Origin: a virus
Lineage: Duplodnaviria; Caudoviricetes
DNA: 64,000 nucleotides
IMG/VR virus record: IMGVR_UViG_3300032335_001233
Span: 1-64,000 of that record
Strand: one strand, 5' to 3'
Translations under genes and position numbers: made by a program
In this document: one piece after another, positions 1 to 64,000 of the stretch
Layout of the letters: the number at the start of each line of letters is the position of its first letter
Numbering within the stretch: position 1 is the first letter of the stretch
The notes under the pieces: generated by a model
Database searches by the model: none
Told to the model about the DNA's origin: nothing
Seen by the model: only the letters and a program-made list of their open reading frames with translations

Positions 1-342
1 CGGGCTACCGTGTTTGGTTGCTTTGAGCTGTTTCAACATGGGCAACACAATGTGAGCCAAGGTATGATCCATGCTCCAAGTGTCCCAACGGTCAATCTTT
101 ACATACTCCACACGAGGATAAATCTTTTCACCAATCCACTGAATGGCCCGGCTGATGGGGGTGAGTCGATCACTCCACTTTTCTGTCCACTCCGGGCGCT
201 CAATGTATTTGCTTTCTTCTTCAAGGCTGCGAATACGATTGTCACGGGCGCACTTCGACCAGTCGGTCCACCAGAATGCATAATCCAGCATGGTGTATGG
301 AGAGATCCAGTGATCGCGATAGTTTGAGATGTATACTTTCAT
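1..342 (-). CDS. Phage hypothetical protein, runs off the window end
   Basis: Translated by hand, not in the ORF track: MKVYISNYRDHWISPY...KIDRWDTWSMDHTLAHIVLPMLKQLK. Its ATG overlaps the stop of 342..542. Confidence 0.8.
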   Translation of the reverse strand, partial: MKVYISNYRDHWISPYTMLDYAFWWTDWSKCARDNRIRSLEEESKYIERPEWTEKWSDRLTPISRAIQWIGEKIYPRVEYVKIDRWDTWSMDHTLAHIVLPMLKQLKATKHGSP

Positions 343-542
343 TACCAGTTACCTACGTCAGTTATGTCTTCTTGCCATTCACGTTCAATGTTAGCAGTGT
401 GGTACACTGCACAGTGACTGGCACCAATACCAGTTTCATTGGTTTGTTCTATTGTAACACTTTCAATATTATCGGTCAAGGCCAACAGCACAGCAAGACG
501 TTCAATTTGGTGTCGAGTCAAAGTGACTTTTTGGTAGCTCAT
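342..542 (-). CDS. Hypothetical protein
   Basis: 66 aa; start and stop overlap both neighbours. Confidence 0.7.
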   Translation of the reverse strand: MSYQKVTLTRHQIERLAVLLALTDNIESVTIEQTNETGIGASHCAVYHTANIEREWQEDITDVGNW

Positions 543-787
543 TCCACTGGTCGCATGCTACGACTGGAGTAATCCAAGAAGTCACCATGCGCGGTGCGAA
601 TCAAGGCAGCGTCCATGTCAGCAATCACAATGTCACAGTCATAGTTGATGACTTCGTAATCCACAAAGTCATGATTGGCATCATATTGACGAAAATAGAA
701 CCGGTCATCCATGCTCCGGATCAAACATCCACGCTCACCCAGAGCATCTTTTTCACTAATTATACTTCCACGATTTTCAGTTTCCAT
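539..787 (-). CDS. Hypothetical protein
   Basis: 82 aa in a tightly packed operon. Confidence 0.65.
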   Translation of the reverse strand: METENRGSIISEKDALGERGCLIRSMDDRFYFRQYDANHDFVDYEVINYDCDIVIADMDAALIRTAHGDFLDYSSRSMRPVE

Positions 788-1677
788 TCGCTGGCCTTTG
801 GTTCATAGTTGATATATCCACGTGGATTGCACACCACTCGTGTAGCACCAATCTGGTAATCAAAATCTTCATGTGTATGACCATGTGTCCACAGTCGAAT
901 CTGTGGGTGATTCTCAATAAACTCATCAAGGTTACTGCTGTAACCACCATTCATGATGGTGTCATGTGCATAACGCGGATGAGTACTGAGTCGACTGGGT
1001 GCATGATGGCCCACCACTACAAATTTTTGTTCGTGTCGGCCTTGAATCACACTCTCAATGTAGCCCTTGGTCTTGACATGTTCTTCAAATGCATTCTCGG
1101 GTGAAAAACGTCCGGGTTCTTGTTTTTTCTTCATGGCAATCTGTGTTTTGCGGCCTTGCTCGTCCTCAACATAATTGCCGTCGGCATCTTTCTCGTACAG
1201 GGGCACATTGCGATACACTGGTTGCAGACTGTTTTTTACGCACACAAAATCATTCATCATGGTGCGCATGTGATACAGTGTGAGTTGATCACCATTGTTC
1301 ATGTCAGTCCACAGTGTGCCGCCCACAAACACAACATCGTCAATGACTACACTATCACGTTCCAGGATGTGGAGATTTTTAAGATAGCCCAGCATGGCTC
1401 GCATGTGTGGCACTGTGGTGGCAAAGTCACCGTGATAGTGTTCGTGATTGCCCATGACATAGATCACATTTGGGAACTTGTCAGCACAGCGTTGAAAAAA
1501 ATCATGATAGCGATTGCTACGGTATTCCAGCCCCATGGTGAGATAGGGATCACGCTGAGTGATATCTGACGCCACACAGATGTCGCCGCTGAGAATCAAC
1601 ACGTCAGCCCCGTGATCATTTTGGATGTCTAGATCCCCAAATTCAAGATGTATGTCAGATGCTACTGCGATTTTCAT
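760..1677 (-). CDS. Calcineurin-like metallophosphoesterase
   Basis: Motifs SDIH, GDI, GNHE, HH and GHTH; start trimmed to MKIAVASDIHLE. Confidence 0.9.
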   Translation of the reverse strand: MKIAVASDIHLEFGDLDIQNDHGADVLILSGDICVASDITQRDPYLTMGLEYRSNRYHDFFQRCADKFPNVIYVMGNHEHYHGDFATTVPHMRAMLGYLKNLHILERDSVVIDDVVFVGGTLWTDMNNGDQLTLYHMRTMMNDFVCVKNSLQPVYRNVPLYEKDADGNYVEDEQGRKTQIAMKKKQEPGRFSPENAFEEHVKTKGYIESVIQGRHEQKFVVVGHHAPSRLSTHPRYAHDTIMNGGYSSNLDEFIENHPQIRLWTHGHTHEDFDYQIGATRVVCNPRGYINYEPKASEWKLKIVEV

Positions 1678-2029
1678 TTTTTGCTTTGAGTTGTGCTTTG
1701 AGTATGGCCACTGCTTCGCTGTCGCCACGATGTATGGCTGCATTTTTGTCAGGGTAACGGGCCTTGAAACGTTCTACAATTTCGTTCAAGTCACGACCTT
1801 GACACACAAAGTCATTGGTTATGCTATTGTAGCACAGATAGCCAGAATCTGCAACCTCCACAGTGAGTGGTACCAGTTGACCTGAGTCCAGTTCTTGCTG
1901 TATGACTTCGGCCTCGGTCAACTGGTAACTAGGGTCTCGATCATGAATTCGTGCTGTGAGTACACGGCCCAACAACCAGCCCAGGGCGGCGCCAATCACA
2001 ATATTCCAAAAAAGTGAGTTCCAGTCCAT
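1655..2029 (-). CDS. Hypothetical protein with N-terminal TM anchor
   Basis: Hydrophobic N-terminus; operon packing. Confidence 0.7.
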   Translation of the reverse strand: MDWNSLFWNIVIGAALGWLLGRVLTARIHDRDPSYQLTEAEVIQQELDSGQLVPLTVEVADSGYLCYNSITNDFVCQGRDLNEIVERFKARYPDKNAAIHRGDSEAVAILKAQLKAKNENRSSI

Positions 2030-2036
2030 GTGGTAT

Positions 2037-2342
2037 TTACTGCCTCAGTCTCATGCTTTCCATGGTGATCAGTTTGGCCAATTCCTCGTTGAAATTGTGC
2101 TCTTCGGGAATGACATACACGCGATTTTCATGTCGATCAGTGCGATGGTCATAGCGTTTGAAGGTCACAATTTTGCCACCAGTGGCTGCGGTAATGGCAA
2201 TGTTGAGGTTGTCCTGCCAGTCTTGATCTCTGGATACCACTAGCCTGCTGGCCTTGGTGACTTGGGGCACATCGGCCTCTTCCCTGGCGTTTTCCCAGGC
2301 CTCACGACACATGTTGGCAAACCAACGTTTGAACATTTTCAT
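2037..2342 (-). CDS. Hypothetical protein
   Basis: Start MKMFKR overlaps the upstream stop. Confidence 0.7.
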   Translation of the reverse strand: MKMFKRWFANMCREAWENAREEADVPQVTKASRLVVSRDQDWQDNLNIAITAATGGKIVTFKRYDHRTDRHENRVYVIPEEHNFNEELAKLITMESMRLRQ

Positions 2343-2791
2343 ACAGTTTTCCTTTGCTTCAAATACTGTTCCCATTGAACCCATACATTCTTGACCAAAA
2401 ATCCCCAGTCACGTTGCTTGGGGCCGGGCATGAATAAGGTCCAACAATCTACACCGGGATCCAGTTCAATTCTATGATAACTGGTGGCCCTGCTGATTCG
2501 AAAATGTCCAGGTTTGCGCCAATGTGCAAGCTCTCCAAGTTTTTCTCCCTTGTCACTGAACTGCGGAATCCATTCCCAGTAGCCACCTTTTAAAATCAGT
2601 GTGGCATAGGGCCACGGATGATCATGTACATCATCTGGGTCACTCTTGAGAAACTTGTGTAGAAACACGTTAAACGGAAACCGTTCACGATCTCGAAGAA
2701 ACACATAGTAGCGTTCCAGATAGGGTTCATCGCTGACTCGATCCAACACAATACGTTTTCGATCCCAGCGTTCCAAGAGCTTTAACAGCAT
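2339..2791 (-). CDS. Cupin-like protein
   Basis: HDHPW...GGYWE...YHRI cupin-type metal motifs; SD AGGAG. Confidence 0.7.
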   Translation of the reverse strand: MLLKLLERWDRKRIVLDRVSDEPYLERYYVFLRDRERFPFNVFLHKFLKSDPDDVHDHPWPYATLILKGGYWEWIPQFSDKGEKLGELAHWRKPGHFRISRATSYHRIELDPGVDCWTLFMPGPKQRDWGFLVKNVWVQWEQYLKQRKTV

Positions 2792-2811
2792 GTTTTCTCC
2801 TTGTTCGCGTA

Positions 2812-2840
2812 ATTGTACACAATCAAGATTTATAGGTCAA
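2812..2840 (-). promoter_or_regulatory. sigma70-type promoter
   Basis: TTGACC-17-TACAAT upstream of 2339..2791. Confidence 0.7.
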
Positions 2841-2843
2841 GAC

Positions 2844-2865
2844 AAAGCCCACCGAAGTGGGCTTG
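2844..2865 (-). terminator. Intrinsic terminator hairpin
   Basis: AAGCCCAC-TTCG-GTGGGCTT followed by a T-rich tail, after 2884..3150. Confidence 0.7.
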
Positions 2866-2883
2866 TGGACTAGCCGATTTGGA

Positions 2884-3150
2884 TTATACCAAACCCAGGG
2901 CCATGGCCTTGTAACCAGCAGCCACAATCTTGCGGCTGGGCTTGCCCATGACATACTCAGTCACTTGCACGCCATTACCGGCCTTGCGGCTGTTGGCGTA
3001 TACAGCATAGCCAGCTTGACGAATGCGGCTAACTTCAGCCGAAACATTCTTGATGCCGAAACGCTTGGCAGCGGCAGCTGGGCTAACGGCGTCGCCGTTG
3101 TAGAGGGCATTGAACAGACGGAAAGTCTTGGTGTCTTCATTGAAACGCAT
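2884..3150 (-). CDS. Small winged-HTH DNA-binding protein
   Basis: HTH-like AAAKRFGIKNVSAEVSRIRQAGY; SD AGGAG before MRFNE. Confidence 0.65.
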   Translation of the reverse strand: MRFNEDTKTFRLFNALYNGDAVSPAAAAKRFGIKNVSAEVSRIRQAGYAVYANSRKAGNGVQVTEYVMGKPSRKIVAAGYKAMALGLV

Positions 3151-3300
3151 AAAAGTATCTCCTATTAGATAAGATGCTGTTGCGTACAGCATAGATCTAT
3201 TGTATAATAGTTACTTGGTACAATGCAACAGTTTTTGAATAAATTTAACCAAAAACTCTTGTGTAATTCACCATTGTAACAAAATTTTAATATGCGCCGT

Positions 3301-3308
3301 TATAAATA
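3301..3308 (+). promoter_or_regulatory. T4-type late promoter
   Basis: Exact TATAAATA upstream of 3332..3763. Confidence 0.65.
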
Positions 3309-3331
3309 CACCGCACACTGGAGAGCGTAAC

Positions 3332-3763
3332 ATGTTGCAGATCATCACCACCATTACTCAAGACCTAGAACAACTCATTGTGGACGACCCAGTGCGTCCC
3401 GAAATTCCCGTTGACCGTAGAGTCAACGCCAACAGCCGTATCTACATGCTCAAGGACGGTGACCAAACTCAGGCAGTGACTTGCGTAAAGTTTCTCAACA
3501 CCATTCCAGCCGCAGTGGATGACTTGGTGGATGCAGTGGATTTGGCCACCACGGCTGTGTTCTACACCATTTGGAGCTATGCCTCAGGCGCAGGACGTAC
3601 CTTGATTCAAGAAGCTCAACGAAGTATCGAAGCTGAATTCCCCAACATTGAAACCTATGTCACGCTCAGCCCCAAGACCGAAATGGCACGTAAGTTTCAC
3701 CTCAAGAACGGTGCTGGTGTGTACCGGGAAAATCCCGATACTGTAAACTACATCTACAAGTGA
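3332..3763 (+). CDS. Phage hypothetical protein, possibly GNAT-like fold
   Basis: 143 aa; FYTIWSY..GAGRTL and LSPKT..A..FH; GGAG SD and late promoter. Confidence 0.7.
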   Translation: MLQIITTITQDLEQLIVDDPVRPEIPVDRRVNANSRIYMLKDGDQTQAVTCVKFLNTIPAAVDDLVDAVDLATTAVFYTIWSYASGAGRTLIQEAQRSIEAEFPNIETYVTLSPKTEMARKFHLKNGAGVYRENPDTVNYIYK

Positions 3764-3774
3764 TTTAAGTTTAA

Positions 3775-4377
3775 TTACTCGTTGGTGGATCTTGGCCCAT
3801 CATCAAGGTCAGTCTCTAGATCGTCTTCTTCCCACTCAGCCATGCATTCACTGATGCACCAAAAATCATCCAGCTCTTCGCCTACCATTTCACGCACAGT
3901 GTCTTTGTCAGCATCGCTGTATTCTCGATAGTCGTCTTCACCATTGGTGTAACGTCCACAAAATGCCATGCCAGGTTCATGATACCTGGCGTCAATTTCA
4001 AAACCCAGTTGTTCCAGATGTTGGTAAGCCTGTGTAGGAGGAGCCCAGGCCGAATCAAACGATGCTGTCACAGTGTTGGCATCTTGTAGCTCAACATTGG
4101 CATCAGTACCGCCTACATCCCATTTGGTGCCCCAGTGTGACGTCTGCCATTGATACCAGTCTGCGGCACCGTATTTTTCAATGTTGCGGGCCACTTGTGC
4201 GGCATGAGCATCGGCTTTGTCGTCTCCAGGAAAGCCCGACACAGTGTCGCGCAGTTCTTGCGGACATGGCAAAAATTCTTGCAGAAACTCTCCGCGTTGC
4301 AGTGCCTCAAACGCCCGTGTGACTTGGCCAGCGTCGGGATGACGGATTTCCACATAGTTGTTGCACCAATTAGGCAT
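3775..4377 (-). CDS. DUF1281/YubB ferredoxin-like domain protein
   Basis: MPNWCNN start, WY.W...WGTKWD, F.SAWAPP and EPGM.F.G motifs. Confidence 0.8.
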   Translation of the reverse strand: MPNWCNNYVEIRHPDAGQVTRAFEALQRGEFLQEFLPCPQELRDTVSGFPGDDKADAHAAQVARNIEKYGAADWYQWQTSHWGTKWDVGGTDANVELQDANTVTASFDSAWAPPTQAYQHLEQLGFEIDARYHEPGMAFCGRYTNGEDDYREYSDADKDTVREMVGEELDDFWCISECMAEWEEDDLETDLDDGPRSTNE

Positions 4378-4705
4378 GATTGTGTTCCTTGATGTGTCGG
4401 CAAGCGCCGCGAAATTGAAAACCTGGACAAGTGCAGGTGCCAGCGTCAGGATCGATCCAGTAGACAGCACCTTTGCTGCCTTCCACTCGAATCATACGGC
4501 TTTCAGTCTTGCGACCAAACAGCCCAATGTCTGCGGGCACAAATTTACGACCACGTCGGTCCAGCCGCAGTCCACTCTTGAACCATTCTGGTTCGCCTTG
4601 GCCCCATTTGATGTAGGCCAAGGCACGTTCGCCATCCATGAGATAGATGTGATTGGGTTGGCGGCTGATACCCTGCCACACTGTGACTTCACGAACGGCC
4701 TGCAT
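4370..4705 (-). CDS. SWIM zinc-finger protein
   Basis: GSKG..Y...CTCPGF.FRG.CRH. Confidence 0.8.
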   Translation of the reverse strand: MQAVREVTVWQGISRQPNHIYLMDGERALAYIKWGQGEPEWFKSGLRLDRRGRKFVPADIGLFGRKTESRMIRVEGSKGAVYWIDPDAGTCTCPGFQFRGACRHIKEHNHA

Positions 4706-4706
4706 A

Positions 4707-4991
4707 TTAGTCCCCTGAATCAATTTGGTAGCGATCGCCACAGTGCTCACACAGATACTCGGTCAGGCATCGACCCGCATTGCGGCTCATGTATCGGTGG
4801 GTGCAAGGCTGTCGGTCCTTGTTGAGTCGCACTTCGCCTGTGGGACGACCATACATGTACTGGCCGCCGCAGTTGTTGCAGGCCAGGGTGTCGGTGTCTT
4901 GGTCATAGCCAGCCATGACATGTTTGTACTGATGGTCACCGGCGGGCTGACGACCCGAACCGTTGCATACTGGACAGATTCCTTTTTGCAT
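4707..4991 (-). CDS. Cys-rich zinc-binding protein
   Basis: CPVCNGSG, CNNCGG and CEHC; SD AAGGAG. Confidence 0.7.
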   Translation of the reverse strand: MQKGICPVCNGSGRQPAGDHQYKHVMAGYDQDTDTLACNNCGGQYMYGRPTGEVRLNKDRQPCTHRYMSRNAGRCLTEYLCEHCGDRYQIDSGD

Positions 4992-5000
4992 GATATCTCC

Positions 5001-5258
5001 TTAGTCCATGAGATCAACTTGCACCGGCACCAGGCAGGCATTGTTGTCAGTGGTGCCTTCGAAGTACTGGTAGTTGAAGGCAAAGCCGGTGCCACCATTG
5101 GCATGCAGATTCATGAGAGCAATCTGCACTGCCATGCGATGTCGGCGAGTCATGATGTCGGAGGTACCACCCACAGTGGTGTAAAACCCCACACCGTCCA
5201 CAATCACACGAATTCGTTGGCTGTTGTTGAAACCAGCAATCAGTCGAGGTCTACGCAT
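5001..5258 (-). CDS. Hypothetical early protein
   Basis: Has its own promoter and the SD AAGGAGCCCAAATG. Confidence 0.75.
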   Translation of the reverse strand: MRRPRLIAGFNNSQRIRVIVDGVGFYTTVGGTSDIMTRRHRMAVQIALMNLHANGGTGFAFNYQYFEGTTDNNACLVPVQVDLMD

Positions 5259-5287
5259 TTGGGCTCCTTGTTGTTTACTATACCTAT

Positions 5288-5316
5288 ATTATACGAAATT
5301 GGCAAATTCTGGTCAA
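5288..5316 (-). promoter_or_regulatory. Early sigma70-type promoter
   Basis: TTGACC-17-TATAAT. Confidence 0.85.
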
Positions 5317-5540
5317 CCAAAATATCGCCATGCAAGCCCAGCTAGGCCTGTGGCCAGCATCACGCCGTTGGTCACAATCAAGCTGGCTTCGCGCCAGTGT
5401 ATGCTGACCCCCAGCCAAATTGCCCCGCCCAGGGCCAGAATTATCGGGCCCTCGGGGTAATACCCCAGGCTGTTCACAGCGGTTCCCACGATCAGGGTCG
5501 CTGTAGCCACCCACTTTGCATACCAATCAAGTTTTTTCAT
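5313..5540 (-). CDS. Small three-TM membrane protein (leaderless)
   Basis: MKKLDWYAKW...; hydrophobic; ATG 6 nt after TATAAT; stop lies in the -35 box of the next promoter. Confidence 0.75.
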   Translation of the reverse strand: MKKLDWYAKWVATATLIVGTAVNSLGYYPEGPIILALGGAIWLGVSIHWREASLIVTNGVMLATGLAGLAWRYFG

Positions 5541-5546
5541 ACTCGT

Positions 5547-5575
5547 ATTATAGCAAATCGCGGAATTCTGGTCAA
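5547..5575 (-). promoter_or_regulatory. Early sigma70-type promoter
   Basis: TTGACC-17-TATAAT with extended TG. Confidence 0.85.
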
Positions 5576-5676
5576 CCAGAAAAATTAGTACTTGAGTACT
5601 AATCTCAGTAGAAACCATGAGTTTTTGTGCACTGCAACACTGTCTCATGGTAAATACTGATACAAGGAGAAAATCT

Positions 5677-5847
5677 ATGTCACAACTAATGACACAATTA
5701 TTGGAGAGACTGGCCGAAATGTTTCCCAAGCAAAATTACCAAAGTCGCTTGGAACAGTATCTGAATTCAAAGCACGTACAAAGCGTCGCCGACGTTGAAC
5801 ACTGGACACGCCAGTACGAAAAAAACTCAGAATGGCGAGTAGTATAA
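5677..5847 (+). CDS. DUF3563-like small protein
   Basis: RLEQYL...SVADVEHWTRQYE pattern; AGGAG SD; TAAATA upstream. Confidence 0.6.
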   Translation: MSQLMTQLLERLAEMFPKQNYQSRLEQYLNSKHVQSVADVEHWTRQYEKNSEWRVV

Positions 5848-5969
5848 TGAAAAATCTATTGCAACACAGTTGGAATTTCTTTCAAGGATTCTTTGATGCC
5901 ATCATTGAAGCACGCCAAATGCAGGCAGAAGCCATGATCAAACGTGGTGGATTTCACGATTACTCGTAA
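5847..5969 (+). CDS. Small hypothetical protein (40 aa)
   Basis: MKNLLQHSWNFFQGFFDAIIEARQMQAEAMIKRGGFHDYS; TAATG overlap with the upstream stop. Confidence 0.55.
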   Translation: MKNLLQHSWNFFQGFFDAIIEARQMQAEAMIKRGGFHDYS

Positions 5970-6400
5970 ATCAAACCTAGACCTTGGGTTTGATGCATCC
6001 ATGTAAACGCTGGCAGTGATATTTCTAGGCGCCACACACCACGCCAGCCCAGATAGGTATGGTTGGTAAGCACTGGTGCTAGGTCGTGTCCTGCCAGACG
6101 TTGCTGAGTGGCCCAGGGCTCAGGATAGTCGGGTGTGTAATGTCCGGCCCATACAAAACGTGGGTCAGAGATACCAAATATTTCAATGCTGTCAATGTTG
6201 ACTGCGGTGTCAGCATCTAGGTCGTTTTTGTTCAGCAGCTCAATTTCCAAGATCACTGATTGCCGGGCCACAACATCAAACGCAAACACTGTGGCTTGAT
6301 CAATCTGTTGCAGCCGGCTTTGATCTCCCAGTTGCACTCTCACCTGCGGTTGTCCTTGTGGTTGCAACGCCACTTTTAGATGTACCCTGTAATCATTCAT
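5960..6400 (-). CDS. Hypothetical protein
   Basis: 146 aa; overlaps the end of the radical SAM gene. Confidence 0.7.
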   Translation of the reverse strand: MNDYRVHLKVALQPQGQPQVRVQLGDQSRLQQIDQATVFAFDVVARQSVILEIELLNKNDLDADTAVNIDSIEIFGISDPRFVWAGHYTPDYPEPWATQQRLAGHDLAPVLTNHTYLGWRGVWRLEISLPAFTWMHQTQGLGLIYE

Positions 6401-7679
6401 GATTCAGCAATTCAGGGTAAATTTCCGCAAACTGCATGGTGCCCACAGTGTCCCATTGAGCACAATGTTGAAACAGTTGTTGCAATAACTGACTTTGATT
6501 CACCGGCGCTGGTTGACTCAGTAGACCCAACGACAACTGAGCTTGCTCTTTGACACTGTGTTCAACAGCATTGGGATCACTAGTGTTGTAGTCTCCATTA
6601 ATGTCAACATTGCTCAACCGTGCAACCAAGTCTTGATAAGGTACACGATACTGCTCACGCACTGATTGAGGCAGCACTCGAACCTGCATGAATTCTGGTC
6701 GCATGCATACGTTGGCCTTGATGATCAGGCGCTGTTCAAGAGCCCAGTTCAACAAAGTATGATAGCTGCCCATGGTCAAGGCCTGTGGTGCCGAGCGCAG
6801 TGTCACAGTATGCGACTCACCATTGGCCCAGGCCTGATAACGAGCAATGTTTTGCAACACTTGTTGAGTGTCTGAGCCCTGGCGCACATAGTCATTGTGT
6901 GCAGTAACAGATTCAATGCTGATTTCGGCACCCACGCCACGAAACTGGCTCAAGCGGCTCATGACATCATCCCGCCAACGAGTACCATTGGTCACAAAAC
7001 TAATTCTGATGTCGGTGCGTTTGTGCTGAATCAACCAGTCCAAGAGTTCGGCAAATCTTGGTGTGAGCACAGTTTCGCCGCCCATGAAGTGCAAGTTTTC
7101 AAGATTGGGCAATTCCAGCAAGTCCTCAAGAAATTGATTCCAAGTGGTGCGGTCTCGAGTCCAATCTTGTCCCACAAACTTCTTGCTGTCAGTGTTGCCC
7201 CAGATCACTTGTTGCTGTGCAATGCGACTGCTGGCACCAGCATGACACATCTTGCAAGTAAGGTTACAGAAGTTGCCAAGATCAATATGCAGATCCACCG
7301 GCGTCTGACTGGTCACAGGCGTGAACCTCTCACGATGTGGACTCTGCTGCCAGCTGTGATCAAAGGCCTGACGAGTAAAGATCACACTTTTGAGATTGGC
7401 CCGCAATCGACGGCTGATGCCACCGGCAGCTTCTTCTTGATAGCATTTGGTACAGGCCGACAGCGGAGAATCGCCTAGAATTTGTTCACGAAACTGTTGT
7501 ACTGGTTGGCTGCGAGTCCACTCCAGCAAACCCATGTCACGTATGTTGTAACCAGTGTCTGTGTCAGGATACAGTTTGTGTCGTTCCTGACAGCACACAC
7601 CCAGGCTGCCGTCCCAATATACATGGGCTTCAAACCAGGGGGTGTTGCAGAAGATATGTTGGTCAGGCACGTCGGTCAA
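6393..7679 (-). CDS. Radical SAM protein with N-terminal twitch/SPASM-like domain
   Basis: CNLTCKMC (CxxxCxxC), GGE, TNG; N-terminal C..PW, CC and CxxC. Confidence 0.9.
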
Positions 7680-8286
7680 TGATTTTGTCGGCTAAGCCCC
7701 ATTCCACTGCCTGCTCAGCACTCAAGAACGTGTCAAACTTCATGGTGTTGTAGAAGTCATCATAGGTCTTGCCAGCAGTGTTGTGACGCACATAAAGATC
7801 AGTCAGTCGCTGGTTGATGCGTTTGCTTTCTTCAAACATGCGTCGAGCATCTTCAAATTCCAACTCTTGCACATGAACTGATCCTGATGTGCCCGGGGTT
7901 CCCGAGCTTACTCTATGTATCATGGTACGACTTTCGGGCAAAACAAAACGCTTGCCAGCATGGCCGGCCTGTGCCAAAAATGATCCCATGCTGGCAGCTT
8001 GGCCTATCACAATGGTCTGCACATCACACTTGATGAACTGCATGGTGTCGTAAATGGCCAGTCCAGCAGTGACTGACCCGCCAGGCGAATTGATGTAAAG
8101 AGAAATGTCTTTGTCTGGGTTCTCGCTTTCCAAAAACAGCATTTGAGCCACAACAAGACTGGCCACATGCTGAGTGACCTCACCGTCCAGCATGATCACT
8201 CGATCTCGCAGCAATCGGCTGTAGATATCATAACTGCGCTCGCCACGACTGGTATGTTCGATCACAATGGGTACTAGATTAGACAT
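7663..8286 (-). CDS. clpP: ATP-dependent Clp protease proteolytic subunit
   Basis: [23 protein letters not shown] (Ser), MIH (His), DTFLSAEQA (Asp). Confidence 0.95.
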
Positions 8287-8337
8287 GGGGTCTCCTTGAT
8301 GAAAGCATAAGTATAGCATAACTTTTGGAAAAAACCA

Positions 8338-9924
8338 ATGCGCGACTTGCTCAACTTAATGGATAGCATACTGCTAGAAAAAAGCCGGGGACTCTTGTAC
8401 CGCGAAAAAGGTGACAACTTTTTTCAAGGCAGCAAAGACAACCCCACAGCTGAATTGAATTTTGACAAAGCTGAATACTTCCCGGGACAACCCGGCGCCT
8501 ATGCCAACTACGACGAAATGGCCACTGTGGGTACAGAGCTTGGTCAACAGTACCCCGCAATCACCTGGGTCAACAAGCCCAACAAGGGCATGAAGGCCTT
8601 TGCCATACTCACATTTGATGGGCCGCAGCCTGGACAAAAAAGCTATTTTGGCAAGTTTTTTAACGAAATCAAGTCTGACATGGCTGGCCTCTGGAAAAAC
8701 AACGAGTTGCCTGGCGGTTGGCAACTCAACAAAGCTGTGAGTCTCAAGGGATCATACTACAAACTCAAACCAGTTGATCTTTTTCCTGTAAACAGTACAT
8801 TCGACTCGCCTAGCGACACCGTGGCAGCTTTGGGCACAAGACCTGGAACTACACCCGATCAACTGGCCAATATTGATAAAATTCGTCCTGGTATGCAAGA
8901 ACTGCTTACTGGCAAGTTTCCCATGTTTGCCAACGTGGGAGACATGATGACTGCGGTACGCGATGACCTTGGCGAAACCATTGGGCCCATTGCCTTGATT
9001 CAAGGCATGATTCGCGGCGGTGGTGTGGAAGCTGCCAGAAAAGACATCCTGGGCGATCGCGGCAGCTATGCTGGCAGTGCCATCAACTTTCCTGCGGCCA
9101 AAAACAATGGCCTGGTAGACAGTTACCTCTTGCACCCGACGGGAGTGGAGATTGGTATCTCCAGCAAAGGCGAACAAGGTGCGTCGGCATCGGTCAAGAA
9201 CATTTCTGACGGTGTGGTTCGTGCTCGAGAAAAAGACATGACCAAGTTGTTGAAGCAATATGAAGATCAAATCAAAATCATTGACGAAGTAGGCACGTTG
9301 AGTTCATTGGACTTTCCTATTGTGTTTGGCGAACGCTTGGGCATGATCAGCGGCCAGACTGGCCAGGAAATCAAGGACATGATCAAAAGCAACAGTCAAA
9401 GTCGCAATCCTGAAATCTTGGACCTCATGGGCGACATCAATGCCAAGACTGACAATCCTAGATACAACCGAGGATATCATGCTTTGGCTGCCTTGGCTCG
9501 TAGAGTCAGCAAAGAAATCAACAAAGATCCCAGATTTGGCGAAGCTTGTTTAAAATTTCTCAATGTGTCACCCATTATACAGTTGCACCTGTCAGGCTCT
9601 GACAAAGGTGGTAATTTTCAAGTCACGGGGTTTACCAGCAAGTATCCACCAGACTTCCGGGGCACTGTGGGACTAGACGCCACCAAAGTGTATTCAGCCA
9701 CAGGCATCATTGGGCGTGTGAGTTTTAGCTACAACGGTGGCGGCAACACCGACACCAATGTGGACGCTGTGCCCACTGCTGAGTTAGATCCAGAGAAAGA
9801 AACTGAGAAATTAGACACTGTGGTCAATCAACCCAGTCGACTCACTGGTCCAGGTGCTAGAGCTGCCAAGTTTGATCGAGAACCCAAGAAGGATGCTGAG
9901 ACTCTGGGTCGTCAGCGTCGTTGA
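8338..9924 (+). CDS. Large hypothetical protein; candidate head-internal protein with possible nuclease-like motif
   Basis: 528 aa; N-terminal ...ILLE leader; FP..N.LVDS...ISSK; ends LGRQRR. Confidence 0.7.
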
Positions 9925-10509
9925 TTACTTTCTTGACACTTCGCTGATGTCATCGCACACGCCCAGGGCCAGGGCTTCTTCGGCGCTGAGCCACACATCA
10001 TGCGGTGGCAATAAATTTGCACGTATTTCGTCTGCGGATAGTCCAGTGCACTCTTCGTAAAGTCGCACCATGCGCTTGTGTGTGAGTTCAAATTCTTTCA
10101 TGGTGGCAAACAGTTCATGTGCTTTGCCATCTGAACCCCAAGAAAATTGATGACTAAGAATTGATGTGTTGGGTGTGAGCACTCGACGACCAGCACTGCC
10201 GGCCAAAAATATCATGAGTCCAGCCGAAGCAATGGTGCCTAGGCCCACAGTCTTGATGGGAATGCCACTGCTACGCATGACATCAATCAAAGCAAAGGCC
10301 GCGGCAACATCACCACCTTCACTACAGATCATGAGCAAGAGTTCTTTGCGACGTTTTTTGCTTACAAAATTTTCATGTAAAATCCACTCCACAATGGGTC
10401 GTATTGAGTCATGGTCTACATCGCCCATGAACACATACATGCCGGCATCTTGTAGAGCTTGAGTGTGAGATTTCTCGAGGGTTTCGTTTTCGTTGGCCAT
10501 GAGTCGCAT
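9925..10509 (-). CDS. clpP: Second, divergent ClpP-family protease
   Basis: ICSEGG, IASAG (Ser), LSHQ (His), DVWLSAEEA (Asp). Confidence 0.85.
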   Translation of the reverse strand: MRLMANENETLEKSHTQALQDAGMYVFMGDVDHDSIRPIVEWILHENFVSKKRRKELLLMICSEGGDVAAAFALIDVMRSSGIPIKTVGLGTIASAGLMIFLAGSAGRRVLTPNTSILSHQFSWGSDGKAHELFATMKEFELTHKRMVRLYEECTGLSADEIRANLLPPHDVWLSAEEALALGVCDDISEVSRK

Positions 10510-10551
10510 AGTTGGGGGAGTGGCCCGGGGGCCACTGTTATTTATACGCCG

Positions 10552-11124
10552 TTAATTGCCTCGTGAGCCCTGGCGATCCAGCTCACGAAATGCTTGATCG
10601 CTTTGCTGTGTGACCTGAGCGGCTGCACGTTGGCGATCTCTGCGCTGTTGTAAAGGATTGGCATCGCCTGTGGGCAAGGCCACCAAAGCATAGCTTCTGA
10701 ACTGTGTGCCCTGAGTTACACGTTTGATTTCTACTACTTCGGCACCAGTGATGTCCACAGTGCGGCACATGCTTCTAATAGCCATGCGTGAATTTTCCAC
10801 ACTTTGATCGCCTACGTCGGCACGGAACACACGACTCTGCTTGTCTACTTCGCCGCCGGCTGCGGTGCAGATATTGCCATAGGCTACCAGCTTGGCTTTT
10901 TCGTCAGCCATGCTGAGATCGCCACTCACTGCTGATCCTGAAGCATAGATGGCGCTGTTGCTTTTGGGCAGTTCGTTCATCCATTTGGGTGCTCGATCCA
11001 AGGCTCGCTCAATTTGTCGTTCGGTGCGTTCACGTTCAGCGTCGGCACGTTTTTGATAGGGGTCTGTGCTGCCGCAGGCTGTGAGCAACACCGCCACACT
11101 GCAAATTACAAAGATGTTTTTCAT
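10552..11124 (-). CDS. Lipoprotein (LPP20-like)
   Basis: Lipobox LTAC; P.W and A..KA motifs. Confidence 0.75.
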   Translation of the reverse strand: MKNIFVICSVAVLLTACGSTDPYQKRADAERERTERQIERALDRAPKWMNELPKSNSAIYASGSAVSGDLSMADEKAKLVAYGNICTAAGGEVDKQSRVFRADVGDQSVENSRMAIRSMCRTVDITGAEVVEIKRVTQGTQFRSYALVALPTGDANPLQQRRDRQRAAAQVTQQSDQAFRELDRQGSRGN

Positions 11125-11132
11125 GATGTTCC

Positions 11133-11255
11133 TCAACGTGATTTAATCCAATCGCCGGCTTTTTTCAAGTCCTCTCCGGCACCACTTACTGCTCCGCCCA
11201 TGGTGCCACAGCCGGTCAAAGCTGCCGCTACCACGAGTACTGCCAATAGTTTCAT
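11133..11255 (-). CDS. Entericidin EcnA/B-like small lipoprotein (40 aa)
   Basis: MKLLAVLVVAAALTGCGTMGGAVSGAGEDLKKAGDWIKSR; lipobox and G.G.D motif; AGGAGG SD; not in the ORF track. Confidence 0.75.
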   Translation of the reverse strand: MKLLAVLVVAAALTGCGTMGGAVSGAGEDLKKAGDWIKSR

Positions 11256-11284
11256 AGCATCCTCCTGGTTAGAAACATATCTTG

Positions 11285-11313
11285 ATTGTACACAAATATT
11301 CAATCAGTGTCAA
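11285..11313 (-). promoter_or_regulatory. sigma70-type promoter
   Basis: TTGACA-17-TACAAT. Confidence 0.75.
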
Positions 11314-11314
11314 G

Positions 11315-11881
11315 TTAGAATTTGTCCACAACTACCCATGATCCGCCTTGAACTTGGCAAATGATGCCTTGGTAGGTATAGATGTCTTGATTGCGAAATT
11401 GGCTGTCCAAAAACCAACGGCAGTGAGTACCTTGGTGCCAGAATGATTTTGGGTAGTCTGGATGTGGCCTAAACTGGTGCAGTCGTCCTTGGCTGCCTGG
11501 GCGAGACTCGCGCACAGTCACCAAGTCTGCTTGGTCTCGGCACACCATGACTTGATCTGTGCGCAGTTGACTTTGGCCCACACGCTGGATCACAGATTGT
11601 TCGGCCCGAGTCACAGCAATGGCACAGGCTTCGTCACGTGACCGATCTCCAGGCCAGTCATATTCACCAAATGCAGTGTGCCATTCTGAGCCTATGCGAG
11701 CACGAAATGTGGCTTGACATCGCATGGCGCCAGTGGGCAAATTTACAACTTCTCGACGCAGACCCGAACGTTCAAGAATCTGCACTGACGCTTGGCTCAC
11801 TGTGCGCTGTTGCATTACACATTGATCTGAGTTGGCCCAGGCCAACACGGGCACAAGAGCAAGAACGGTCAGCAGTTTCAT
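11315..11881 (-). CDS. Secreted Cys-containing protein
   Basis: Signal peptide MKLLTVLALVPVLAWA; six Cys. Confidence 0.7.
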   Translation of the reverse strand: MKLLTVLALVPVLAWANSDQCVMQQRTVSQASVQILERSGLRREVVNLPTGAMRCQATFRARIGSEWHTAFGEYDWPGDRSRDEACAIAVTRAEQSVIQRVGQSQLRTDQVMVCRDQADLVTVRESRPGSQGRLHQFRPHPDYPKSFWHQGTHCRWFLDSQFRNQDIYTYQGIICQVQGGSWVVVDKF

Positions 11882-12225
11882 GAGCAGTACCTCAGCTGAT
11901 TGAGATGATAGTTGATGTATCGGTTGGGGTTGCCAAGAGCCATGTCATAATTCACCAACCATACTTGGCCGTTGGTCACAATGGTCCAAGGCTGAAAACT
12001 CAGCCGCATACGAGCCGCAAACTGCTCGTCGGCTGTGAGCCTCATAGACTGTAGCATGGCCACTTGCTGTGCCTTGAAGCGACAGTCAGTTTGAAAGTAG
12101 TTGAGATCCACGGTGGCCATGGGCACACGATGTGGTGCCGGATGTGTAGCACAACCGCTACACAGGGCGACAATTGTAACGCAGAGTCCAAAGACGATGC
12201 CGGAATTGACTACGGATTTGGTCAT
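11878..12225 (-). CDS. Putative lipoprotein
   Basis: Hydrophobic stretch followed by CSGC. Confidence 0.6.
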   Translation of the reverse strand: MTKSVVNSGIVFGLCVTIVALCSGCATHPAPHRVPMATVDLNYFQTDCRFKAQQVAMLQSMRLTADEQFAARMRLSFQPWTIVTNGQVWLVNYDMALGNPNRYINYHLNQLRYCS

Positions 12226-12406
12226 GATGTCTTTCATTTTGCAAAGGTGCACGTGCCACATGGCTTTGAGTTTCAAGCCAACGTTCTGCTGCCTCAATGT
12301 TGGCACAATCATTGGGCATGGCCAACATGGCCGGTGGTGGTGGTTGATAAGTTGAGCATGCACTCAGTAACGCTGTGGCCACTGCAACGGTCATGATCTG
12401 TTTCAT
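12158..12406 (-). CDS. Putative lipoprotein
   Basis: Lipobox LSAC. Confidence 0.65.
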   Translation of the reverse strand: MKQIMTVAVATALLSACSTYQPPPPAMLAMPNDCANIEAAERWLETQSHVARAPLQNERHHDQIRSQFRHRLWTLRYNCRPV

Positions 12407-12663
12407 TGATTGCCCCACTTCATGGCAAAGGCTGTGGCATCTGCTGGATCTTCAAATGCAAACTCGCCCAAGAAGAAACTGCTGACCCAGTAGCCTCGAC
12501 AGGCTGTTTCGGCCCAGATGTTGAGTCCCATCCAGCTCAGTCGTACTTCGCCACGCTTGAATCCGGCCTGACCACTGCGAACCACTGTCCAACCTCGCTT
12601 GCGAGCACCACGCACTGAGCGTGGATTGCTGGCTCGGTAGGGTAGGTGTAAACAGCGACTCAT
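12403..12663 (-). CDS. Hypothetical protein
   Basis: C-terminal FEDPADATAFAMKW motif typical of small proteins of large phages. Confidence 0.65.
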   Translation of the reverse strand: MSRCLHLPYRASNPRSVRGARKRGWTVVRSGQAGFKRGEVRLSWMGLNIWAETACRGYWVSSFFLGEFAFEDPADATAFAMKWGNQ

Positions 12664-12878
12664 AGTGTTTTGAGCATGTCAAATCGAACCATTGTTTTGG
12701 CTTCGTCTTGGTCAATATACTCCAAGGCCTCTTTCAGTGTGCGACCAGTGGTGCCCACATACTGCACACCGTCCCGCCAGTGAGCATACAGGCTGACGCC
12801 TTCTCGCCGGCCTTGGTAGTAAGCACGACTTTGGGCCAGTTGCAGATACTGATCTTGTTCAGGAGTGAAGGTTATCAT
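12660..12878 (-). CDS. Hypothetical protein
   Basis: YAHWRDGVQYVGTTGRTLKEA; start trimmed to MITF. Confidence 0.65.
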   Translation of the reverse strand: MITFTPEQDQYLQLAQSRAYYQGRREGVSLYAHWRDGVQYVGTTGRTLKEALEYIDQDEAKTMVRFDMLKTL

Positions 12879-13017
12879 CACGACCTCGATGTTTGGGTTT
12901 GCGACAGTAGTCGGTCTTGGGCCGTTCCACACGACCGCGGAACGGTAAGTCTCGATCAAACAAGGCTCGATGACGACGCTCTTTTACTGGCGGTAGTGTG
13001 AAATGTATGGGCTTCAT
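12859..13017 (-). CDS. ArfA-like alternative ribosome-rescue factor (52 aa, leaderless)
   Basis: MKPIHFTLPPVKERRHRALFDRDLPFRGRVERPKTDYCRKPKHRGRDDNLHS; FRxRVE..K..YxRKxKH as in ArfA; has its own promoter. Confidence 0.65.
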   Translation of the reverse strand: MKPIHFTLPPVKERRHRALFDRDLPFRGRVERPKTDYCRKPKHRGRDDNLHS

Positions 13018-13026
13018 AATAGTGTA

Positions 13027-13055
13027 ATTATACATGCCCGTGAATTATTGGTCAA
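13027..13055 (-). promoter_or_regulatory. Early sigma70-type promoter
   Basis: TTGACC-17-TATAAT. Confidence 0.85.
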
Positions 13056-13060
13056 CCATG

Positions 13061-13086
13061 AAAAACCCGCCAAAACAGCGGGTTTT
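13061..13086. terminator. Intrinsic terminator
   Basis: AAAACCCGC-N7-GCGGGTTTT after the phasin-like gene. Confidence 0.75.
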
Positions 13087-13106
13087 GTAATGCCAAAGTG
13101 CTAGAC

Positions 13107-13382
13107 TTATTTTTTGGCTGTGGTGGTTTGGTAGGCTTTCATGACGCCTTCACCAAATTTGGCATAGTCAAATTTCATGGCTTCTTGAGTGGCCTTGACT
13201 GCTTCTTGAGTCAGTGTGGTCATGGTGTCCATGCCAACTCGTGCGGCCTTTTTGGTGTATTCGGCTTGAGCATCCACGAACTGGATCAAGCTGTCTTTGA
13301 CCACAGCATTTTGAACAAAGGTATTGACCATGGTCTTTTTGCCGGTTTGAATGGCATCTACTACTGCATCGATTGTAAACAT
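13107..13382 (-). CDS. Phasin-like amphipathic helical protein
   Basis: Ala/Thr/Gln-rich helical 91-aa protein; AAGGAG SD. Confidence 0.55.
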   Translation of the reverse strand: MFTIDAVVDAIQTGKKTMVNTFVQNAVVKDSLIQFVDAQAEYTKKAARVGMDTMTTLTQEAVKATQEAMKFDYAKFGEGVMKAYQTTTAKK

Positions 13383-13460
13383 GTGTATCTCCTTAAAAGC
13401 GAGTTTACTGCAACAAGGCCCGCCCCATGCGGCACCTTGTGTGTATTGTAGCATTATTTA

Positions 13461-13475
13461 TGTTGCGGTGCAACA
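13461..13475. promoter_or_regulatory. Palindromic operator TGTTGC-N3-GCAACA (PhaR-box-like)
   Basis: Perfect 6-3-6 palindrome abutting TAAATA (13455-13460, minus strand). Confidence 0.55.
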
Positions 13476-13530
13476 ATTATTCTAAAAAAGTTTAGTGTTT
13501 GATCACTAAATATTCAGAAGGAGAACTTTC

Positions 13531-13905
13531 ATGCTCAAAGCAATTATCAACTGGTTCACAGGATCCAAGCCGGACCCCAGAGCCGAAGCACCACGTGTGG
13601 CCGAAGAGGCGGCCCCGTACAAGATCGAAACACCAATTGTGGCTCCCATGATGGTGCCACCGCCCGCACCCGAACCAGCCAAATGTGGCTGTGGGCGTAG
13701 CATCACTGGTTATTGTGTGGGCTTGCACAAACTCACAGCACAAGAATGGGCTGTTCATCCCAACAACCCAGTCAAGCCTGTGATTGAACAGACTAAGTCC
13801 AAGACAAGTCGCAAGACTGTGGCCAAAGCAGTGCCAGCCAAAAAGCCGGCCGCTATCAAAGCAGCACCCAAGAAGGCAGCGCCGCGAAAGCCTGCTGCAA
13901 AATAA
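13531..13905 (+). CDS. CDGSH-type iron-binding finger protein with Lys/Ala/Pro-rich tail
   Basis: CGCGRS..GYCVGLH; histone H1-like C-terminus. Confidence 0.65.
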   Translation: MLKAIINWFTGSKPDPRAEAPRVAEEAAPYKIETPIVAPMMVPPPAPEPAKCGCGRSITGYCVGLHKLTAQEWAVHPNNPVKPVIEQTKSKTSRKTVAKAVPAKKPAAIKAAPKKAAPRKPAAK

Positions 13906-13929
13906 AAAAGCCCCGCAAGGGGCTTTTTT
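13904..13929. terminator. Bidirectional intrinsic terminator
   Basis: AAAAAAGCCCC-GCAA-GGGGCTTTTTT between convergent genes. Confidence 0.9.
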
Positions 13930-14209
13930 ATTGAGTCAACATTCTTATTAACCCTATGGTATCTATAGTGGTCAACAGAATATAGTTAGCCAGCATGCCA
14001 AAAGATTGCCTAGTCCAACTAGCCCAAGCATACATACCGCAGCCGAGAATCCAAATAGGATAAAGGATAATAAGAGGCGGACTTGGGACTGTGAGCGCCA
14101 TAACAATACTGCAACCAATACTAATAGCCCATGCAAGAAGCTCAATAATAAAGCGAATTCTGTTAGACTTAAAGTCATCTCGGATCCAATCAATGGTGTT
14201 GTGAAACAT
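13928..14209 (-). CDS. Small multi-TM membrane protein
   Basis: Three hydrophobic segments. Confidence 0.7.
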   Translation of the reverse strand: MFHNTIDWIRDDFKSNRIRFIIELLAWAISIGCSIVMALTVPSPPLIILYPIWILGCGMYAWASWTRQSFGMLANYILLTTIDTIGLIRMLTQ

Positions 14210-15221
14210 ACTGATTGTATAATTGTTCGCTGGCAAGATTCTTGCCTTTGGCTTCAACTTCGATGTCAAACTGGTCAGCAAACGTCAAGGCCCATTCGTT
14301 GACTGCAGAATTCCACATAAAGTCCGAATGTGCTCGTATTTTTTGTTTCTTCATGCCCTGAGCCATGAGGATTGCAAGATCAGGCCTAGTTCGGGTACAA
14401 TGACCCACAAGAAGATCTTCGCGACTAACACTGTAGTGCATGCCAGGGCGCACACCACGCCAACTGTCAACAACCCGCTGAGTACGATCATCCTGAGCAC
14501 TGATATATTCGCCTGTGTTAACCCAGTGATGGTGTATGTCCAATACAAGAGCCACATGCTGGCCCACAGCAAGAGTAGAGTCAAGACCATTTGATATTTC
14601 GTCGTTTTCGATGGTTATGAGGTTGCGAGCCTCGGGACTCAATCGCTTGAGTGTTTGAAGAAACTTGGCAGCGCCACCTCGACCGCTCAAGTGTACGTTG
14701 ATCATGAATCCATGATCGTGCCAAGTGGCGCCATAGCCCATCCAGCGAGCCATGTCTGCATGATACTCAAATTCAAGAATGCTTCGTTCCACAATCTCGT
14801 CAGCTTCGCTGGCCAACACACAGAATTGTCCTGGATGGAAAGATAGCCGAACACCAAGACGCCGAGCAGCTTCACCGACCGGCGCAAATATGCGTTCGCA
14901 ATGATCTTGGATTTCCGGTCGTTGCCACCAGTCAATCCACGAAGGTTCGGTGTAGCCCTGTAGCATTTCTGAGCCTATGCGCAACATTCTGCGTTCAGGC
15001 GGCATGGCACCCACACGCTCTACCATTTTGAGTGCGGCTGATGCATTGTGATTCATGATGTCCCACTGCCGTTGTTCAGCTTGGTCAGCATGCTCACGCA
15101 GCCAGCGCATGGTGGTTGATCGGCCGTTGATGTCACGGTCCCGTGCATTGACCTTCATGCCCCCAGTTTCCGAGGGGTCATTAAGCCATTTGCAACAAAA
15201 GCCAAAACGTGGAGTAGTCAT
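14190..15221 (-). CDS. uvsE: UV-damage endonuclease
   Basis: GFCC, RLSFHPGQF, IEND, LDIHHH, RAHSD, EAK.K. Confidence 0.9.
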   Translation of the reverse strand: MTTPRFGFCCKWLNDPSETGGMKVNARDRDINGRSTTMRWLREHADQAEQRQWDIMNHNASAALKMVERVGAMPPERRMLRIGSEMLQGYTEPSWIDWWQRPEIQDHCERIFAPVGEAARRLGVRLSFHPGQFCVLASEADEIVERSILEFEYHADMARWMGYGATWHDHGFMINVHLSGRGGAAKFLQTLKRLSPEARNLITIENDEISNGLDSTLAVGQHVALVLDIHHHWVNTGEYISAQDDRTQRVVDSWRGVRPGMHYSVSREDLLVGHCTRTRPDLAILMAQGMKKQKIRAHSDFMWNSAVNEWALTFADQFDIEVEAKGKNLASEQLYNQYVSQHH

Positions 15222-15227
15222 GTGTGC

Positions 15228-15256
15228 ATTATACACTGTTTGTGATATAAAGTCAA
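15228..15256 (-). promoter_or_regulatory. sigma70-type promoter (leaderless uvsE)
   Basis: TTGACT-17-TATAAT with the ATG 6 nt downstream. Confidence 0.8.
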
Positions 15257-15289
15257 TACTGCAATGCTAAATAACATTAGGAGACTTCT

Positions 15290-15664
15290 ATGTATTATAC
15301 CAAACTTGTGCTCGAAGATCATGTCGAAATGACATTGAATGACGCTTTTCTTCTAATCATAGAAGAACGTTGGAAACTGATGTCCGATGGCAACGGTCGG
15401 ACCAAGTACTACATGGTTGAAGGTGCCGAATCTTGGACACTAAATGAAACCTATGACTCAATGACTGTTGAAGAATCAAAACAAAACTGGGACGCAAAGG
15501 TACAGGGGGAGCAAAGCGCCTTTAGTCCTAGCGTGACTCGTCATGCTTGTATTAAAGTTTGGAACACTGAATCAGCTGCTCAGGCCTGGGTTGCCGCAGT
15601 TGAGGCTCTTGATTTACCCGGGGTAACCATTAGCTACCACGGCACCACTGACCCTACTGTCTAA
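15290..15664 (+). CDS. Hypothetical protein
   Basis: TAAATA and AGGAG upstream. Confidence 0.7.
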   Translation: MYYTKLVLEDHVEMTLNDAFLLIIEERWKLMSDGNGRTKYYMVEGAESWTLNETYDSMTVEESKQNWDAKVQGEQSAFSPSVTRHACIKVWNTESAAQAWVAAVEALDLPGVTISYHGTTDPTV

Positions 15665-16562
15665 TCAAATCCAGCGTAACACAATGAAACCCTCCGCCCA
15701 GTGTTCGACTGTGGCGGAGTTCCAAAGGCACCACGTTAAACTGGTGCTTTTTCAATACTGCTGCCAATTTGATCTGACGCTGGTCCACAATCACTGTGTG
15801 TGGATCAACCACCAACATGTTCATGGCAATCCATTTTGACGCATAGGGATATTGATAGAAATCCTGCGCTACAACGTCATCTACCCAGATTTTTTCCCAG
15901 CGTCGAAACACTTGAGGACAGTTTTCTTCTGTGACTCTGCTGGCATTGAGCATGACCAAGCCTTCGCGCAAAGGTACCACAGTTGAATCAATGTGCACGC
16001 CAGCATAGAAGTTACAGCGTTCCACAGTGAGGTCAGCAAATGTGTCTGACAGCCATTCATAGGCTTCGTGATTGCCCGACGCAGATTCCAACATCAGCAA
16101 TGTGTCATCCAACCTGCATACGTTGGCAGCATCTAAAACACAGCCTTGATCTCGGGGCATGGTCAACACACGAGCGTTGTGCAATATGTCATGATAGCAT
16201 TGTAGTTCCATGTCCCGACATGGATACATCATGGAGCAGTCCACTACGCGGTTGCCGTGTACAAGCAGTCGGTCGCGTGGGCAATAATTGTACATGCCGT
16301 CGTGGGTTTGAAAATTCAAAGGAGAAGGGCGTTCCACTTTGACTCCTAACAGTGTCAGCGTATCCGACAGACGTTGTAAGTCCTCGTTGGTTTCATCAAT
16401 GATCCATTGTGGCACCGGTCCCGACGGCACCGGGGTGTCTTTCCACAGTGTCTTGACACCTTCCAGGGCAAACACCGGATCATGCTGAGGCCAATTGGCA
16501 TATGTGGCATCGCCCACAACGATTCTCTTGAGTGCGCCCCACTCATTGGTGGTGTTGATCAT
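15654..16562 (-). CDS. Amidinotransferase (glycine/inosamine-phosphate amidinotransferase family)
   Basis: NEWG.L..IVVG, CPRD, DAAN, HIDST, GGGFHCVT. Confidence 0.9.
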   Translation of the reverse strand: MINTTNEWGALKRIVVGDATYANWPQHDPVFALEGVKTLWKDTPVPSGPVPQWIIDETNEDLQRLSDTLTLLGVKVERPSPLNFQTHDGMYNYCPRDRLLVHGNRVVDCSMMYPCRDMELQCYHDILHNARVLTMPRDQGCVLDAANVCRLDDTLLMLESASGNHEAYEWLSDTFADLTVERCNFYAGVHIDSTVVPLREGLVMLNASRVTEENCPQVFRRWEKIWVDDVVAQDFYQYPYASKWIAMNMLVVDPHTVIVDQRQIKLAAVLKKHQFNVVPLELRHSRTLGGGFHCVTLDLIRQ

Positions 16563-17077
16563 AAATGTCCAGTAATTTGCAAAGTGTATCGATCTTCAAG
16601 ACCAATGTTGGCTGCCATGTGTGGCACATCAAATCGCCATTCCACAGTGTGACCGGCCTGATAACACACATGAGGTTGACCATTTACTTCACTGTAGTGG
16701 CCAGGTTTCCAGTCTTCCAAGAACACAATGGCTCTACAAATTTTGGTTTCTTGGCCAGCAAGGTCAAATACTTCAACGTATCGTTTGTATAGATCTTTAT
16801 GCACCGGCATCACAGTGCCTGTGCGCATACGGTAAAAAGCCAACCCAATGTCACGCCAGCCTTGTTCCTGATATCTGTCAATAAACTGCTGAGACCAAGC
16901 AGGCAGCTGATGGCGCATGTCTGCAAGTTCGCCGCAGAATTTTGGTTGGTAGCCTTGGGTCAACCAAAGTTCTTGACTGGCAGGATCATTGAACGGTTCT
17001 GTAACATAGTTGATGCGTTTGAATTCATCATCCCAGAACCGAGCAATTTCGTAATCACAGACTGCGAGTGTTGCCAT
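16559..17077 (-). CDS. Cupin/2OG-Fe(II) oxygenase-like protein
   Basis: PVHKD...PHMAAN.G...RYTLQITG (HxD...H). Confidence 0.65.
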   Translation of the reverse strand: MATLAVCDYEIARFWDDEFKRINYVTEPFNDPASQELWLTQGYQPKFCGELADMRHQLPAWSQQFIDRYQEQGWRDIGLAFYRMRTGTVMPVHKDLYKRYVEVFDLAGQETKICRAIVFLEDWKPGHYSEVNGQPHVCYQAGHTVEWRFDVPHMAANIGLEDRYTLQITGHL

Positions 17078-18293
17078 AGTGAATCACCTCCACAGTGGGA
17101 GTGCTTTCTAGTCTGCGCCAAGGATCCACAATCACACTACCACCAAAGATTTCACAATAGGGCTGGGTATCAGCTTGTGTGCCAGTGTACTCATATGTGA
17201 TTTTTCTATTGTGTGCCCAAAGATACAGTGCTTCACCATGCACTGACTGTATGACTTCACTTTGATCATCAGCCAATGGATCTACATAGCGCACAGTCAT
17301 TCCAGCTTCTTTGACATAGTGACCCACCAAGGTGCTGTAGCTGCCAATACAGTAGGGCACGTCAGGCTTGTAGGCCTTGCCATGAATCACAATGGGCAGA
17401 TCACGCCGGCGAGCTTCGGCCACCAAGAAGTCAGCAAGATTTTTGGCCTGTACTTCCCGAGCATGCATCACAGTGTCAAACAGGTCGTAACCAATGTTGT
17501 ACTCTTGTGCCAGCCAACGCAGTGCAATATTGTCACGCGGATGGCAAGCACCAGCATCGCCCATGCCCGCTGTCATGTATTTGGGGCCCATGATGCGCAT
17601 GGTACTTCGTGCCAGTGCATTTGTGACCACATCCACGTTGATGTTACCAATCTTGAGTGCAAAGTCCTGAATCATATTGACCAATCCCACCTTGGCCGAA
17701 ATGAATGTGTTGTAAAAAATCTTCATGGCCTCGCACTCGTCCCAAGTGCCCACTTCGTATCTGGGATCATTCTCCATAATGGTCTTGTAGAGATCAATCA
17801 GCTCACCAGCAATGCCAGTGAGACTGCCGTCTTCGGTACCAATCATGACCATCTCAGGATTGACCATGTCCCATTTTACTGAGCCCATGGCAATGAGATA
17901 AGGGTTGTACACAAACTCGTGCCGAGAATCCAACAAGGGCACAAACTTGCGGCGTGTGGTTCCCGGCAACACTGTGGAGATCAGCACAATCTTCTTGGGG
18001 GTCTTGGCATAGCGGTTCACATTGTCAATGGCGTTGATCACAGCGTCGTGTCCAAAATCACGTGGTTCCATGTGTGAACTAGGCACCGACCCATCATAGC
18101 CTTCGGCATGTGGTGTGGGCACAGCAATGAAGATCCAATCACTGTCAGTGATCAATTCTTCAATGTCGCATACTTTGACACTGTCACTTTTGCGTGGGTA
18201 AATATCGTAACCGCGTACTTCGTGTCGCGTGGCAAATACTTCAGCACAGTCCAAACCCAGTTTGCCAATGCCAATGAATCCAATTTTTTGCAT
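17055..18293 (-). CDS. ugd: UDP-glucose/GDP-mannose dehydrogenase family protein
   Basis: GIGKLG, AVPTP, STV.PGT, K..YN, GACHPRD, AYKP. Confidence 0.88.
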   Translation of the reverse strand: MQKIGFIGIGKLGLDCAEVFATRHEVRGYDIYPRKSDSVKVCDIEELITDSDWIFIAVPTPHAEGYDGSVPSSHMEPRDFGHDAVINAIDNVNRYAKTPKKIVLISTVLPGTTRRKFVPLLDSRHEFVYNPYLIAMGSVKWDMVNPEMVMIGTEDGSLTGIAGELIDLYKTIMENDPRYEVGTWDECEAMKIFYNTFISAKVGLVNMIQDFALKIGNINVDVVTNALARSTMRIMGPKYMTAGMGDAGACHPRDNIALRWLAQEYNIGYDLFDTVMHAREVQAKNLADFLVAEARRRDLPIVIHGKAYKPDVPYCIGSYSTLVGHYVKEAGMTVRYVDPLADDQSEVIQSVHGEALYLWAHNRKITYEYTGTQADTQPYCEIFGGSVIVDPWRRLESTPTVEVIHYGNTRSL

Positions 18294-19514
18294 ATGATGA
18301 TTCCTTTTGATAGATTATACACATTCTTACAGGATGTAAGCAATCAAGATGATATTTTAATTTATCGCTGGAATCCGGCGGGTTCAAGAAAACTTGAAGA
18401 CTGTGCTCCGTTGTTACCTCGTCCTGAATCCGTGCTTGAACGCTACACTGCCAAATATTTGGTGTGCCATGATCAAGAACCACTATGCTTTAACGACTGG
18501 CCTGAACCACAATATCGTCAACCCAATGTCAATGTACCCTACAGCCGGTTAATGACTGTGCTGCGAACTTACTGGACAGTGTGGGATCAAGTGTTGCTGT
18601 GTCACAGCGAACTCAACAGTGCAGAATTAGAGAAATTTGAGAAGGATGGGGCCATAGGAGTTTACTGGTGGAGTCATGCTATGATTGCACGAGACTGGTT
18701 TAGGTATGCCAAGCATGATCCAGTGTTGAAGAGACCACGCACACCGCAGCAGCTATTTTTGATCTACAATCGAGCTTGGTCAGGTTCACGAGAATATCGC
18801 TTGCGTTTTATGGACCAACTCATTGACAAAAACTTACTGTCACACAGTGTGACCAGTATGAGCTACAGCGATCCTGTTCACTACAGCCAGCATCAGTTTC
18901 GCAATACTGCATTGGCCATTGATCGACAGGACTTTGAGTCTTACATTGCTGCCAACGTGCACTCCAGTTCAGCTAGTGCTGACTATGCGTCAAAGGACTA
19001 TTGTGACACTGCTATTGAAATTGTGCTAGAAACTCTGTTTGACGATGCTAGACTGTATCTCACTGAAAAGATTTTACGACCCATGGCCTGTCAGCAACCG
19101 TTTATGGTCTTGGCCCCAGCGGGCACATTGTCATTGTTGCGTAGTTATGGTTTTCGAACTTTTGGCAACGTTTGGGACGAGAGTTATGATAACATAACTG
19201 ATCCTGTAAAACGCATGGACGCTGTGTTACAAAACATGCAACTGATAGCCAGTCTTGACGCTATGCAGCGCCAAAAAATACAGCAACAGTGCCAAGCCAC
19301 AGTAGAACACAATCACAAGTGGTTTTTCAGCAAAGAATTTGCTCAAAACATAGTGTCAGAATTTCAAAATAATCTGGCCCAAGCTGTGATCCAATGTGAA
19401 CGTAGCTGCGATGCAGCACATGTACGACAGTTTGTGGCTCGTGGACTGAGTAATGTGCCCAAAGCTGACCTTGACCAGGTGTGGCAGTGGTTAGCCCAAC
19501 GTCAAAATAAATAG
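18294..19514 (+). CDS. Putative glycosyltransferase-like phage protein
   Basis: IVLET...LTEKILRP...PF and GFRTF...DESYD; start MMIPF. Confidence 0.6.
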   Translation: MMIPFDRLYTFLQDVSNQDDILIYRWNPAGSRKLEDCAPLLPRPESVLERYTAKYLVCHDQEPLCFNDWPEPQYRQPNVNVPYSRLMTVLRTYWTVWDQVLLCHSELNSAELEKFEKDGAIGVYWWSHAMIARDWFRYAKHDPVLKRPRTPQQLFLIYNRAWSGSREYRLRFMDQLIDKNLLSHSVTSMSYSDPVHYSQHQFRNTALAIDRQDFESYIAANVHSSSASADYASKDYCDTAIEIVLETLFDDARLYLTEKILRPMACQQPFMVLAPAGTLSLLRSYGFRTFGNVWDESYDNITDPVKRMDAVLQNMQLIASLDAMQRQKIQQQCQATVEHNHKWFFSKEFAQNIVSEFQNNLAQAVIQCERSCDAAHVRQFVARGLSNVPKADLDQVWQWLAQRQNK

Positions 19515-19518
19515 CTAT

Positions 19519-20343
19519 ATGCGTAAATATCGTTCAATCTTCATTAGTGATGTGCATTTGGGCACACGTGACTGCAAAGCTGAAGCATTGAACAACTTCC
19601 TCAAAAACAACAGTTGCGATACCCTGTATCTAGTGGGCGATATCATTGACGCCTGGAAGATACAACAAAACCGCTGGCGCTGGAAACAAAGTCACACCAA
19701 CGTGGTTCGACGAATCCTGGGCCATGCCAAACGTGGTACACGAGTGGTTTATGTGGCCGGTAACCATGATGAATTCTTGCGCCCCATGATTCCCTATGGT
19801 TTCTCATTTGGACACGTAGAAATACACAATCAAATCGAACACATTGGTGCAGACGGCAAACACTATCTAGTGGTACATGGTGACTTGTTTGACGGCATCA
19901 CCAGACTGGCGCCTTGGCTGAGCTTTTTGGGAGATCGAGCTTATGATGTAGTTCTTGCGCTCAACAGTAAATTCAACTGGATACGACACCGCATGGGCTT
20001 TGGTTACTGGAGTTTGAGTCGATATCTCAAAGTTCGAGTCAAGAAGGCCGTGGACTTTGTGTTTCAATTTGAAAAGAATCTTGCTGGCTACTGTAAAAAG
20101 CGCGGGTATGATGGGGTGATCTGCGGTCACATACATCATGCCGAAATCAAAGAAATAGACGGTGTAACATACATGAATGACGGTGATTGGGTCGAATCAC
20201 TCACTGCCTTGGTGGAACACTGGGACGGCCGGTGGGAAATTGTGACATGGATATGGGAGAAAGACTATGTGGATACTGATATTGATAGCCGTGCATCTCA
20301 ACAATCCGCAAGACATTCCTGGGCGGGTAACTCTAGAATTTGA
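19519..20343 (+). CDS. LpxH-like metallophosphoesterase (UDP-2,3-diacylglucosamine hydrolase family)
   Basis: ISDVHLG, VGDIID, GNHD, HGD, CGHIH, NDGDWVES. Confidence 0.88.
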   Translation: MRKYRSIFISDVHLGTRDCKAEALNNFLKNNSCDTLYLVGDIIDAWKIQQNRWRWKQSHTNVVRRILGHAKRGTRVVYVAGNHDEFLRPMIPYGFSFGHVEIHNQIEHIGADGKHYLVVHGDLFDGITRLAPWLSFLGDRAYDVVLALNSKFNWIRHRMGFGYWSLSRYLKVRVKKAVDFVFQFEKNLAGYCKKRGYDGVICGHIHHAEIKEIDGVTYMNDGDWVESLTALVEHWDGRWEIVTWIWEKDYVDTDIDSRASQQSARHSWAGNSRI

Positions 20344-20443
20344 AAATCAATCACAGTGCCAACAGTCTTTGCGCAGCATGACTTATTGGTTAAAGTTTAG
20401 TAATTTTAAGGTAGAAGGCCAATGCGTAAAAAAACCATCTTAA
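20267..20443 (+). CDS. Small secreted or membrane protein (58 aa)
   Basis: MWILILIAV...C...C; fills the gap between two genes; GGAG SD. Confidence 0.55.
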   Translation: MWILILIAVHLNNPQDIPGRVTLEFENQSQCQQSLRSMTYWLKFSNFKVEGQCVKKPS

Positions 20444-21429
20444 TTGTCACAGATAACTTGCAGGATCAAATCAATGGCGTTGTTACCACGTTCACGAACC
20501 TTGAGGCATGTGCTGTTCTGGATCACTATCAGTTTGTATATATTGATCCCGGGCAGTTCACCCACTTTGATTGCCCTGGCTACAACGAAATCAAGATTGC
20601 CCTTGCCTGGAAGATTGGGCAGAAGATTCAGGCGCTGGATCCGGATCATATCCATATCGCCACCGAAGGTCCTCTTGGTCTTGCTGCTCGATGCTGGCTT
20701 GACCGCCGTGGTTGGCGCTACAATACTAGCTATCACACTCGTTTTCCTGAAGCTTTGAACAAAATTCTAGGTGTGCCCGAAAGCTGGAGTTGGCGTTACA
20801 TGCGCTGGTTCCACAAGCATTCTGGACGGGTACTCACTACCACCGACAGCATGGTGGCAGATTTACGCAGTCACGGATTTGTCGGCGATATCCGGTCTTG
20901 GACTCGCGGTGTGGATCGCACGGTATTTCAACCACGATGTGATGCCAACACTGCCGAATCTGAGCCAGTGTTGTTGTGTGTGAGCAGAATCAGCAAAGAA
21001 AAAAATCTTGAAGAGTTCTGCAGTCTTGACATTCCGGGCACACGCAAAGTCATGGTGGGGGATGGTCCTGAGCGCAATCGTTTAGAGGCTCTCTACCCTG
21101 ATGTAGAATTTGTAGGATTTAAAACTGGTACCGAGTTAGCACAGTACTATCGTGACGCTGATGTGTTTGTGTTTCCCAGTCGCTGGGACACCTTTGGCAT
21201 TGTCATGATTGAAGCCATGGCCTGTGGCACACCGGTAGCAGCCTATCCTGTGACTGGTCCGCTAGATGTGATTGAACCCGGCGTTACCGGGTTCATGGAC
21301 CATGACTTAGCATCAGCAGTGCAGCAGTGTCTCCAACTCAATCGCAATCAAGTTGCTGAGGGCAGCGAGCGTTGGAGTTGGCAACGTTGCTGGCACATTT
21401 TCCGTGACAACTTGGTTGACATTGTTTGA
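20422..21429 (+). CDS. GT4-family (GT-B) glycosyltransferase
   Basis: NGVV, HIATEGPLG, SYHT.FP, R...EKN, DTFGIVMIEAMACG. Confidence 0.92.
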   Translation: MRKKTILIVTDNLQDQINGVVTTFTNLEACAVLDHYQFVYIDPGQFTHFDCPGYNEIKIALAWKIGQKIQALDPDHIHIATEGPLGLAARCWLDRRGWRYNTSYHTRFPEALNKILGVPESWSWRYMRWFHKHSGRVLTTTDSMVADLRSHGFVGDIRSWTRGVDRTVFQPRCDANTAESEPVLLCVSRISKEKNLEEFCSLDIPGTRKVMVGDGPERNRLEALYPDVEFVGFKTGTELAQYYRDADVFVFPSRWDTFGIVMIEAMACGTPVAAYPVTGPLDVIEPGVTGFMDHDLASAVQQCLQLNRNQVAEGSERWSWQRCWHIFRDNLVDIV

Positions 21430-21442
21430 ATCAATGTTGATT

Positions 21443-21793
21443 TTAGATTTTCAACATTGACCCGTCCCATTCGTCACTGGGCGGATTGATTTGAAGAGCT
21501 TGCACACGAGCCAACAAATTGGTATAAAAGCTATCAAGTTCGTTGTTCCAACGACCCATGAGCCCTTCTATGGCTCGTTCGCAATAGTTCCACTCGCGAG
21601 CACGAAAGTTGACCATGAGGTCTTGATGAATTTTTAGCCAGTGTTCTAGTTGGGTCAGTTCAGTCAAAGGAATCTTTTCCACCACGCAGTAGGCTGTGTG
21701 ACGGTCTCCGTTGGGCCTACGAAATGTGTCCAGTTCCAACACTGTGTAGTTGTCGGGCAGTTGTTCTAGTGCATCGCTAAAAATAATGTTCAT
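21443..21793 (-). CDS. Hypothetical protein
   Basis: AAGGA SD; LELDTF motif. Confidence 0.7.
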   Translation of the reverse strand: MNIIFSDALEQLPDNYTVLELDTFRRPNGDRHTAYCVVEKIPLTELTQLEHWLKIHQDLMVNFRAREWNYCERAIEGLMGRWNNELDSFYTNLLARVQALQINPPSDEWDGSMLKI

Positions 21794-21817
21794 GTGTATT
21801 CCTTTTAAATATGTATC

Positions 21818-22609
21818 ATGCAATTTGCTTTTGACCTAATTTCTGATCTACATGTTGAGACCTGGAGCGAACCCTTGGATTTCAAAGGTAGAGCCACAGC
21901 GCCAGTGGCTGTAGTGGCTGGTGATATCAGTGAAGACCGCGACACTGTGATTGAGACTTTGAAAAATCTTGGTGCCAGCTATCAAGCTGTGTTTTACATT
22001 GACGGCAATGATGAACACCGAGAATACTTGGAAAACTTGTCGGCTGGATATCGCAGTCTTGTGCGCCAAGTAAAAAACATCAACAACGTAGTTTATTTAC
22101 AAGACAATGTGATTGTAATTGACGGTGTAGCTATCTTGGGCACCAATGGTTGGTGGGGGTTTGATTTTGATCTCACTGTGAATGTAGAACAGAGCATGCA
22201 TTGGTATCGTGAAAAAAGATCACTTACCCCAGCAGCCGTACAAGGCATACGCAAGATGAGTGCACAAGACGCCACCTACATGGTACAGAGTGTGAAAAAA
22301 CTTCAAACTCACGGCGATGTCAAACAAATTGTCATGGTCACTCACACTGTGCCCGATCCTGCTATTATTGCACACGACATTGAGCTAGATGGCACACACC
22401 GATTCAACTGCATGGGCAATCGCTACATGATGCAGGCGTTGGCTGCTGACACAGAACGAAAAATACATACCTGGTGCTTTGGTCACTATCATGGCAGCAT
22501 TGACCAGGTGCGCAGTGGTGTGAGATTTGTCAACAACTGTCGCGGTCGAGGTGACAGTGCCTGGGGCAATTGTGTGTATCACCCCAAGCGCATTGTGATT
22601 GAATATTAA
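21818..22609 (+). CDS. Calcineurin-like metallophosphoesterase
   Basis: SDLH, GD, GNDEH, THTVP, GHYH. Confidence 0.85.
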   Translation: MQFAFDLISDLHVETWSEPLDFKGRATAPVAVVAGDISEDRDTVIETLKNLGASYQAVFYIDGNDEHREYLENLSAGYRSLVRQVKNINNVVYLQDNVIVIDGVAILGTNGWWGFDFDLTVNVEQSMHWYREKRSLTPAAVQGIRKMSAQDATYMVQSVKKLQTHGDVKQIVMVTHTVPDPAIIAHDIELDGTHRFNCMGNRYMMQALAADTERKIHTWCFGHYHGSIDQVRSGVRFVNNCRGRGDSAWGNCVYHPKRIVIEY

Positions 22610-22917
22610 ACTTCGGCTGCAGGTTCCAGCTTGATCTGCAAAGGATAACTCTGTGCGCGAGCCTGTGTGGTAACTTCTACACCTTTTTGCTCAGCAATTT
22701 CATAAGGCAACACAGCCACCACAGCTGATCCTGAATCATGAATGTCATGAGTAATCAGTGCCGCTGTTTCCACATTGTATTCAAAATGCTCAATCAGGCT
22801 CTCAACCACAAACTCCATGGTGGTTTGATTGTCATTGAGGTACACCACTTTGAACAGTGGGGGTTCTTTGATGGCCAAATTGGGTTTGATTCTTGTGTTG
22901 GTTTCAGTTTGTGGCAT
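22606..22917 (-). CDS. clpS: ClpS N-degron adaptor
   Basis: PPLFKVVYLNDNQTTMEFV...H..G.AVV...EIAEQK...PL..KLE. Confidence 0.9.
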   Translation of the reverse strand: MPQTETNTRIKPNLAIKEPPLFKVVYLNDNQTTMEFVVESLIEHFEYNVETAALITHDIHDSGSAVVAVLPYEIAEQKGVEVTTQARAQSYPLQIKLEPAAEV

Positions 22918-22972
22918 ATTAGTTGTCCTAGCAGTGGCAGCAAGATGCTGCCACTGTATTTACGCAATTATA

Positions 22973-23425
22973 TTAAGAAGCGTAGGTGATAGCAATGGTC
23001 TTTGGCTTAGCGTCTTCGGGAACTTCTCGCTTTAGGCGTATGTTCAAGATACCCAGTTCAAGATTTGCATTGCTGATCTCCACATGGTCAGCTAGTTGAA
23101 ATTCTCGACGGAAGTTTCGTTCGCTGATGCCCTTGTGTAGATAGTTCACTTCTTGAGTGTCTTCTGTGTCAGCAGTGTGTCTGCCTTCAATGATCAAGAC
23201 TTTTTTGTCCTTGGTCACTGACAGATCTTCCAGTGCAAAACCTGCCACAGCCACACTGATAACATATTCGTCTTCGTTGACCTGGACGATGTTATAGGGA
23301 GGGTAGTTGGTGTTGCTTTGCTGCGCACTCACACGCATGAGTTCGTCAAACATGTTATCGAAACCGATACCAAATCTGTGAATTGCGGGAATGTCAAGGG
23401 TACGAAGGGATAAAGTTTTTGTCAT
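22973..23425 (-). CDS. Small heat-shock protein Hsp20 (IbpA-like)
   Basis: IGFD, YPPYNI, AVAGF, YLHKGIS.R.F, A.L..GIL.I. Confidence 0.95.
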   Translation of the reverse strand: MTKTLSLRTLDIPAIHRFGIGFDNMFDELMRVSAQQSNTNYPPYNIVQVNEDEYVISVAVAGFALEDLSVTKDKKVLIIEGRHTADTEDTQEVNYLHKGISERNFRREFQLADHVEISNANLELGILNIRLKREVPEDAKPKTIAITYAS

Positions 23426-23453
23426 GTTTTTCTCCTATTAAGCAAGTATGACG
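23421..23453 (-). promoter_or_regulatory. ROSE-like RNA thermometer hairpin
   Basis: GUCAU-A-CUUGCU-UAAU-AGGAG-AAAAAC-AUGAC; UUGCU pairs with the SD leaving a bulged G. Confidence 0.6.
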
Positions 23454-23517
23454 TTAAAATGTAGCCCCACCATGGGCACTACACAGTTATTTATTATAGA
23501 CAAAAATCTCAACAAAA

Positions 23518-23742
23518 TCAATACAGTTTGGGCGGTAACTGCTGATCTCGCAGTTTTTTCTGCCAACGTTTGCGAGCCGCCGAAGCCTTGAGCTTGCGTT
23601 CAGTAGTGGGCTTGACATAATGCTCACGCTGTCGCAGATCTTCCAGCACCCCGGCTGCTTGAATTTTTTTCTTGAGTTTGCGCAGAGCTCGATCCACGTG
23701 GTTATCTTGAACCAAGACTGATCGTCCAGTGAGTTTATGCAT
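23518..23742 (-). CDS. rpsU: 30S ribosomal protein bS21
   Basis: V.V....DRALRKLKKK...G...LR.REHYVKPT..RK...AARKR. Confidence 0.9.
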   Translation of the reverse strand: MHKLTGRSVLVQDNHVDRALRKLKKKIQAAGVLEDLRQREHYVKPTTERKLKASAARKRWQKKLRDQQLPPKLY

Positions 23743-24940
23743 GATGTTCTGTGAGTGATTGAGGATTGTGCACTTGGTCACCATTGATCATCACTGTTGA
23801 GATGCCTTGGTTGCGATAGCGCACAAGATTGAACATGTGTGGTAGCAGCACACGTTCTAGCTCGCTGTGTAGTCCACGAGCACCAGTACGGTTGGCAATG
23901 GTACGTTCAGCAATGAGGTCCAAGCTGCCAGAATCAAAAGTAAGATCAATTTGATCTTGCTGAAACAACCACTGGTATTGGCTCACATAACTGTGCTTGA
24001 CTTCGGTCAAGATTCGCACAAGATCAGTTTTGCCAAGCTCTTGTAATGCTACCCAGGTAGGGAAACGTCCCACAAATTCAGGTATCATGCCAAACTTGAT
24101 GAGGTCCTCAGGAGTGACCAAGTCCAAAGACGTTGCTGTGTCTTTGACCACGTTGGCACCAAAACCAATTGATGTGCCTTTGACACGATTTTTCACAATG
24201 TTGTCAAGCCCCACAAATGCACCACCGGCGATAAACAAGATGTTGGTGGTGTCAATTTCTATGTTTTCACCAGCCGGATGCTTGCGATTGCCAGTGGGCT
24301 GAACTCGACAACGAGTACCTTCAACTAACTTGAGCAGAGCCTGTTGTACTCCTTCGCCTGACACATCTCGTGTGATTGAGGCACTCTCACTGCGGCGGCT
24401 GATCTTGTCAATTTCGTCAATAAACACAATACCACGTTGTGTTTTTTCTATGTCGCCACCGGCAGCGTTGTACAGTCTTGAAATCAAACTTTCTACATCA
24501 TCTCCCACGTAGCCAGCTTCGGTCAGGCTTGTGGCATCAGCTATCACAAACGGTACATCAAGATATCGTGCCACACTGCGAGCCAGCAGTGTTTTGCCCG
24601 AGCCTGTGGGCCCCAGCATGAGAATGTTGCTTTTCTCAATCTCTACTGCGGGGTCAGGATTGTTGATACGCTTGTAGTGATTCACAATGGCCACACTCAG
24701 CACTTGTTTGGCTCGATGTTGCCCCACCACATACTGGTCCAGGTGCTGTTTGATGGTGTGCGGATCTAGTGTGGCCTTGATTGTACCATCAGTCTTGACT
24801 GGCACATCGTCTTTAAGCAAGTCACCGCATAGGCTCACACACTCGTTGCAAATGGCCACTGTGTCGCCCACAATCAGTTTGGCCACAGCATCTTTGTGTT
24901 TGCCACAAAAACTACAGGTGTCTAGTGTGTCGTTTTTCAT
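23735..24940 (-). CDS. clpX: ATP-dependent Clp protease ATP-binding subunit ClpX
   Basis: CSFC/CNEC Zn finger, [28 protein letters not shown] loop, GARGL. Confidence 0.97.
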
Positions 24941-26364
24941 TAGGTGTTGTTGGATTTGGTTTCAGAAAGTCGTCGGGCAATTTGCTCGCGTTCGCTGTCG
25001 TTCAAGTGATCTAGCTCATACTGCCCTTTTTCCAAAGCTTCAATAAGATAGTCTAGATACGCTGTTTCGTAAGTATAGCTGTCTGTAAGGTTTTTGTCAA
25101 CCGCCATCCAGTCTGTGCCGTTGAACTTGTAGAGTTCGTTGGGCAAGCGGTCCACACGCATAAAGGTGTCGCCTTTGCGAGCTGCAATAGGGAACTCTGT
25201 GCCAAAGTCTATGCGTGGTGGCGGCGCAAGCTCTGCATTGTCAATCAAGGCCATCCATGGCAGTTCAGAAATCTCGCCGCGGGCTAGCTTGGCACGTTGC
25301 TCTTTAAGAGTTTTGTCGGGGTTTTGTTCTTTCCAGGCCTTGATAGCTTGTTTTACACTGGGATGGTCATCGTGCAGATCTTCATTGAATTCTTCTGTGT
25401 CTTGCGGTGCGTTGGGCTGTGCCACCATGGGCTTGAGATCTTGAAAGAACATTTTGTGACCTTCTTTGAGATAGGCTAGTTCGGGTTCAGGCGGTGGTGA
25501 CTCATCGGGGGTTTCAACCACTGTGGTGGGCACTGGCAGGTCCTGGTTGCGATCCAGGGCCTGTGCTACTTCGCGTTTGGTTTCTAGAGCCTTTTCAAAC
25601 TCACGATCTTCGCGTCGCCACTTGATACTTTCGGTAGCGGCCAGTACCATCATGATGGCCAGGGGATCAAATACCACAACCAATATCACAATCATCCAAC
25701 GCACTGCACGTTCCAATAAGTTGGCATCAGGATTGTCGCCGTAAATCAGTGAGGCAATATATTTTATTGGACCAACTTCCGCCTCGACCTTTCGAACGTC
25801 TGCGGCAATCGGAGCCCTCTCCTCATTAAGGGTAGCAATAGTTTTCTGTTCGGCGGAGATCTCAGATTGAAGACGGGCTCGTTCTTTTTGTTGACTTCGG
25901 CGTAGTCCAACTGCCTTATCCGCACCCTTTTCATCCTGACTGCGACCCAAGACTTGGTCCACCGACTCATCCATCTGTTTAAGAGCCTTACGGTTGGCTT
26001 CGATATTTTCTTTAGCTGTCTTAATTTTTTCATCATATATTGCAATCTTGGCCGCGGCATCTCCACTCACAATGCTTTGGTCACTGTGTGCTTTTGACAG
26101 GAATCCAAATATGCCCATTGATGTGATCAGCATCAGCATGATTACTGCGGGCACAAGATACAGTTTCATGACCCAACGACAACGATGCCAATATTCGTGC
26201 AACCATACTGTGACTGTGACTTTGGCCACTTCCAGCATGGTACCCATGACGATGATGGGAATCACTGCGGACGCAAAGATTGCAGTGAGTCCTATGATGC
26301 TGTACCAAGCGGCAATGACACTGAGGCTCAGTGCCACTGCTAGCGTAAAATAACTGAGGAACAT
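24940..26364 (-). CDS. Membrane-anchored coiled-coil protein
   Basis: Three N-terminal TMs, coiled coil, EVGPIKY and a fourth TM. Confidence 0.8.
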   Translation of the reverse strand: MFLSYFTLAVALSLSVIAAWYSIIGLTAIFASAVIPIIVMGTMLEVAKVTVTVWLHEYWHRCRWVMKLYLVPAVIMLMLITSMGIFGFLSKAHSDQSIVSGDAAAKIAIYDEKIKTAKENIEANRKALKQMDESVDQVLGRSQDEKGADKAVGLRRSQQKERARLQSEISAEQKTIATLNEERAPIAADVRKVEAEVGPIKYIASLIYGDNPDANLLERAVRWMIVILVVVFDPLAIMMVLAATESIKWRREDREFEKALETKREVAQALDRNQDLPVPTTVVETPDESPPPEPELAYLKEGHKMFFQDLKPMVAQPNAPQDTEEFNEDLHDDHPSVKQAIKAWKEQNPDKTLKEQRAKLARGEISELPWMALIDNAELAPPPRIDFGTEFPIAARKGDTFMRVDRLPNELYKFNGTDWMAVDKNLTDSYTYETAYLDYLIEALEKGQYELDHLNDSEREQIARRLSETKSNNT

Positions 26365-26367
26365 TGA

Positions 26368-26673
26368 TTATTTATTTTTGGCAACCATGATCGAATGTTT
26401 GATAGCCACCCAAGAAGCAAAGTTGGGATCAGGCACATCAAACCAGACTGGTACCGTTTTTCGGGTCCAGCGGTTGCTGTCTAACTTGCGTTTGACTCTG
26501 GGCTGTGCACGCCAATTGCCAGTACCAAATACTCGGTTGGCTTCGCGCATTACTGCATACCATTTTTCAATGTTGTCAAACTCAAACCAAATACGGTGTA
26601 TGGCGCCGGTCGTTGTTTTAAGCGGGCCGAGTGACTCAGGCGTGCATGCAGAGGCCCCGGTTTCAGCAGTCAT
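26368..26673 (-). CDS. Hypothetical protein
   Basis: 101 aa; GAAAGG SD. Confidence 0.7.
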   Translation of the reverse strand: MTAETGASACTPESLGPLKTTTGAIHRIWFEFDNIEKWYAVMREANRVFGTGNWRAQPRVKRKLDSNRWTRKTVPVWFDVPDPNFASWVAIKHSIMVAKNK

Positions 26674-26699
26674 AATAACCTTTCACTGTTTGATCTCAT

Positions 26700-26859
26700 T
26701 TGGCATACCACCGAGGTATCAGCCCGGTTTTTGACTCTCGTCTGAGCAGTGCCGCACCTTAGGGATTTACGTTGCAGTGCCACGGCTGGTGCGGAGACCG
26801 GTCGCTCTCCCCACCCCATTCAACAACCCCGATGTACCTGGCCAGGCCCAGTGCCATAC
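26700..26859 (-). ncRNA. Candidate structured RNA or long 5' leader
   Basis: GC-rich interval behind a perfect promoter, with several long-range helices. Confidence 0.4.
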
Positions 26860-26865
26860 ACAGTA

Positions 26866-26894
26866 ATTATACTGAGTTGTAACCGCGGTGTCAA
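26866..26894 (-). promoter_or_regulatory. Consensus sigma70 promoter
   Basis: TTGACA-17-TATAAT. Confidence 0.9.
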
Positions 26895-28234
26895 TTGATT
26901 TGATACACCAAGCTCGTGGACCAAAATTGCACAGTGTTGCCATTTATTCTGGCAAACACCAGTCTCCAGCCCTGGCCCAAACGTATGGGAACCATGCCAC
27001 CATTGGGTTTGATTTTTTCAATGGTGTCGGTCAACGCTGACGCAAACACTGAATTTCCGCGATTGACCCAAGCTGACACAGCATGATTTTGACTAGCTGG
27101 TTCATGTGATGTGAACCATAGGTCCGGCCGACCATCACCGTTGAAATCCTGCGCCCAGGGCACATAGGTAATGTGCTGATTGATGTTGTAGCCTGGCAGG
27201 GCCGTGAGTGACACATCTTCAAATTGCCAGTTGCCACGATTGATCAACACTTGCACCTGCCCGTTGGCCAGCCAAACAGTGCTGCCGGTGGGAGGTAACG
27301 ATCTGCTGAACACCAAAATATCTGGACGGTTGTCAGCATTGACGTCCACCACCAGGCATGTGACTTCATGACTGACTTCAGTGGTGGTACTACGATCCAA
27401 CGTGGGCATGGGCAAAGTGTGTTCACGTATGGGTTGCAAGTTTGCATCCAGCTCGTAGATCACTGTGTCAGCTTTGGGTGACAAGAAACTGTCTTGCATG
27501 AGATCGGTGATCACCAGCTGAGTACGTCCAGTGTTGTTGAAGTCGCCAGCGCAGACCCCGCTGCCGTGCATCCAGTGCCCAGCACCAAAGTTGAGATTCC
27601 AGTGATGATCTCGAAAAACAAAATTGCCCTGACCATCGTTGAGCCACATCTGACCATGACTGTTGACCACATCTAGATCGCCATCATGATCAATGTCCAC
27701 TGTGACCACGTCATGACTCCACACCATGTCAGGCAAGTTGACCCGGCGATGCGTTTGCCCCACACGACTTATATAGGCTACTCCTGCGGCATTACCACTG
27801 TGATCCAGCATGCCTGCAAGAAAGATGTCGTCTATGCCATCTCGATTGAAGTCGGCTATCACTGGAAATGCTGTGGCTGCGGTGGGCAGTTCTCCCAAGA
27901 TCTGTTGTGTGGCATCTTGTCCGGTGCCATCGGCATTGATACGAAATACCCGAACTGGTGCGGCATGGTTGGCGGGCGGGTTGTGACTGTACAACAAACC
28001 AGCCATCACAATATAGGTGTTGACACTTTGATCCAGTTGTGCTGGTACAAAATTCAACAACGGTGCATGATCGGTTGTGATGCTGCCAATTTGATGGTAT
28101 TCAGGCACTGCTGGCGGCAGTGGCAGTGATGGAGTAATCGTCACACTGGGCGAAGAAGAATCACTGCCACCACCACAGGCCGACAGCATGGCGCACAACA
28201 CCAAGGTCAGCGCATTAACTGTCTTTGTTGGCAT
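26891..28234 (-). CDS. FG-GAP/VCBS repeat lipoprotein
   Basis: Lipobox LSACGGG; repeated DFNxDGxxD calcium-blade motifs. Confidence 0.85.
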   Translation of the reverse strand: MPTKTVNALTLVLCAMLSACGGGSDSSSPSVTITPSLPLPPAVPEYHQIGSITTDHAPLLNFVPAQLDQSVNTYIVMAGLLYSHNPPANHAAPVRVFRINADGTGQDATQQILGELPTAATAFPVIADFNRDGIDDIFLAGMLDHSGNAAGVAYISRVGQTHRRVNLPDMVWSHDVVTVDIDHDGDLDVVNSHGQMWLNDGQGNFVFRDHHWNLNFGAGHWMHGSGVCAGDFNNTGRTQLVITDLMQDSFLSPKADTVIYELDANLQPIREHTLPMPTLDRSTTTEVSHEVTCLVVDVNADNRPDILVFSRSLPPTGSTVWLANGQVQVLINRGNWQFEDVSLTALPGYNINQHITYVPWAQDFNGDGRPDLWFTSHEPASQNHAVSAWVNRGNSVFASALTDTIEKIKPNGGMVPIRLGQGWRLVFARINGNTVQFWSTSLVYQIN

Positions 28235-28679
28235 TTTTCACAAGATCACAAGTCAATAAAAATTGTTCGTAGGCATCACGCACTGCGGGATGAGTCATCA
28301 ACTTGGTGGCTTCTTGTTGCATGGCCTGCACACCAGCTTCCACAATGTCACGTGTGCTGGCGCCTTGCAAGGTACAGAGTTCGTCGCCAAACTCTCGAGC
28401 CAGTTTGCGCCAGGCCCGTCGTTGTCCTTCTGTCAAAGGAGTCTGCTGTGGTTTTAATTCGCTGGCCTGGACCAGGGCGCGGCACATGGCATCTTCGGCC
28501 ACTCGTCCCGCGGCTATCATGGGTGCCAGAGCAGGCTCAACATGGAACCTACGACTACTGCCGCCAGGATAGCACATAACGAGATGATTACCTTTTGGAA
28601 AACTATCCAGCAGATCGTTGTCGTATTCGGCCACCGGTTGGTAGCGTCGACCCACTTTTTCATAGTAAATCTTTTTCAT
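28215..28679 (-). CDS. Hypothetical protein
   Basis: MKKIYYEKVGRRY start overlaps the upstream stop. Confidence 0.75.
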   Translation of the reverse strand: MKKIYYEKVGRRYQPVAEYDNDLLDSFPKGNHLVMCYPGGSSRRFHVEPALAPMIAAGRVAEDAMCRALVQASELKPQQTPLTEGQRRAWRKLAREFGDELCTLQGASTRDIVEAGVQAMQQEATKLMTHPAVRDAYEQFLLTCDLVKNANKDS

Positions 28680-28975
28680 GCTTTCAACATGGCCCATACG
28701 GCCGTTTTTTCCAAGTCTTGTTGAAATTCTGGATACACAGAGTCCAGTTCTGCGATGTCCACACTGCGGTAACCACGACTTTGTTTTTTTTCAAACATGT
28801 CATCAGCTTGCCAAGCTGTGGCCTGAAACAATTTGGTCTGCAGTCGGGAACCACGACGCCCCCAAAACGAAACATATTGATTTGACCTGCCGTTGCTACT
28901 TTGTTGCAACAGTATGATACCCCATACCTTGTCAGCAGTGCCTTCGCGGCACCAACCAATATGTTCGTATTTCAT
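28676..28975 (-). CDS. WGR-domain-like protein
   Basis: DKVW, FWGRRG, KK..RGY. Confidence 0.65.
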   Translation of the reverse strand: MKYEHIGWCREGTADKVWGIILLQQSSNGRSNQYVSFWGRRGSRLQTKLFQATAWQADDMFEKKQSRGYRSVDIAELDSVYPEFQQDLEKTAVWAMLKA

Positions 28976-29370
28976 CCGTGTTCTCGATCCAACACAGTGT
29001 TGGTAAGTCCGGCCATGGTCTGAAAGTTGTTCCAGGCCTCGGCCACGGCAGGATGGCGGTCCAGCTCGGTTTGCGGCAACACTGTTTCTACCCAGTAATA
29101 GGGCAGACGTCGGGGGTAAGCACCAAACTTGCGTGGTTGATGAATCTTGCCCTCTTCCCAAAGCTGCTGAATCACTGACTTTACCTCGTCATGGTCTAGG
29201 CCGTACCACTCAGGCCGTAACACAGTGTACCCATCCCAAATGCTGTTCCACTGCTGTTCCACTGTGGGGTCAAAGTCAGTGCGAGTGACCAAAACCAACA
29301 CATCTTCAATGTCAACTGTGCCTTCTACAATGTCACGCACACAACGACTGAGGCTGAGACCAATTTTCAT
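28972..29370 (-). CDS. Phage hypothetical protein
   Basis: MKIGLSLSRCVRDI...GKIHQPR. Confidence 0.75.
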   Translation of the reverse strand: MKIGLSLSRCVRDIVEGTVDIEDVLVLVTRTDFDPTVEQQWNSIWDGYTVLRPEWYGLDHDEVKSVIQQLWEEGKIHQPRKFGAYPRRLPYYWVETVLPQTELDRHPAVAEAWNNFQTMAGLTNTVLDREHG

Positions 29371-29372
29371 TG

Positions 29373-29603
29373 TTATTCTCCAAAATATTTGATCACAGCA
29401 TCTAGGTGGTGGATCATGATTTCGTTCAAGCTCACATCTTCAGGGTGCATCCACACGCCACCAGGATTGGCATCGGTCTTGGGATTCTTTTTCCACTCTT
29501 TGAGCTCTTTCTTGAGATAGGCTCTCTGCTCTTTGAGAGTGAGCACAGTGATTCGATCAGCGGCTTCGCCGTCCAGCGTGATGGGGCCAATTCGTTTGCT
29601 CAT
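29373..29603 (-). CDS. Hypothetical protein
   Basis: 76 aa; start overlaps the ligase stop. Confidence 0.7.
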   Translation of the reverse strand: MSKRIGPITLDGEAADRITVLTLKEQRAYLKKELKEWKKNPKTDANPGGVWMHPEDVSLNEIMIHHLDAVIKYFGE

Positions 29604-30973
29604 ACTTTTTCTCCTGCTTCAAAATCACGAAACCTCAAGAATCGCGGGAATCGGAGACTGTATGATCCGTCTTGGTTTTGCGTGACAGCGTCAGCTTGGA
29701 TTTCAACCAAGTGGCCCAAAAGGCTATCCCTTGCGGTCCAATACTGATCACGATCAGCATCAGACAGGCCAGTACCAACATTGACTCTAATACAACGTCC
29801 ATTGTCTTCTCCTTCACAAATTATAGCGCCCAAGCGATTTAGATTCCTACCAGTGCCTTCTTCAAAACCCACAATTTCTAGATCTACTGATATGGTGGGT
29901 TTCCATTTCATCCATGAATCACTTCGCTTGCACACATAGGGTGCACCCAAATCTTTGATCATGATACCTTCGTAGCCCAGGTCCACACAATCTTCGGCAT
30001 ATCGATTCATGATGTCATGCCCTTCGGCAGTGTCCAAGTCCACGTCAATGCCGGTCATGACACGCAACACACCGTCTTCGGGCAGTTGAGTACGAGCACG
30101 ATCAAGAATATCAAACCGCTTGTGCTGTTGTGCATTCCAGTAACCGCGCTGGAAGTCATCCAAGGGCATGATGTCAAAAATGTTGAATACCATGCCTGTG
30201 GTGTTGACATCACTTTTGCGATGAGCCTGTTTCATGAGCTTTTGAAAGCTCTCGCCCATGACTTCGCCGTCTAGTACAAATCGGCCACCTGATCCCAAAC
30301 CATGCTGAAACACAGCACGATGTGTCATGATGGCACTGGCAATGTCGGGGAAGTTGGCAAATTCTTTGCCATTGCGACTGAACAAGCTGACATTCATGCC
30401 TTGCACCACAGCAATCACACGCACACCATCCAATTTGGCTTCTAGTCGTTTGGCACCAGTGAGCTTGTTGGGACGGTCAGTGCTGTCTTGAGCCAGCTGG
30501 CAAGAGAACACCGGAATCTTCCACTCAGTATTGCCCACAACCTTGTTGATGGTCTTTTCCGAAATGCCACAACGCAGATCCTTGAGAATTACACGTCGGC
30601 ATACTGTGTTCCACTCTGCATCATCAAATGATTGGCTACAGGCTTCGATGGCCTGACGAGCTGCATTGCCTGTGACACTGCGGGTACGCAGGCTCTCTAG
30701 CAAGCCCCAAAATTTGGGCCAGTCGTTGTCTCGTCCAGCATGACCCGTGACTTCGTCCACTTGACGCACATGAAAGGTGTAGAACGGATTATAGGCCTGG
30801 TAGCAATTGAACAAAAAAGCCTGTGCATCACTACTGCCCAGTTTGCTGGCCATGAGAGCTTTTTCCAGCACTCGTTCTTTGTGTAAACGGCTGTCACTCT
30901 CTTCCAGTTCCAAGATCCAGCCGGCAGCCATGTTGCCTTTGCACCTTTCTGCGTCAAATGTTTGATTGGTCAT
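29600..30973 (-). CDS. ATP-dependent DNA ligase
   Basis: KLDGVR, SRNGK, LDGE, FD, EGIMIK, KWK, SLRFPRF. Confidence 0.95.
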   Translation of the reverse strand: MTNQTFDAERCKGNMAAGWILELEESDSRLHKERVLEKALMASKLGSSDAQAFLFNCYQAYNPFYTFHVRQVDEVTGHAGRDNDWPKFWGLLESLRTRSVTGNAARQAIEACSQSFDDAEWNTVCRRVILKDLRCGISEKTINKVVGNTEWKIPVFSCQLAQDSTDRPNKLTGAKRLEAKLDGVRVIAVVQGMNVSLFSRNGKEFANFPDIASAIMTHRAVFQHGLGSGGRFVLDGEVMGESFQKLMKQAHRKSDVNTTGMVFNIFDIMPLDDFQRGYWNAQQHKRFDILDRARTQLPEDGVLRVMTGIDVDLDTAEGHDIMNRYAEDCVDLGYEGIMIKDLGAPYVCKRSDSWMKWKPTISVDLEIVGFEEGTGRNLNRLGAIICEGEDNGRCIRVNVGTGLSDADRDQYWTARDSLLGHLVEIQADAVTQNQDGSYSLRFPRFLRFRDFEAGEKV

Positions 30974-30978
30974 GATAT

Positions 30979-31143
30979 TTAAGTTCTTTGAGTTTGACGC
31001 TGATTGTGTTGGTACTCTCGTTTGAGCCACCAGCGATAGGTTTGAAAATATTGTTGTGCTGTGAGCTGTGGATGAAGCCCATAGCCATCAAGTTCGTCAC
31101 AGTGACGATACCACATTTCTCGACACCACGGCCTAAACTTCAC
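30979..31143 (-). CDS. Small hypothetical protein (54 aa)
   Basis: GTG start overlaps the upstream stop; MKFRPWCREMWYRH...YRWWLKREY. Confidence 0.6.
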   Translation of the reverse strand: MKFRPWCREMWYRHCDELDGYGLHPQLTAQQYFQTYRWWLKREYQHNQRQTQRT

Positions 31144-31415
31144 ACCGCCTCCAGCATGTTGGCCGGCACGTTGAACAAAGTGTTTGCGGTGCGCACCAGC
31201 ACGTACTTGATTTTGACCTTGTCCACAACACCGCGATAGGTCATGCCGTTGCGATTGCTGGTGAACTGCACTGCATCGCCGGGGCGAAATGCGCGAGTCT
31301 TTTGTTTGGTCATCTGAGCGCGAGCAAATCGAATAGCATCAGCAATGGTGTTGATTTCGTCGTTGCTGTAACGACCACTCACGATTGCGGCACGAATTTC
31401 AACAATGTCAATCAT
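31140..31415 (-). CDS. Hypothetical early protein (SH3-like C-terminus)
   Basis: Own promoter 31442-31470 and AGGAG SD. Confidence 0.75.
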   Translation of the reverse strand: MIDIVEIRAAIVSGRYSNDEINTIADAIRFARAQMTKQKTRAFRPGDAVQFTSNRNGMTYRGVVDKVKIKYVLVRTANTLFNVPANMLEAV

Positions 31416-31441
31416 TTACGGTTCTCCTAATCAATGCATAC

Positions 31442-31470
31442 ATTATACACAACAGTGAAAATTTGGTCAA
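31442..31470 (-). promoter_or_regulatory. Early sigma70-type promoter
   Basis: TTGACC-17-TATAAT. Confidence 0.85.
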
Positions 31471-31742
31471 CCAAATTCGTACATGTACTGGGCCACTGAA
31501 GGATCCAGTTTCACAAGATCTTTTGCGGCCGCAGTGAGTTCGCGATAGCGACGATTGACTTCGGCACGGGGCAATTCGCCATCACAGCTGAGATTTTCTG
31601 GGCTCAAGGCACAGTCAATCATTTCAGCCACACGCTTGCGGCCTGCGGCAGTTTGAACTTCGTACAAGGGTTCTGTACGCTGGCCACGGAACAGGGCCTG
31701 GTATTTGTTCTTGTTGTCAATAAATGTAGTAAGTGCTCGCAT
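31467..31742 (-). CDS. Hypothetical early protein
   Basis: LSPENLSCDGEL motif; SD AAGGAGCCAACGATG. Confidence 0.8.
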   Translation of the reverse strand: MRALTTFIDNKNKYQALFRGQRTEPLYEVQTAAGRKRVAEMIDCALSPENLSCDGELPRAEVNRRYRELTAAAKDLVKLDPSVAQYMYEFG

Positions 31743-31744
31743 CG

Positions 31745-31805
31745 TTGGCTCCTTTTAGTTACTATACAAGTATTATAGCAAATTGGGAAATATTGGTCAA
31801 CCAAA
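31745..31805 (-). repeat. 61-bp direct repeat, copy 1 (promoter + leader + SD)
   Basis: Identical to 32053-32113; contains TTGACC-17-TATAAT and AAGGAGCCAA. Confidence 0.95.
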
Positions 31806-31819
31806 ATAGTGTTGCGTTT

Positions 31820-32050
31820 TTACAACAATCCTACGCTTTTCTTGATCTCATAGCGAGCGATCTTTTCGTCAAAGTACATGTGAACGCCTTCCATGTAAGG
31901 ACTTGCTACAACAATTTCGCCTAGCTCGATAGCAAGATCCTGAGTGAAACGAGTGAGAATGCTGTGAGTGTCTTCTGACTGATTTAGTGGGTCCCGGTCC
32001 AGAATTTCTTGGTAGTTGTTGATGAGTTTTTGTATGTTTTGATGAATCAT
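31820..32050 (-). CDS. Hypothetical early protein
   Basis: Lies between the two repeats; SD AAGGAGCCAAAAATG. Confidence 0.75.
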   Translation of the reverse strand: MIHQNIQKLINNYQEILDRDPLNQSEDTHSILTRFTQDLAIELGEIVVASPYMEGVHMYFDEKIARYEIKKSVGLL

Positions 32051-32052
32051 TT

Positions 32053-32113
32053 TTGGCTCCTTTTAGTTACTATACAAGTATTATAGCAAATTGGGAAATA
32101 TTGGTCAACCAAA
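32053..32113 (-). repeat. 61-bp direct repeat, copy 2
   Basis: Identical to 31745-31805. Confidence 0.95.
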
Positions 32114-32114
32114 G

Positions 32115-32141
32115 AAAAACCCTGCAAATTGCAGGGTTTTT
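32115..32141. terminator. Intrinsic terminator
   Basis: AAAAACCCTGCAA-A-TTGCAGGGTTTTT downstream of the porin gene. Confidence 0.8.
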
Positions 32142-32167
32142 GGTGTTGTATTTTTACAACAAAAGTA

Positions 32168-33097
32168 TTAGAACTTGTATTCCAAGCCCGCTACCACTTG
32201 ACGTACATCTCGAGTGTTGATGTCATGATCAGCGTTGCGATACATCACGCGACCAATCACGTTTTTGCTGAAGCCATAGTCGGCGCCCAGTGCATAGCTG
32301 TTCATACCAGCATCAGTACGGCCCACGCTGGCCTTGGCAGTGATGCGTGTGCCAGGAATCAGCTGTTCGGTGCTGAGCAAAGTGCCCTTGACTTCGGTAC
32401 GCACAGCGTTGGCCACTGTGACATCATCAGTGTAAGACACACCCACATAGCCGGTACCAACTTTTACTCGACCAATCAAGGCGTTGCTGGTGTTGGTACC
32501 TTGTTCAAAACGAGCAGCACCCACAGTGACTGGACCTAGATCAGCGGTGACGCTGCCGGACATAGCTTCAGGCAAGCCAGCACCAGTGGCGGTGTTGGTG
32601 AGCTGACGATCAAAAGCCAGCTTGATGCCTTTGATGGGTTCGGCACGTACAAACACTGTGTTGCTGAGACGCTTGTCACGGAAGTGGTGAACGTCTTGGC
32701 TGGCTGAGCCAATGGTGCGGCTCCAAAACGGATCAATACTGCGAATCAACCAAAAATGGCTGTGATAGTCACGGCCCACGTCCACGCTGTACTGTTTGGT
32801 GGCCAAGCCCACGAGACTGGTACGGTTGCCCAACTTGGTGTCACTGCCGGTGTCAGGTGACACATTGGCGATGGAAGTTTCGATAGTGGCACGAGCCTGC
32901 AGGCCGCCACCAAGATTTTCCACAGCACGGAATCCAATGCGGCTGCTTTCGTTGCTCATGGTGGTGCCAGCATCAACACCGCCTGTGGTTTGATCAACCA
33001 CAAACGCATTCATGCGACCATACACTGTGATTTGACTCTGTGCCAAGGCCGCTGAAGAGGCCAAGGTCAAGGCCAAAATCATAGCAAGTTTCTTCAT
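32168..33097 (-). CDS. Gram-negative outer-membrane porin (betaproteobacterial type)
   Basis: Signal peptide, QS.ITVYG, SRIGFR..E.LGGGL.A, C-terminal GLEYKF. Confidence 0.9.
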   Translation of the reverse strand: MKKLAMILALTLASSAALAQSQITVYGRMNAFVVDQTTGGVDAGTTMSNESSRIGFRAVENLGGGLQARATIETSIANVSPDTGSDTKLGNRTSLVGLATKQYSVDVGRDYHSHFWLIRSIDPFWSRTIGSASQDVHHFRDKRLSNTVFVRAEPIKGIKLAFDRQLTNTATGAGLPEAMSGSVTADLGPVTVGAARFEQGTNTSNALIGRVKVGTGYVGVSYTDDVTVANAVRTEVKGTLLSTEQLIPGTRITAKASVGRTDAGMNSYALGADYGFSKNVIGRVMYRNADHDINTRDVRQVVAGLEYKF

Positions 33098-33165
33098 GTT
33101 ATCTCCTTTAAAGATGAAGTTAGTATACGTGAATAGTTAGTAGATGTCACGTGTTTTGAAAAAAT

Positions 33166-35193
33166 TTATTGAGGGGTCACTGCACAAGGCGGTGTAATGG
33201 GCAAGTTGTCTGGCACCGAAAACGGTAGTATACCAATGCCAGCATCGCCTAAAAACTCTTGGTTGGCAGACACTTGTAATCCAGCAGTAAGGCTTTGGCC
33301 GCCCAAGGTAGTGTTGTCAGCAATCTGTTTCAAAAAGTCCCAAGACCCACCACTGGTGCAGTCTTTGCCATAGTTGTTGATGTTTTGAGAAAATGCATAA
33401 ACATCGCCATTGCCGGCAACACTGCTAGAAGTGACATCAAGGTAGTTCAGCGGAACAAGATTTTGGTATTCTAATTCTTGATTCACACAATTTGCAATGT
33501 AGGTCCATGCTGTGTTGAGAACAGCAACTTCAGCAGAGTAGCCGCTGGCCACTGTGGCAATGGCACTGTTGGCTGTGGCTATGTCTGATATTACTTGTGC
33601 ATCGTTGACTCTGGTCACAATGCTGGTCAACGCGGTGTTTAGCCCGGCTAATGCCCCCGCAGTTTGCAAACTGTTGATGGTGGCAGTCACTGTGTTAAAT
33701 CTTGTGGCCAAGTCACAGTGGTCAGTGGCTAGGCCCAGTACATCATTAAAAGTTATGGTACCATCAGGACCCGATCCAGTGGCAATGTCTGAAGCAATCT
33801 GAGATTCAACTGTGGCTGCTACAGGAGTGGTTTGAGCCGTCAATAGATCAAGTCCAGCTGTGGGCAAGCCCACACCGTCCACAGGGTTGGGTTGCCAGTA
33901 TGCAGTGTCTGTGATATCAGTACTGGGCATGACATCTTGTTGAGCACGATAGTTCATGTTGTCATATAGCACAACATCGTTGGCCAAATAGTATTGGTTG
34001 ACGTCCCAGTCACGTGTGCTGTAATCACGCAAGGCTGGCCACAACTGCTCAGGAGTGGTATTGACAATGTTGTTGATCTGTGATAGTCCAGCAGCCAAGG
34101 CCTTGTTGGCCACGGCTGTTTCAGGCGGAATAATTTTGCCAAGATCTTCACAGCCCAACGGCACAGCGGCAAAATCTGTAATGGCTTGTTCTAGGCCTGG
34201 GCTCAAGGCCCCATTGGCTTGATAGATTGGTGTGTCGCCACCCGTTGTGGGCGTAAGCAAACTTTGATAGCTTGTGGGGAAAATTTTGACAGGGTTCAAG
34301 AGATCAGTCAAGGCCACAATGTTGGGAGTAGTGACATCTAGTATGGCCAGGGCATCGCCCAATCCGCGCTCGGCTGTGATAGCAGCCAATGCTGGATATG
34401 CACGTTTTTGCAGTTGATCAAACTGGTTGGCTGTGAGTCCGTTTTGATTGAACAGACTTTGACGATTGTTGGTCACAAGGTCTGTGATGTCTTGTGGTGT
34501 TAGTCCCACCAGTAGCAATGCTTCGTATATGGTGGGCAAAGTGCCACCATTGCCGGCTGCGGCCAGACTTTGTAACAGTGTGGCTGGTTCACCCATGTAA
34601 GCCAGCTGATCAAACTGCAACAAGCTGCCTGTGGCTTTGAGGTCTTGAGCAAAATTTTCAATGTCTGTGGTGACCTGACTCAGACCCGCAGTGTAGAGAT
34701 TGTCAAAGTTTGTGAACGTGGGACCTAGATACTGATTGGCCTGTGCCGCTGCTGTGATAAACTGGTTGCTGGTGGCAATAAACCCTGCCACTGCATTGAA
34801 TCCTTGTGCAAATGCAGCACCGTTGCCAACTCCAAGATAGGCTTCGCCTAGACTTTCAACAAAATTGGCCAGTCCATCAGGATCAAAATTATTGTCAGGA
34901 TTTAGAGCAAGATACAAATCACGCAGTGCTGTATATGTGCCTACTGGGGACACTGGCACACTATTGCCTAATGCAGGACAAACTGCTTCACCAATTGACA
35001 ACAAACTTTGAAATGTAGTGTCAGTGTAAAATGCCTGTGCTTGATACCAAGACACAGCCGCCAGCCAATTGGTTATCACCGTGGTGGCATTGTATGTTGC
35101 AATGGCCGTGGTCAATGCAGCAGGCAGGGTCTTGATGCCTTGATTGTGTATCAAGGCATTGGCCACTTGAATTTGCAGTGCATTGTATGCCAT
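33166..35193 (-). CDS. Putative virion (baseplate/tail) protein
   Basis: 675 aa, Ala/Thr/Asn-rich; W....Y...DVV.Y....Y.A carbohydrate-binding-like motif; follows PAAR. Confidence 0.65.
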   Translation of the reverse strand: MAYNALQIQVANALIHNQGIKTLPAALTTAIATYNATTVITNWLAAVSWYQAQAFYTDTTFQSLLSIGEAVCPALGNSVPVSPVGTYTALRDLYLALNPDNNFDPDGLANFVESLGEAYLGVGNGAAFAQGFNAVAGFIATSNQFITAAAQANQYLGPTFTNFDNLYTAGLSQVTTDIENFAQDLKATGSLLQFDQLAYMGEPATLLQSLAAAGNGGTLPTIYEALLLVGLTPQDITDLVTNNRQSLFNQNGLTANQFDQLQKRAYPALAAITAERGLGDALAILDVTTPNIVALTDLLNPVKIFPTSYQSLLTPTTGGDTPIYQANGALSPGLEQAITDFAAVPLGCEDLGKIIPPETAVANKALAAGLSQINNIVNTTPEQLWPALRDYSTRDWDVNQYYLANDVVLYDNMNYRAQQDVMPSTDITDTAYWQPNPVDGVGLPTAGLDLLTAQTTPVAATVESQIASDIATGSGPDGTITFNDVLGLATDHCDLATRFNTVTATINSLQTAGALAGLNTALTSIVTRVNDAQVISDIATANSAIATVASGYSAEVAVLNTAWTYIANCVNQELEYQNLVPLNYLDVTSSSVAGNGDVYAFSQNINNYGKDCTSGGSWDFLKQIADNTTLGGQSLTAGLQVSANQEFLGDAGIGILPFSVPDNLPITPPCAVTPQ

Positions 35194-35483
35194 TATCCTG
35201 CCCTTACATCGTCGCTGCCGCCCACACGAGGGTGACCGCAGGAATCAGCATCGCCGGTTACTACTACAGGTTGACCACCTGCCCGAACTGTCGGTACGCC
35301 GCCACCGGTCACTGTGCCGCCATTGTTGTGTTCGTTGCGGCCACGTCGTGGATATGGGGGATGCGGAGTCACTGGTTGACCAGGGATCATAATGGACTGC
35401 CCATTGACTCGGACTGAAGGAACACCGCCATTGGCTACTCCTCCGCTGGAATCTGAATCCCCTTGACGCTGCACTGCTGGCAT
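35193..35483 (-). CDS. PAAR-domain spike tip protein
   Basis: PAVQR.GD, V.VNG, H, GD..SCGH...GS.DV..G. Confidence 0.85.
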   Translation of the reverse strand: MPAVQRQGDSDSSGGVANGGVPSVRVNGQSIMIPGQPVTPHPPYPRRGRNEHNNGGTVTGGGVPTVRAGGQPVVVTGDADSCGHPRVGGSDDVRAG

Positions 35484-35484
35484 G

Positions 35485-35790
35485 TTATCCTAGAATTAGT
35501 TTCTTTTCAGGTACCCGAATACCTGTTGTTGCTTCTAGGTATTTCATCCGCACTGAATCATCAGTCTTTGACACCAAAGCAACACTGTTGGTATTTAACC
35601 GGATTTCTTCCTTGGGGTCAGCAGTAAACAAACTGGGTATGAGTCCCATGCCCTGCGGTCCTGGAGCAATGCTCACTGGTTCCTCTAGCGTGATCCAATC
35701 ACCACCAGAGTGCTTGACTTTGGCTACTATTTCTTCGCCAGAATTCATTTTGAATGTGTATACTTGATCGTGTTCGAGTGCTATTTGCAT
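35485..35790 (-). CDS. T4-like phage hypothetical protein (Sm-like)
   Basis: FKMNSGEEIVAK...Y...TTGI. Confidence 0.7.
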   Translation of the reverse strand: MQIALEHDQVYTFKMNSGEEIVAKVKHSGGDWITLEEPVSIAPGPQGMGLIPSLFTADPKEEIRLNTNSVALVSKTDDSVRMKYLEATTGIRVPEKKLILG

Positions 35791-36011
35791 TATGTGAGTT
35801 TCTTTCTGAGTTCTGTAATTCCGCCCACCAGTTCTTCATCTAGAAAAATCTGTGGTACTGTGCGAGCAGTTGGTACTGCCTCTAGTAGTTGTTCTCGTGT
35901 CCAGCCAGCACCAACTCGGCGCTCTTCAAACTCAATGCCACGTTGCGTCAGCAGAGCCTTGGCTTGATCACAGTGTGGACATGCGTCCTTGCTCCATACA
36001 ATTGCTTTCAT
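35790..36011 (-). CDS. Glutaredoxin
   Basis: CPHC, TVPQIF, GG. Confidence 0.95.
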   Translation of the reverse strand: MKAIVWSKDACPHCDQAKALLTQRGIEFEERRVGAGWTREQLLEAVPTARTVPQIFLDEELVGGITELRKKLT

Positions 36012-36012
36012 A

Positions 36013-37125
36013 TTAAATTTCCGGTAATTCGTCGTATTGCAAAGTGTCACTCATGACACCGATAACATAGTTAGTTGATTCGTTTTCTTGCAGTGCAGTT
36101 TGTTTCTTGCTGACATCCACGTGTTTGTTGAACCAAGGAATGGGTGTGCTTCGTGGGGCAGGTTCAGCGTACTTGATACCAATTTCACGCAAAGCTGCGT
36201 GAGCAGTAAAGTCCATGAAGTCTTTGAGAATCTGCGCATTGAGTCCAATCACTGGGCCTTTGCGGAATAGGTAATCAGCCCAGGCTTTTTCTTCTCGAAT
36301 CACTTCGGCATACATCTGGTATACTTCAGCCTCACACTCAACTCGAGCTCGAGCAAAACGTGGATCTTCTTTCACAACTTGATTGATCAGCCATGCAGTC
36401 CAATCACGATGCAGGATTTCGTCTTGCAAGATCAAACCAATGATGTTGCCATTGCCAATAAAAATACGATTCTCTACCATGGCCAGGCTGGTGGCAAATG
36501 ATACCATAAAGCGGAATGCTTCTAATGCATAGCTGGCATTGAGTGCCATCCAAATTGCCTTGATATGCGCTGGTTCCAATACTGTTTCCTTTGTTGGATC
36601 AGCAATTTCTTTAAGACAATTTAATCTGTGCAAATCATCGTAGTACCGGCCAACACTTGACGCCATGTCCACAATCTCTCGAGTGTCATGGATGGTGTTG
36701 AACACTTCCTTGGGCACGTTGTAGATGTTGCGAATAATGTGTGAATAACTTCTTGAATGAATATTGGTTTCAAAGAACGTCCAGTTGTATACCAAGCTCT
36801 CTAGTTCAGGAATAGAAATCACAGGGGTAAAGATTTGGCTGGGACCGCGGCCTTGCAAACTGTCCAGTGCTGTTTGTCGCAACAGGTTCGAAGTAAAAAT
36901 ATGCCGCACAGTTTCTGACGCATCCTTGAAATCCTGTGCATCTTTGGTGAGTGAAATTTCTTCAGGTACCCAAAAGAAGCCCCGGGCTTCTTGTTCAAAT
37001 TTGGCCAGTTTGTTGTACTTGACTTCTTCAAAGCGTTGAATGGTCACAGGCCCAGCTGGGTCCAAGAACATCTTGCGATTGAGATAGTCAGTGCGAGTGG
37101 CTAGGTTGTATTGTTGTTGGCTCAT
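36013..37125 (-). CDS. nrdB: Ribonucleotide reductase class Ia beta subunit
   Basis: FFW.PEE, LDSLQGR, ETNIHSRSY, LEAFRF, DEILH. Confidence 0.95.
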   Translation of the reverse strand: MSQQQYNLATRTDYLNRKMFLDPAGPVTIQRFEEVKYNKLAKFEQEARGFFWVPEEISLTKDAQDFKDASETVRHIFTSNLLRQTALDSLQGRGPSQIFTPVISIPELESLVYNWTFFETNIHSRSYSHIIRNIYNVPKEVFNTIHDTREIVDMASSVGRYYDDLHRLNCLKEIADPTKETVLEPAHIKAIWMALNASYALEAFRFMVSFATSLAMVENRIFIGNGNIIGLILQDEILHRDWTAWLINQVVKEDPRFARARVECEAEVYQMYAEVIREEKAWADYLFRKGPVIGLNAQILKDFMDFTAHAALREIGIKYAEPAPRSTPIPWFNKHVDVSKKQTALQENESTNYVIGVMSDTLQYDELPEI

Positions 37126-37126
37126 T

Positions 37127-38050
37127 TCAGTCTTCCAAGTAATAGTTGAGGTGACCATTGGTCACATTGTGTGTGATGCGTAGCCGCTGTTGTGGTTCAA
37201 TCAACAACACTGGGCTTTCAGCCGCGCCCCAGTGTCCAGTATCAAGATACAGTCGGTCATGATCCTGTTGCATGCCCATGCGTGGCACAATCAAAACACA
37301 TTGATCCTGCCAGGGTCGAGTGTCTACAGTCATTTCAAATTGAGCCATGTCAGGGAGGTACTGCTGTACTGAATACTGAGCTATCACTGCACCGTGCTGC
37401 ACTGCTCGCATGTAAGGTATCCAACCCCAGTCAGTGTCACGTTGACGTTCAAAGTGCACTAGGCCACGAGGCAATTCAGAATCAGGCAAGGCCTGCACAG
37501 ATCTAAAACTGTTGATGAGATCCACAAATCGTGAGTCTACGTCCACAGCTGGGTTGAACACACCAGACTGAGACTCAGTGCGGCATAGTCCGGCTGCAAA
37601 TCTTCGTGGCACTGTGACTGCCCAGATTTCTGCAAAGTATGTGCCAGGCAAGAACTGTGTGTTGCTGTCAATCGGCAATGTGTTCCACAGGCCTTCCCAC
37701 CACAAGTTACCATTCACAGTTTCAGTAAAGGTCACCGGCGTTGTGTCATGTCCACGATCATACCGCTCGTTGATTAGTTCTACCTGGCTGCCAAGCCCCA
37801 AGCGATCAACTACTTCGCGCCCCAGGAGATAGCGGTCAGGGTCGCTTTCAAATGCTCGCACATGACTGGCGCCGTGTTTGAGTGCCATCATGGTCAACAA
37901 TCCTGTGCCAAAGCCAATGTCAGTGCAGTGTTGGCCAGACACATAGCGAGCCAACACTCGATCATAAAATTGGTTGCGAACAAAGTCGTTGATCATGGGC
38001 AGATTTACTCCGTCATGATTCATCCAGTCAATGCGTTGTACAAAATCCAT
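37127..38050 (-). CDS. PRMT-like SAM-dependent methyltransferase
   Basis: MIND..RN.FY, DIGFGTGLL.MMA, E......EG double-E loop, GHW. Confidence 0.7.
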   Translation of the reverse strand: MDFVQRIDWMNHDGVNLPMINDFVRNQFYDRVLARYVSGQHCTDIGFGTGLLTMMALKHGASHVRAFESDPDRYLLGREVVDRLGLGSQVELINERYDRGHDTTPVTFTETVNGNLWWEGLWNTLPIDSNTQFLPGTYFAEIWAVTVPRRFAAGLCRTESQSGVFNPAVDVDSRFVDLINSFRSVQALPDSELPRGLVHFERQRDTDWGWIPYMRAVQHGAVIAQYSVQQYLPDMAQFEMTVDTRPWQDQCVLIVPRMGMQQDHDRLYLDTGHWGAAESPVLLIEPQQRLRITHNVTNGHLNYYLED

Positions 38051-38241
38051 TACCAGTGCCTTATGGTGTTCGCCATGATAAAAAAGCAAGTGATCACATG
38101 TATGATCACCCAAAATGTTTTGAGCCACAGTGCAATACGAGCTTCTCTCAGTGTGAGTATGGGCACGTCGGGCCGATCATGATCGTTCTTGCCCATGAGA
38201 TGCCCAGTGGCTCGCGCCCAAATACGTTCCACAGCGTTCAT
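38050..38241 (-). CDS. Small membrane protein
   Basis: RIWARATGH...C-terminal TM...RHW. Confidence 0.65.
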   Translation of the reverse strand: MNAVERIWARATGHLMGKNDHDRPDVPILTLREARIALWLKTFWVIIHVITCFFIMANTIRHW

Positions 38242-40571
38242 AACTTGCAGGCTTCGCAATCTTCAATGTCTTGTAGCATTTGTTCAGCAGCCACTGTGAC
38301 AAAACGATCAATGTCCTGATCTTCTCGACTCTTGGCGCCTTGTTTGTTGATCAAACTGTAATAGAAAGTTTTGATACCCCAATGATGTGCCAACATGAGA
38401 TTTCGAGCAATCAATGTTGTGGGTACTTTGCGTCCTTCAAAGTGAGCCGGGTTGTAGAATGTGTTGGTGGAAATGCTTTGATCAACATAGGCTGTGATCA
38501 CTGCCGCAGTTTTGAGATACCCCGCACAGTCTGTTTGCGCCCACATCAGTTGATATTTGTTTTTGAGTTTGTGATATTCTGGCACCACCTGCACCAAAGA
38601 TCCTGCCTTGCTTTCTTTCACAGAGATCAGGCTCATGGGCATTTCAATGCCGTTGGTGGAATTGATCACCACAGAACTTGACTCCACAGGTGCCACAGCC
38701 ATCAAGGTGGCATTGCGAACACCGTGAGTTTTCATTTGTTCACGCAAAGGTTCCCAGTCTAGCTCAGGCTGAAAATTCGTGAGTTCGTTGGCCCCGGCAG
38801 CTCTTCGCTCCCATGGAAATACACCACGACCGTACCAGGTGCGGTCAGAATCTTTGCAACGGCCTCGCTCCTTGGCAAGTTCCACGGTTGCTTCAGTAAG
38901 GTAGTAGGCTTGGTGTTCCATCCATGACTTAACCTCGGCCAGAGCGTCCTTGTCACCGTATTGCAGTCCCCGCTTGGCATGCCAGTAAGCAAGGTTAGTA
39001 ATGCCAATACCAAGCGGCTGGATTTCATCGTTGGATAGTTTACTTTGTATCGAGAGGAAGTCTTGATAGTCAAGGATATTACACAGGCTCCTCTGCAAAA
39101 TCCTACAAGCCCGACGCATGTCCTCTGGATTACGGAATGCTCCCCAGTTAATGGACCCAAGTGTACATAGCGCGATGCGACCTTGATCATCATCAAGTCG
39201 TTTGAAAGGCTTTGTGGGAAGAAGGATTTCACAGCAAAGATTACTCTGGTAAATGGTGTGGTACTCAGGATCAAACGGACCCTGGTTCATCACATTGTCA
39301 ATGAACACTAAATAGATTCGTCCTGTGTCAGTGCGTTCTTTCAGTATGCCTGACTTGAACACCTCTTCTGCACTCATGGTCTTTTTTCGGAGATCACTTC
39401 GCGCTTCATAACGCACATAGAGTTCTTCAAAAAGCTCAGTGTCCTGATAGAACGCTTCATAGAGGTCCGGAACTTGGTTGGGATCAAAGAACGTTATGTT
39501 TTCTCGGTTCTTGAATCGTCTCCAGAAGAAAGCACTAAGCACAACCCCATAATCCATATGACGGACTCGGGTTTCTTCGGTTCCTTGATTGTTCTTGAGA
39601 ACAATGAGGTCATCAAATTGATGATGCCAGATCGGATAGAATACAGTTGCTGACGCATTTCGAATACCACCTTGTGAACATGACCGCAAGTCTCCAAACC
39701 ACTTCTTGAGAAAGGGAATCATACCAGTGTGCATGATTTCGCCTCCACGTATGGGCGAGCCCAGCGGTCGTAGGCGCCCAATCTCAAGACCAATGCCAGC
39801 ACGTTTGCTGGCATACTTGGCCATCATCTCTCCACTAGCAAATATAGAGTCCAGATCATCATCGCTGCGAATAAGAACGCAAGAACTGAATTGCTTAGTA
39901 GGAGTTCCAAGACCAGCAAGCACGGGAGTAGCAAGAGTAAATAGGCCATCACTCGCAGCATTGTAATATTCCTTAATGTAGCGCATACGAGCGCTGTTGG
40001 GTTCTTCTCGGTGAAACACCGTTGCTGCCGCAATCATGTATCTAACTTGAGGAGTTTCATAGATTTCCTTGGTTGAACGATTGCGTACAAGATACTTTTC
40101 GATCAGCTGCTCAACAGCCGCATATGAATATTGCTCGTCCTTGGCATGATCAATCATGTCATTCATGCGGTTCCAGTCTGCTTCGTCGTACCATTCTAGC
40201 AATTCAGGAGTGTACAGGCCAATGGCCACGTTGCGTTTCACAATCTCATACAAGTGGGGAGGGTCATAGGAACCATACACATCTTTACGCAACATACTCA
40301 AACGTTGCTTGCCTGCTACGTATTGATAATTGGTATGTCCTACATCAGGATTTGATTCTACGTCAATGAGATCTACAATGGCTCGCAGTGTGATGCCATC
40401 AATTTCTCGAGTGCTGATGCCATCGTAAAAGTGTAGCTGTGCTTTGATTTCGATCATGCTCTGACTTACGTCAGCAGTGCCCTTGCAGATTTTGGCTACC
40501 TGATTTTGCCATTTTTCCAGTGACAGCGGCTCGCGGCTGCCATCGCGTTTGAGTACGGTGATGGGCTTCAT
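38238..40571 (-). CDS. nrdA: Ribonucleotide reductase class Ia alpha subunit
   Basis: ATP cone (VLKRDG), SSCVL, SNLCCEI, C-terminal CEAC. Confidence 0.97.
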   Translation of the reverse strand: MKPITVLKRDGSREPLSLEKWQNQVAKICKGTADVSQSMIEIKAQLHFYDGISTREIDGITLRAIVDLIDVESNPDVGHTNYQYVAGKQRLSMLRKDVYGSYDPPHLYEIVKRNVAIGLYTPELLEWYDEADWNRMNDMIDHAKDEQYSYAAVEQLIEKYLVRNRSTKEIYETPQVRYMIAAATVFHREEPNSARMRYIKEYYNAASDGLFTLATPVLAGLGTPTKQFSSCVLIRSDDDLDSIFASGEMMAKYASKRAGIGLEIGRLRPLGSPIRGGEIMHTGMIPFLKKWFGDLRSCSQGGIRNASATVFYPIWHHQFDDLIVLKNNQGTEETRVRHMDYGVVLSAFFWRRFKNRENITFFDPNQVPDLYEAFYQDTELFEELYVRYEARSDLRKKTMSAEEVFKSGILKERTDTGRIYLVFIDNVMNQGPFDPEYHTIYQSNLCCEILLPTKPFKRLDDDQGRIALCTLGSINWGAFRNPEDMRRACRILQRSLCNILDYQDFLSIQSKLSNDEIQPLGIGITNLAYWHAKRGLQYGDKDALAEVKSWMEHQAYYLTEATVELAKERGRCKDSDRTWYGRGVFPWERRAAGANELTNFQPELDWEPLREQMKTHGVRNATLMAVAPVESSSVVINSTNGIEMPMSLISVKESKAGSLVQVVPEYHKLKNKYQLMWAQTDCAGYLKTAAVITAYVDQSISTNTFYNPAHFEGRKVPTTLIARNLMLAHHWGIKTFYYSLINKQGAKSREDQDIDRFVTVAAEQMLQDIEDCEACKL

Positions 40572-40573
40572 TG

Positions 40574-40999
40574 TTACCTAATTTTTTGTTCTAGATCCAG
40601 CAGTGTCAGGATTCGACGCTGTTTGTTTTTGTGTGAACAGATATTTACGATGGAGTCTCTGTCCCAATTCAGTATATATTTTCTCTGGGCTACCAGGACT
40701 AAATTGTCGCTTCCGTTGTCCAACATCACAGCATCTTGCAAATCTTTACGCTCCAGTAGAGCAACAGTGTACATGATTCCCAGCGCTCGTGCAACCGAAC
40801 AGAAAACATTGTCTTCCAACAGTTGCCAAGGATCAGGCCACGTGGCTCGATCATCCCAGTGTAAGTGATAGGCTGACCAAGGAGTGTCAAACCACCAAGT
40901 GTTGATGGTTTGCAAACACTCAGCAATAGGCAAGTTGGTGCAGTCAACTCGCAGCTGATGCCAAGCTGCCAGTCTCTGTTCAAAAGAGCGAGGCCACAT
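40574..40999 (-). CDS. Hypothetical protein (transglutaminase-like)
   Basis: WPDPWQLL....FC motif. Confidence 0.6.
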   Translation of the reverse strand: MWPRSFEQRLAAWHQLRVDCTNLPIAECLQTINTWWFDTPWSAYHLHWDDRATWPDPWQLLEDNVFCSVARALGIMYTVALLERKDLQDAVMLDNGSDNLVLVAQRKYILNWDRDSIVNICSHKNKQRRILTLLDLEQKIR

Positions 41000-42741
41000 C
41001 AGGTCAGATGTTCAATGCTGTAGACAATGGCGCCAGCGACGCCGGTATTGGTAGTGGTATAGTTGACTGTGACCAGTCCTGATGATTCAGACGCCGAAAT
41101 GGTCACCCCTGTGGCTGAATTTTCCATGTAATCATCATTGAACGAAAATGTGGTACCTGACACAATGGTCAAACGACCAGTTCGAATTGTGGAGCCGCGT
41201 GTTATGGTGTAATCAACTCTGAATGCTGGCAACAATGCTGATGTGGTGCGCACCAAGTTTTGTGTGGTGTTGTTGGTCAATGTGTCGGTTACGCCAACAC
41301 CACGACGATATCCAGCCAAGGTCAACTCGCCGCCCGGGGTCACATCCAAGCTACCAAGATTGAAATATTCTGCACCTTGGCTGGTCATGCTGAGACTCAT
41401 GCTGGTGCCGCCAGCAAAAGAAATTCTTGGATAAGTCAAACTCTGATCGTTGTCGCGCTCAAACATGTCAGCCACACTGACGTTGTTGCCGTCTAACACA
41501 ATCACTGGTGCACTGGGCACTGTGTTTCCATTGAACTCGTTGGCCACATCAAGAAAGATGTTGTAGCCTGTGATGTTTAACGAAACACCATTGAATTCAA
41601 TGCCTTCAGCATAGACTTTGTCAAACAAGTTTTGCGTGATTCTCACACCTTGTGCACCGCTGCCAGTGCCCGGTTCAAAGTAAAATCCTTGATATACGTC
41701 GCTAATGTAGCTGTTGCTGATGGTGGCACTAACAACGTCTTGATCAGTGTTGGTAGCATAGGTAAATCCACGAATACGACAGTTGTTCCAATTGATCTGT
41801 CGGCAAGTCAAGCTGCTGGTACTGGCCCAGTCAATGGCTCGTGTGTTGGCTGTGGTAGGTGCTGCTGTGATGGCGGCCTGTGTGAGCGGACCTTCTAGCG
41901 TGACTTCATTGAAGTAGCAGCTTTCGGCGTTTTGCACCAAGAAGCCATTGTTGAGTTGATTGGTCACAAAGGCAATGCCTGATATTTCAATATTCTGCGG
42001 TGGGGCAGCAGCATTGGTAGCAATGTTTACACCAGTTTGTTGTAGACTGTCTGCGGTTCTTGCAATGTACGCTGGCAGGGTTTCAGGAGTCCAGTATGTG
42101 ATGTTTGTTACCAAAACGCCAATGGGCACTTCTCCTGTGCTGCGATAATATGTGCCGCTGTTTTCTACCAACACGCCAGCAGCATATACCACAGCCGAAG
42201 TATGTGGCTGCACATTAAAAGAAATTATGGTGCTCTCAGCGCCTTCTCCAATCAAGTTGGCATAGGGCGGAATATCCAAAGTATCAGTAATGATGTATAG
42301 CCCAGCCGGAAAGAAAATACTGCGACGGATCTGTGGATTGACTTCACGACAGTAGATCTGGTACAGTGCACGATTGATCATGGCAGTGACGTCGGTTATG
42401 CCGTCGCCTGTGGCACCAAAATCTGTGATAATGGCATTGCTGTCCAGTCTGTTCTGTAGACTCTGACTCACAGGGGTAGATGGAGTAGCACCAGTCTGCA
42501 CAGTGTAGCCAGCTGCTTCACCTTCATAGGTGTAGGCAGTGGTAAAGCTCAAAATGTCTGAGTACTCTGTGAGAACTTCGGTGTTGCCTATCACTGGCGC
42601 ACCATCTTCCAATGTGCCGTTGCCAATGAACAGTCTACGTTCATCTACAGCCCAGCCCAATTCAGCACCGGCCAAGGGGCTGGGCAGGTCTGACAGCAGA
42701 CCTTTGCGTTGTGTAATTCGGGAAACTTGTACTATTGCCAC
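40999..42741 (-). CDS. Virion tail/baseplate protein with pectate-lyase-like beta helix
   Basis: ELGWAVD..RLFIGNG; DFGATGDGITD.T; FFPAG.Y. Confidence 0.8.
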   Translation of the reverse strand: MAIVQVSRITQRKGLLSDLPSPLAGAELGWAVDERRLFIGNGTLEDGAPVIGNTEVLTEYSDILSFTTAYTYEGEAAGYTVQTGATPSTPVSQSLQNRLDSNAIITDFGATGDGITDVTAMINRALYQIYCREVNPQIRRSIFFPAGLYIITDTLDIPPYANLIGEGAESTIISFNVQPHTSAVVYAAGVLVENSGTYYRSTGEVPIGVLVTNITYWTPETLPAYIARTADSLQQTGVNIATNAAAPPQNIEISGIAFVTNQLNNGFLVQNAESCYFNEVTLEGPLTQAAITAAPTTANTRAIDWASTSSLTCRQINWNNCRIRGFTYATNTDQDVVSATISNSYISDVYQGFYFEPGTGSGAQGVRITQNLFDKVYAEGIEFNGVSLNITGYNIFLDVANEFNGNTVPSAPVIVLDGNNVSVADMFERDNDQSLTYPRISFAGGTSMSLSMTSQGAEYFNLGSLDVTPGGELTLAGYRRGVGVTDTLTNNTTQNLVRTTSALLPAFRVDYTITRGSTIRTGRLTIVSGTTFSFNDDYMENSATGVTISASESSGLVTVNYTTTNTGVAGAIVYSIEHLT

Positions 42742-42760
42742 AGTGATCGTCCTAGAGGTA

Positions 42761-43477
42761 TCACGTATTTAGTGAATAGAACAGTTCCAAGCGATGCCAC
42801 CACTGAGTGCGATAAAACTCAAATTCTGCGCCTTCCAGCACAAATTCCTGGTATTGCGGTTTTCCAATAATGTTGTGTTGCTCATCTAGATCAGGTTTGA
42901 CACACATCAAAATCACGCCTTTGCGTATGTTGGTACCGTGTAGTTCGTTGTGTGCTTCGGCATAGGCACACAGTTGCAAAAAGTAATCTGTAATGTATTC
43001 GCGTTTTTTGGGTTTGTTGCTTTGCTTGTAGTCCAAAATTGACTCTTGACCCAGGTGTATGCCAGCGCCATCTGTGGTGCCAGCATAGATGCCCGAGAAA
43101 TACAACGGCACTTCGATTCCCCAGAATTCTGATACATTTTTTAGGCCTTGACTCACTACTTCTTGAGCCATGACATAACTGGGCCACGAAAATGGATTGG
43201 ATCCACGAATCGGCATTTCACCAGTTTTGACATAGTTCTCAAGATATGTGTGCATGCGTGTGCCACGATTGGCTGCTTCGGTAGTGATTTGTTGTGCTCG
43301 AGCATGTCCCACATTGCGGCGCCACTGCTCTAGAGCTTGCTTGCTTTCTTCAGGCTTGGTGCGATCCAGTATGGTTGTGACACTGGGCAATCGTTGGCCG
43401 TCGGGTGTGGCATAGAATCTACGACCGTCTACGGTCACACGTGGTATGGGTTGGTAATCAAAACGGGGGTTATACAC
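42761..43477 (-). CDS. PD-(D/E)xK exonuclease (phage Cas4-like)
   Basis: LPSVTTIL, RGT.MH, AGTTD, DYK, QL.AY. Confidence 0.85.
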   Translation of the reverse strand: MYNPRFDYQPIPRVTVDGRRFYATPDGQRLPSVTTILDRTKPEESKQALEQWRRNVGHARAQQITTEAANRGTRMHTYLENYVKTGEMPIRGSNPFSWPSYVMAQEVVSQGLKNVSEFWGIEVPLYFSGIYAGTTDGAGIHLGQESILDYKQSNKPKKREYITDYFLQLCAYAEAHNELHGTNIRKGVILMCVKPDLDEQHNIIGKPQYQEFVLEGAEFEFYRTQWWHRLELFYSLNT

Positions 43478-43793
43478 GAAAACTTTCACCGCAACCGCAG
43501 CGGTCACGTTCATTGGGGTTGGTAAATTCAAAGCCTTCATTGAGGCCTTGGCGTACCCAGTCCACAATCATACCATCAAGATACACTTGATGTCGTTGAT
43601 CAACCAAGACTACATAATTTGGTTGGGCATGATTGATCACGCCTGTTTCGGGCTCATAGGTTTTCACATACTCTAACACATAGGCCAGGCCCGAGCACCC
43701 TGTGGTCTTGACTCCAACGCGGATGCCAGCGTAGCCTTTGGTTTTCACCAGCTGAGTAATTTTGGCGTCAGCACGCTCGCTGATCGAGATCAC
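43470..43793 (-). CDS. iscA: Fe-S cluster assembly A-type carrier
   Basis: GCSGL.Y, F.NPN, CGCGESF. Confidence 0.93.
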   Translation of the reverse strand: MISISERADAKITQLVKTKGYAGIRVGVKTTGCSGLAYVLEYVKTYEPETGVINHAQPNYVVLVDQRHQVYLDGMIVDWVRQGLNEGFEFTNPNERDRCGCGESFRV

Positions 43794-44182
43794 TCTTGCC
43801 TCGTATTGCGTTTGCAATAGTCTTCCACTGCGGCCTTGATGGCATCCTCGGCCAAGATTGAACAATGTATCTTGACTGGAGGCAGGGCTAGCTCTTGGGC
43901 AATGTCGGTGTTGCGGATTGCGGCGGCTTGGTCAAGGGTTTTGCCTTTGACCCACTCAGTGACAAGACTTGAGCTTGCGATCGCCGAGCCGCAGCCATAC
44001 GTTTTGAAGCGAGCATCTGTAATAATACCTGTATCATGATCTACCTTGATTTGCAATTTCATTACGTCACCACAGGCCGGTGCCCCCACCATGCCGGTAC
44101 CCACGTTGGTGTCGCTCTTGTTGAACGAACCCACGTTGCGTGGATTTTCATAATGATCGATTACTTGGTCAGAATAGGCCAT
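43790..44182 (-). CDS. iscU: Fe-S cluster scaffold
   Basis: HYENPRNVG, APACGDV, GCGSAIASSS, LPPVKIHCS. Confidence 0.97.
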   Translation of the reverse strand: MAYSDQVIDHYENPRNVGSFNKSDTNVGTGMVGAPACGDVMKLQIKVDHDTGIITDARFKTYGCGSAIASSSLVTEWVKGKTLDQAAAIRNTDIAQELALPPVKIHCSILAEDAIKAAVEDYCKRNTRQE

Positions 44183-44192
44183 ACTTTCCTCA

Positions 44193-44221
44193 ATTATAGC
44201 AAAACTACAGCCCAGTGTCAA
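44193..44221 (-). promoter_or_regulatory. Consensus sigma70 promoter of iscU-iscA
   Basis: TTGACA-17-TATAAT with extended TG. Confidence 0.9.
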
Positions 44222-44228
44222 GCCGTGA

Positions 44229-44585
44229 TTACTTGCTCATACCGCGTTTCATGGCCGATTTGGCTGCTTTGGCCACAATGTCTTGTGCCTTGTTCACAGG
44301 TATAGAGACATTGTCAGGGGCAGCACCCTTGAACTTGATAGGTTCGGTACTGCCCGGATCCAGTGGTTCTAAAACATTGCTGAGAGGTTCTTGGTTGACA
44401 ATGGTATCAAGATTTTGCTTGTTGACCGGGATGTCAAGACTCTGCGCTAGACTCACGAATGCGTCTTGACTGATTTGCTTTTGAGCGTTGGTGTCTTGTG
44501 CGCGGCCAGACAAAAACTCTGCCAGTCCCAGCAGCTGGGCAGGGTCCGGTGTCGGCCCCACGCTGGCCACTTCAGTGATGCGCAT
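44229..44585 (-). CDS. Hypothetical protein (candidate head-internal)
   Basis: Start MRITEV. Confidence 0.7.
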   Translation of the reverse strand: MRITEVASVGPTPDPAQLLGLAEFLSGRAQDTNAQKQISQDAFVSLAQSLDIPVNKQNLDTIVNQEPLSNVLEPLDPGSTEPIKFKGAAPDNVSIPVNKAQDIVAKAAKSAMKRGMSK

Positions 44586-44586
44586 G

Positions 44587-45483
44587 TTATCTACGCTGAC
44601 GGCCAAGCGAAGCCGCAGGAGTTTCTTCGTCGTCCATGTCAGCCACAGCAGCATCAGCAGCAGCGTCTAGGTCGTCGCCAGCCACGTCAGCTACGTCGGC
44701 ATCTAAGTCGGCAGCTACATCAGCACCAATGCCAGCACCAGCGTCAGCGCCCATGCCAGCCAGGTCTGGTGTGGCCATTTGTTGGCCAGTTACCACGCCC
44801 AGGGCTGCATCTAACTGTTGTTTGGTGCCTTGGATGTTTTGCAGCAGACCGGTCAGTGCAGCCGAAGCATCAGCATTGAACTGAGTGGCTTGATCAATGC
44901 CCACTTGATTCTTGATGGAATCAACCAGTGCTGGTAACTCTTTGAATTGCAATTCGCTTACGTCTTCCAGCATGCCTTGCATTTTGTCCACCATGTCTTG
45001 GGCAGCCAACACCACTTGAGCCTGTTGTACTTCACTTTCTTTCAACATGCGATAGGCACGACGCAATTTGCTTTCAGCCTTCATGAGTGCAGCACCAGCC
45101 ACCATTTTTTGTTCGTCAGGGGTAAGTGATTGTCCAGCAGCAGATTTTTTCAATGCAGCTGCCAACTTGGGATCTTTGACTTTGGCCACAGCCTGCTGAG
45201 CTTGCTGAGCAGATTGGTCAGTGGCAGGAGGCGTCATTTCAGCCAAGTGACTGTGAAGAGCCTGTTCCATCATGACCAGTTTAAGATATGCTGGATTGCG
45301 TTCGCCCCAGTGACGTGCTGTGGTGCTTTGGTGCTCGTCCAATAGACTGCGCACACGTGACAGCATGGTTTGCGTTTGACCTCGGCCAAGACGTTCAAGT
45401 TTGAGCCCTTGGCCAAAGTAACTTTCAAACACTTGGTCAACGTGTTTTACGGGCTTAGACGCTGAGAATTCTTGCAGTTTCAT
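44587..45483 (-). CDS. Hypothetical protein (candidate prohead core/internal)
   Basis: MKLQEF start, acidic tail, ends LGRQRR. Confidence 0.75.
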   Translation of the reverse strand: MKLQEFSASKPVKHVDQVFESYFGQGLKLERLGRGQTQTMLSRVRSLLDEHQSTTARHWGERNPAYLKLVMMEQALHSHLAEMTPPATDQSAQQAQQAVAKVKDPKLAAALKKSAAGQSLTPDEQKMVAGAALMKAESKLRRAYRMLKESEVQQAQVVLAAQDMVDKMQGMLEDVSELQFKELPALVDSIKNQVGIDQATQFNADASAALTGLLQNIQGTKQQLDAALGVVTGQQMATPDLAGMGADAGAGIGADVAADLDADVADVAGDDLDAAADAAVADMDDEETPAASLGRQRR

Positions 45484-45931
45484 TCTGGAAATCCTTTAAT
45501 TCAATATATTTAGCCCGGTTCAGGCATTTTTCTAATTCGTTTTTGACATAGGTCAAACGCTGACGTTTGTGATCTAGTTTGACTTCCAGTATGTCACAGA
45601 AATCAAGATCTTGACTGTGTTTGATGGTGCTTGTGGTATGTTGAATATCAGCACTGAGATGATTCAAGGATTGATCCAGCCGCATGATTTCGCGACTGAG
45701 ATTGAAGCAATGATGACGTTCAGCTGAACACCAGCCCAAAGCTGATCTCTGCGATGAAAAATCACCTTGCTTGCGATCCCAAGTAAACACTGAAAAATTT
45801 TGTTGTCGCTGCTTGATCAAGTACTTGCCAAACACCACCAATGACCCGTCTGGCTGTGGCACCAGCATGCGCTCAGCATGTTTACGTATTTGCTGATCAG
45901 TAAATTGGGCTAGCTTTTGTCGGACATTCAT
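45455..45931 (-). CDS. Hypothetical protein
   Basis: Coupled ORF with a coiled-coil C-terminus. Confidence 0.65.
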   Translation of the reverse strand: MNVRQKLAQFTDQQIRKHAERMLVPQPDGSLVVFGKYLIKQRQQNFSVFTWDRKQGDFSSQRSALGWCSAERHHCFNLSREIMRLDQSLNHLSADIQHTTSTIKHSQDLDFCDILEVKLDHKRQRLTYVKNELEKCLNRAKYIELKDFQNETARILSV

Positions 45932-46191
45932 TTGAAAACGTATTGTTGTAACAGCCACATCACTGTGGCGCCTAAAAATCCAATGATGCCCACACCCCAA
46001 GCAATGACTTGGTCGGTGCGCTTGTTGCTCATGATATCTATTTTTTCGCCAATGTCTGAGACATGCGTTTTGACTTCTTTGATGTCTGACTCAACTTCTA
46101 GCAGTTTGGTTTCCAGTATTTTGTATCGCTGTGCACAGAGCTCGACGTGAGCTTCCAGGCTTTTCTTTTCAATTTCTGTGGTTTCAGACAT
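45928..46191 (-). CDS. Coiled-coil protein with C-terminal TM (XhlA/holin-like architecture)
   Basis: LEAHVELCAQRY, then coiled coil and TM. Confidence 0.7.
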   Translation of the reverse strand: MSETTEIEKKSLEAHVELCAQRYKILETKLLEVESDIKEVKTHVSDIGEKIDIMSNKRTDQVIAWGVGIIGFLGATVMWLLQQYVFK

Positions 46192-46203
46192 GGTATTCTC
46201 CGA

Positions 46204-46626
46204 TTAGATATTTACCTGACTGAACCAAATGTTGCAACGTTCACCTTGTGTTGCAATTTGTGGAATTGTGCCAGTCTGCTCATCAAGATCAATCATCATG
46301 GGCACACCTTCACAGTCTTGACAAAGTCCTGCTAGAGGATCAGTGCTGTGACTGGCTCCGTATACAGCATCACTTTCTACCACAAAACTAAATTCCCACA
46401 CACCCTGATCACACACAGGATTGGTCAATTCAAACAACTGCGCTCGCAGTCCCAACAACTGCAACAAGGTTTCGTAATTGCGTTGTTGATTTCTGCTGCG
46501 ATTCCAGTCTGCAACATTGCGCACCCACTGGCCAGCATGGTCTTGAAATGGCATGGCTGACAGTTTAAAATGTCCTGTGACTCCAGTGCGAGTACAGTCA
46601 AACAAGGTGCGGCACAGTATCTTCAT
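46204..46626 (-). CDS. Hypothetical protein
   Basis: TLFDCT.TG...RNQQRNYETL; TAAATA upstream. Confidence 0.7.
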   Translation of the reverse strand: MKILCRTLFDCTRTGVTGHFKLSAMPFQDHAGQWVRNVADWNRSRNQQRNYETLLQLLGLRAQLFELTNPVCDQGVWEFSFVVESDAVYGASHSTDPLAGLCQDCEGVPMMIDLDEQTGTIPQIATQGERCNIWFSQVNI

Positions 46627-46650
46627 TCTGTGCGTATTTAACGCACAAAG

Positions 46651-46674
46651 AAAAGCCCCGGAGGATTCCGGGGC
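46651..46674 (-). terminator. Intrinsic terminator
   Basis: AGCCCCGGA-N4-TCCGGGGCTTTTCTTT. Confidence 0.8.
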
Positions 46675-46692
46675 TGTTCATGAACCAAGCGA

Positions 46693-47109
46693 TTAAACGT
46701 TGGTGAAAGTGGCGCTGCCAGCAACGTTGCCAGTTGGAATGCCAATGTTCAAGCCACCAGTGGCGTTGGCTACTTGAGCAGCGGCAACCAGGGTAGCAGT
46801 GGTGTAAGCACCAACTGGGTACACAGCAATGTTCAACACAGCAGGAGCGCTGGGAGTCACTTGGTACATAGCAACAGTGGCTGTTTGCTGGATAGCTTGC
46901 AGAACGTTGTTGATGTAGCCAGTAGCGTTGGCAGCGCCGCTAGCGCTGAGAGCGCTGTTGGCAGTCAAGCTGAAGAACTCCAGCTTGGGACCGGCCATCT
47001 GCACAGGACCCTGAGCAGCGATGTTGGCGGTGTTGGCGATTGTGCCGTTTTGCACGTCGATAGCAAACACTGGTTGTGTTGTGCCGTTTACTTTGGTAAT
47101 TTGAGCCAT
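46693..47109 (-). CDS. Probable abundant virion structural protein
   Basis: Ala/Thr/Asn-rich; strong SD; own promoter and terminator. Confidence 0.65.
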   Translation of the reverse strand: MAQITKVNGTTQPVFAIDVQNGTIANTANIAAQGPVQMAGPKLEFFSLTANSALSASGAANATGYINNVLQAIQQTATVAMYQVTPSAPAVLNIAVYPVGAYTTATLVAAAQVANATGGLNIGIPTGNVAGSATFTNV

Positions 47110-47167
47110 TTTTTTCTCCTAATGATTGGGCTTTCGACCCTGCACTTATTTAGTCAGATTGGAAAAA

Positions 47168-49033
47168 TCACGCCTGATCCGGATTGTTTCTGGCTCGATT
47201 GCGTAGAGTGAAATCAAATCGGTTCACTGCCTTGGCATAACCCGACGGTGTGGCCATGACCCAACCTTCGTTGCCTGGACTTTGGCGATCCAACTGTTGT
47301 AGCACATCCATCTTGAGATCGTGTAGCAGAATAAACAGTGTGAATGCTGCGGCCATGCCTTCGGTGTTGGAACTGGGCGATTTGAGGTATTCTATGATGT
47401 TGGCAAATTTGCGCGGTGTGACCTTGGATTGTAACCACTGCCCAAATCCACCCAACAAGTTGTCAAAGTTGCCGGTACCAATTCTGTAGTTGATGTAGTC
47501 AATGCACAGTTTGGCCAAGTCTGTGATCTGTGCAGCTCGCAATTCGGCTGGATTGAACAAGGTGTCAATGGCTTGACCTTTTGATCGCACAATGCTGCGT
47601 ATTTCTTTCACCAGTTTGGGATCTAGAGTGAGAGTTTGGCTGTATATGGGTTCGATCAACAACAGTCCCGGAACGTCATTGAAACGTACTCGACTCAAGG
47701 GCTGACGAGCATCACCTTGGTCAGCATACATTGAGTGCATGGCTACACCCACTTCGCTGGCAGCTATGCGCTGACCCAGCGCACTCTTGGCTGGGATGCG
47801 ATACTGCACAGTGTTGGGTGTGAACACCATGTTGCCGGCCTGTTCAGGTGGTGTTTGGGTGTACAGCAAATCACCTTTGACATAGCCACGGAAGTTGGTG
47901 GGCAAGGCCGCATCCAGCAAGGGCCACAGCTTGCGATAGAGGTTGACCAGTTCAGTTCTATCACCCAAGCGTTGTTGCATGGCCTGCGCCAACATGCTGG
48001 GAGATGTGAACAATCCGTCATAGGTTTTGGCATCAAAACCTGAACCATCTGTGAGCACAAACTCGCCTGTGGCCGGCTTGCGTCCAAATATCACAGCAGG
48101 CTTGCCGTCCCACTTCACTGTGGTAGTGGTACCTGGACTGGAGGCGGCGGCCTGCACAATAGCCAAAGCATCTTGCACACCGCGTGAGCCACGGCGGAAC
48201 ACAAGATCTTCAAGATGTTCAATGCCCTTGGCACGCCCACCTACTCCAGGTTCTTCGGCTTCAACCAGGGCCACGTAACCTTGATTCACAATTCTATCAC
48301 GCAAGCGGGCCAACCAGCTCACATCATTTTCTCTCAGTTGCGGCTCTTGCAATCCTTCTCGAGCAAGATACTCTCTAAAATCTTGTAACTTGTTGTCACG
48401 TTCAGGATCTTGGGCCAGTGCTGAGTATATGGTTTCTACGTTTTTGAGACTGTTACGATCGTGACCCGAACCCAACAGTATTTCAGCCACATAGTCTGGA
48501 TCAGCACTGACCAACTCATTGGTGGTTCGACTGATCATGCCATTGGCACCTACCTTGAGTCCAGCATGCTTGGCCAGGCTGCTGAGCAGTACGTTGCGAT
48601 TCATGCCTTTGTAGGCTGAATTTTCAGCTCCACCATAATAGAACACACCCCAATCCACGTTGGGCATAAACATAAAATCGGTCTGCACAAAGCCACGATT
48701 GGCGTCACCGCCGATGGGAGTGCGCAAATGTACTTCTCCGGCCTTTTTCACATACTGTCTGGGATCCAGTCCTTGACTGGTCACAAAGTCTGTCAACAAC
48801 TTGGCCACTTGTTCCTTGGTGGCCTCAGCAGTGTCTACTGCTAGGTCTAGATCGCCTGACGTGGCCTTGCGTCCAGTTGATCCCAGCCAACGTTCAGCAG
48901 GAAATTCTAGACCAGTCACTTGTTCTACCCAACGAATGGTGGCAGGCACGTCAGCTTGATTGATGCGTTGTGTTAGTGGGGTGCCATCTGCGTCTTTGAA
49001 AACATTGCCACCTTCAAATAGTTTCGTGATCAT
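47168..49033 (-). CDS. Fusion of Pol-beta-type nucleotidyltransferase and ligase-like (KxDG) domains
   Basis: LGS.....SGDLDL; KWDG, KGDLL, EGWV, K.V.R. Confidence 0.65.
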   Translation of the reverse strand: MITKLFEGGNVFKDADGTPLTQRINQADVPATIRWVEQVTGLEFPAERWLGSTGRKATSGDLDLAVDTAEATKEQVAKLLTDFVTSQGLDPRQYVKKAGEVHLRTPIGGDANRGFVQTDFMFMPNVDWGVFYYGGAENSAYKGMNRNVLLSSLAKHAGLKVGANGMISRTTNELVSADPDYVAEILLGSGHDRNSLKNVETIYSALAQDPERDNKLQDFREYLAREGLQEPQLRENDVSWLARLRDRIVNQGYVALVEAEEPGVGGRAKGIEHLEDLVFRRGSRGVQDALAIVQAAASSPGTTTTVKWDGKPAVIFGRKPATGEFVLTDGSGFDAKTYDGLFTSPSMLAQAMQQRLGDRTELVNLYRKLWPLLDAALPTNFRGYVKGDLLYTQTPPEQAGNMVFTPNTVQYRIPAKSALGQRIAASEVGVAMHSMYADQGDARQPLSRVRFNDVPGLLLIEPIYSQTLTLDPKLVKEIRSIVRSKGQAIDTLFNPAELRAAQITDLAKLCIDYINYRIGTGNFDNLLGGFGQWLQSKVTPRKFANIIEYLKSPSSNTEGMAAAFTLFILLHDLKMDVLQQLDRQSPGNEGWVMATPSGYAKAVNRFDFTLRNRARNNPDQA

Positions 49034-49800
49034 ATCAATTTTGCTGCCTTGAGTAATGCATCCACAGTGGCTGAACCTGTGGTGGTAACATTGAGTTTTT
49101 GTCCACTTTGGCGTACCACAGCATTGAGCTTGGCCAAAGCTGCACGATTGATACCTGTGGCCTGCATGGCTGCTTGTAACTGGGGGTTGGCTCCGCCGGG
49201 TGTTGAGGTAGAGCCGGAAAAACCAGATTGCTTGCGATTGAAGGTAATCAAGTTTTGAGTTTGAGCAATTGTGTTGGCCAGTTCACCCCAGATGGTTTGA
49301 TTTTCTTTTTCAAGTTCACCAGCACGAATACTGGGACTCACAGCAGTTTTGCTCAAACGAGTGATTAAATCAGTCATGGTCTTCTGCAGGGCCTGGGCTT
49401 CGGGTCTCTTGGCTTGATCCACAGCGTTGGCCAGCTGCTGGTAACTGTTTAATCCAGTGCGATCCAGTGTGCGGTTGACCATGTCGGTGGCAATTTTGGC
49501 AAGTTCGGCTTGATTGAGCTGACTCATGTACGGGGTGCCTGACTGCTTGAGTGCAGCCTGTAGACTCTGTGCCCAAAGTCCAGCTTGTTCTTGTGCCAGT
49601 TGTTTGACCATGGTTTGATTGACTTTGGCTGCGGCCTGGCCAGCAAAACCTGGTGCGGCTTGTGCCCCAGCAGCAACTCCACCAATGTTGGTTCCCATGT
49701 TTTTGTTTATGGCTTGAGCAGCCACAGATCCGATGCCCCGTAGTGCTGTCCCTAGGGCTTCGTCGGTGCGTTGTGGTTGCATGAATTCAAAGATCTTCAT
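49030..49800 (-). CDS. Hypothetical Ala/Gln-rich protein (candidate head-internal)
   Basis: MKIFEF start. Confidence 0.7.
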   Translation of the reverse strand: MKIFEFMQPQRTDEALGTALRGIGSVAAQAINKNMGTNIGGVAAGAQAAPGFAGQAAAKVNQTMVKQLAQEQAGLWAQSLQAALKQSGTPYMSQLNQAELAKIATDMVNRTLDRTGLNSYQQLANAVDQAKRPEAQALQKTMTDLITRLSKTAVSPSIRAGELEKENQTIWGELANTIAQTQNLITFNRKQSGFSGSTSTPGGANPQLQAAMQATGINRAALAKLNAVVRQSGQKLNVTTTGSATVDALLKAAKLI

Positions 49801-50035
49801 GAGTGCGCTTTACTGAACGTTCAAATTTGCCACTGTCTTTGGCACGAATGGCATTGAGAAATTTACGTGTGAGATTTTCAGCCTGTTCTGGAGTGTACTC
49901 GGCTTCAATCTGTTCTAGCAAGCGAATGGCGCTGTGTATGATTGACGAAGCACGATTTTCCAAGATCAGTCGACGATCTTGCTCTACATAGAGGCTGTCT
50001 AATTCTTCTAGGATACTGCGTGTTTTTCTTTGCAT
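49787..50035 (-). CDS. Phage hypothetical protein
   Basis: MQRKTRSILEEL... Confidence 0.75.
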   Translation of the reverse strand: MQRKTRSILEELDSLYVEQDRRLILENRASSIIHSAIRLLEQIEAEYTPEQAENLTRKFLNAIRAKDSGKFERSVKRTHEDL

Positions 50036-50105
50036 GTTGGTAGTCCCGGTATTATTTAGCTAAAATGGTGCGCGGATAAATATCTGAACAAGGCAAGGAC
50101 CAAAC

Positions 50106-51032
50106 ATGACCAGTCAGATCAACCCCAACAACATTGACGGAACCTATCCCATTGCTGGGCAGGACAACAACACTCAAGGTTTTCGGGACAACTTTACCAA
50201 TACCAAAACCAACTTTCAATTTGCGTCAGAAGAGATCACAGACCTTCAAAACAAAGCTGTGCTCAAGGCTGCGCTCACTGGCGGTGTTCTAGACAACAAT
50301 CTCAACGATGCGCTGTTGTACGCTGCATCAATTCAGGATTTTGCTGCCACCAGAGTGGCCTTGGCCAACACTGTGAATCCCACCATTAACTACGCTGCCG
50401 GACACTATCAAACAGTGACTCCCACTGCGGCGTTCAGTTTCACAGTCACAAACTGGCCAGCAGCTGGTTACACTGGCTTGTTGCGACTGCAAATCACCAT
50501 TACCAACACTGCTTACACTGTGACCTTCCCGGGTGCAGTGAGTGTGAACACCACAGGCATCCAAGGCTGGGCCAGCAATGTTGTGACGTTTGATGCCACT
50601 GGTGTGTATGAGTTTGCACTGCTGACCAGCAACGGCGGCAGCACAGTATCAGTATTTGATCTCAGTAGACCTCTCTTGGGCAGTCCAGCGGCTGCTGTGG
50701 GCTATGCCACTGGCACTGGTGGAACTGTTACTCAAGCCACCAACAAATCAACTGGGGTAACACTGAACAAACGTTGCGGACAGATCACCATGAACGGTGC
50801 TGCACTGGCGGCTGCTGCAGAGGTCAGCTTTACATTTACCAATAGTTTTATTGCTGCTACTGATGTGGTGATTACTGCTATCTGTTCAGGTGCAACTGCT
50901 GGCGCATACAACACTCACGTTGATGCAATTGCTAACGGTAGTTGTAGAATTAGTATAACCAACTTTTCGTCTGGTTCGCTGTCAGAAGCTATTGTGCTCA
51001 ACTTTGCTGTGATCAAGAGCGTGAATGCATAA
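50106..51032 (+). CDS. Virion tail/baseplate-associated protein
   Basis: YPIAGQDN..QGFRDNF; Thr/Ala-rich; TAAATA upstream. Confidence 0.75.
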   Translation: MTSQINPNNIDGTYPIAGQDNNTQGFRDNFTNTKTNFQFASEEITDLQNKAVLKAALTGGVLDNNLNDALLYAASIQDFAATRVALANTVNPTINYAAGHYQTVTPTAAFSFTVTNWPAAGYTGLLRLQITITNTAYTVTFPGAVSVNTTGIQGWASNVVTFDATGVYEFALLTSNGGSTVSVFDLSRPLLGSPAAAVGYATGTGGTVTQATNKSTGVTLNKRCGQITMNGAALAAAAEVSFTFTNSFIAATDVVITAICSGATAGAYNTHVDAIANGSCRISITNFSSGSLSEAIVLNFAVIKSVNA

Positions 51033-51045
51033 TTGTTGACCAGTA

Positions 51046-51693
51046 CTATTGATAAACATAAAACGTATTTAACTTGACTTCAACCTCGGCCTCGTGCAGT
51101 CTGTCAGAGGCCGAGGTAACCCAGGCTGGACAGTCAAACAAAAAATTATTATGGTGGCACCAACCTTGAATGTGCTCGATACTGTTATAATTAGCAACTA
51201 GATTTGTAAAACTTGGTTTTAGTTCTACTATGTCAGAGAACTCAAGATTTACCACACAAGGATGTGACACGGGATCAAACGGAATCAAATAATTCTTGGC
51301 AGTTTCTCGTTCTTTGTCAATTCTATCCTGTCCCTGTACTGAGAGCCAAGGTTCACTGTTGCTGTAGTAAAAGTGATAGGCTCGCAGCCATCGATAGAGA
51401 CGACTACGGTGAGTGGATGTGGTTATATTGATCACTTGATTAAATTTATCAAGCGGCAAATGACCGGGCCAGTTGTGCGTTCCCAGGTACCATTGATTAG
51501 GGAACCTGGAAATTTTTTTCATGAACTGAGCAACATCGTAATCAACCAGCACAGAGTCTGAATCGCCCATTTTTCCAAGATTATGGTGCGGGCTTGCAAC
51601 TCCACCGTTATAGCCCAATGGACTTTGTGTGTTATTTAAAATATCACACAATAGCCCGCCACAAGTATAGTGTGGAAAACAAACCAAGTTCAT
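51046..51693 (-). CDS. Hypothetical protein (sulfotransferase/P-loop-like N-terminus)
   Basis: FPHYTCGGLL start; coupled to the amidinotransferase. Confidence 0.6.
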   Translation of the reverse strand: MNLVCFPHYTCGGLLCDILNNTQSPLGYNGGVASPHHNLGKMGDSDSVLVDYDVAQFMKKISRFPNQWYLGTHNWPGHLPLDKFNQVINITTSTHRSRLYRWLRAYHFYYSNSEPWLSVQGQDRIDKERETAKNYLIPFDPVSHPCVVNLEFSDIVELKPSFTNLVANYNSIEHIQGWCHHNNFLFDCPAWVTSASDRLHEAEVEVKLNTFYVYQ

Positions 51694-51705
51694 GCTTGAT
51701 AACTG

Positions 51706-52728
51706 TCAGTACTTATATATTGCGTTGGGGCCACGTCCAGGCCAGTAATCCACGCAAGGTCCATCCCTTGAAATGTCCACAGTCAAACAGTGCAAGCCGC
51801 CGTCCCAGAACCCTCGGCATCTAAAATCAATCACATGTACTGTGAAACCTAGATTTTCTAGTTGTCTACATACGTCGTCGTCCTCAACAATACAACAGAT
51901 GTTACGTTCATCAATGACCAACATGTTGACTTCAAACACTGTTTCGGCGCTGTTACCAATCCAATGTTCAGCATAATCAACTATACTGTCATTAAAAATT
52001 TGAAGATCTACTCCCGGAACCCACCATCGACCGTTGTATCCGTTGTGTTTTCGTTTAACGGTGGAATTGTTGAGTGTCCAAGTTGACCAGCCTGGAAATG
52101 TACGACTGTAGTCACTGCAATAATGCGAAGTAAAAATTTTCTGGGGCGCCACAGGGCAAAAAACCCCATCACTGTGGTCTCCAGTGTGGGTCACATGCAC
52201 TCTATAAGATTTGGCCAGTTCCTGACAGGCTTGATTTGCAAAGGAGGCACCTGAAGACCGAAAATCATAATCTATAAACAGGTCTCTTCCAACTCTTACT
52301 GTGCTGGGGAAGTTTAGATAGCACATAGGATCAGGCCTACTTCTGTCAAGAATTTTACAATCTAATCCAGCAGATCTATATGTGTTAACAATGTTGTCAA
52401 AACCAGTTACTTGATTTTCATATTGTGGAATCACATACAAAGTGTCATTCAAGGTCATGGCCCAGTCTCTAGGAGTTATAGGCGGTTTGACTAAATTACC
52501 TTGATAATCTCGAAATTTATCTTCTAGATCAAATTTTGGTCTTTGTACGTTGATTCCTAGACTTTGCAATTTGTGTTGAAACTTGTCAAGATCATGCTTG
52601 GTCATCTCTGTAATTTTGCAAAATAGATCTTCTACCCTATTAGGGAATGTTGAATACCAGGATGCTGGATAACAATCGCCTAACCAAACTTCGCGCAAAG
52701 TTTGAAAACCAGTATGACTTTTAATCAT
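51706..52728 (-). CDS. Second amidinotransferase-family protein
   Basis: L.EVWLGD, TPRD, HSDG, VNML, GGLHCLT. Confidence 0.85.
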   Translation of the reverse strand: MIKSHTGFQTLREVWLGDCYPASWYSTFPNRVEDLFCKITEMTKHDLDKFQHKLQSLGINVQRPKFDLEDKFRDYQGNLVKPPITPRDWAMTLNDTLYVIPQYENQVTGFDNIVNTYRSAGLDCKILDRSRPDPMCYLNFPSTVRVGRDLFIDYDFRSSGASFANQACQELAKSYRVHVTHTGDHSDGVFCPVAPQKIFTSHYCSDYSRTFPGWSTWTLNNSTVKRKHNGYNGRWWVPGVDLQIFNDSIVDYAEHWIGNSAETVFEVNMLVIDERNICCIVEDDDVCRQLENLGFTVHVIDFRCRGFWDGGLHCLTVDISRDGPCVDYWPGRGPNAIYKY

Positions 52729-54176
52729 GATGTTTTGATCTTGCCCAGCAGTTGTTTTAGCTTGTTGCTTTGAACGTCAGCTGACACTTTGTTTGTGTCA
52801 GCTGCGGGTTTTTCCCAAGCTGGAGTTCCTGTGGCACGTTCCCATTTTGGTGTAGCATCGTCAGTGTCATTGGATGAGTTAACCGAGCTTTTTGCCTTGA
52901 TTGAGTCATAGATACTGGGTTTCTTGAATGCAGAGTTTTCGCCTTCGTCGCCGCCGGCATCAGTAATACGCATGGTTTCAATGTTGTACTCCAAATCAAT
53001 TTTTTGACCAACGCCGGTCGAGCTTCGAGATTTCATACACTGTATTTGATACTTGCCACGTTCTTTCATGGCGCGACTAGTAAAGATACCAAACACATTG
53101 TCAGCAGTGTTGATTTTAGAGATACCACCCGAAATGTGGCTGTGATCAAACTCAATCTCTTCTACTGCTGATCTATTCAACTGTGAAGCAGTGACCATGA
53201 GCATGCCCAGTTCCTTGGCCAAGTTGCGCAGTTCTTCACTCACATACTTGTCTTTCACAAACAAGTCATTGGGTGAAACCTTGGCTGATACTGGCATCAA
53301 GAGGTCAAGATAGTCCACCATGATAAAATCCACTCTGTGCCCGGTCTGTATTTGGTACTCTTTCAAAAACGCACGAATGTCATTGATGTTTGACTGTGCT
53401 GGCAACGCCTTGACGCGATAGCTGCCGGCCTTTTTGCCCACCAGTTTGATCTTGAGAGCTGCGGTTTCTTTGTCGCGACGTATGTCCTTGGTACTCATCT
53501 GTGTGAGCATGGCTGCTGTACGAAGACCTGTGAGTTCTTCGCTGAGTTCTAGAGTGATGTACACACCATGTAGCCCTTGTTGTACCCAGTTCAAGGCAAT
53601 GTTCATCATCACAAGGCTTTTGCCTGAGCCAGACCCGCCTGCAAAAATGTTGAGTTCGCCTCGACTGAATCCACCATACAACAATCGATCCAGTTGCGAC
53701 CAACCCGTTGAGACTTGTCCGCCTGCATCAAAGTATTTGGCAAACATGCCTTCAGGATCCAGCCAAAAATCTGTACCAAGGTCCTTGGTCAAACTGATCT
53801 GCACAGCATCCTTGATCAGTTTTTCCACAGGCTCAAACTCACCTTTCTCCAGCAGGTCTGCAGATTTAAGAATGGCTCGCTCCAGCTCTTGACGACGGGT
53901 AAATGCTTCAAACTCTTGCATGAACCAGTCATAGTGACCAGAGTTTAGATCTGGAACTGATTGCAAAACAACACCAGTGGCGGCTTTTATCTGTTGCAGG
54001 TCAGGCAAGGTTTTGAATTTGTCTGAGTGTTCCTGGAGGAATTTAGCAGCAGGTCTAAGACTGCGGTCAAAGTTCTCAGGATTGTAAATGTTCTGAACAC
54101 GCACATAGCTCTGTGCATCCTCCAACATCATTTCCAAGAACAAACGCTGCACATCAATGCTGTAGTCTTTTAACAA
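52725..54176 (-). CDS. Replicative DNA helicase (T4 gp41/DnaB-like)
   Basis: GGSGSGKS, LELSE, VDYLD, ASQLNR, KSR. Confidence 0.93.
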   Translation of the reverse strand: MLKDYSIDVQRLFLEMMLEDAQSYVRVQNIYNPENFDRSLRPAAKFLQEHSDKFKTLPDLQQIKAATGVVLQSVPDLNSGHYDWFMQEFEAFTRRQELERAILKSADLLEKGEFEPVEKLIKDAVQISLTKDLGTDFWLDPEGMFAKYFDAGGQVSTGWSQLDRLLYGGFSRGELNIFAGGSGSGKSLVMMNIALNWVQQGLHGVYITLELSEELTGLRTAAMLTQMSTKDIRRDKETAALKIKLVGKKAGSYRVKALPAQSNINDIRAFLKEYQIQTGHRVDFIMVDYLDLLMPVSAKVSPNDLFVKDKYVSEELRNLAKELGMLMVTASQLNRSAVEEIEFDHSHISGGISKINTADNVFGIFTSRAMKERGKYQIQCMKSRSSTGVGQKIDLEYNIETMRITDAGGDEGENSAFKKPSIYDSIKAKSSVNSSNDTDDATPKWERATGTPAWEKPAADTNKVSADVQSNKLKQLLGKIKTS

Positions 54177-55140
54177 TTTGCTTCTTCCTCAATTCAATCT
54201 TGACTCGGCTGGTTTCTCGAGCCTGGTGAATAGTTAGCACGGTTCCCACCACGCCATATTTCTTCACAGCATCGTTGACATCTTTGATGTCAGCACCCCA
54301 GTCGGGCATGCTCACTGCCCAGCCCAGGGCCACAGCACGATCTACTAGACTCATGCCAGCTGTGTCTTGATCCGGGACCACAGTGATTTCTCGATCCAGG
54401 CTGCGAATCATGCGTGCCTGTGCATCTGAGATGTCGTTGTGCATCACAGCCACTCCATTGATCGATAGTGCATCAAAAATGCCTTCCATGACCAAGACTC
54501 GTGTCCAGTCTGGCTGTTGCAGATCTATACCAAACACATACCCCGGGGGGCTGTGTGAAATATAACGTGGTTGACGATGGTCCAAAAACCTTGCAGTCCA
54601 GCCCACAATGTGGTTGTCATGTGTGAACGGGATGATCACATGTGGCCTGACCCAATGGACGCCGTCATTCTGAATCTGTGTCATGGCCGGAAAGTCTTCC
54701 GGAACTCCGCGACTGCGAAGATAATTCCAGTAATGTTCATGTTCTGGGTGCACCAGTTCAGCACAGGGCGGAAGTTCGGCCTCTTCAAACGCAATGTTCA
54801 ACAACTGCTGTTCTACCCGTCGACGATCATCCAAGATGCCTATGACGCTGCGCTGACGCAGGCTTTCAAGATTGATGCGCTCAATTTCCAAATTGTCCAA
54901 GCCCAACCAACCCAACAATCTGCGAGCTCGAAAACTGAGGTTTCGCCCCAGCTGAAACGATGCTGTATATCCACAATTGAAGCAATGATAGCTCCAACCA
55001 CCATCCCAGCTTTTGACACCACCACGTTGACGACGATCTGGCTTGTCACCATTGTGCTCACAACACACAGCATTGAAACTGAGCCAGCCCGACGGTGTAG
55101 TTCTACGTCGGGCTGGCAAATAGTCAAGGATGTCAAGCAT
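54154..55140 (-). CDS. DNA primase (Zn finger + TOPRIM)
   Basis: CC.H...HCFNC; EGIFDA; PDQD; KDVND. Confidence 0.9.
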   Translation of the reverse strand: MLDILDYLPARRRTTPSGWLSFNAVCCEHNGDKPDRRQRGGVKSWDGGWSYHCFNCGYTASFQLGRNLSFRARRLLGWLGLDNLEIERINLESLRQRSVIGILDDRRRVEQQLLNIAFEEAELPPCAELVHPEHEHYWNYLRSRGVPEDFPAMTQIQNDGVHWVRPHVIIPFTHDNHIVGWTARFLDHRQPRYISHSPPGYVFGIDLQQPDWTRVLVMEGIFDALSINGVAVMHNDISDAQARMIRSLDREITVVPDQDTAGMSLVDRAVALGWAVSMPDWGADIKDVNDAVKKYGVVGTVLTIHQARETSRVKIELRKKQIVKRLQH

Positions 55141-55178
55141 TGCTATAGTTTAGCACCTTTGGCCAAGCAATGCAACTG

Positions 55179-56249
55179 TTATCGGTACAGTATGTTTTCA
55201 ATCTTGCCGTTTGAAAACACTACAGTGGCCGCGGTTGAACCTTGAAACTGCAAGGGCACATATCCCGAACCACCGTTTGTGACAGTGACCAAACTCACTG
55301 TGCCACCAGGGTTTACAGTGGCCACAGCTTCGGCACCAGCACCGTTGCCCAAGATTTGAACATAGGGTGCAGCCACATAGTATTGGCCTAGATTGTTCAA
55401 GGTAATGCCAGTGACCACACCATTAGTGACCTGCACATTGCCTGTGGCTCCATAGCCCACGCTGTTGTTTAGTGCCAATCTCAACAAGGGATGGTAGCCC
55501 AACACGGTAAAATAATCAGTCATGGTGTCATCAAAATACTCGCGACATTCTGAAACATCATACCAAACTGACTCGTAGTTTTCAGCAGCTTGTATTTTGA
55601 CTGTACCAGTGTAGTGCACTAGATCAAACTTTATGGTTGTGACAGACCCACCACGAGTGGGCATGTAGCTGCTGTAGAATTCAGTTTCCTGAATGGAGTT
55701 GATGGGCTGTGGATTCAAGGCCCAGTCTGGCCAGCCTGTGGGCGCTGTGCCCACATACTGATTTTTGCCGTACATGTCAGGCACTGTGCATTCAGCACTG
55801 GGCACAAAAGCCGGAAACACCGAATCCACAATGTTGACATCAGCTCGTGCACCCGAGTTGTCGTCCACAAACGCTGCCTGCACATAGTTACCGGCTGTGC
55901 GCTGAATACTGTAGCTGGCAGGCTGACCCTGAATGTCTATGGTGTCAGCTGAGTTCAGCACCACCTTGACTCGTCCAGTGCTGGCGCTGAGTATGTCCAT
56001 GTCTTTTTCCAGCAGCAGTCGGTCTCCGTTTTGTGTGATCACACGGAAACGAAACGTGCTGCCAGTGATGTTCACAGGCTTTTGGTCTTGATTGACAAAT
56101 TCAAACAGCAGGACATTGTCCACGCCTTTGTTGATGGTTAAAGTTTTTGCATACACAGGGTCGTACCTCGCGGTGAAATAGCCACCACTGGTGTCAATCA
56201 ATAAAATTCTGGTCAGCTGTTGATATAAGTACGCAGTGGTAGAATACAT
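55179..56249 (-). CDS. Virion baseplate-like protein
   Basis: KGVDN.L.F..NQDQKPVNITG; GGSGY repeats. Confidence 0.7.
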   Translation of the reverse strand: MYSTTAYLYQQLTRILLIDTSGGYFTARYDPVYAKTLTINKGVDNVLLFEFVNQDQKPVNITGSTFRFRVITQNGDRLLLEKDMDILSASTGRVKVVLNSADTIDIQGQPASYSIQRTAGNYVQAAFVDDNSGARADVNIVDSVFPAFVPSAECTVPDMYGKNQYVGTAPTGWPDWALNPQPINSIQETEFYSSYMPTRGGSVTTIKFDLVHYTGTVKIQAAENYESVWYDVSECREYFDDTMTDYFTVLGYHPLLRLALNNSVGYGATGNVQVTNGVVTGITLNNLGQYYVAAPYVQILGNGAGAEAVATVNPGGTVSLVTVTNGGSGYVPLQFQGSTAATVVFSNGKIENILYR

Positions 56250-56269
56250 GGCATCCTCAACTGGTATTT

Positions 56270-56647
56270 ATGGGCAACACACTATTTGAAAAACTGACAG
56301 AAAAATATCCCTTCATCACGCTGTGCGTGTACGCCAACCAAGAATACGTGGGCATTGTACAGAATCGTGACGACATGGTGACCACCATCTACGATTTTGG
56401 TGCCATAGTGGATCACCAAGAAAAAATTGTGTATCTTGATCTTGCAGCACAGTGGTGGTGGGAAAGCAATCGATCAATACCCATAAACATCTTTCTCAAG
56501 CAAGACTGGGAACAATTCCGCCATACTCTACGCACTTTTAACAACCGTGATCTTGAAATCTTGCATGGTCCTACCTGTAGTTTGCTGGATCTTGTGCGCA
56601 AAAAAGGCAAGCGTCGCAGTATTACTCTTGTGCGCCGGATTGATTGA
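56270..56647 (+). CDS. Phage hypothetical protein
   Basis: EYVGIVQN, WWWESNRSIPINIFL. Confidence 0.75.
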   Translation: MGNTLFEKLTEKYPFITLCVYANQEYVGIVQNRDDMVTTIYDFGAIVDHQEKIVYLDLAAQWWWESNRSIPINIFLKQDWEQFRHTLRTFNNRDLEILHGPTCSLLDLVRKKGKRRSITLVRRID

Positions 56648-57191
56648 GTAAATTCATGTGTAAAGCCACCAATGCAGCATAAGAAATTGCATGTGCTTTT
56701 TTGAACGTATAGCCTCGACTGGTGTCACCATCCCATACTGATGCAAACACTTCGGGCCAAGGCCGTCGCTGTAGGTGTGCTTTTCCTGGACGAATAATCG
56801 ATATAAAAGCTGCCAGACGCGGTATGTTGTCTGGCTTCATTTCTTTCAGCAAATCATAATAGTTGCCCACGTGTGCCAACTGGCTGACCCATTGAGCGTC
56901 GGTCCACAGTCGACTCCAGGGCGGCGTTGCTGCCAGCATGTCTTCATAGTGTTCAGGTGTTTGAATCAGGCTGTACACACTCATGTTCAAAAAATCCAGT
57001 TTGAAATAGCCACGAGTTTCTGCTGTTTCATAGTCTAGGGCTGCACACTGATTCACAGGATCCCACGGAATGTCTGTGACATACACACCTGTCAAATGTC
57101 GCCGGCCATCGCTTAGTCGTGCAGGGGTATGCTGTATCAAATTCAACACAGCACTACGATCAGCAAAGTCCAAGTCAATATCTGCGCTCAT
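56622..57191 (-). CDS. Miniature DnaE (Pol III alpha)-like protein
   Basis: DIDLDF, H.TGV, GYFKLDFL, IRPG, YTFKKAHA.SYA. Confidence 0.85.
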   Translation of the reverse strand: MSADIDLDFADRSAVLNLIQHTPARLSDGRRHLTGVYVTDIPWDPVNQCAALDYETAETRGYFKLDFLNMSVYSLIQTPEHYEDMLAATPPWSRLWTDAQWVSQLAHVGNYYDLLKEMKPDNIPRLAAFISIIRPGKAHLQRRPWPEVFASVWDGDTSRGYTFKKAHAISYAALVALHMNLLNQSGAQE

Positions 57192-57535
57192 TGAGTTTCC
57201 GCCAAAGACACCACAATTTTAACTTGTTCTTCGGCTCGATGCAAGGCCAACAAGGCATCTGCCACAGTGGGATGTTTGGCAGCCAAGGCTTTTATACGTT
57301 CATCCTCTACCATTCGGTTCTGTGCCCATTGTATAATTTCTCTAGTCTCGTTGTCTAGTTCAATTTGCGGATAGCTGGATGTCATAGGCAGCCAGGATGC
57401 TCCATCATACACTTCAATATTGTTGCCGTTGTACCGCACCATACCAGCACTGGGTCGACTCATGTCTACGTAAGGTGAATTGTACACATTGCCTATGATG
57501 TGTATACCTGCACCACCTGTGATATTTCTAATCAT
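57188..57535 (-). CDS. Hypothetical protein
   Basis: GMVRYN...IEVYDG.SW motif. Confidence 0.7.
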   Translation of the reverse strand: MIRNITGGAGIHIIGNVYNSPYVDMSRPSAGMVRYNGNNIEVYDGASWLPMTSSYPQIELDNETREIIQWAQNRMVEDERIKALAAKHPTVADALLALHRAEEQVKIVVSLAETQ

Positions 57536-57536
57536 G

Positions 57537-58211
57537 TTACCATCCTGCTTGTTTTAAAATTTCTTTGGCATACTCTTGGTCTGCAGAATAATCTGCAAAT
57601 CTCTTTTGCCAAACATCAGAATCAATGTAGGGCCAGATCATGGCCAATTGCTCACTGTTGATATCGCTCAAAAACTTTTGTCCTGATTCACTGTTGTAAA
57701 TTACCCAAGGAGAAATTCTTCCGGCAGTGATGTCATAACACACAGCATTGTGGTTGCCGTAGCGCAACATGTCATGAGCCGGGTGACCAGTGCGTTCCTG
57801 CCAAGTCATGCTGTGCTCTACTGCTCGTGCCAGGGCATCTTGCACAGCTTCTAAACGCAGATACTCCATAAGATAGTCAGTATAGAACTGGTCCGAACTC
57901 CAACGATCAATCTTTTTTTGATTGCGCAACAACCAGGTCATAAACTGTGTGGGGTTGATCACTCGGGTGTTTACACAGTACCGCCCCCACTTCACAAATG
58001 CACGATAGTATGGCGACTCAGCAAAGTCCTCAAAAGTCTTGAGCCGGGCCGAACCTTGCATGGTTTCGTAAAATTTGAGATAGGCCTGCAAGCCCAACTG
58101 TACACCACGCTCACTTTGTTCCAGTCGTCTACGCTTGGGTTCACACATGTGAACTGCCGCAGACGACTCTTTCATAAAGGTCTTTTTGCAAAATTCACAA
58201 GTGTAGCTCAT
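57537..58211 (-). CDS. Zn-finger-containing phage protein
   Basis: CEFC...H.C at the N-terminus. Confidence 0.75.
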   Translation of the reverse strand: MSYTCEFCKKTFMKESSAAVHMCEPKRRRLEQSERGVQLGLQAYLKFYETMQGSARLKTFEDFAESPYYRAFVKWGRYCVNTRVINPTQFMTWLLRNQKKIDRWSSDQFYTDYLMEYLRLEAVQDALARAVEHSMTWQERTGHPAHDMLRYGNHNAVCYDITAGRISPWVIYNSESGQKFLSDINSEQLAMIWPYIDSDVWQKRFADYSADQEYAKEILKQAGW

Positions 58212-58918
58212 CTTAATAGGTTACGATGTTTGATGTAGTCTGTTAAAAATTCATTTAGCTTTTCATGGTGCCCGGGCATGCGATGTCGATATTGTAGCGG
58301 CGGAGGATAGTCATTCATGATCACACTTTCTGGCACCTGTTGTTCCATTTGCCAGGGTATGCTGGCCCAGCGATAACGATTCACAAACACCATGTCATCA
58401 CCAAACAAATCCAGTCGAGCATGGTCCAGAAGTTCACCAACGTCATCGTTGACTTGACGAAATACCAGCAGTCGATGCCCGCGACTCTCTAACCAGTATC
58501 GCAAGGATACCAATCGATACATCAGGTCCTCCAGCAGGTCCACACTTCCGCATGCATGACCAGCAAAATTGAGATCAGCCCACTGTCGAGTTTTTTCTAA
58601 ATCCCATGGCCCAAGATATTTTTCTGTCAACTGTGATTGCGGATTACGCCAAGCACCTTCAAATTCAGGATTGTTCAAGGCCACTGGCAGTTCCCAGCGA
58701 TTGATAAACGTCATGCCCAGTACATACAATGTGGGATGAGTGTTGTTGGTGGCTGCATGCTTGGCTGTGGTACGAATAATTCTTGAATTTGAGCTGCCGC
58801 CCAGTGCAAGACTTTCACAGCTGGGCAGCCCTAACCGTTGGCAAAGATCATGGTGTCCGCTGCCCACAGCATATACTTCCATATAACTGCATCCATTGAC
58901 CACAAGATGTGCTATCAT
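58208..58918 (-). CDS. SGNH-hydrolase-like protein
   Basis: NGCSY, G.SN.RI.R, C-terminal H. Confidence 0.6.
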   Translation of the reverse strand: MIAHLVVNGCSYMEVYAVGSGHHDLCQRLGLPSCESLALGGSSNSRIIRTTAKHAATNNTHPTLYVLGMTFINRWELPVALNNPEFEGAWRNPQSQLTEKYLGPWDLEKTRQWADLNFAGHACGSVDLLEDLMYRLVSLRYWLESRGHRLLVFRQVNDDVGELLDHARLDLFGDDMVFVNRYRWASIPWQMEQQVPESVIMNDYPPPLQYRHRMPGHHEKLNEFLTDYIKHRNLLR

Positions 58919-59364
58919 TTTTTATTGTCTCGACCCATTTGCCGATCGTGTTCGTCCAAGTCAGCGTCTGACACCACAGTCATCATGACATCAATCTCAT
59001 CATCGCGATAGTGTGGAAATATTTCCAACAATCGCCGACGTCGTGCTGATGCACCTGACTCTTTTTTCTTGGGCGCAATCCACACATGTCGTGGTGTGCC
59101 CATGCCCGGACTTGCTGCTGTGGCCATGAGCCATTGCAGTTTGGGATGTCGACTCATGGCAAAAAAGTGTCGATTCAAATAGTGATTGGTGCTCTGCACA
59201 TAATATTCTTGTAGTTCTTGACTGCCTTCAATGGCCGAGCCCCAACGCAACATCAAGAATGTGGAAAATTTCTTGCGTTCTTCCACAGTGAGTTCGTCAT
59301 AGAATCCACGATTCTTGCGATCCAACTGTCGCATTTCGTTGGCAATGTTTAGTTTGTCACTCAT
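58915..59364 (-). CDS. Possible clamp-loader small subunit (gp62-like)
   Basis: F...RW.S, N, HPKLQW, WI..KKK pattern; in the replication cluster. Confidence 0.5.
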   Translation of the reverse strand: MSDKLNIANEMRQLDRKNRGFYDELTVEERKKFSTFLMLRWGSAIEGSQELQEYYVQSTNHYLNRHFFAMSRHPKLQWLMATAASPGMGTPRHVWIAPKKKESGASARRRRLLEIFPHYRDDEIDVMMTVVSDADLDEHDRQMGRDNKK

Positions 59365-59599
59365 GAGTTTTCTTTAGATTATACAACACAAACAACTGAT
59401 CCAGCAACTCACGCATGGCCGGATCCGTTTCGCACATGGCCAACACTTGATTTATTTCACTACGATATTCTCTCATGGCAATGCCTTCACTTTTTGTCCA
59501 ACCCACCAACTGCCGCTTGGTTTGACCCATTTTGCGAGCGTAGATACGATCGTCCACACGTTCGTAAACGTAGGTGGCACCTGGCTCAAGACTGCCCAT
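59357..59599 (-). CDS. Hypothetical protein
   Basis: 80 aa; coupled to neighbours. Confidence 0.7.
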   Translation of the reverse strand: MGSLEPGATYVYERVDDRIYARKMGQTKRQLVGWTKSEGIAMREYRSEINQVLAMCETDPAMRELLDQLFVLYNLKKTHE

Positions 59600-59943
59600 T
59601 AGTGATTCCTCATGCCACCAAACACACAGTTGAATAGCATGTTTGAATCGCCATCGTTGATCACACGGTGAAATGCCCCATCTGGAATCAACACCACTGA
59701 CCCTGGGCCAACATTGAAGGGCTTGCTGTCTTCATTACCCACAATCATCTTGCCAAAGCCTTGCACAAATACATAAACTTCTTCTTGTCCCGGATGCCTG
59801 TGTCCTCGAGTCTGCTTGCCACGATACAATCGTGTGCTACTGACCACTAGATTGTTTAGTGCACGATTGTCTTTGACCAAATAAGTGTCATCATCCTTGA
59901 TGGTTTCTCCACCAATGTCGGTATTTGAATAATGTAGTTGCAT
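59599..59943 (-). CDS. Cupin domain protein
   Basis: GHRH..QEEVY.F..G.G.M, IPDGAFHRV.N. Confidence 0.85.
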   Translation of the reverse strand: MQLHYSNTDIGGETIKDDDTYLVKDNRALNNLVVSSTRLYRGKQTRGHRHPGQEEVYVFVQGFGKMIVGNEDSKPFNVGPGSVVLIPDGAFHRVINDGDSNMLFNCVFGGMRNH

Positions 59944-59944
59944 A

Positions 59945-60445
59945 TTACCAAGCCTTGTTGTAGTCCACTAGCTCGCAGTTGCGACTAACGTCTTTGACAA
60001 AGTACACACAGTCAGGTTTGTCATCATCGGTCAAGGGCACTGCCAACATTTGTCCGTTCTTGAGTTTGGGTGTATACCATGTAATATCATGGTATACATC
60101 TATGATCTCGATGTCAGGGAAACTGGGCCTAAAACTGCTCAAGGGATTGAATTGAAAAACTTTGAATCCTCGATCATTGATCGATGTCAAGGGCAGCATT
60201 TCAAGGTCACCAATGTCGGGTTCGCCTATCAGCACTTGCCAATCCATGGGCATGCGTATGACGTTGGTGCCTATACGCAACACCAGAGCCGGGGCTGAAA
60301 AACTTTCCAAGAAGATCAAAGGAATGTAGTAGTAGTCAGGGTTGCTGGGATCTGAATTGTCCAGTATGGCAAAGCGCATATCGTCAATTTCATCTGGCAA
60401 GTGGTCCAAATCAAAACAGCAGTTATCTAGTGTTAATATTCTCAT
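59945..60445 (-). CDS. Phage hypothetical protein (leaderless)
   Basis: MRILTLDN...IPLIFLESF; TTGACC-18-TATCAT upstream. Confidence 0.75.
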   Translation of the reverse strand: MRILTLDNCCFDLDHLPDEIDDMRFAILDNSDPSNPDYYYIPLIFLESFSAPALVLRIGTNVIRMPMDWQVLIGEPDIGDLEMLPLTSINDRGFKVFQFNPLSSFRPSFPDIEIIDVYHDITWYTPKLKNGQMLAVPLTDDDKPDCVYFVKDVSRNCELVDYNKAW

Positions 60446-60477
60446 AGTGTTATGATAGCACAAAAACACTGGCGTGG

Positions 60478-61143
60478 TCAATGATTATTGACCAATTGCT
60501 CTAACTTGCTGGCCACACACTGTAAAACCCAGTTGCGATCAGCCAATGGCAGTTGGTGTTGCAGCCAAGATTGGTGGTACTGTCGACACTGTTCCGCTGT
60601 TGATTGCAATTGTGGCATTTGATCTATTAAAGAATCTATACCCCTAGGTTTGAGCAACATGCTTACGTCAATTTTGTTTGTGGGCTGCACTAAACGCATC
60701 TGCATCAAGGTCCAATTATAATCGTTCAACCATTCTAGATAAAGCTCGGCTGCTTGTTGTAATTTTACTTGTTGTACCAGATACTGTATTTGTTCGTACA
60801 CTGTTCCGTGGCGACCCATGAGATTTTCAACAGTGGGCCTTGTCAATGCATCTCTTGCTGCCCAGGTCCACATTTGATCACGAACCGGTATTACCAGCCA
60901 TAATGGGGCCAAGGGCATGCGCAGTAGTCTGTCAATGCTGTGACTGCCTATGTATTCGAATGGCATATTGTTGATGGCTTCTATTAGATCATGATCATTT
61001 AGTCTACGTTCAAGACTTTTGATTGATGCTGACGGAGTAACTGAACCATTGGCAATGTTATGCGGCAACCCCCAGGTCTGGTTGCTACAATTGACCACAA
61101 AGTCACCGCCAGTGCCACTCACATAGCTGATCACAGTTTTCAT
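60478..61143 (-). CDS. Hypothetical protein (sulfotransferase/P-loop-like N-terminus)
   Basis: ISYVSGTGGDF start. Confidence 0.6.
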   Translation of the reverse strand: MKTVISYVSGTGGDFVVNCSNQTWGLPHNIANGSVTPSASIKSLERRLNDHDLIEAINNMPFEYIGSHSIDRLLRMPLAPLWLVIPVRDQMWTWAARDALTRPTVENLMGRHGTVYEQIQYLVQQVKLQQAAELYLEWLNDYNWTLMQMRLVQPTNKIDVSMLLKPRGIDSLIDQMPQLQSTAEQCRQYHQSWLQHQLPLADRNWVLQCVASKLEQLVNNH

Positions 61144-62600
61144 TGCCATTCCAGTTTTTCTTGTGTGAATGGATAGTTGGCTTCTCGGTAGTAGGCCTTG
61201 CGTTTGGTTAGATGGCGTTTGGCAAACTTGCAGGTACTGGTAATGTCCCAAATCTGCACATGGTCTTTGTCTTCGGCTCGTCTAATACCTCGACCAATAC
61301 TCTGTATCACTCGTGTAAAACTTTTGCCAGACTCTACCATCACAAGGTTAAAGATTCGAGGTATATTGATGCCCACAGCAGCCACACCATAGGTGGCCAC
61401 AATGATCTTGTCTGTGGCTGTGGCCACAGCATCATATTCAGCCTGTCGGTCAGTGCCCTTGGTGGCTCCCGACACAAACACAGCACCTTCGCCCAGTCTT
61501 TCCACAAGAGCTTGGCCGGCTGCCACACGATCCACCAGCACCAAGGTGTTACCAGTTTCATTGACTTCGCGTATCAAGTTGGCCATGGCATCCAAGCGTC
61601 CTGACTCTTCCAGTAGATACTTGAGTTCGCTTTGATAGTTGTTGAATTCCACATGATCCACCAACTGCACCACATTGACATGACACTGTGCTAGCACGCC
61701 TTGCAGTTGCAGTTCATTGGCACTGAGTCTGCCCACTACTGGTCCCAGACTCACCAACAAGCTCACACTTTCAAATTTTTCCTTGGGCACAGTGCCAGTG
61801 AGACCCCAGCGAATAGGAATATGGGCCATGGGTCCTGTGAGCAGAGTTTTTAGTGCATCGGCCTTGGCCATGTGCACCTCGTCCACGATCACACATACCA
61901 CATCTTCAATAAAGTCTTGTATGGTAATGTCGGCAGTGCCTGATCGAGTGTTTTTCATCAAGACATTGAGACTTTGCCAGGTACAGATGGTGTGAGTGCG
62001 GCCGTGTTCTTTTCTGTCACCAAAATACACCCCTACATCCAGCCCCACGTTCACAAAGTCACGTTCGGTCTGTCGCACAAGGTCTTTGTTGGGCACAATG
62101 ACTATGCTACGTCCATGTGCTTGCACTGCCGAACTCAAAGTTGCAGTCATAATAGTCTTGCCAGCACCTGTGGCCACTTCTTGTATACACTGTGGGTTGG
62201 CCAAAAAGTTGTTGACAATTTCAACTTGATAGTCTCTCAGCATAATGGGCTGACCCTCGGCTGGGTGACCTGTGGGCCAGGTTCTGTGTGCCCATGAATG
62301 TTCTTCCACAGTGTTGAAATCAAAAGTGGTACAGTAGCTTCTACGATCGTCAATGTCAATGTCGTAGTTCATGCGCTCTAGCACAGGCACAATTTCAGGC
62401 AACAGATTGGTATAGGTGCTGCCGCCCAATTGGAAATAGCTGACTTTGCCATCCCAGCGTCCCAGTCTCACTGCCGGCAAGTACCGAGCGTAGGGCACAT
62501 CATACTTGAATAGGTTTACCAAAACTCGTCTAGCATCAAGATCTAGACCTTCAATCTTGATGTTGACTTCGTCTCGTATTACAATGGTTGCTTGTTTCAT
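61140..62600 (-). CDS. uvsW: SF2 DNA helicase, UvsW-like
   Basis: LRDYQ, ATGAGKT, DEVH, GLTGT, QSIGRGIR. Confidence 0.9.
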   Translation of the reverse strand: MKQATIVIRDEVNIKIEGLDLDARRVLVNLFKYDVPYARYLPAVRLGRWDGKVSYFQLGGSTYTNLLPEIVPVLERMNYDIDIDDRRSYCTTFDFNTVEEHSWAHRTWPTGHPAEGQPIMLRDYQVEIVNNFLANPQCIQEVATGAGKTIMTATLSSAVQAHGRSIVIVPNKDLVRQTERDFVNVGLDVGVYFGDRKEHGRTHTICTWQSLNVLMKNTRSGTADITIQDFIEDVVCVIVDEVHMAKADALKTLLTGPMAHIPIRWGLTGTVPKEKFESVSLLVSLGPVVGRLSANELQLQGVLAQCHVNVVQLVDHVEFNNYQSELKYLLEESGRLDAMANLIREVNETGNTLVLVDRVAAGQALVERLGEGAVFVSGATKGTDRQAEYDAVATATDKIIVATYGVAAVGINIPRIFNLVMVESGKSFTRVIQSIGRGIRRAEDKDHVQIWDITSTCKFAKRHLTKRKAYYREANYPFTQEKLEWQ

Positions 62601-63460
62601 TCTAGGATAACTTTTTTGACCCACTGTCGTTGAGCTATGTCATGCATCATGCGTTCGCGGTTGCCATCAAATTCAATGTCAGCCACAGGATATCTCAAGG
62701 GTCTTGCTTGTGCATTATACACACTCTTGATGCCACGTGCAACAAAAAATTTTGGATGCTGGTCAATGTAATGTTGAATACGGCCATACTGAGTGGCAAG
62801 ATTGCGATCGTGAAATGCCACATAGAAATCCGCCGAGTAGTGATCAAATGGACAAAATGCATCATCTGAGATATACTGGTCATTGTCACGTGCCAAGTCT
62901 TCTACTGTTTTTCCAATCTCACAGTAGTTGAGATACACTGTGCCCCAAGTCACTCGCCAGTCGCCATAGCATTGAGCTATGTCAGCAGGCAGCTGATGCG
63001 TCTTGGGCATGCCAAACCATGTGCACACCAATTTGGCGTGAGAGCCTGCTAGCACAGACTCACATTGGTGCACTGCCAAGTTTAATTCACTCAGTGCACG
63101 GCGCACTATGTCTGGTGCTGACTGCCAAAATTCTGAGTGCTGTTGATCCAACAATCCGTGATGGCATTCAAACACATGGTGAAGGTAATTGAGACAGTCT
63201 TGTGTCCACTCAAACTCACGCTCAATCACCGGCGCATGTGAATTGATGATGGCTATGCAGTGGCGTATCCAGTGCTCAGCAACTTTGCACTGAGTTTGGG
63301 CAGTGCCAAATCCAGAGAATCTGTCAGGGTGGTCCATGGGCCATGCAGTGCGAGCCAGCATGCGCTCAGTCCATAGTTCAGCCAAGGGAGTTTGACGAAT
63401 TCGAAAACGCAACTCTAGATCTCCACTGGGACCTAGATGAATACATAAGTGCTTGGGCAT
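62597..63460 (-). CDS. Hypothetical protein
   Basis: LN.LH..FE, LN..VH..E, Y.EIGKT motifs. Confidence 0.7.
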   Translation of the reverse strand: MPKHLCIHLGPSGDLELRFRIRQTPLAELWTERMLARTAWPMDHPDRFSGFGTAQTQCKVAEHWIRHCIAIINSHAPVIEREFEWTQDCLNYLHHVFECHHGLLDQQHSEFWQSAPDIVRRALSELNLAVHQCESVLAGSHAKLVCTWFGMPKTHQLPADIAQCYGDWRVTWGTVYLNYCEIGKTVEDLARDNDQYISDDAFCPFDHYSADFYVAFHDRNLATQYGRIQHYIDQHPKFFVARGIKSVYNAQARPLRYPVADIEFDGNRERMMHDIAQRQWVKKVILE

Positions 63461-63488
63461 TGTGTATATAGCCACAGTCTACGCGGTC

Positions 63489-63514
63489 AAAAAAACAGGG
63501 ACCGAAGTCCCTGT
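63489..63514 (-). terminator. Intrinsic terminator
   Basis: ACAGGGAC-TTCG-GTCCCTGT-TTTTTT. Confidence 0.92.
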
Positions 63515-63555
63515 ATAAAGCCTGGGCCGGAGCCAACCGAAATGCCCAGGAAAAC
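63489..63555 (-). ncRNA. Candidate 3'-UTR-derived antisense sRNA (anti-RBS hairpin plus terminator)
   Basis: CCUGGGC-AUUUCGGUUGGCUCCG-GCCCAGG; loop is complementary to GGAGCCAA..AUG. Confidence 0.45.
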
Positions 63556-63557
63556 CA

Positions 63558-63671
63558 CTAACTCAGCATCAACCCCATCACAAAAATCAAAAACGCCCAG
63601 CCTGGGTAACCAAACAACAAAGCCAACATGGCCAATATGGTGCCAAAGAAGGCTTTGTCTGAGTTGGTCAT
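63558..63671 (-). CDS. Small membrane protein (37 aa)
   Basis: MTNSDKAFFGTILAMLALLFGYPGWAFLIFVMGLMLS. Confidence 0.55.
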   Translation of the reverse strand: MTNSDKAFFGTILAMLALLFGYPGWAFLIFVMGLMLS

Positions 63672-63672
63672 G

Positions 63673-64000
63673 TCAAGCACTTTTCATACAGGTAGTCTCT
63701 GCCAGACGCTTCCAGTTCAGCACTGACATCTTGCGCAAGTCTGCAATCTTCAGCGCCATGCGCAGGCTTACCTCACGCAGGCGATCCTTGTTGGTGTGCA
63801 TGAAATCAATGATGTCGTCTTGCACAGCAGGCTCAAACTCATAATCTGCAAACAACACACCATCTTTGGCAATCTGTCGAATACGCAACAGCTTGTCACG
63901 CATGGTGTCCAAGGTCAGGTCCAGGTAGTGACAGCGCGATTGCAGTGCGTCCAAGTGATCACGAAGCTTTTGCGACTTCATGGCATCAAACTTGAGGTTG
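63673..64000 (-). CDS. AAA+ ATPase, C-terminal part (start outside the window)
   Basis: HL.ALQSRCHYLDL (Arg-finger-like), LREVSLR. Confidence 0.7.
   Translation of the reverse strand, partial: NLKFDAMKSQKLRDHLDALQSRCHYLDLTLDTMRDKLLRIRQIAKDGVLFADYEFEPAVQDDIIDFMHTNKDRLREVSLRMALKIADLRKMSVLNWKRLAETTCMKSA

Follow-up and report, generated by a model that had tools for sequence, protein, structure and literature searches.

Whether a large phage may carry its own factor for the rescue of stalled ribosomes, and in which form such a factor would be produced, is the question raised by a short basic open reading frame found in the window studied here, i.e., the first 64 kb of a 115,489-bp IMG/VR virus record with completeness of 33% (CheckV). 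An earlier note on this DNA had taken the frame for an unannotated relative of the E. coli rescue factor ArfA transcribed from its own early promoter. The source phage probably has a genome of approximately 350 kb, since relatives of the small gene are carried by viral contigs 252-364 kb in length and by metagenome contigs reaching 356 kb. Large ORFs of the record match phage ribonucleotide reductase, DNA ligase, DnaB-type helicase, and other helicases. The minus strand of the window encodes ribosomal protein bS21 (23518-23784; PF01165, 66.6 bits) overlapping with the gene of zinc finger-containing ClpX (23735-24940), Hsp20 (22973-23425), ClpS (22606-22917), and two copies of ClpP (7663-8319 and 9925-10509), thus describing a phage with several translation and proteostasis genes. 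No tRNA, tmRNA, RF-1-domain, SmpB, IF1, or Pth gene was found in the 115-kb record, which has little meaning since only about 33% of the genome is represented there.

A conserved small gene and its relatives

The coding sequence of 52 codons occupies positions 12859..13017 of the minus strand (stop included), starting from ATG at 13017 and ending with TGA at 12861-12859, precisely where the earlier note had drawn it. Its product (MKPIHFTLPPVKERRHRALFDRDLPFRGRVERPKTDYCRKPKHRGRDDNLHS; MKPIHF...DDNLHS) has pI of 10.9 and 15 lysine and arginine residues in total; residues 14-31 (RRHRALFDRDLPFRGRVE) align to the RF2-binding mid-region of ArfA and are followed by a basic tail covering residues 32-47 (RPKTDYCRKPKHRGRD). 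Word-seeded protein search returned 70 close homologues of 49-82 aa with identity of 57-90%, while HMM search of 1.84 billion proteins with a 40-sequence profile gave 162 representative clusters at E ≤ 1e-3 (representatives taken at the 50% identity level), nearly all of them 43-60 aa long and ending 5-10 residues past the K-H motif. Among 16 close relatives the ArfA-like frame is the sole one open in all sequences, and mean pairwise differences at the first, second, and third codon positions amount to 9.4, 8.8, and 23.2, respectively. Such an excess at third positions is a signature of purifying selection; both the homologues and this codon-position pattern support the proposed gene, and the segment 12859-13017 is a real gene, conserved and maintained by purifying selection. 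Invariant positions in the 40-sequence alignment of the close family are R14, H16, L19, L24, P25, F26, R27, R29, E31, K34, Y37, R39, K42, and H43, with A18 being present in at least 90% of sequences.

The alternative 58-aa reading from the in-frame ATG at 13035 was rejected, as this start lies inside the -10 box of the promoter described below and the extension is not conserved as protein; the "CYNY-x-IM" extensions of many database ORFs likewise represent the TGnTATAAT promoter read in frame. The AlphaFold2 model of the peptide monomer (pLDDT 82, pTM 0.26) takes the form of an elongated chain in which residues 17-20 and 44-50 make up short helices. Its Foldseek comparison with the PDB returned nothing, which is not surprising for a peptide of this shape, and the model says little about function.

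With respect to distribution, scanning of 2.9 million viral contigs with the motifs of two subclades yielded 48 and 18 confirmed loci (66 in total), and the same two motifs gave no confirmed locus in the genomes of 185,579 species of bacteria and archaea. Thus, within the limits of the two subclade motifs tested, the family is restricted to viruses.

Relationship to ArfA and to known phage proteins

The HMM search against the ArfA family, which the earlier note had suggested as a check, naming the lack of a profile match among the refutations of its idea, turned out to be negative: the window protein does not match Pfam PF03889 at E ≤ 10, nor does this model match in a six-frame search of the record, and scans with Pfam and NCBIfam assigned the protein to no curated family. 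Matches to PF03889 (gathering score 25.5 bits) are rare and weak among the relatives as well, being limited to one of the 40 close (E of 0.13) and one of the 102 wider family members (E of 3.7e-4). The ArfA-like identity failed in this respect but held in comparisons based on the family profile. Among 177,635 distinct PDB sequences it picked out six, each a chain of E. coli ArfA in a ribosome-rescue structure (best E of 6e-4), and hhalign comparison of the 40-sequence family with a canonical ArfA alignment, composed of enterobacterial ArfA and ArfA of Pseudoalteromonas phage J2-1, gave a probability of 95.4% with E of 1.8e-8 over ArfA residues 12-54, reproducing the alignment to the E. coli protein initially made by eye. 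For the broad 102-sequence profile the probability was 94.3%. The J2-1 protein itself passes PF03889 at 41.3 bits and shares 44% identity over 39 aa with the window protein (BLASTP), so that, judging from these scores, it is a bridging sequence between the window family and PF03889-type ArfA.

Outside the PDB-limited search, no sequence ties the family to canonical ArfA at database-wide significance (1.84 billion proteins). Among 50,697 phage records, tblastn with the peptide revealed only a marginal match to J2-1 ArfA (E = 2), and nothing was found in the phage collection by blastn with the 5-kb region or by tblastn with the wider-family member P0110; the word-based homologue search started from J2-1 ArfA returned only J2-1 ArfA. 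Neighbors of the window protein in the ESM Atlas include DUF7230 and ArfA clusters, which we consider as a lead only, and many family members are named "stalled ribosome alternative rescue factor ArfA" by the JGI/IMG pipeline, so that the gene can be called unannotated only in part. Taken together, these comparisons support homology of the window protein to ArfA, in a divergent form.

What the protein keeps from ArfA can be judged against the cryo-EM structure of the E. coli factor, in which L19, L24, and F25 form a hydrophobic patch binding Trp319 of the RF2 switch loop, residues His21-Glu30 lie in the A site, basic residues 31-48 fill the mRNA tunnel, and A18 belongs to the core, its replacement by threonine abolishing peptide release and leaving RF2 binding intact (Demo et al., PMC5378476). 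By alignment, the RF2-contacting residues are retained in the window family (L19, L24, and F26 invariant, A18 in at least 90% of 40 sequences), although position 18 is often occupied by V rather than A in the wider family. The preserved elements comprise A18-L19, L24-P25-F26, R-x-R-V-E, and K-x-x-Y-x-R-K-x-K-H, with K34, Y37, R39, K42, and H43 of the basic tail invariant and aligned to the ArfA tail; 10 of the 21 residues at positions 27-47 are K, R, or H. The KGKGS loop is absent from the family, and a 3-residue gap stands at its place in both PDB-profile and hhalign alignments. The same loop is missing from the PF03889-positive ArfA of phage J2-1, where F and H are 17 residues apart, just as in the family. 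These alignments, together with the window protein itself, which has no hydrophobic C-terminus, bear out two further particulars of the initial description, that is, the missing KGKGS stretch and the missing hydrophobic tail.

The N-terminal part is different. Residues H6, G9, D13, and N14 (E. coli numbering), which are invariant in the canonical ArfA alignment including J2-1, are replaced by MKPIxFTLPPVKERRHR, and the hhalign match between the family and ArfA starts only at ArfA residue 12. In the canonical factor, this N-terminal minidomain becomes ordered on the ribosome in a manner coupled to RF2 activation (PMC5378476).

The 3′ end of the gene also differs from its bacterial counterpart. 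In E. coli, a hairpin in arfA gives rise, through cutting by RNase III, to non-stop mRNA, and hence ArfA is repressed by tmRNA (PMC3989581). No hairpin of the RNase III or terminator type was found in the 3′ region of the phage gene (fold z of +0.25 versus shuffles, as compared to -4.2 for the long hairpin of E. coli arfA taken as control); in every family ORF the stop lies 5-10 codons beyond the KH motif, and residue 52 of the window protein aligns in hhalign to ArfA residue 54, which corresponds to the length of active truncated ArfA. Since the frame is closed by its own stop near ArfA residue 54 and is devoid of the hairpin, the protein appears to be natively short and should escape repression by trans-translation; its earlier characterization as constitutively short thereby agrees with the data.

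In general outline, E. coli ArfA (YhdL, PF03889; 5MDV, 5U4I, 5H5U, and 5MGP) and the window protein are both small basic peptides sharing the aligned A18-L19, the L/P/F patch, the R-x-R-V-E strand, and the Y-x-R-K-x-K-H tail. Unlike the E. coli protein, that of the window has no match to PF03889, differs in its 13 N-terminal residues, and carries a tail that lacks KGKGS and is 3 residues shorter, while its gene, in contrast to E. coli arfA, is phage-borne, possesses a real stop, is free of the RNase III hairpin and of the segment for the hydrophobic C-terminus, and has a predicted near-leaderless transcript.

ArfA has already been annotated in phages J2-1 (ATN93434) and Brevundimonas phage Bambus, as well as in Citromicrobium phage RXM (g10; PMC8953757), and pelagiphage HTVC027P encodes gp30, an ArfA with PF03889 domain whose transcript is high both early and late in infection (PMC12753301). 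Using tblastn with E. coli ArfA, short stop-terminated ORFs of the KGKGS ArfA type were additionally revealed in Ralstonia phage RsoM2USA (MG752970, ~111850-111996, where the only annotated CDS is on the opposite strand), Pseudomonas phage pf16 (KU873925, ~131796-131912, unannotated), and Salmonella phage Arash (gp99c, named "ribosomal protein L2"). Short ArfA of cultured phages (J2-1, RXM, HTVC027P, Bambus, Arash, pf16, and RsoM2USA) has 39-51 aa and stops soon after the basic tail, as in the window. J2-1 ArfA and the window protein also have in common the lack of KGKGS and the ...FRxRVERxKTxYRRKxKH... segment, whereas J2-1, Arash, and pf16 keep the N-terminus of the H-x-x-G-x-x-K-D-N type in place of MKPIxFTLPPVKERRHR characteristic of the window clade. 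Of the five proteins translated, those of Arash, pf16, RsoM2USA, and Bambus retain the KGKGS loop absent in the window, J2-1 being the exception, and arfA genes of pf16, Arash, and Bambus (three upstream regions read) have a Shine-Dalgarno leader, in contrast to the promoter abutting ATG in the window clade. Short phage ArfA genes are thus of a kind already known, and the window clade is a divergent, natively short, virus-borne variant of it. Literature searches found no functional study, either biochemical or genetic, of any phage ArfA and no paper on DUF7230.

The latter family (PF23876, gathering score 27 bits) is one of three overlapping groups listed as function unknown. It is matched at E ≤ 0.01 by 31 of the 102 wider-family members (~30%), and PHROGs 6310 and 2701 are each matched by 15 of the 102 at E ≤ 0.001. 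The window protein matches phrog_6310 at E of 6.7e-5 and gives no match to DUF7230, for which its close relatives P0001, P0013, and P0065 score 16.4-18.3 bits against the cut-off of 27. ArfA of phage J2-1 (L001, 2965-3120) passes both PF03889 (41.3 bits) and DUF7230 (28.6 bits), so that DUF7230 overlaps with ArfA, which suggests that it is an ArfA-related family. A similar mode of action is known for ArfT of Francisella and BrfA of Bacillus subtilis, small basic proteins entering the empty mRNA channel and recruiting class-I release factor to non-stop ribosomes (PMC6299226, PMC6881298); alike in action, they are described as factors distinct from ArfA, and ArfT can employ either RF1 or RF2.

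Promoter abutting the start codon and the genomic neighborhood

The gene follows a phasin-like gene on the same minus strand (13107-13454; 115 aa; weak sub-threshold Phasin_2 match, 16.6 bits). At 19 of 33 related loci this neighbor is conserved as well. In the window, the two genes are separated by a terminator-like hairpin at 13063..13086 on the minus strand, combining an A-tract, GC stem, and U-tract and closing the phasin-like gene. Its 10-bp stem has a predicted energy of -14.6 kcal/mol (z of -3.06), and none of 200 shuffled sequences was equally stable; the hairpin escaped the consensus terminator scan. Comparable hairpins are located 5′ of the promoter at six related viral loci (L007, L008, L010, L015, L018, and L044). 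Since the hairpin ends the upstream unit, the ArfA-like gene appears to open a new transcription unit. Next in this unit is a 72-aa gene (12660..12878, minus strand) of no known family, whose GAGG (12887-12884) and ATG are embedded in the 3′ end of the ArfA-like ORF with an overlap of 20 nt. Obligate pairing of the two genes was considered and rejected, as downstream conservation is observed in only 5 of 33 related loci. In the lineage of the window, the conserved block includes the phasin-like gene, the ArfA-like gene, small lipoproteins, and ClpP.

Between the hairpin and the start codon lies a σ70-type promoter (13027..13055, minus strand) with -35 element TTGACC (13055-13050), 17-nt spacer, and -10 element TATAAT (13032-13027), which coincides with consensus at 11 of 12 positions in the promoter scan; 3 promoter-like sites are present in the region as compared to 1.2 ± 1.0 in shuffles. 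The interval from the end of the -10 box to ATG is exactly 9 nt (TACACTATT), as had been noticed on first inspection of the sequence together with the proposal of an own promoter, and no Shine-Dalgarno sequence is present within these 9 nt. Transcription likely starts at A 13020, positioned 7 nt past the -10 box, so that the predicted leader has 0-3 nt (13018..13020, minus strand) and the transcript begins as 5′-AUUAUG.

This arrangement is not peculiar to the window. A promoter matching consensus at no fewer than 10 of 12 positions and having its -10 end 6-9 nt from ATG was found in 22 of 34 non-redundant viral loci, whereas the same layout occurs at only 10 of 862 other ORF starts of these loci. 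Among the 22 promoter-bearing loci, 17 have a spacing of exactly 9 nt and 17 possess the TGn extended -10 element; the same spacing recurs in the second, more distant subclade. Such proximity of the -10 box to ATG implies near-leaderless mRNA. All 18 loci in which the spacing is 9 nt have a purine 7 nt past the -10 box (A in 17 and G in one; L044, read from its true ATG, is included), which points to a transcript beginning with 5′-AYYAUG and a leader of about 3 nt. Thus, the ArfA-like protein is probably translated from near-leaderless mRNA (5′-AUUAUG in the window), and given the host-type promoter we infer early expression of its gene. The conserved promoter abutting ATG is the new element of the present analysis.

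In the 115-kb record, promoters of the TTGACC-N17-TATAAT type number 17, of which 16 are on the minus strand, and they often share a conserved spacer (CAATAWTTCCCAATTTGC); further examples in the window are located at 15228-15256, 5547-5575, 44193-44221, and 31772-32108. About 5 of the 17 end 6-10 nt ahead of a start codon, including that of a UvdE-like endonuclease gene. The phage therefore seems to use near-leaderless units more widely, and several of its genes may be expressed in this way.

Possible mode of action

Based on the retained structural elements, we favor, with moderate confidence, the interpretation that the 52-aa gene is a phage homologue of ArfA produced directly in the short active form, which would rescue non-stop ribosomes via RF2 independently of tmRNA. 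In this scheme, the basic tail (residues ~32-47 with K-x-x-Y-x-R-K-x-K-H) would enter the empty mRNA channel of the 70S ribosome stalled at the 3′ end of truncated mRNA, while the mid-region (A18, L19, L24-P25-F26, and R-x-R-V-E) would be accommodated in the A site and recruit RF2 of the host, which would then hydrolyze peptidyl-tRNA without a stop codon and set the ribosome free. Having its own stop and neither hairpin nor hydrophobic degron, the peptide would be maintained at a level independent of host trans-translation, and its gene, which heads the unit behind a host-type promoter close to consensus, would be expressed from near-leaderless mRNA. The phage would likely benefit by regaining for its own translation, without SsrA tagging, ribosomes that had become stuck on degraded host mRNAs or on cleaved ones. 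We infer ribosome binding, RF2 recruitment, the timing of expression, and this benefit.

A further-reaching version of the same idea, which we regard as doubtful, presents the family as a virus-only offshoot of ArfA re-engineered for host takeover, combining near-leaderless mRNA suited for direct 70S initiation and the absence of tmRNA control with new functions. The new N-terminal segment might then permit the use of RF1 besides RF2 or action on ribosomes stalled by defence RNases; it might also help to out-compete tmRNA-SmpB, so that the products escape SsrA tagging and ClpXP. Under such a scenario, the conservation of 9 nt from the -10 box to AUG would be a matter of design rather than an accident of an early-gene cassette.

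The replaced N-terminal minidomain, which in ArfA is coupled to RF2 activation, can also be read in the opposite sense, namely that the protein is an ArfA-derived inhibitor occupying the mRNA channel and the A site and either out-competing tmRNA-SmpB, which would prevent SsrA tagging of products, or holding RF2 inactive in the manner of the E. coli A18T mutant, with the outcome that ribosome rescue in the host is reshaped or shut down. Valine at position 18 in many wider-family members would suit this proposal, as would the behavior of A18T ArfA, which binds RF2 without peptide release (PMC5378476), and the uncoupling of expression from tmRNA control. We nevertheless consider inhibition unlikely, because the most conserved block includes, beyond the basic tail, the RF2-contacting L-x(4)-L-P-F-R-x-R-V-E, superfluous for a simple plug, at least 90% of the window's own subfamily retain A18, and trapped ribosomes would cost the phage its own translation capacity.

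The same rescue chemistry might alternatively serve counter-defence by restoring translation after abortive-infection RNases (mRNA interferases, anticodon nucleases, or CRISPR-associated RNases) have generated non-stop ribosomes, a role compatible with direct rescue by a short ArfA homologue as proposed above. The occurrence of 48 + 18 viral loci against none confirmed in ~185,000 species genomes in the two motif scans and the strong host-type promoter heading the transcription unit are in line with such a function, but the ArfA-like gene has the phasin-like gene, small lipoproteins, and ClpP for neighbors and shows linkage to neither defence nor anti-defence genes, and cleaved tRNA is not repairable by ArfA; as a specific purpose it therefore appears quite improbable. 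That the product is merely a basic nucleic acid-binding peptide (a ribosome, RNA, or DNA chaperone) with compositional or convergent likeness to ArfA, as its shortness, high basicity (pI 10.9), curated-model matches lying all below threshold, and overlap with PHROG 6310, PHROG 2701, and DUF7230 of unknown function might suggest, is very improbable, since about 40 ordered columns match ArfA, non-basic A, L, L, F, V, E, and Y among them, ArfA chains are the only PDB matches, and the intermediate J2-1 ArfA passes the ArfA model.

If direct rescue by the natively short ArfA homologue is indeed active, large phages would bring along their own ribosome-rescue factor stripped of host feedback control, and the ArfA-like gene would take its place beside phage bS21 and Clp genes among the means of managing host translation. 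The clade may be considered a natural minimal ArfA of ~45-52 aa with a different N-terminus, and its comparison with E. coli ArfA could reveal the contacts truly required for activating RF2 when no stop codon is present. The clade further offers a clue to the function of Pfam DUF7230 and of two uncharacterized PHROGs; its practical value is modest, as the idea of phage ArfA is already present in annotations.

Two members of the family deserve separate mention. The relative P0164 (58 aa) has a hydrophobic end, ...LLFLFIFFAST, resembling that of bacterial ArfA, and P0350 is a 404-aa protein clustering with 52-aa proteins, which could be a fusion or a read-through of gene calling.

Follow-up and report, generated by a model that had tools for sequence, protein, structure and literature searches.

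A new uncultured member of the split, miniaturised Pol III alpha family of jumbo phages

Bacterial family C replicases are huge, multi-domain enzymes. What, then, is a 189-aa open reading frame (ORF) that carries their motifs among the replication genes of a phage: a polymerase in miniature, one part of a larger enzyme, or a relic? The ORF lies on the minus strand at positions 56622-57191, with an ATG start, in the window analysed here, which is the first 64,000 nucleotides of IMG/VR record IMGVR_UViG_3300032335_001233. An earlier note on this DNA had given these coordinates with no strand; the plus strand has no open reading there, with stops throughout. The note had taken the ORF for a minimal C-family core that arose by internal miniaturisation and not by a split. 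We found that the polymerase is split as well as miniaturised: the GS part of its palm is on a separate, co-occurring protein of ~172 aa, and one natural fusion of the two pieces exists. The window gene is a new uncultured member of a published, biochemically uncharacterised family, and we refer to its product as the C-terminal unit (C-unit) of a split minimal Pol III alpha and to the partner as the N-unit.

The DnaE motifs on which the first reading was built are all in the 189-aa ORF, and in DnaE order: DIDLDF (residues 4-9), HLTGV (32-36), KLDFL (64-68), IRPG (133-136) and YTFKKAHAISYA (161-172). Their occurrence in so short an ORF is not due to chance. The codons of the key residues, all on the minus strand, could be set against the E. 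coli enzyme. D4-I-D6-L-D8 (57168..57182) corresponds to the catalytic D401 and D403 and to D405, while K64-L-D66 (56994..57002) corresponds to K553-F-D555 and supplies the third catalytic Asp, according to an HMM alignment to residues 538-641 of structure 2HNH. Between them, H32-L-T-G35 (57087..57098) forms the H..G palm strand motif, recognised by its conservation and by its place in a strand (E31-37) of the structural model. The RPG motif of the fingers is represented by R134-P135 (56787..56792; E. coli 639-640 in the HMM alignment), and K164-K165-A166-H167 (56691..56702) was placed by alignment to 2HNH 739-769. In the bacterial enzyme D401, D403 and D555 are catalytic while D405 is a further Asp that is shared across the DnaE groups (PMC3919608), and H760 is the steric gate that excludes ribonucleotides (PMC8485763).

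These residues are kept throughout the family. Among 79 representatives, K64, D66, R134 and P135 are each 100 % conserved, D4, D6 and D8 are conserved in 99, 99 and 97 %, and H32 and G35 in 97 % each. In the last motif H167 is conserved in 99 %, K164 in 92 % and K165 in 80 %, and position 166, an Ala in the window, is a Ser in 62 of the 79. Loss of the aspartates in homologues, which the earlier note had named as the mark of a pseudogene, was thus not seen in this set, where they are 97-100 % conserved.

Database searches assign the C-unit to the C family. Residues 3-184 match the PHROGs profile phrog_11778, 'DNA polymerase', over positions 7-193 of 197 (E 7.7e-46). The sole Pfam match is a sub-threshold one to DNA_pol3_finger (E 0.047), DNA_pol3_alpha stays below threshold, and a phmmer search of the PDB with the single protein returned nothing relevant. 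A profile (A1) made from an alignment of 79 diverse C-unit homologues, 27-63 % identical to the query, matched only Pol III alpha chains in the PDB; E values were 3e-6 to 3e-4, and the chains came from E. coli, T. aquaticus and M. tuberculosis. In its alignment to the E. coli chain, K64 and D66 fall on K553 and D555, R134-P135 in the RPG at 639-641, and K165 and H167 on K758 and H760.

Structure gives the same answer. The AF2 model of the C-unit built from A1 has a pLDDT of 96.3 and a pTM of 0.88; this model was used throughout, as the prediction from the single sequence was unusable (pLDDT 35). A Foldseek search of the PDB with the model returned C-family polymerases as all of its top 18 hits. 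Superposition on Pol III alpha, which had been suggested as a check, was done with VIA-align and gave Z 9.9 for PolC (3F2B, residues 970-1296), 9.4 for Taq Pol III alpha (460-841) and 8.4 for E. coli 2HNH (399-781), with 184-187 of the 189 C-unit residues aligned to these three chains. The top 15 chains (Z 9.9-6.3) are all C-family and the next, unrelated fold has Z 3.8. The C-unit contains a Pol-beta-like palm, whose beta-sheet bears the metal-binding Asp residues with equivalents of all three catalytic aspartates (D401, D403 and D555), and a shortened fingers region. Register, conserved Asp residues and purifying selection (see below) agree that it is a palm-plus-fingers piece of a C-family polymerase.

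The shortening is severe, as the earlier note had recognised. The 189 residues of the C-unit correspond to 383 in E. coli (399-781), so that about half are deleted. The thumb region is missing, with only 24 residues from D8 to H32, about 90 residues separating the RPG motif from the KSH helix are gone, and the chain ends ~20 residues past the KKxH helix. No PHP, HhH or OB domain was detected in the C-unit with Pfam. At the other end the chain begins at about E. coli 399, three residues before the DxDxD strand, and therefore the half of the palm that carries the GS (GxGRGS) loop is not in the C-unit.

That half is found on the N-unit, a separate ~172-aa protein that comprises the first, helical half of the palm and bears the GxGRGS loop for nucleotide binding. 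In phage Atu_ph07 it is gp316 (177 aa), which is detected by PF07733, ends in GVGRGS...EFLE and was annotated as a Pol III alpha subunit in the Atu_ph07 paper. Both gp316 and the N-unit of G001, an uncultured relative of the window's phage, match positions 18-94 of PF07733 above the curated cut-off and belong to phrog_11127. In an alignment of 42 N-units (A2) G-x-G-R-G-S is invariant and all 42 proteins end at or within ~10 residues of an EFL[RK] motif. On the E. coli chain the A2 profile aligns with 286-392 (E 1e-5), leaving a gap of about six residues between the end of the N-unit match at 392 and the start of the C-unit at ~399.

The two units also occur as one chain. P0187, a metagenomic protein of 375 aa, consists of an N-unit and a C-unit fused in DnaE order; it aligns to E. 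coli 319-417 across the junction with no break, and the register read from this junction equates D4, D6 and D8 with D401, D403 and D405. P0187 is the sole fused form, known from the protein alone, and its source is a single 2.4-kb ENA contig. It came only from the exhaustive search of representatives described below; a search of the homologues for longer proteins gave no fused forms, P0187 had no relatives among viral contigs, and against metagenome contigs it matched two ordinary full-length dnaE genes and nothing else. The C-unit is not literally a piece of a split full-length DnaE, the possibility that the earlier note had set against its own reading, since the split enzyme is itself minimal at ~360 aa in total.

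Searches by tblastn place the two units together in isolated jumbo phages, including PA5oct, Atu_ph07 and Rak2-like phages, and the counts of C-units and N-units by host genus are nearly equal: 34/34 for Escherichia, 11/11 for Pseudomonas, 11/10 for Klebsiella, 8/8 for Erwinia, 8/8 for Salmonella and 4/4 for Xanthomonas. The genes are far apart, at 31 kb in 121Q, 43 kb in PA5oct and ~180 kb in Atu_ph07. The C-unit and N-unit are gp16 and gp56 in 121Q, gp264 and the ORF at 187.5 kb in PA5oct, and gp074, read from a corrected start, and gp316 in Atu_ph07. Among the uncultured relatives, both units were found in G001, G002, G005 and G006, which are those whose contigs hold both regions, and the spacing in G001, G005 and G006 is ~87-100 kb. 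We looked at G007 as a case of an N-unit with no C-unit and rejected it: the DnaB gene that adjoins the C-unit is missing too, and the module lies off its contig. These distributions suggest a partner that looks obligate.

The N-unit was not found on the window's own contig with PF07733, with Atu_ph07 gp316 or with a motif regex. A scan of the whole contig for the motif gave one chance GRGS only, in a 45-aa frame with no other similarity. We attribute this absence to the contig being a fragment. The record (G000 in our numbering) is 115,489 bp long and ~33 % complete according to CheckV, which implies a genome of ~350 kb and fits a jumbo myovirus. G000 is colinear, in reverse orientation, with ~99-228 kb of G001 (349 kb, 97 % complete), whose C-unit is 90 % identical to that of the window; position 7 of G000 corresponds to 227,961 of G001. 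The N-unit of G001 is at 257.3-257.9 kb. On this colinearity, the partner gene would lie off the left end of the contig, ~29 kb outside window position 1.

The surroundings of both units are those of replication genes. A primase and a helicase had been placed near the C-unit from the sequence alone, and Pfam and PHROGs identify them as a Toprim primase (54154-55140, minus strand; Toprim_2) and a DnaB-like helicase (52725-54176, minus strand; DnaB_C, E 9e-22), the pair matching phrog_19 and phrog_47. This helicase/primase module (52725..55140) is syntenic with PA5oct, Atu_ph07 and 121Q. The upstream end of the conserved block is a UvsW-like helicase (61140..62624, minus strand; ResIII, Helicase_C and UvsW_N; phrog_16), 47-51 % identical to PA5oct gp269, Atu gp80 and 121Q g10. 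The block runs UvsW, a 178-aa protein, a 149-aa protein, a C2H2-like 224-aa protein, the C-unit, a convergent 125-aa gene, a structural protein, primase and DnaB, and its order and orientation from UvsW to DnaB are kept in PA5oct, Atu_ph07 and 121Q. With a gp41-like DnaB, a gp61-like primase and UvsW, the window holds a T4-type replication module. In Atu_ph07 and G001 the N-unit in turn is followed by a GroES-like gene and then the clamp loader.

Does this phage have another replicative polymerase? That check had been called for, and the relatives answer it: G001 (at 304 kb) and G002 encode a family-B polymerase (PolB) of 912 aa, which is off-contig in G000. No further DnaE pieces were found when two full-length DnaEs were compared by phmmer with all ORFs of G000 and G001, and no PHP domain was found in G000, G001 or G002, the control having been detected in 14 of 14 genomes. 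No DnaQ-like exonuclease was detected in G000 or G001.

The architecture is that of the split minimal Pol III alpha described in group 2.2 jumbo phages, alongside PolB, by Iyer et al. 2021 (Viruses 13:63, PMC7824862), who reported that the other Pol III domains are absent there (PMC7824862). Those phages have a C-unit (phrog_11778) for Mg and template binding, a distant N-unit (phrog_11127) with an NTP-binding loop, and a family-B polymerase; the window gene is of the same family and, with its N-unit predicted to lie off the contig, of the same architecture, and the neighbourhood of the C-unit in the window matches that of PA5oct gp264, Atu_ph07 gp074 and 121Q gp16. In the literature we found this computational description of 2021 only, and no experimental work on any member. 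To it we add the structural register relative to E. coli 399-781, figures for conservation and dN/dS, one fused 375-aa form, the environmental size of the family and truncation of the contig as an explanation for the absent partner. Like DnaE and PolC (2HNH, 3E0D and 3F2B), the phage enzyme has a Pol-beta-like palm with equivalents of D401, D403, D555, D405 and K553, carries the RPG motif and the KSH motif of the steric gate, and agrees with them in fold and in the order of its motifs. Unlike them, it has ~360 aa spread over two chains, where they have a single chain of 1000-1400 aa, and lacks the PHP, thumb, index finger, (HhH)2/beta-clamp motif, OB and tau-binding domain.

We consider it highly probable that the window gene is the C-unit of the group 2.2 enzyme and that it acts within a non-covalent, two-chain dNTP polymerase auxiliary to PolB; as judged from sequence, work as such a two-subunit deoxynucleotide polymerase beside PolB is the most likely function. 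In this model the C-unit would supply the palm beta-sheet with the three metal-binding aspartates (D4, D6 and D66) and a DnaE-type fourth Asp, D8, together with shortened fingers made of the RPG motif and the KKxH helix with its steric-gate His. The GS loop and helices of the N-unit would pack on the beta-sheet of the C-unit to complete a Pol-beta-type active site. The two proteins would assemble non-covalently into one active site of ~360 aa, about the size of Pol beta; since the termini of both leave no room for split-intein halves, the association must be non-covalent. Pol beta itself, of family X, shares the nucleotidyltransferase superfold and is similar in overall size, which indicates that ~350 aa can be enough for short-patch DNA synthesis; the phage proteins have no sequence-level membership of family X.

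The predicted reaction is the template-directed addition of deoxynucleotides to a primer. We infer dNTP-dependent templated synthesis from the survival of the steric-gate His and of the finger motifs on the template side. As the thumb, most of the fingers, the (HhH)2 and the clamp motif are lost, the synthesis would be short-patch and distributive. Within a T4-type replisome the enzyme may be a low-processivity auxiliary to the family-B replicase that extends primers, fills gaps or takes part in repair. That it copies a template from a primer is not certain, since most of the contacts that canonical Pol III alpha makes with the DNA duplex have gone with the thumb, the (HhH)2 domain and the greater part of the fingers. 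It is a tentative proposal, and one that we rate as rather doubtful, that the heterodimer is a competent C-family DNA polymerase of ~360 aa, the smallest known, acting with a family-B replicase at a T4-type fork, where it might for example extend RNA primers before hand-off. Bacillus DnaE extends primers and then hands off to the main replicase, in the account given in PMC5627055. The Bacillus fork with PolC and DnaE is a possible functional analogy, the likeness in primer hand-off being our own conjecture. If the proposal is true, no other known system would combine a B-family with a C-family polymerase at a single fork, and the phage pair would serve as a living model of a minimal or ancestral Pol III core. 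With all of its active-site residues intact, a two-chain enzyme of ~360 aa would show what the minimal catalytic core of family C consists of, and would give a tractable model for how that core evolved.

The main live alternative is that the two-piece enzyme is real and is a non-templated nucleotidyltransferase of the Pol-beta fold, with a job such as terminal or untemplated addition, modification of DNA ends or primers, or production of a signalling nucleotide. Many members of the Pol-beta-fold superfamily are transferases other than polymerases. The thumb, the index finger, the (HhH)2 and the clamp-binding region, which in Pol III alpha grip the duplex, are missing, and the failure to find a proofreading exonuclease in G001 also fits such a job. 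However, the motifs that have been kept are specific to the C family and face the incoming dNTP and the template, including the steric-gate His at 99 %, and both units sit in replication modules, the C-unit by primase, helicase and UvsW and the N-unit by the clamp loader. On balance we regard a non-templated transferase as unlikely.

Closer to the first reading is a stand-alone miniaturised polymerase, in which the 189-aa chain is complete, perhaps aided by small co-transcribed neighbours. In its favour, the three catalytic aspartates and the finger motifs are all on the C-unit chain, this chain alone folds confidently in AF2, and the upstream 224-aa and 149-aa ORFs are kept in synteny. Yet the chain has no GS loop, an element that belongs to the Pol-beta-like active site and to PF07733, and a dedicated GS-loop protein is present wherever the region is sequenced and is fused to the C-unit in P0187. 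None of the adjacent ORFs resembles the rest of DnaE, as had been noticed at the outset. The suggestion that the small ORFs at 57188-59364 complete the polymerase finds no support, as none of the four shows any resemblance to DnaE and only two (224 aa and 149 aa) are kept in synteny, the 115-aa and 236-aa ORFs being the others. We give a self-sufficient C-unit only a slim chance. The C-unit's start codon overlaps, in an ATGA, with the stop codon of the 115-aa ORF that precedes it (57188..57191, minus strand), which we read from the sequence as translational coupling, and ESM Atlas gave no usable function for the 224-aa and 125-aa neighbours.

A split intein, such as that of cyanobacterial DnaE, might also link the two chains covalently. 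Naturally split dnaE thus has a precedent, and the cyanobacterial enzyme is likewise a C-family polymerase made from two distant genes. It is a full-length product after trans-splicing and is split elsewhere than the phage enzyme, whose break interrupts the palm after the GS helix and before the DxD strand, and which, unlike the cyanobacterial one, has no intein halves. PA5oct-like phages do carry an intein, in their PolB (PMC6892783). In our alignments, however, N-units end <=~10 residues from EFL[RK] and C-units start 1-17 (mostly 1-10) residues before DxDxD, which leaves no space for an N-intein of ~100 aa or a C-intein of ~35 aa, and there is no Cys/Ser/Thr +1 context. Because the termini of both units abut DnaE motifs directly we rejected the split intein, and its probability is negligible.

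The weakest alternative, a functionless, decaying remnant of an acquired dnaE, might draw on the extreme shortening and on the lack of an above-threshold Pfam match, and is as good as excluded by low dN/dS and invariant residues, as well as by a length conserved over 355 clusters and synteny kept in distant jumbo phages. The estimate of dN/dS, another check that had been proposed, was made on about 80 close relatives from IMG/VR (77-95 % identical), in which the catalytic and motif residues are invariant: pairwise against the window gene the median is 0.095 (range 0.05-0.18), with dS > 1. A value of ~0.1 indicates purifying selection.

How widespread is this family? An exhaustive search of 1.8 billion representatives gave 355 clusters of C-units at 50 % identity, whose full-length members are nearly all 180-215 aa long, and there was no full-length DnaE among the best 150 matches to the C-unit. 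Scanning genome contigs with the single C-unit protein returned two MAG contigs only. C-unit homologues occur in 96 isolated phage genome records, including PA5oct, Atu_ph07, 121Q/PBECO4-like phages, Phosso and Vibrio 2.275.O. The window protein is 34-44 % identical to those of PA5oct (43 %), Phosso, Atu_ph07 and 121Q over 95-98 % of its length, and up to 95 % identical to those of other IMG/VR contigs. In metagenomes we counted 5515 C-unit protein clusters at 90 % identity, making this a very abundant family in environmental jumbo phages, under strong purifying selection.

In the window, the 3' end of the gene for the C-unit (the half of the split minimal Pol III alpha that carries the metal-binding Asp residues) is overlapped by 26 nt by a convergent gene encoding a 125-aa protein of phrog_11637 (56270-56647, + strand), the sole opposite-strand gene in the long co-directional block around the C-unit. 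This convergent overlap is kept, at 14-17 nt, in the isolated jumbo phages Atu_ph07 (gp073), PA5oct (gp263) and 121Q (gp17), whose proteins are 34-40% identical to that of the window. A search of the ESM Atlas gave a weak PAS-like lead for the 125-aa protein (score 0.81).

Upstream of the C-unit gene, a gene for a 224-aa protein with a C2H2-like zinc finger at its N-terminus (57537-58211, - strand; phrog_11058, E 3e-48) is likewise kept in PA5oct (gp265, directly upstream), Atu_ph07 (gp77) and 121Q (gp14). In the ESM Atlas this protein is found in viruses only. The replication block of the window also contains a gene for a 114-aa cupin-domain protein (59599-59943, - strand; Cupin_2, E 6e-11), inserted where the conserved genes for the 149-aa and 178-aa proteins flank it. 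A blastp search (E 1e-3) of the genes annotated around the C-unit gene in the same three phages found no counterpart of the cupin protein.

The N-unit, the separate partner protein with the GxGRGS nucleotide-binding loop, has a neighbourhood of its own. In the 349-kb uncultured relative G001, its gene is followed by that of a GroES/gp31-like co-chaperonin (about 258.1-258.5 kb; 2062-2463 of the extracted locus L086) and then by that of the clamp-loader large subunit (259015-259956). The order is identical in Atu_ph07, with gp316 (N-unit), gp314 (co-chaperonin) and gp312 (clamp loader).

The Atu_ph07 C-unit, gp074, is matched by tblastn over NC_042013.1 58304-58864 (6001-6561 of the extracted locus L002), while the RefSeq CDS begins at position 6067 of that locus and therefore yields a 164-aa product devoid of the DxDxD catalytic strand. 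Because this strand is missing from the annotated product, the RefSeq start was probably called too late.

A C-unit homologue with 77% identity to that of the window is found at positions 3001-3567 of locus L126, on a 39-kb contig (NZ_JBBAKG010000057.1) of a Haliscomenobacter sp. MAG. The contig probably comes from a jumbo phage and was wrongly binned with the MAG, or else it hints at the host.

In P0187 (ENA metagenome, 2415-bp contig) the N-unit and C-unit are fused in a single 375-aa protein, and the linker of about 10 residues aligns to natural E. coli DnaE between FL(392) and D401. This protein is either a minimal Pol III of ancestral type that was never split or the product of a secondary fusion. 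The representative P0254 (233 aa) is probably a chimera created by assembly or by a frameshift: its first ~98 residues correspond to the N-terminal half of the C-unit and are followed by unrelated sequence that, judged by eye, resembles a pseudouridine-synthase C-terminus.
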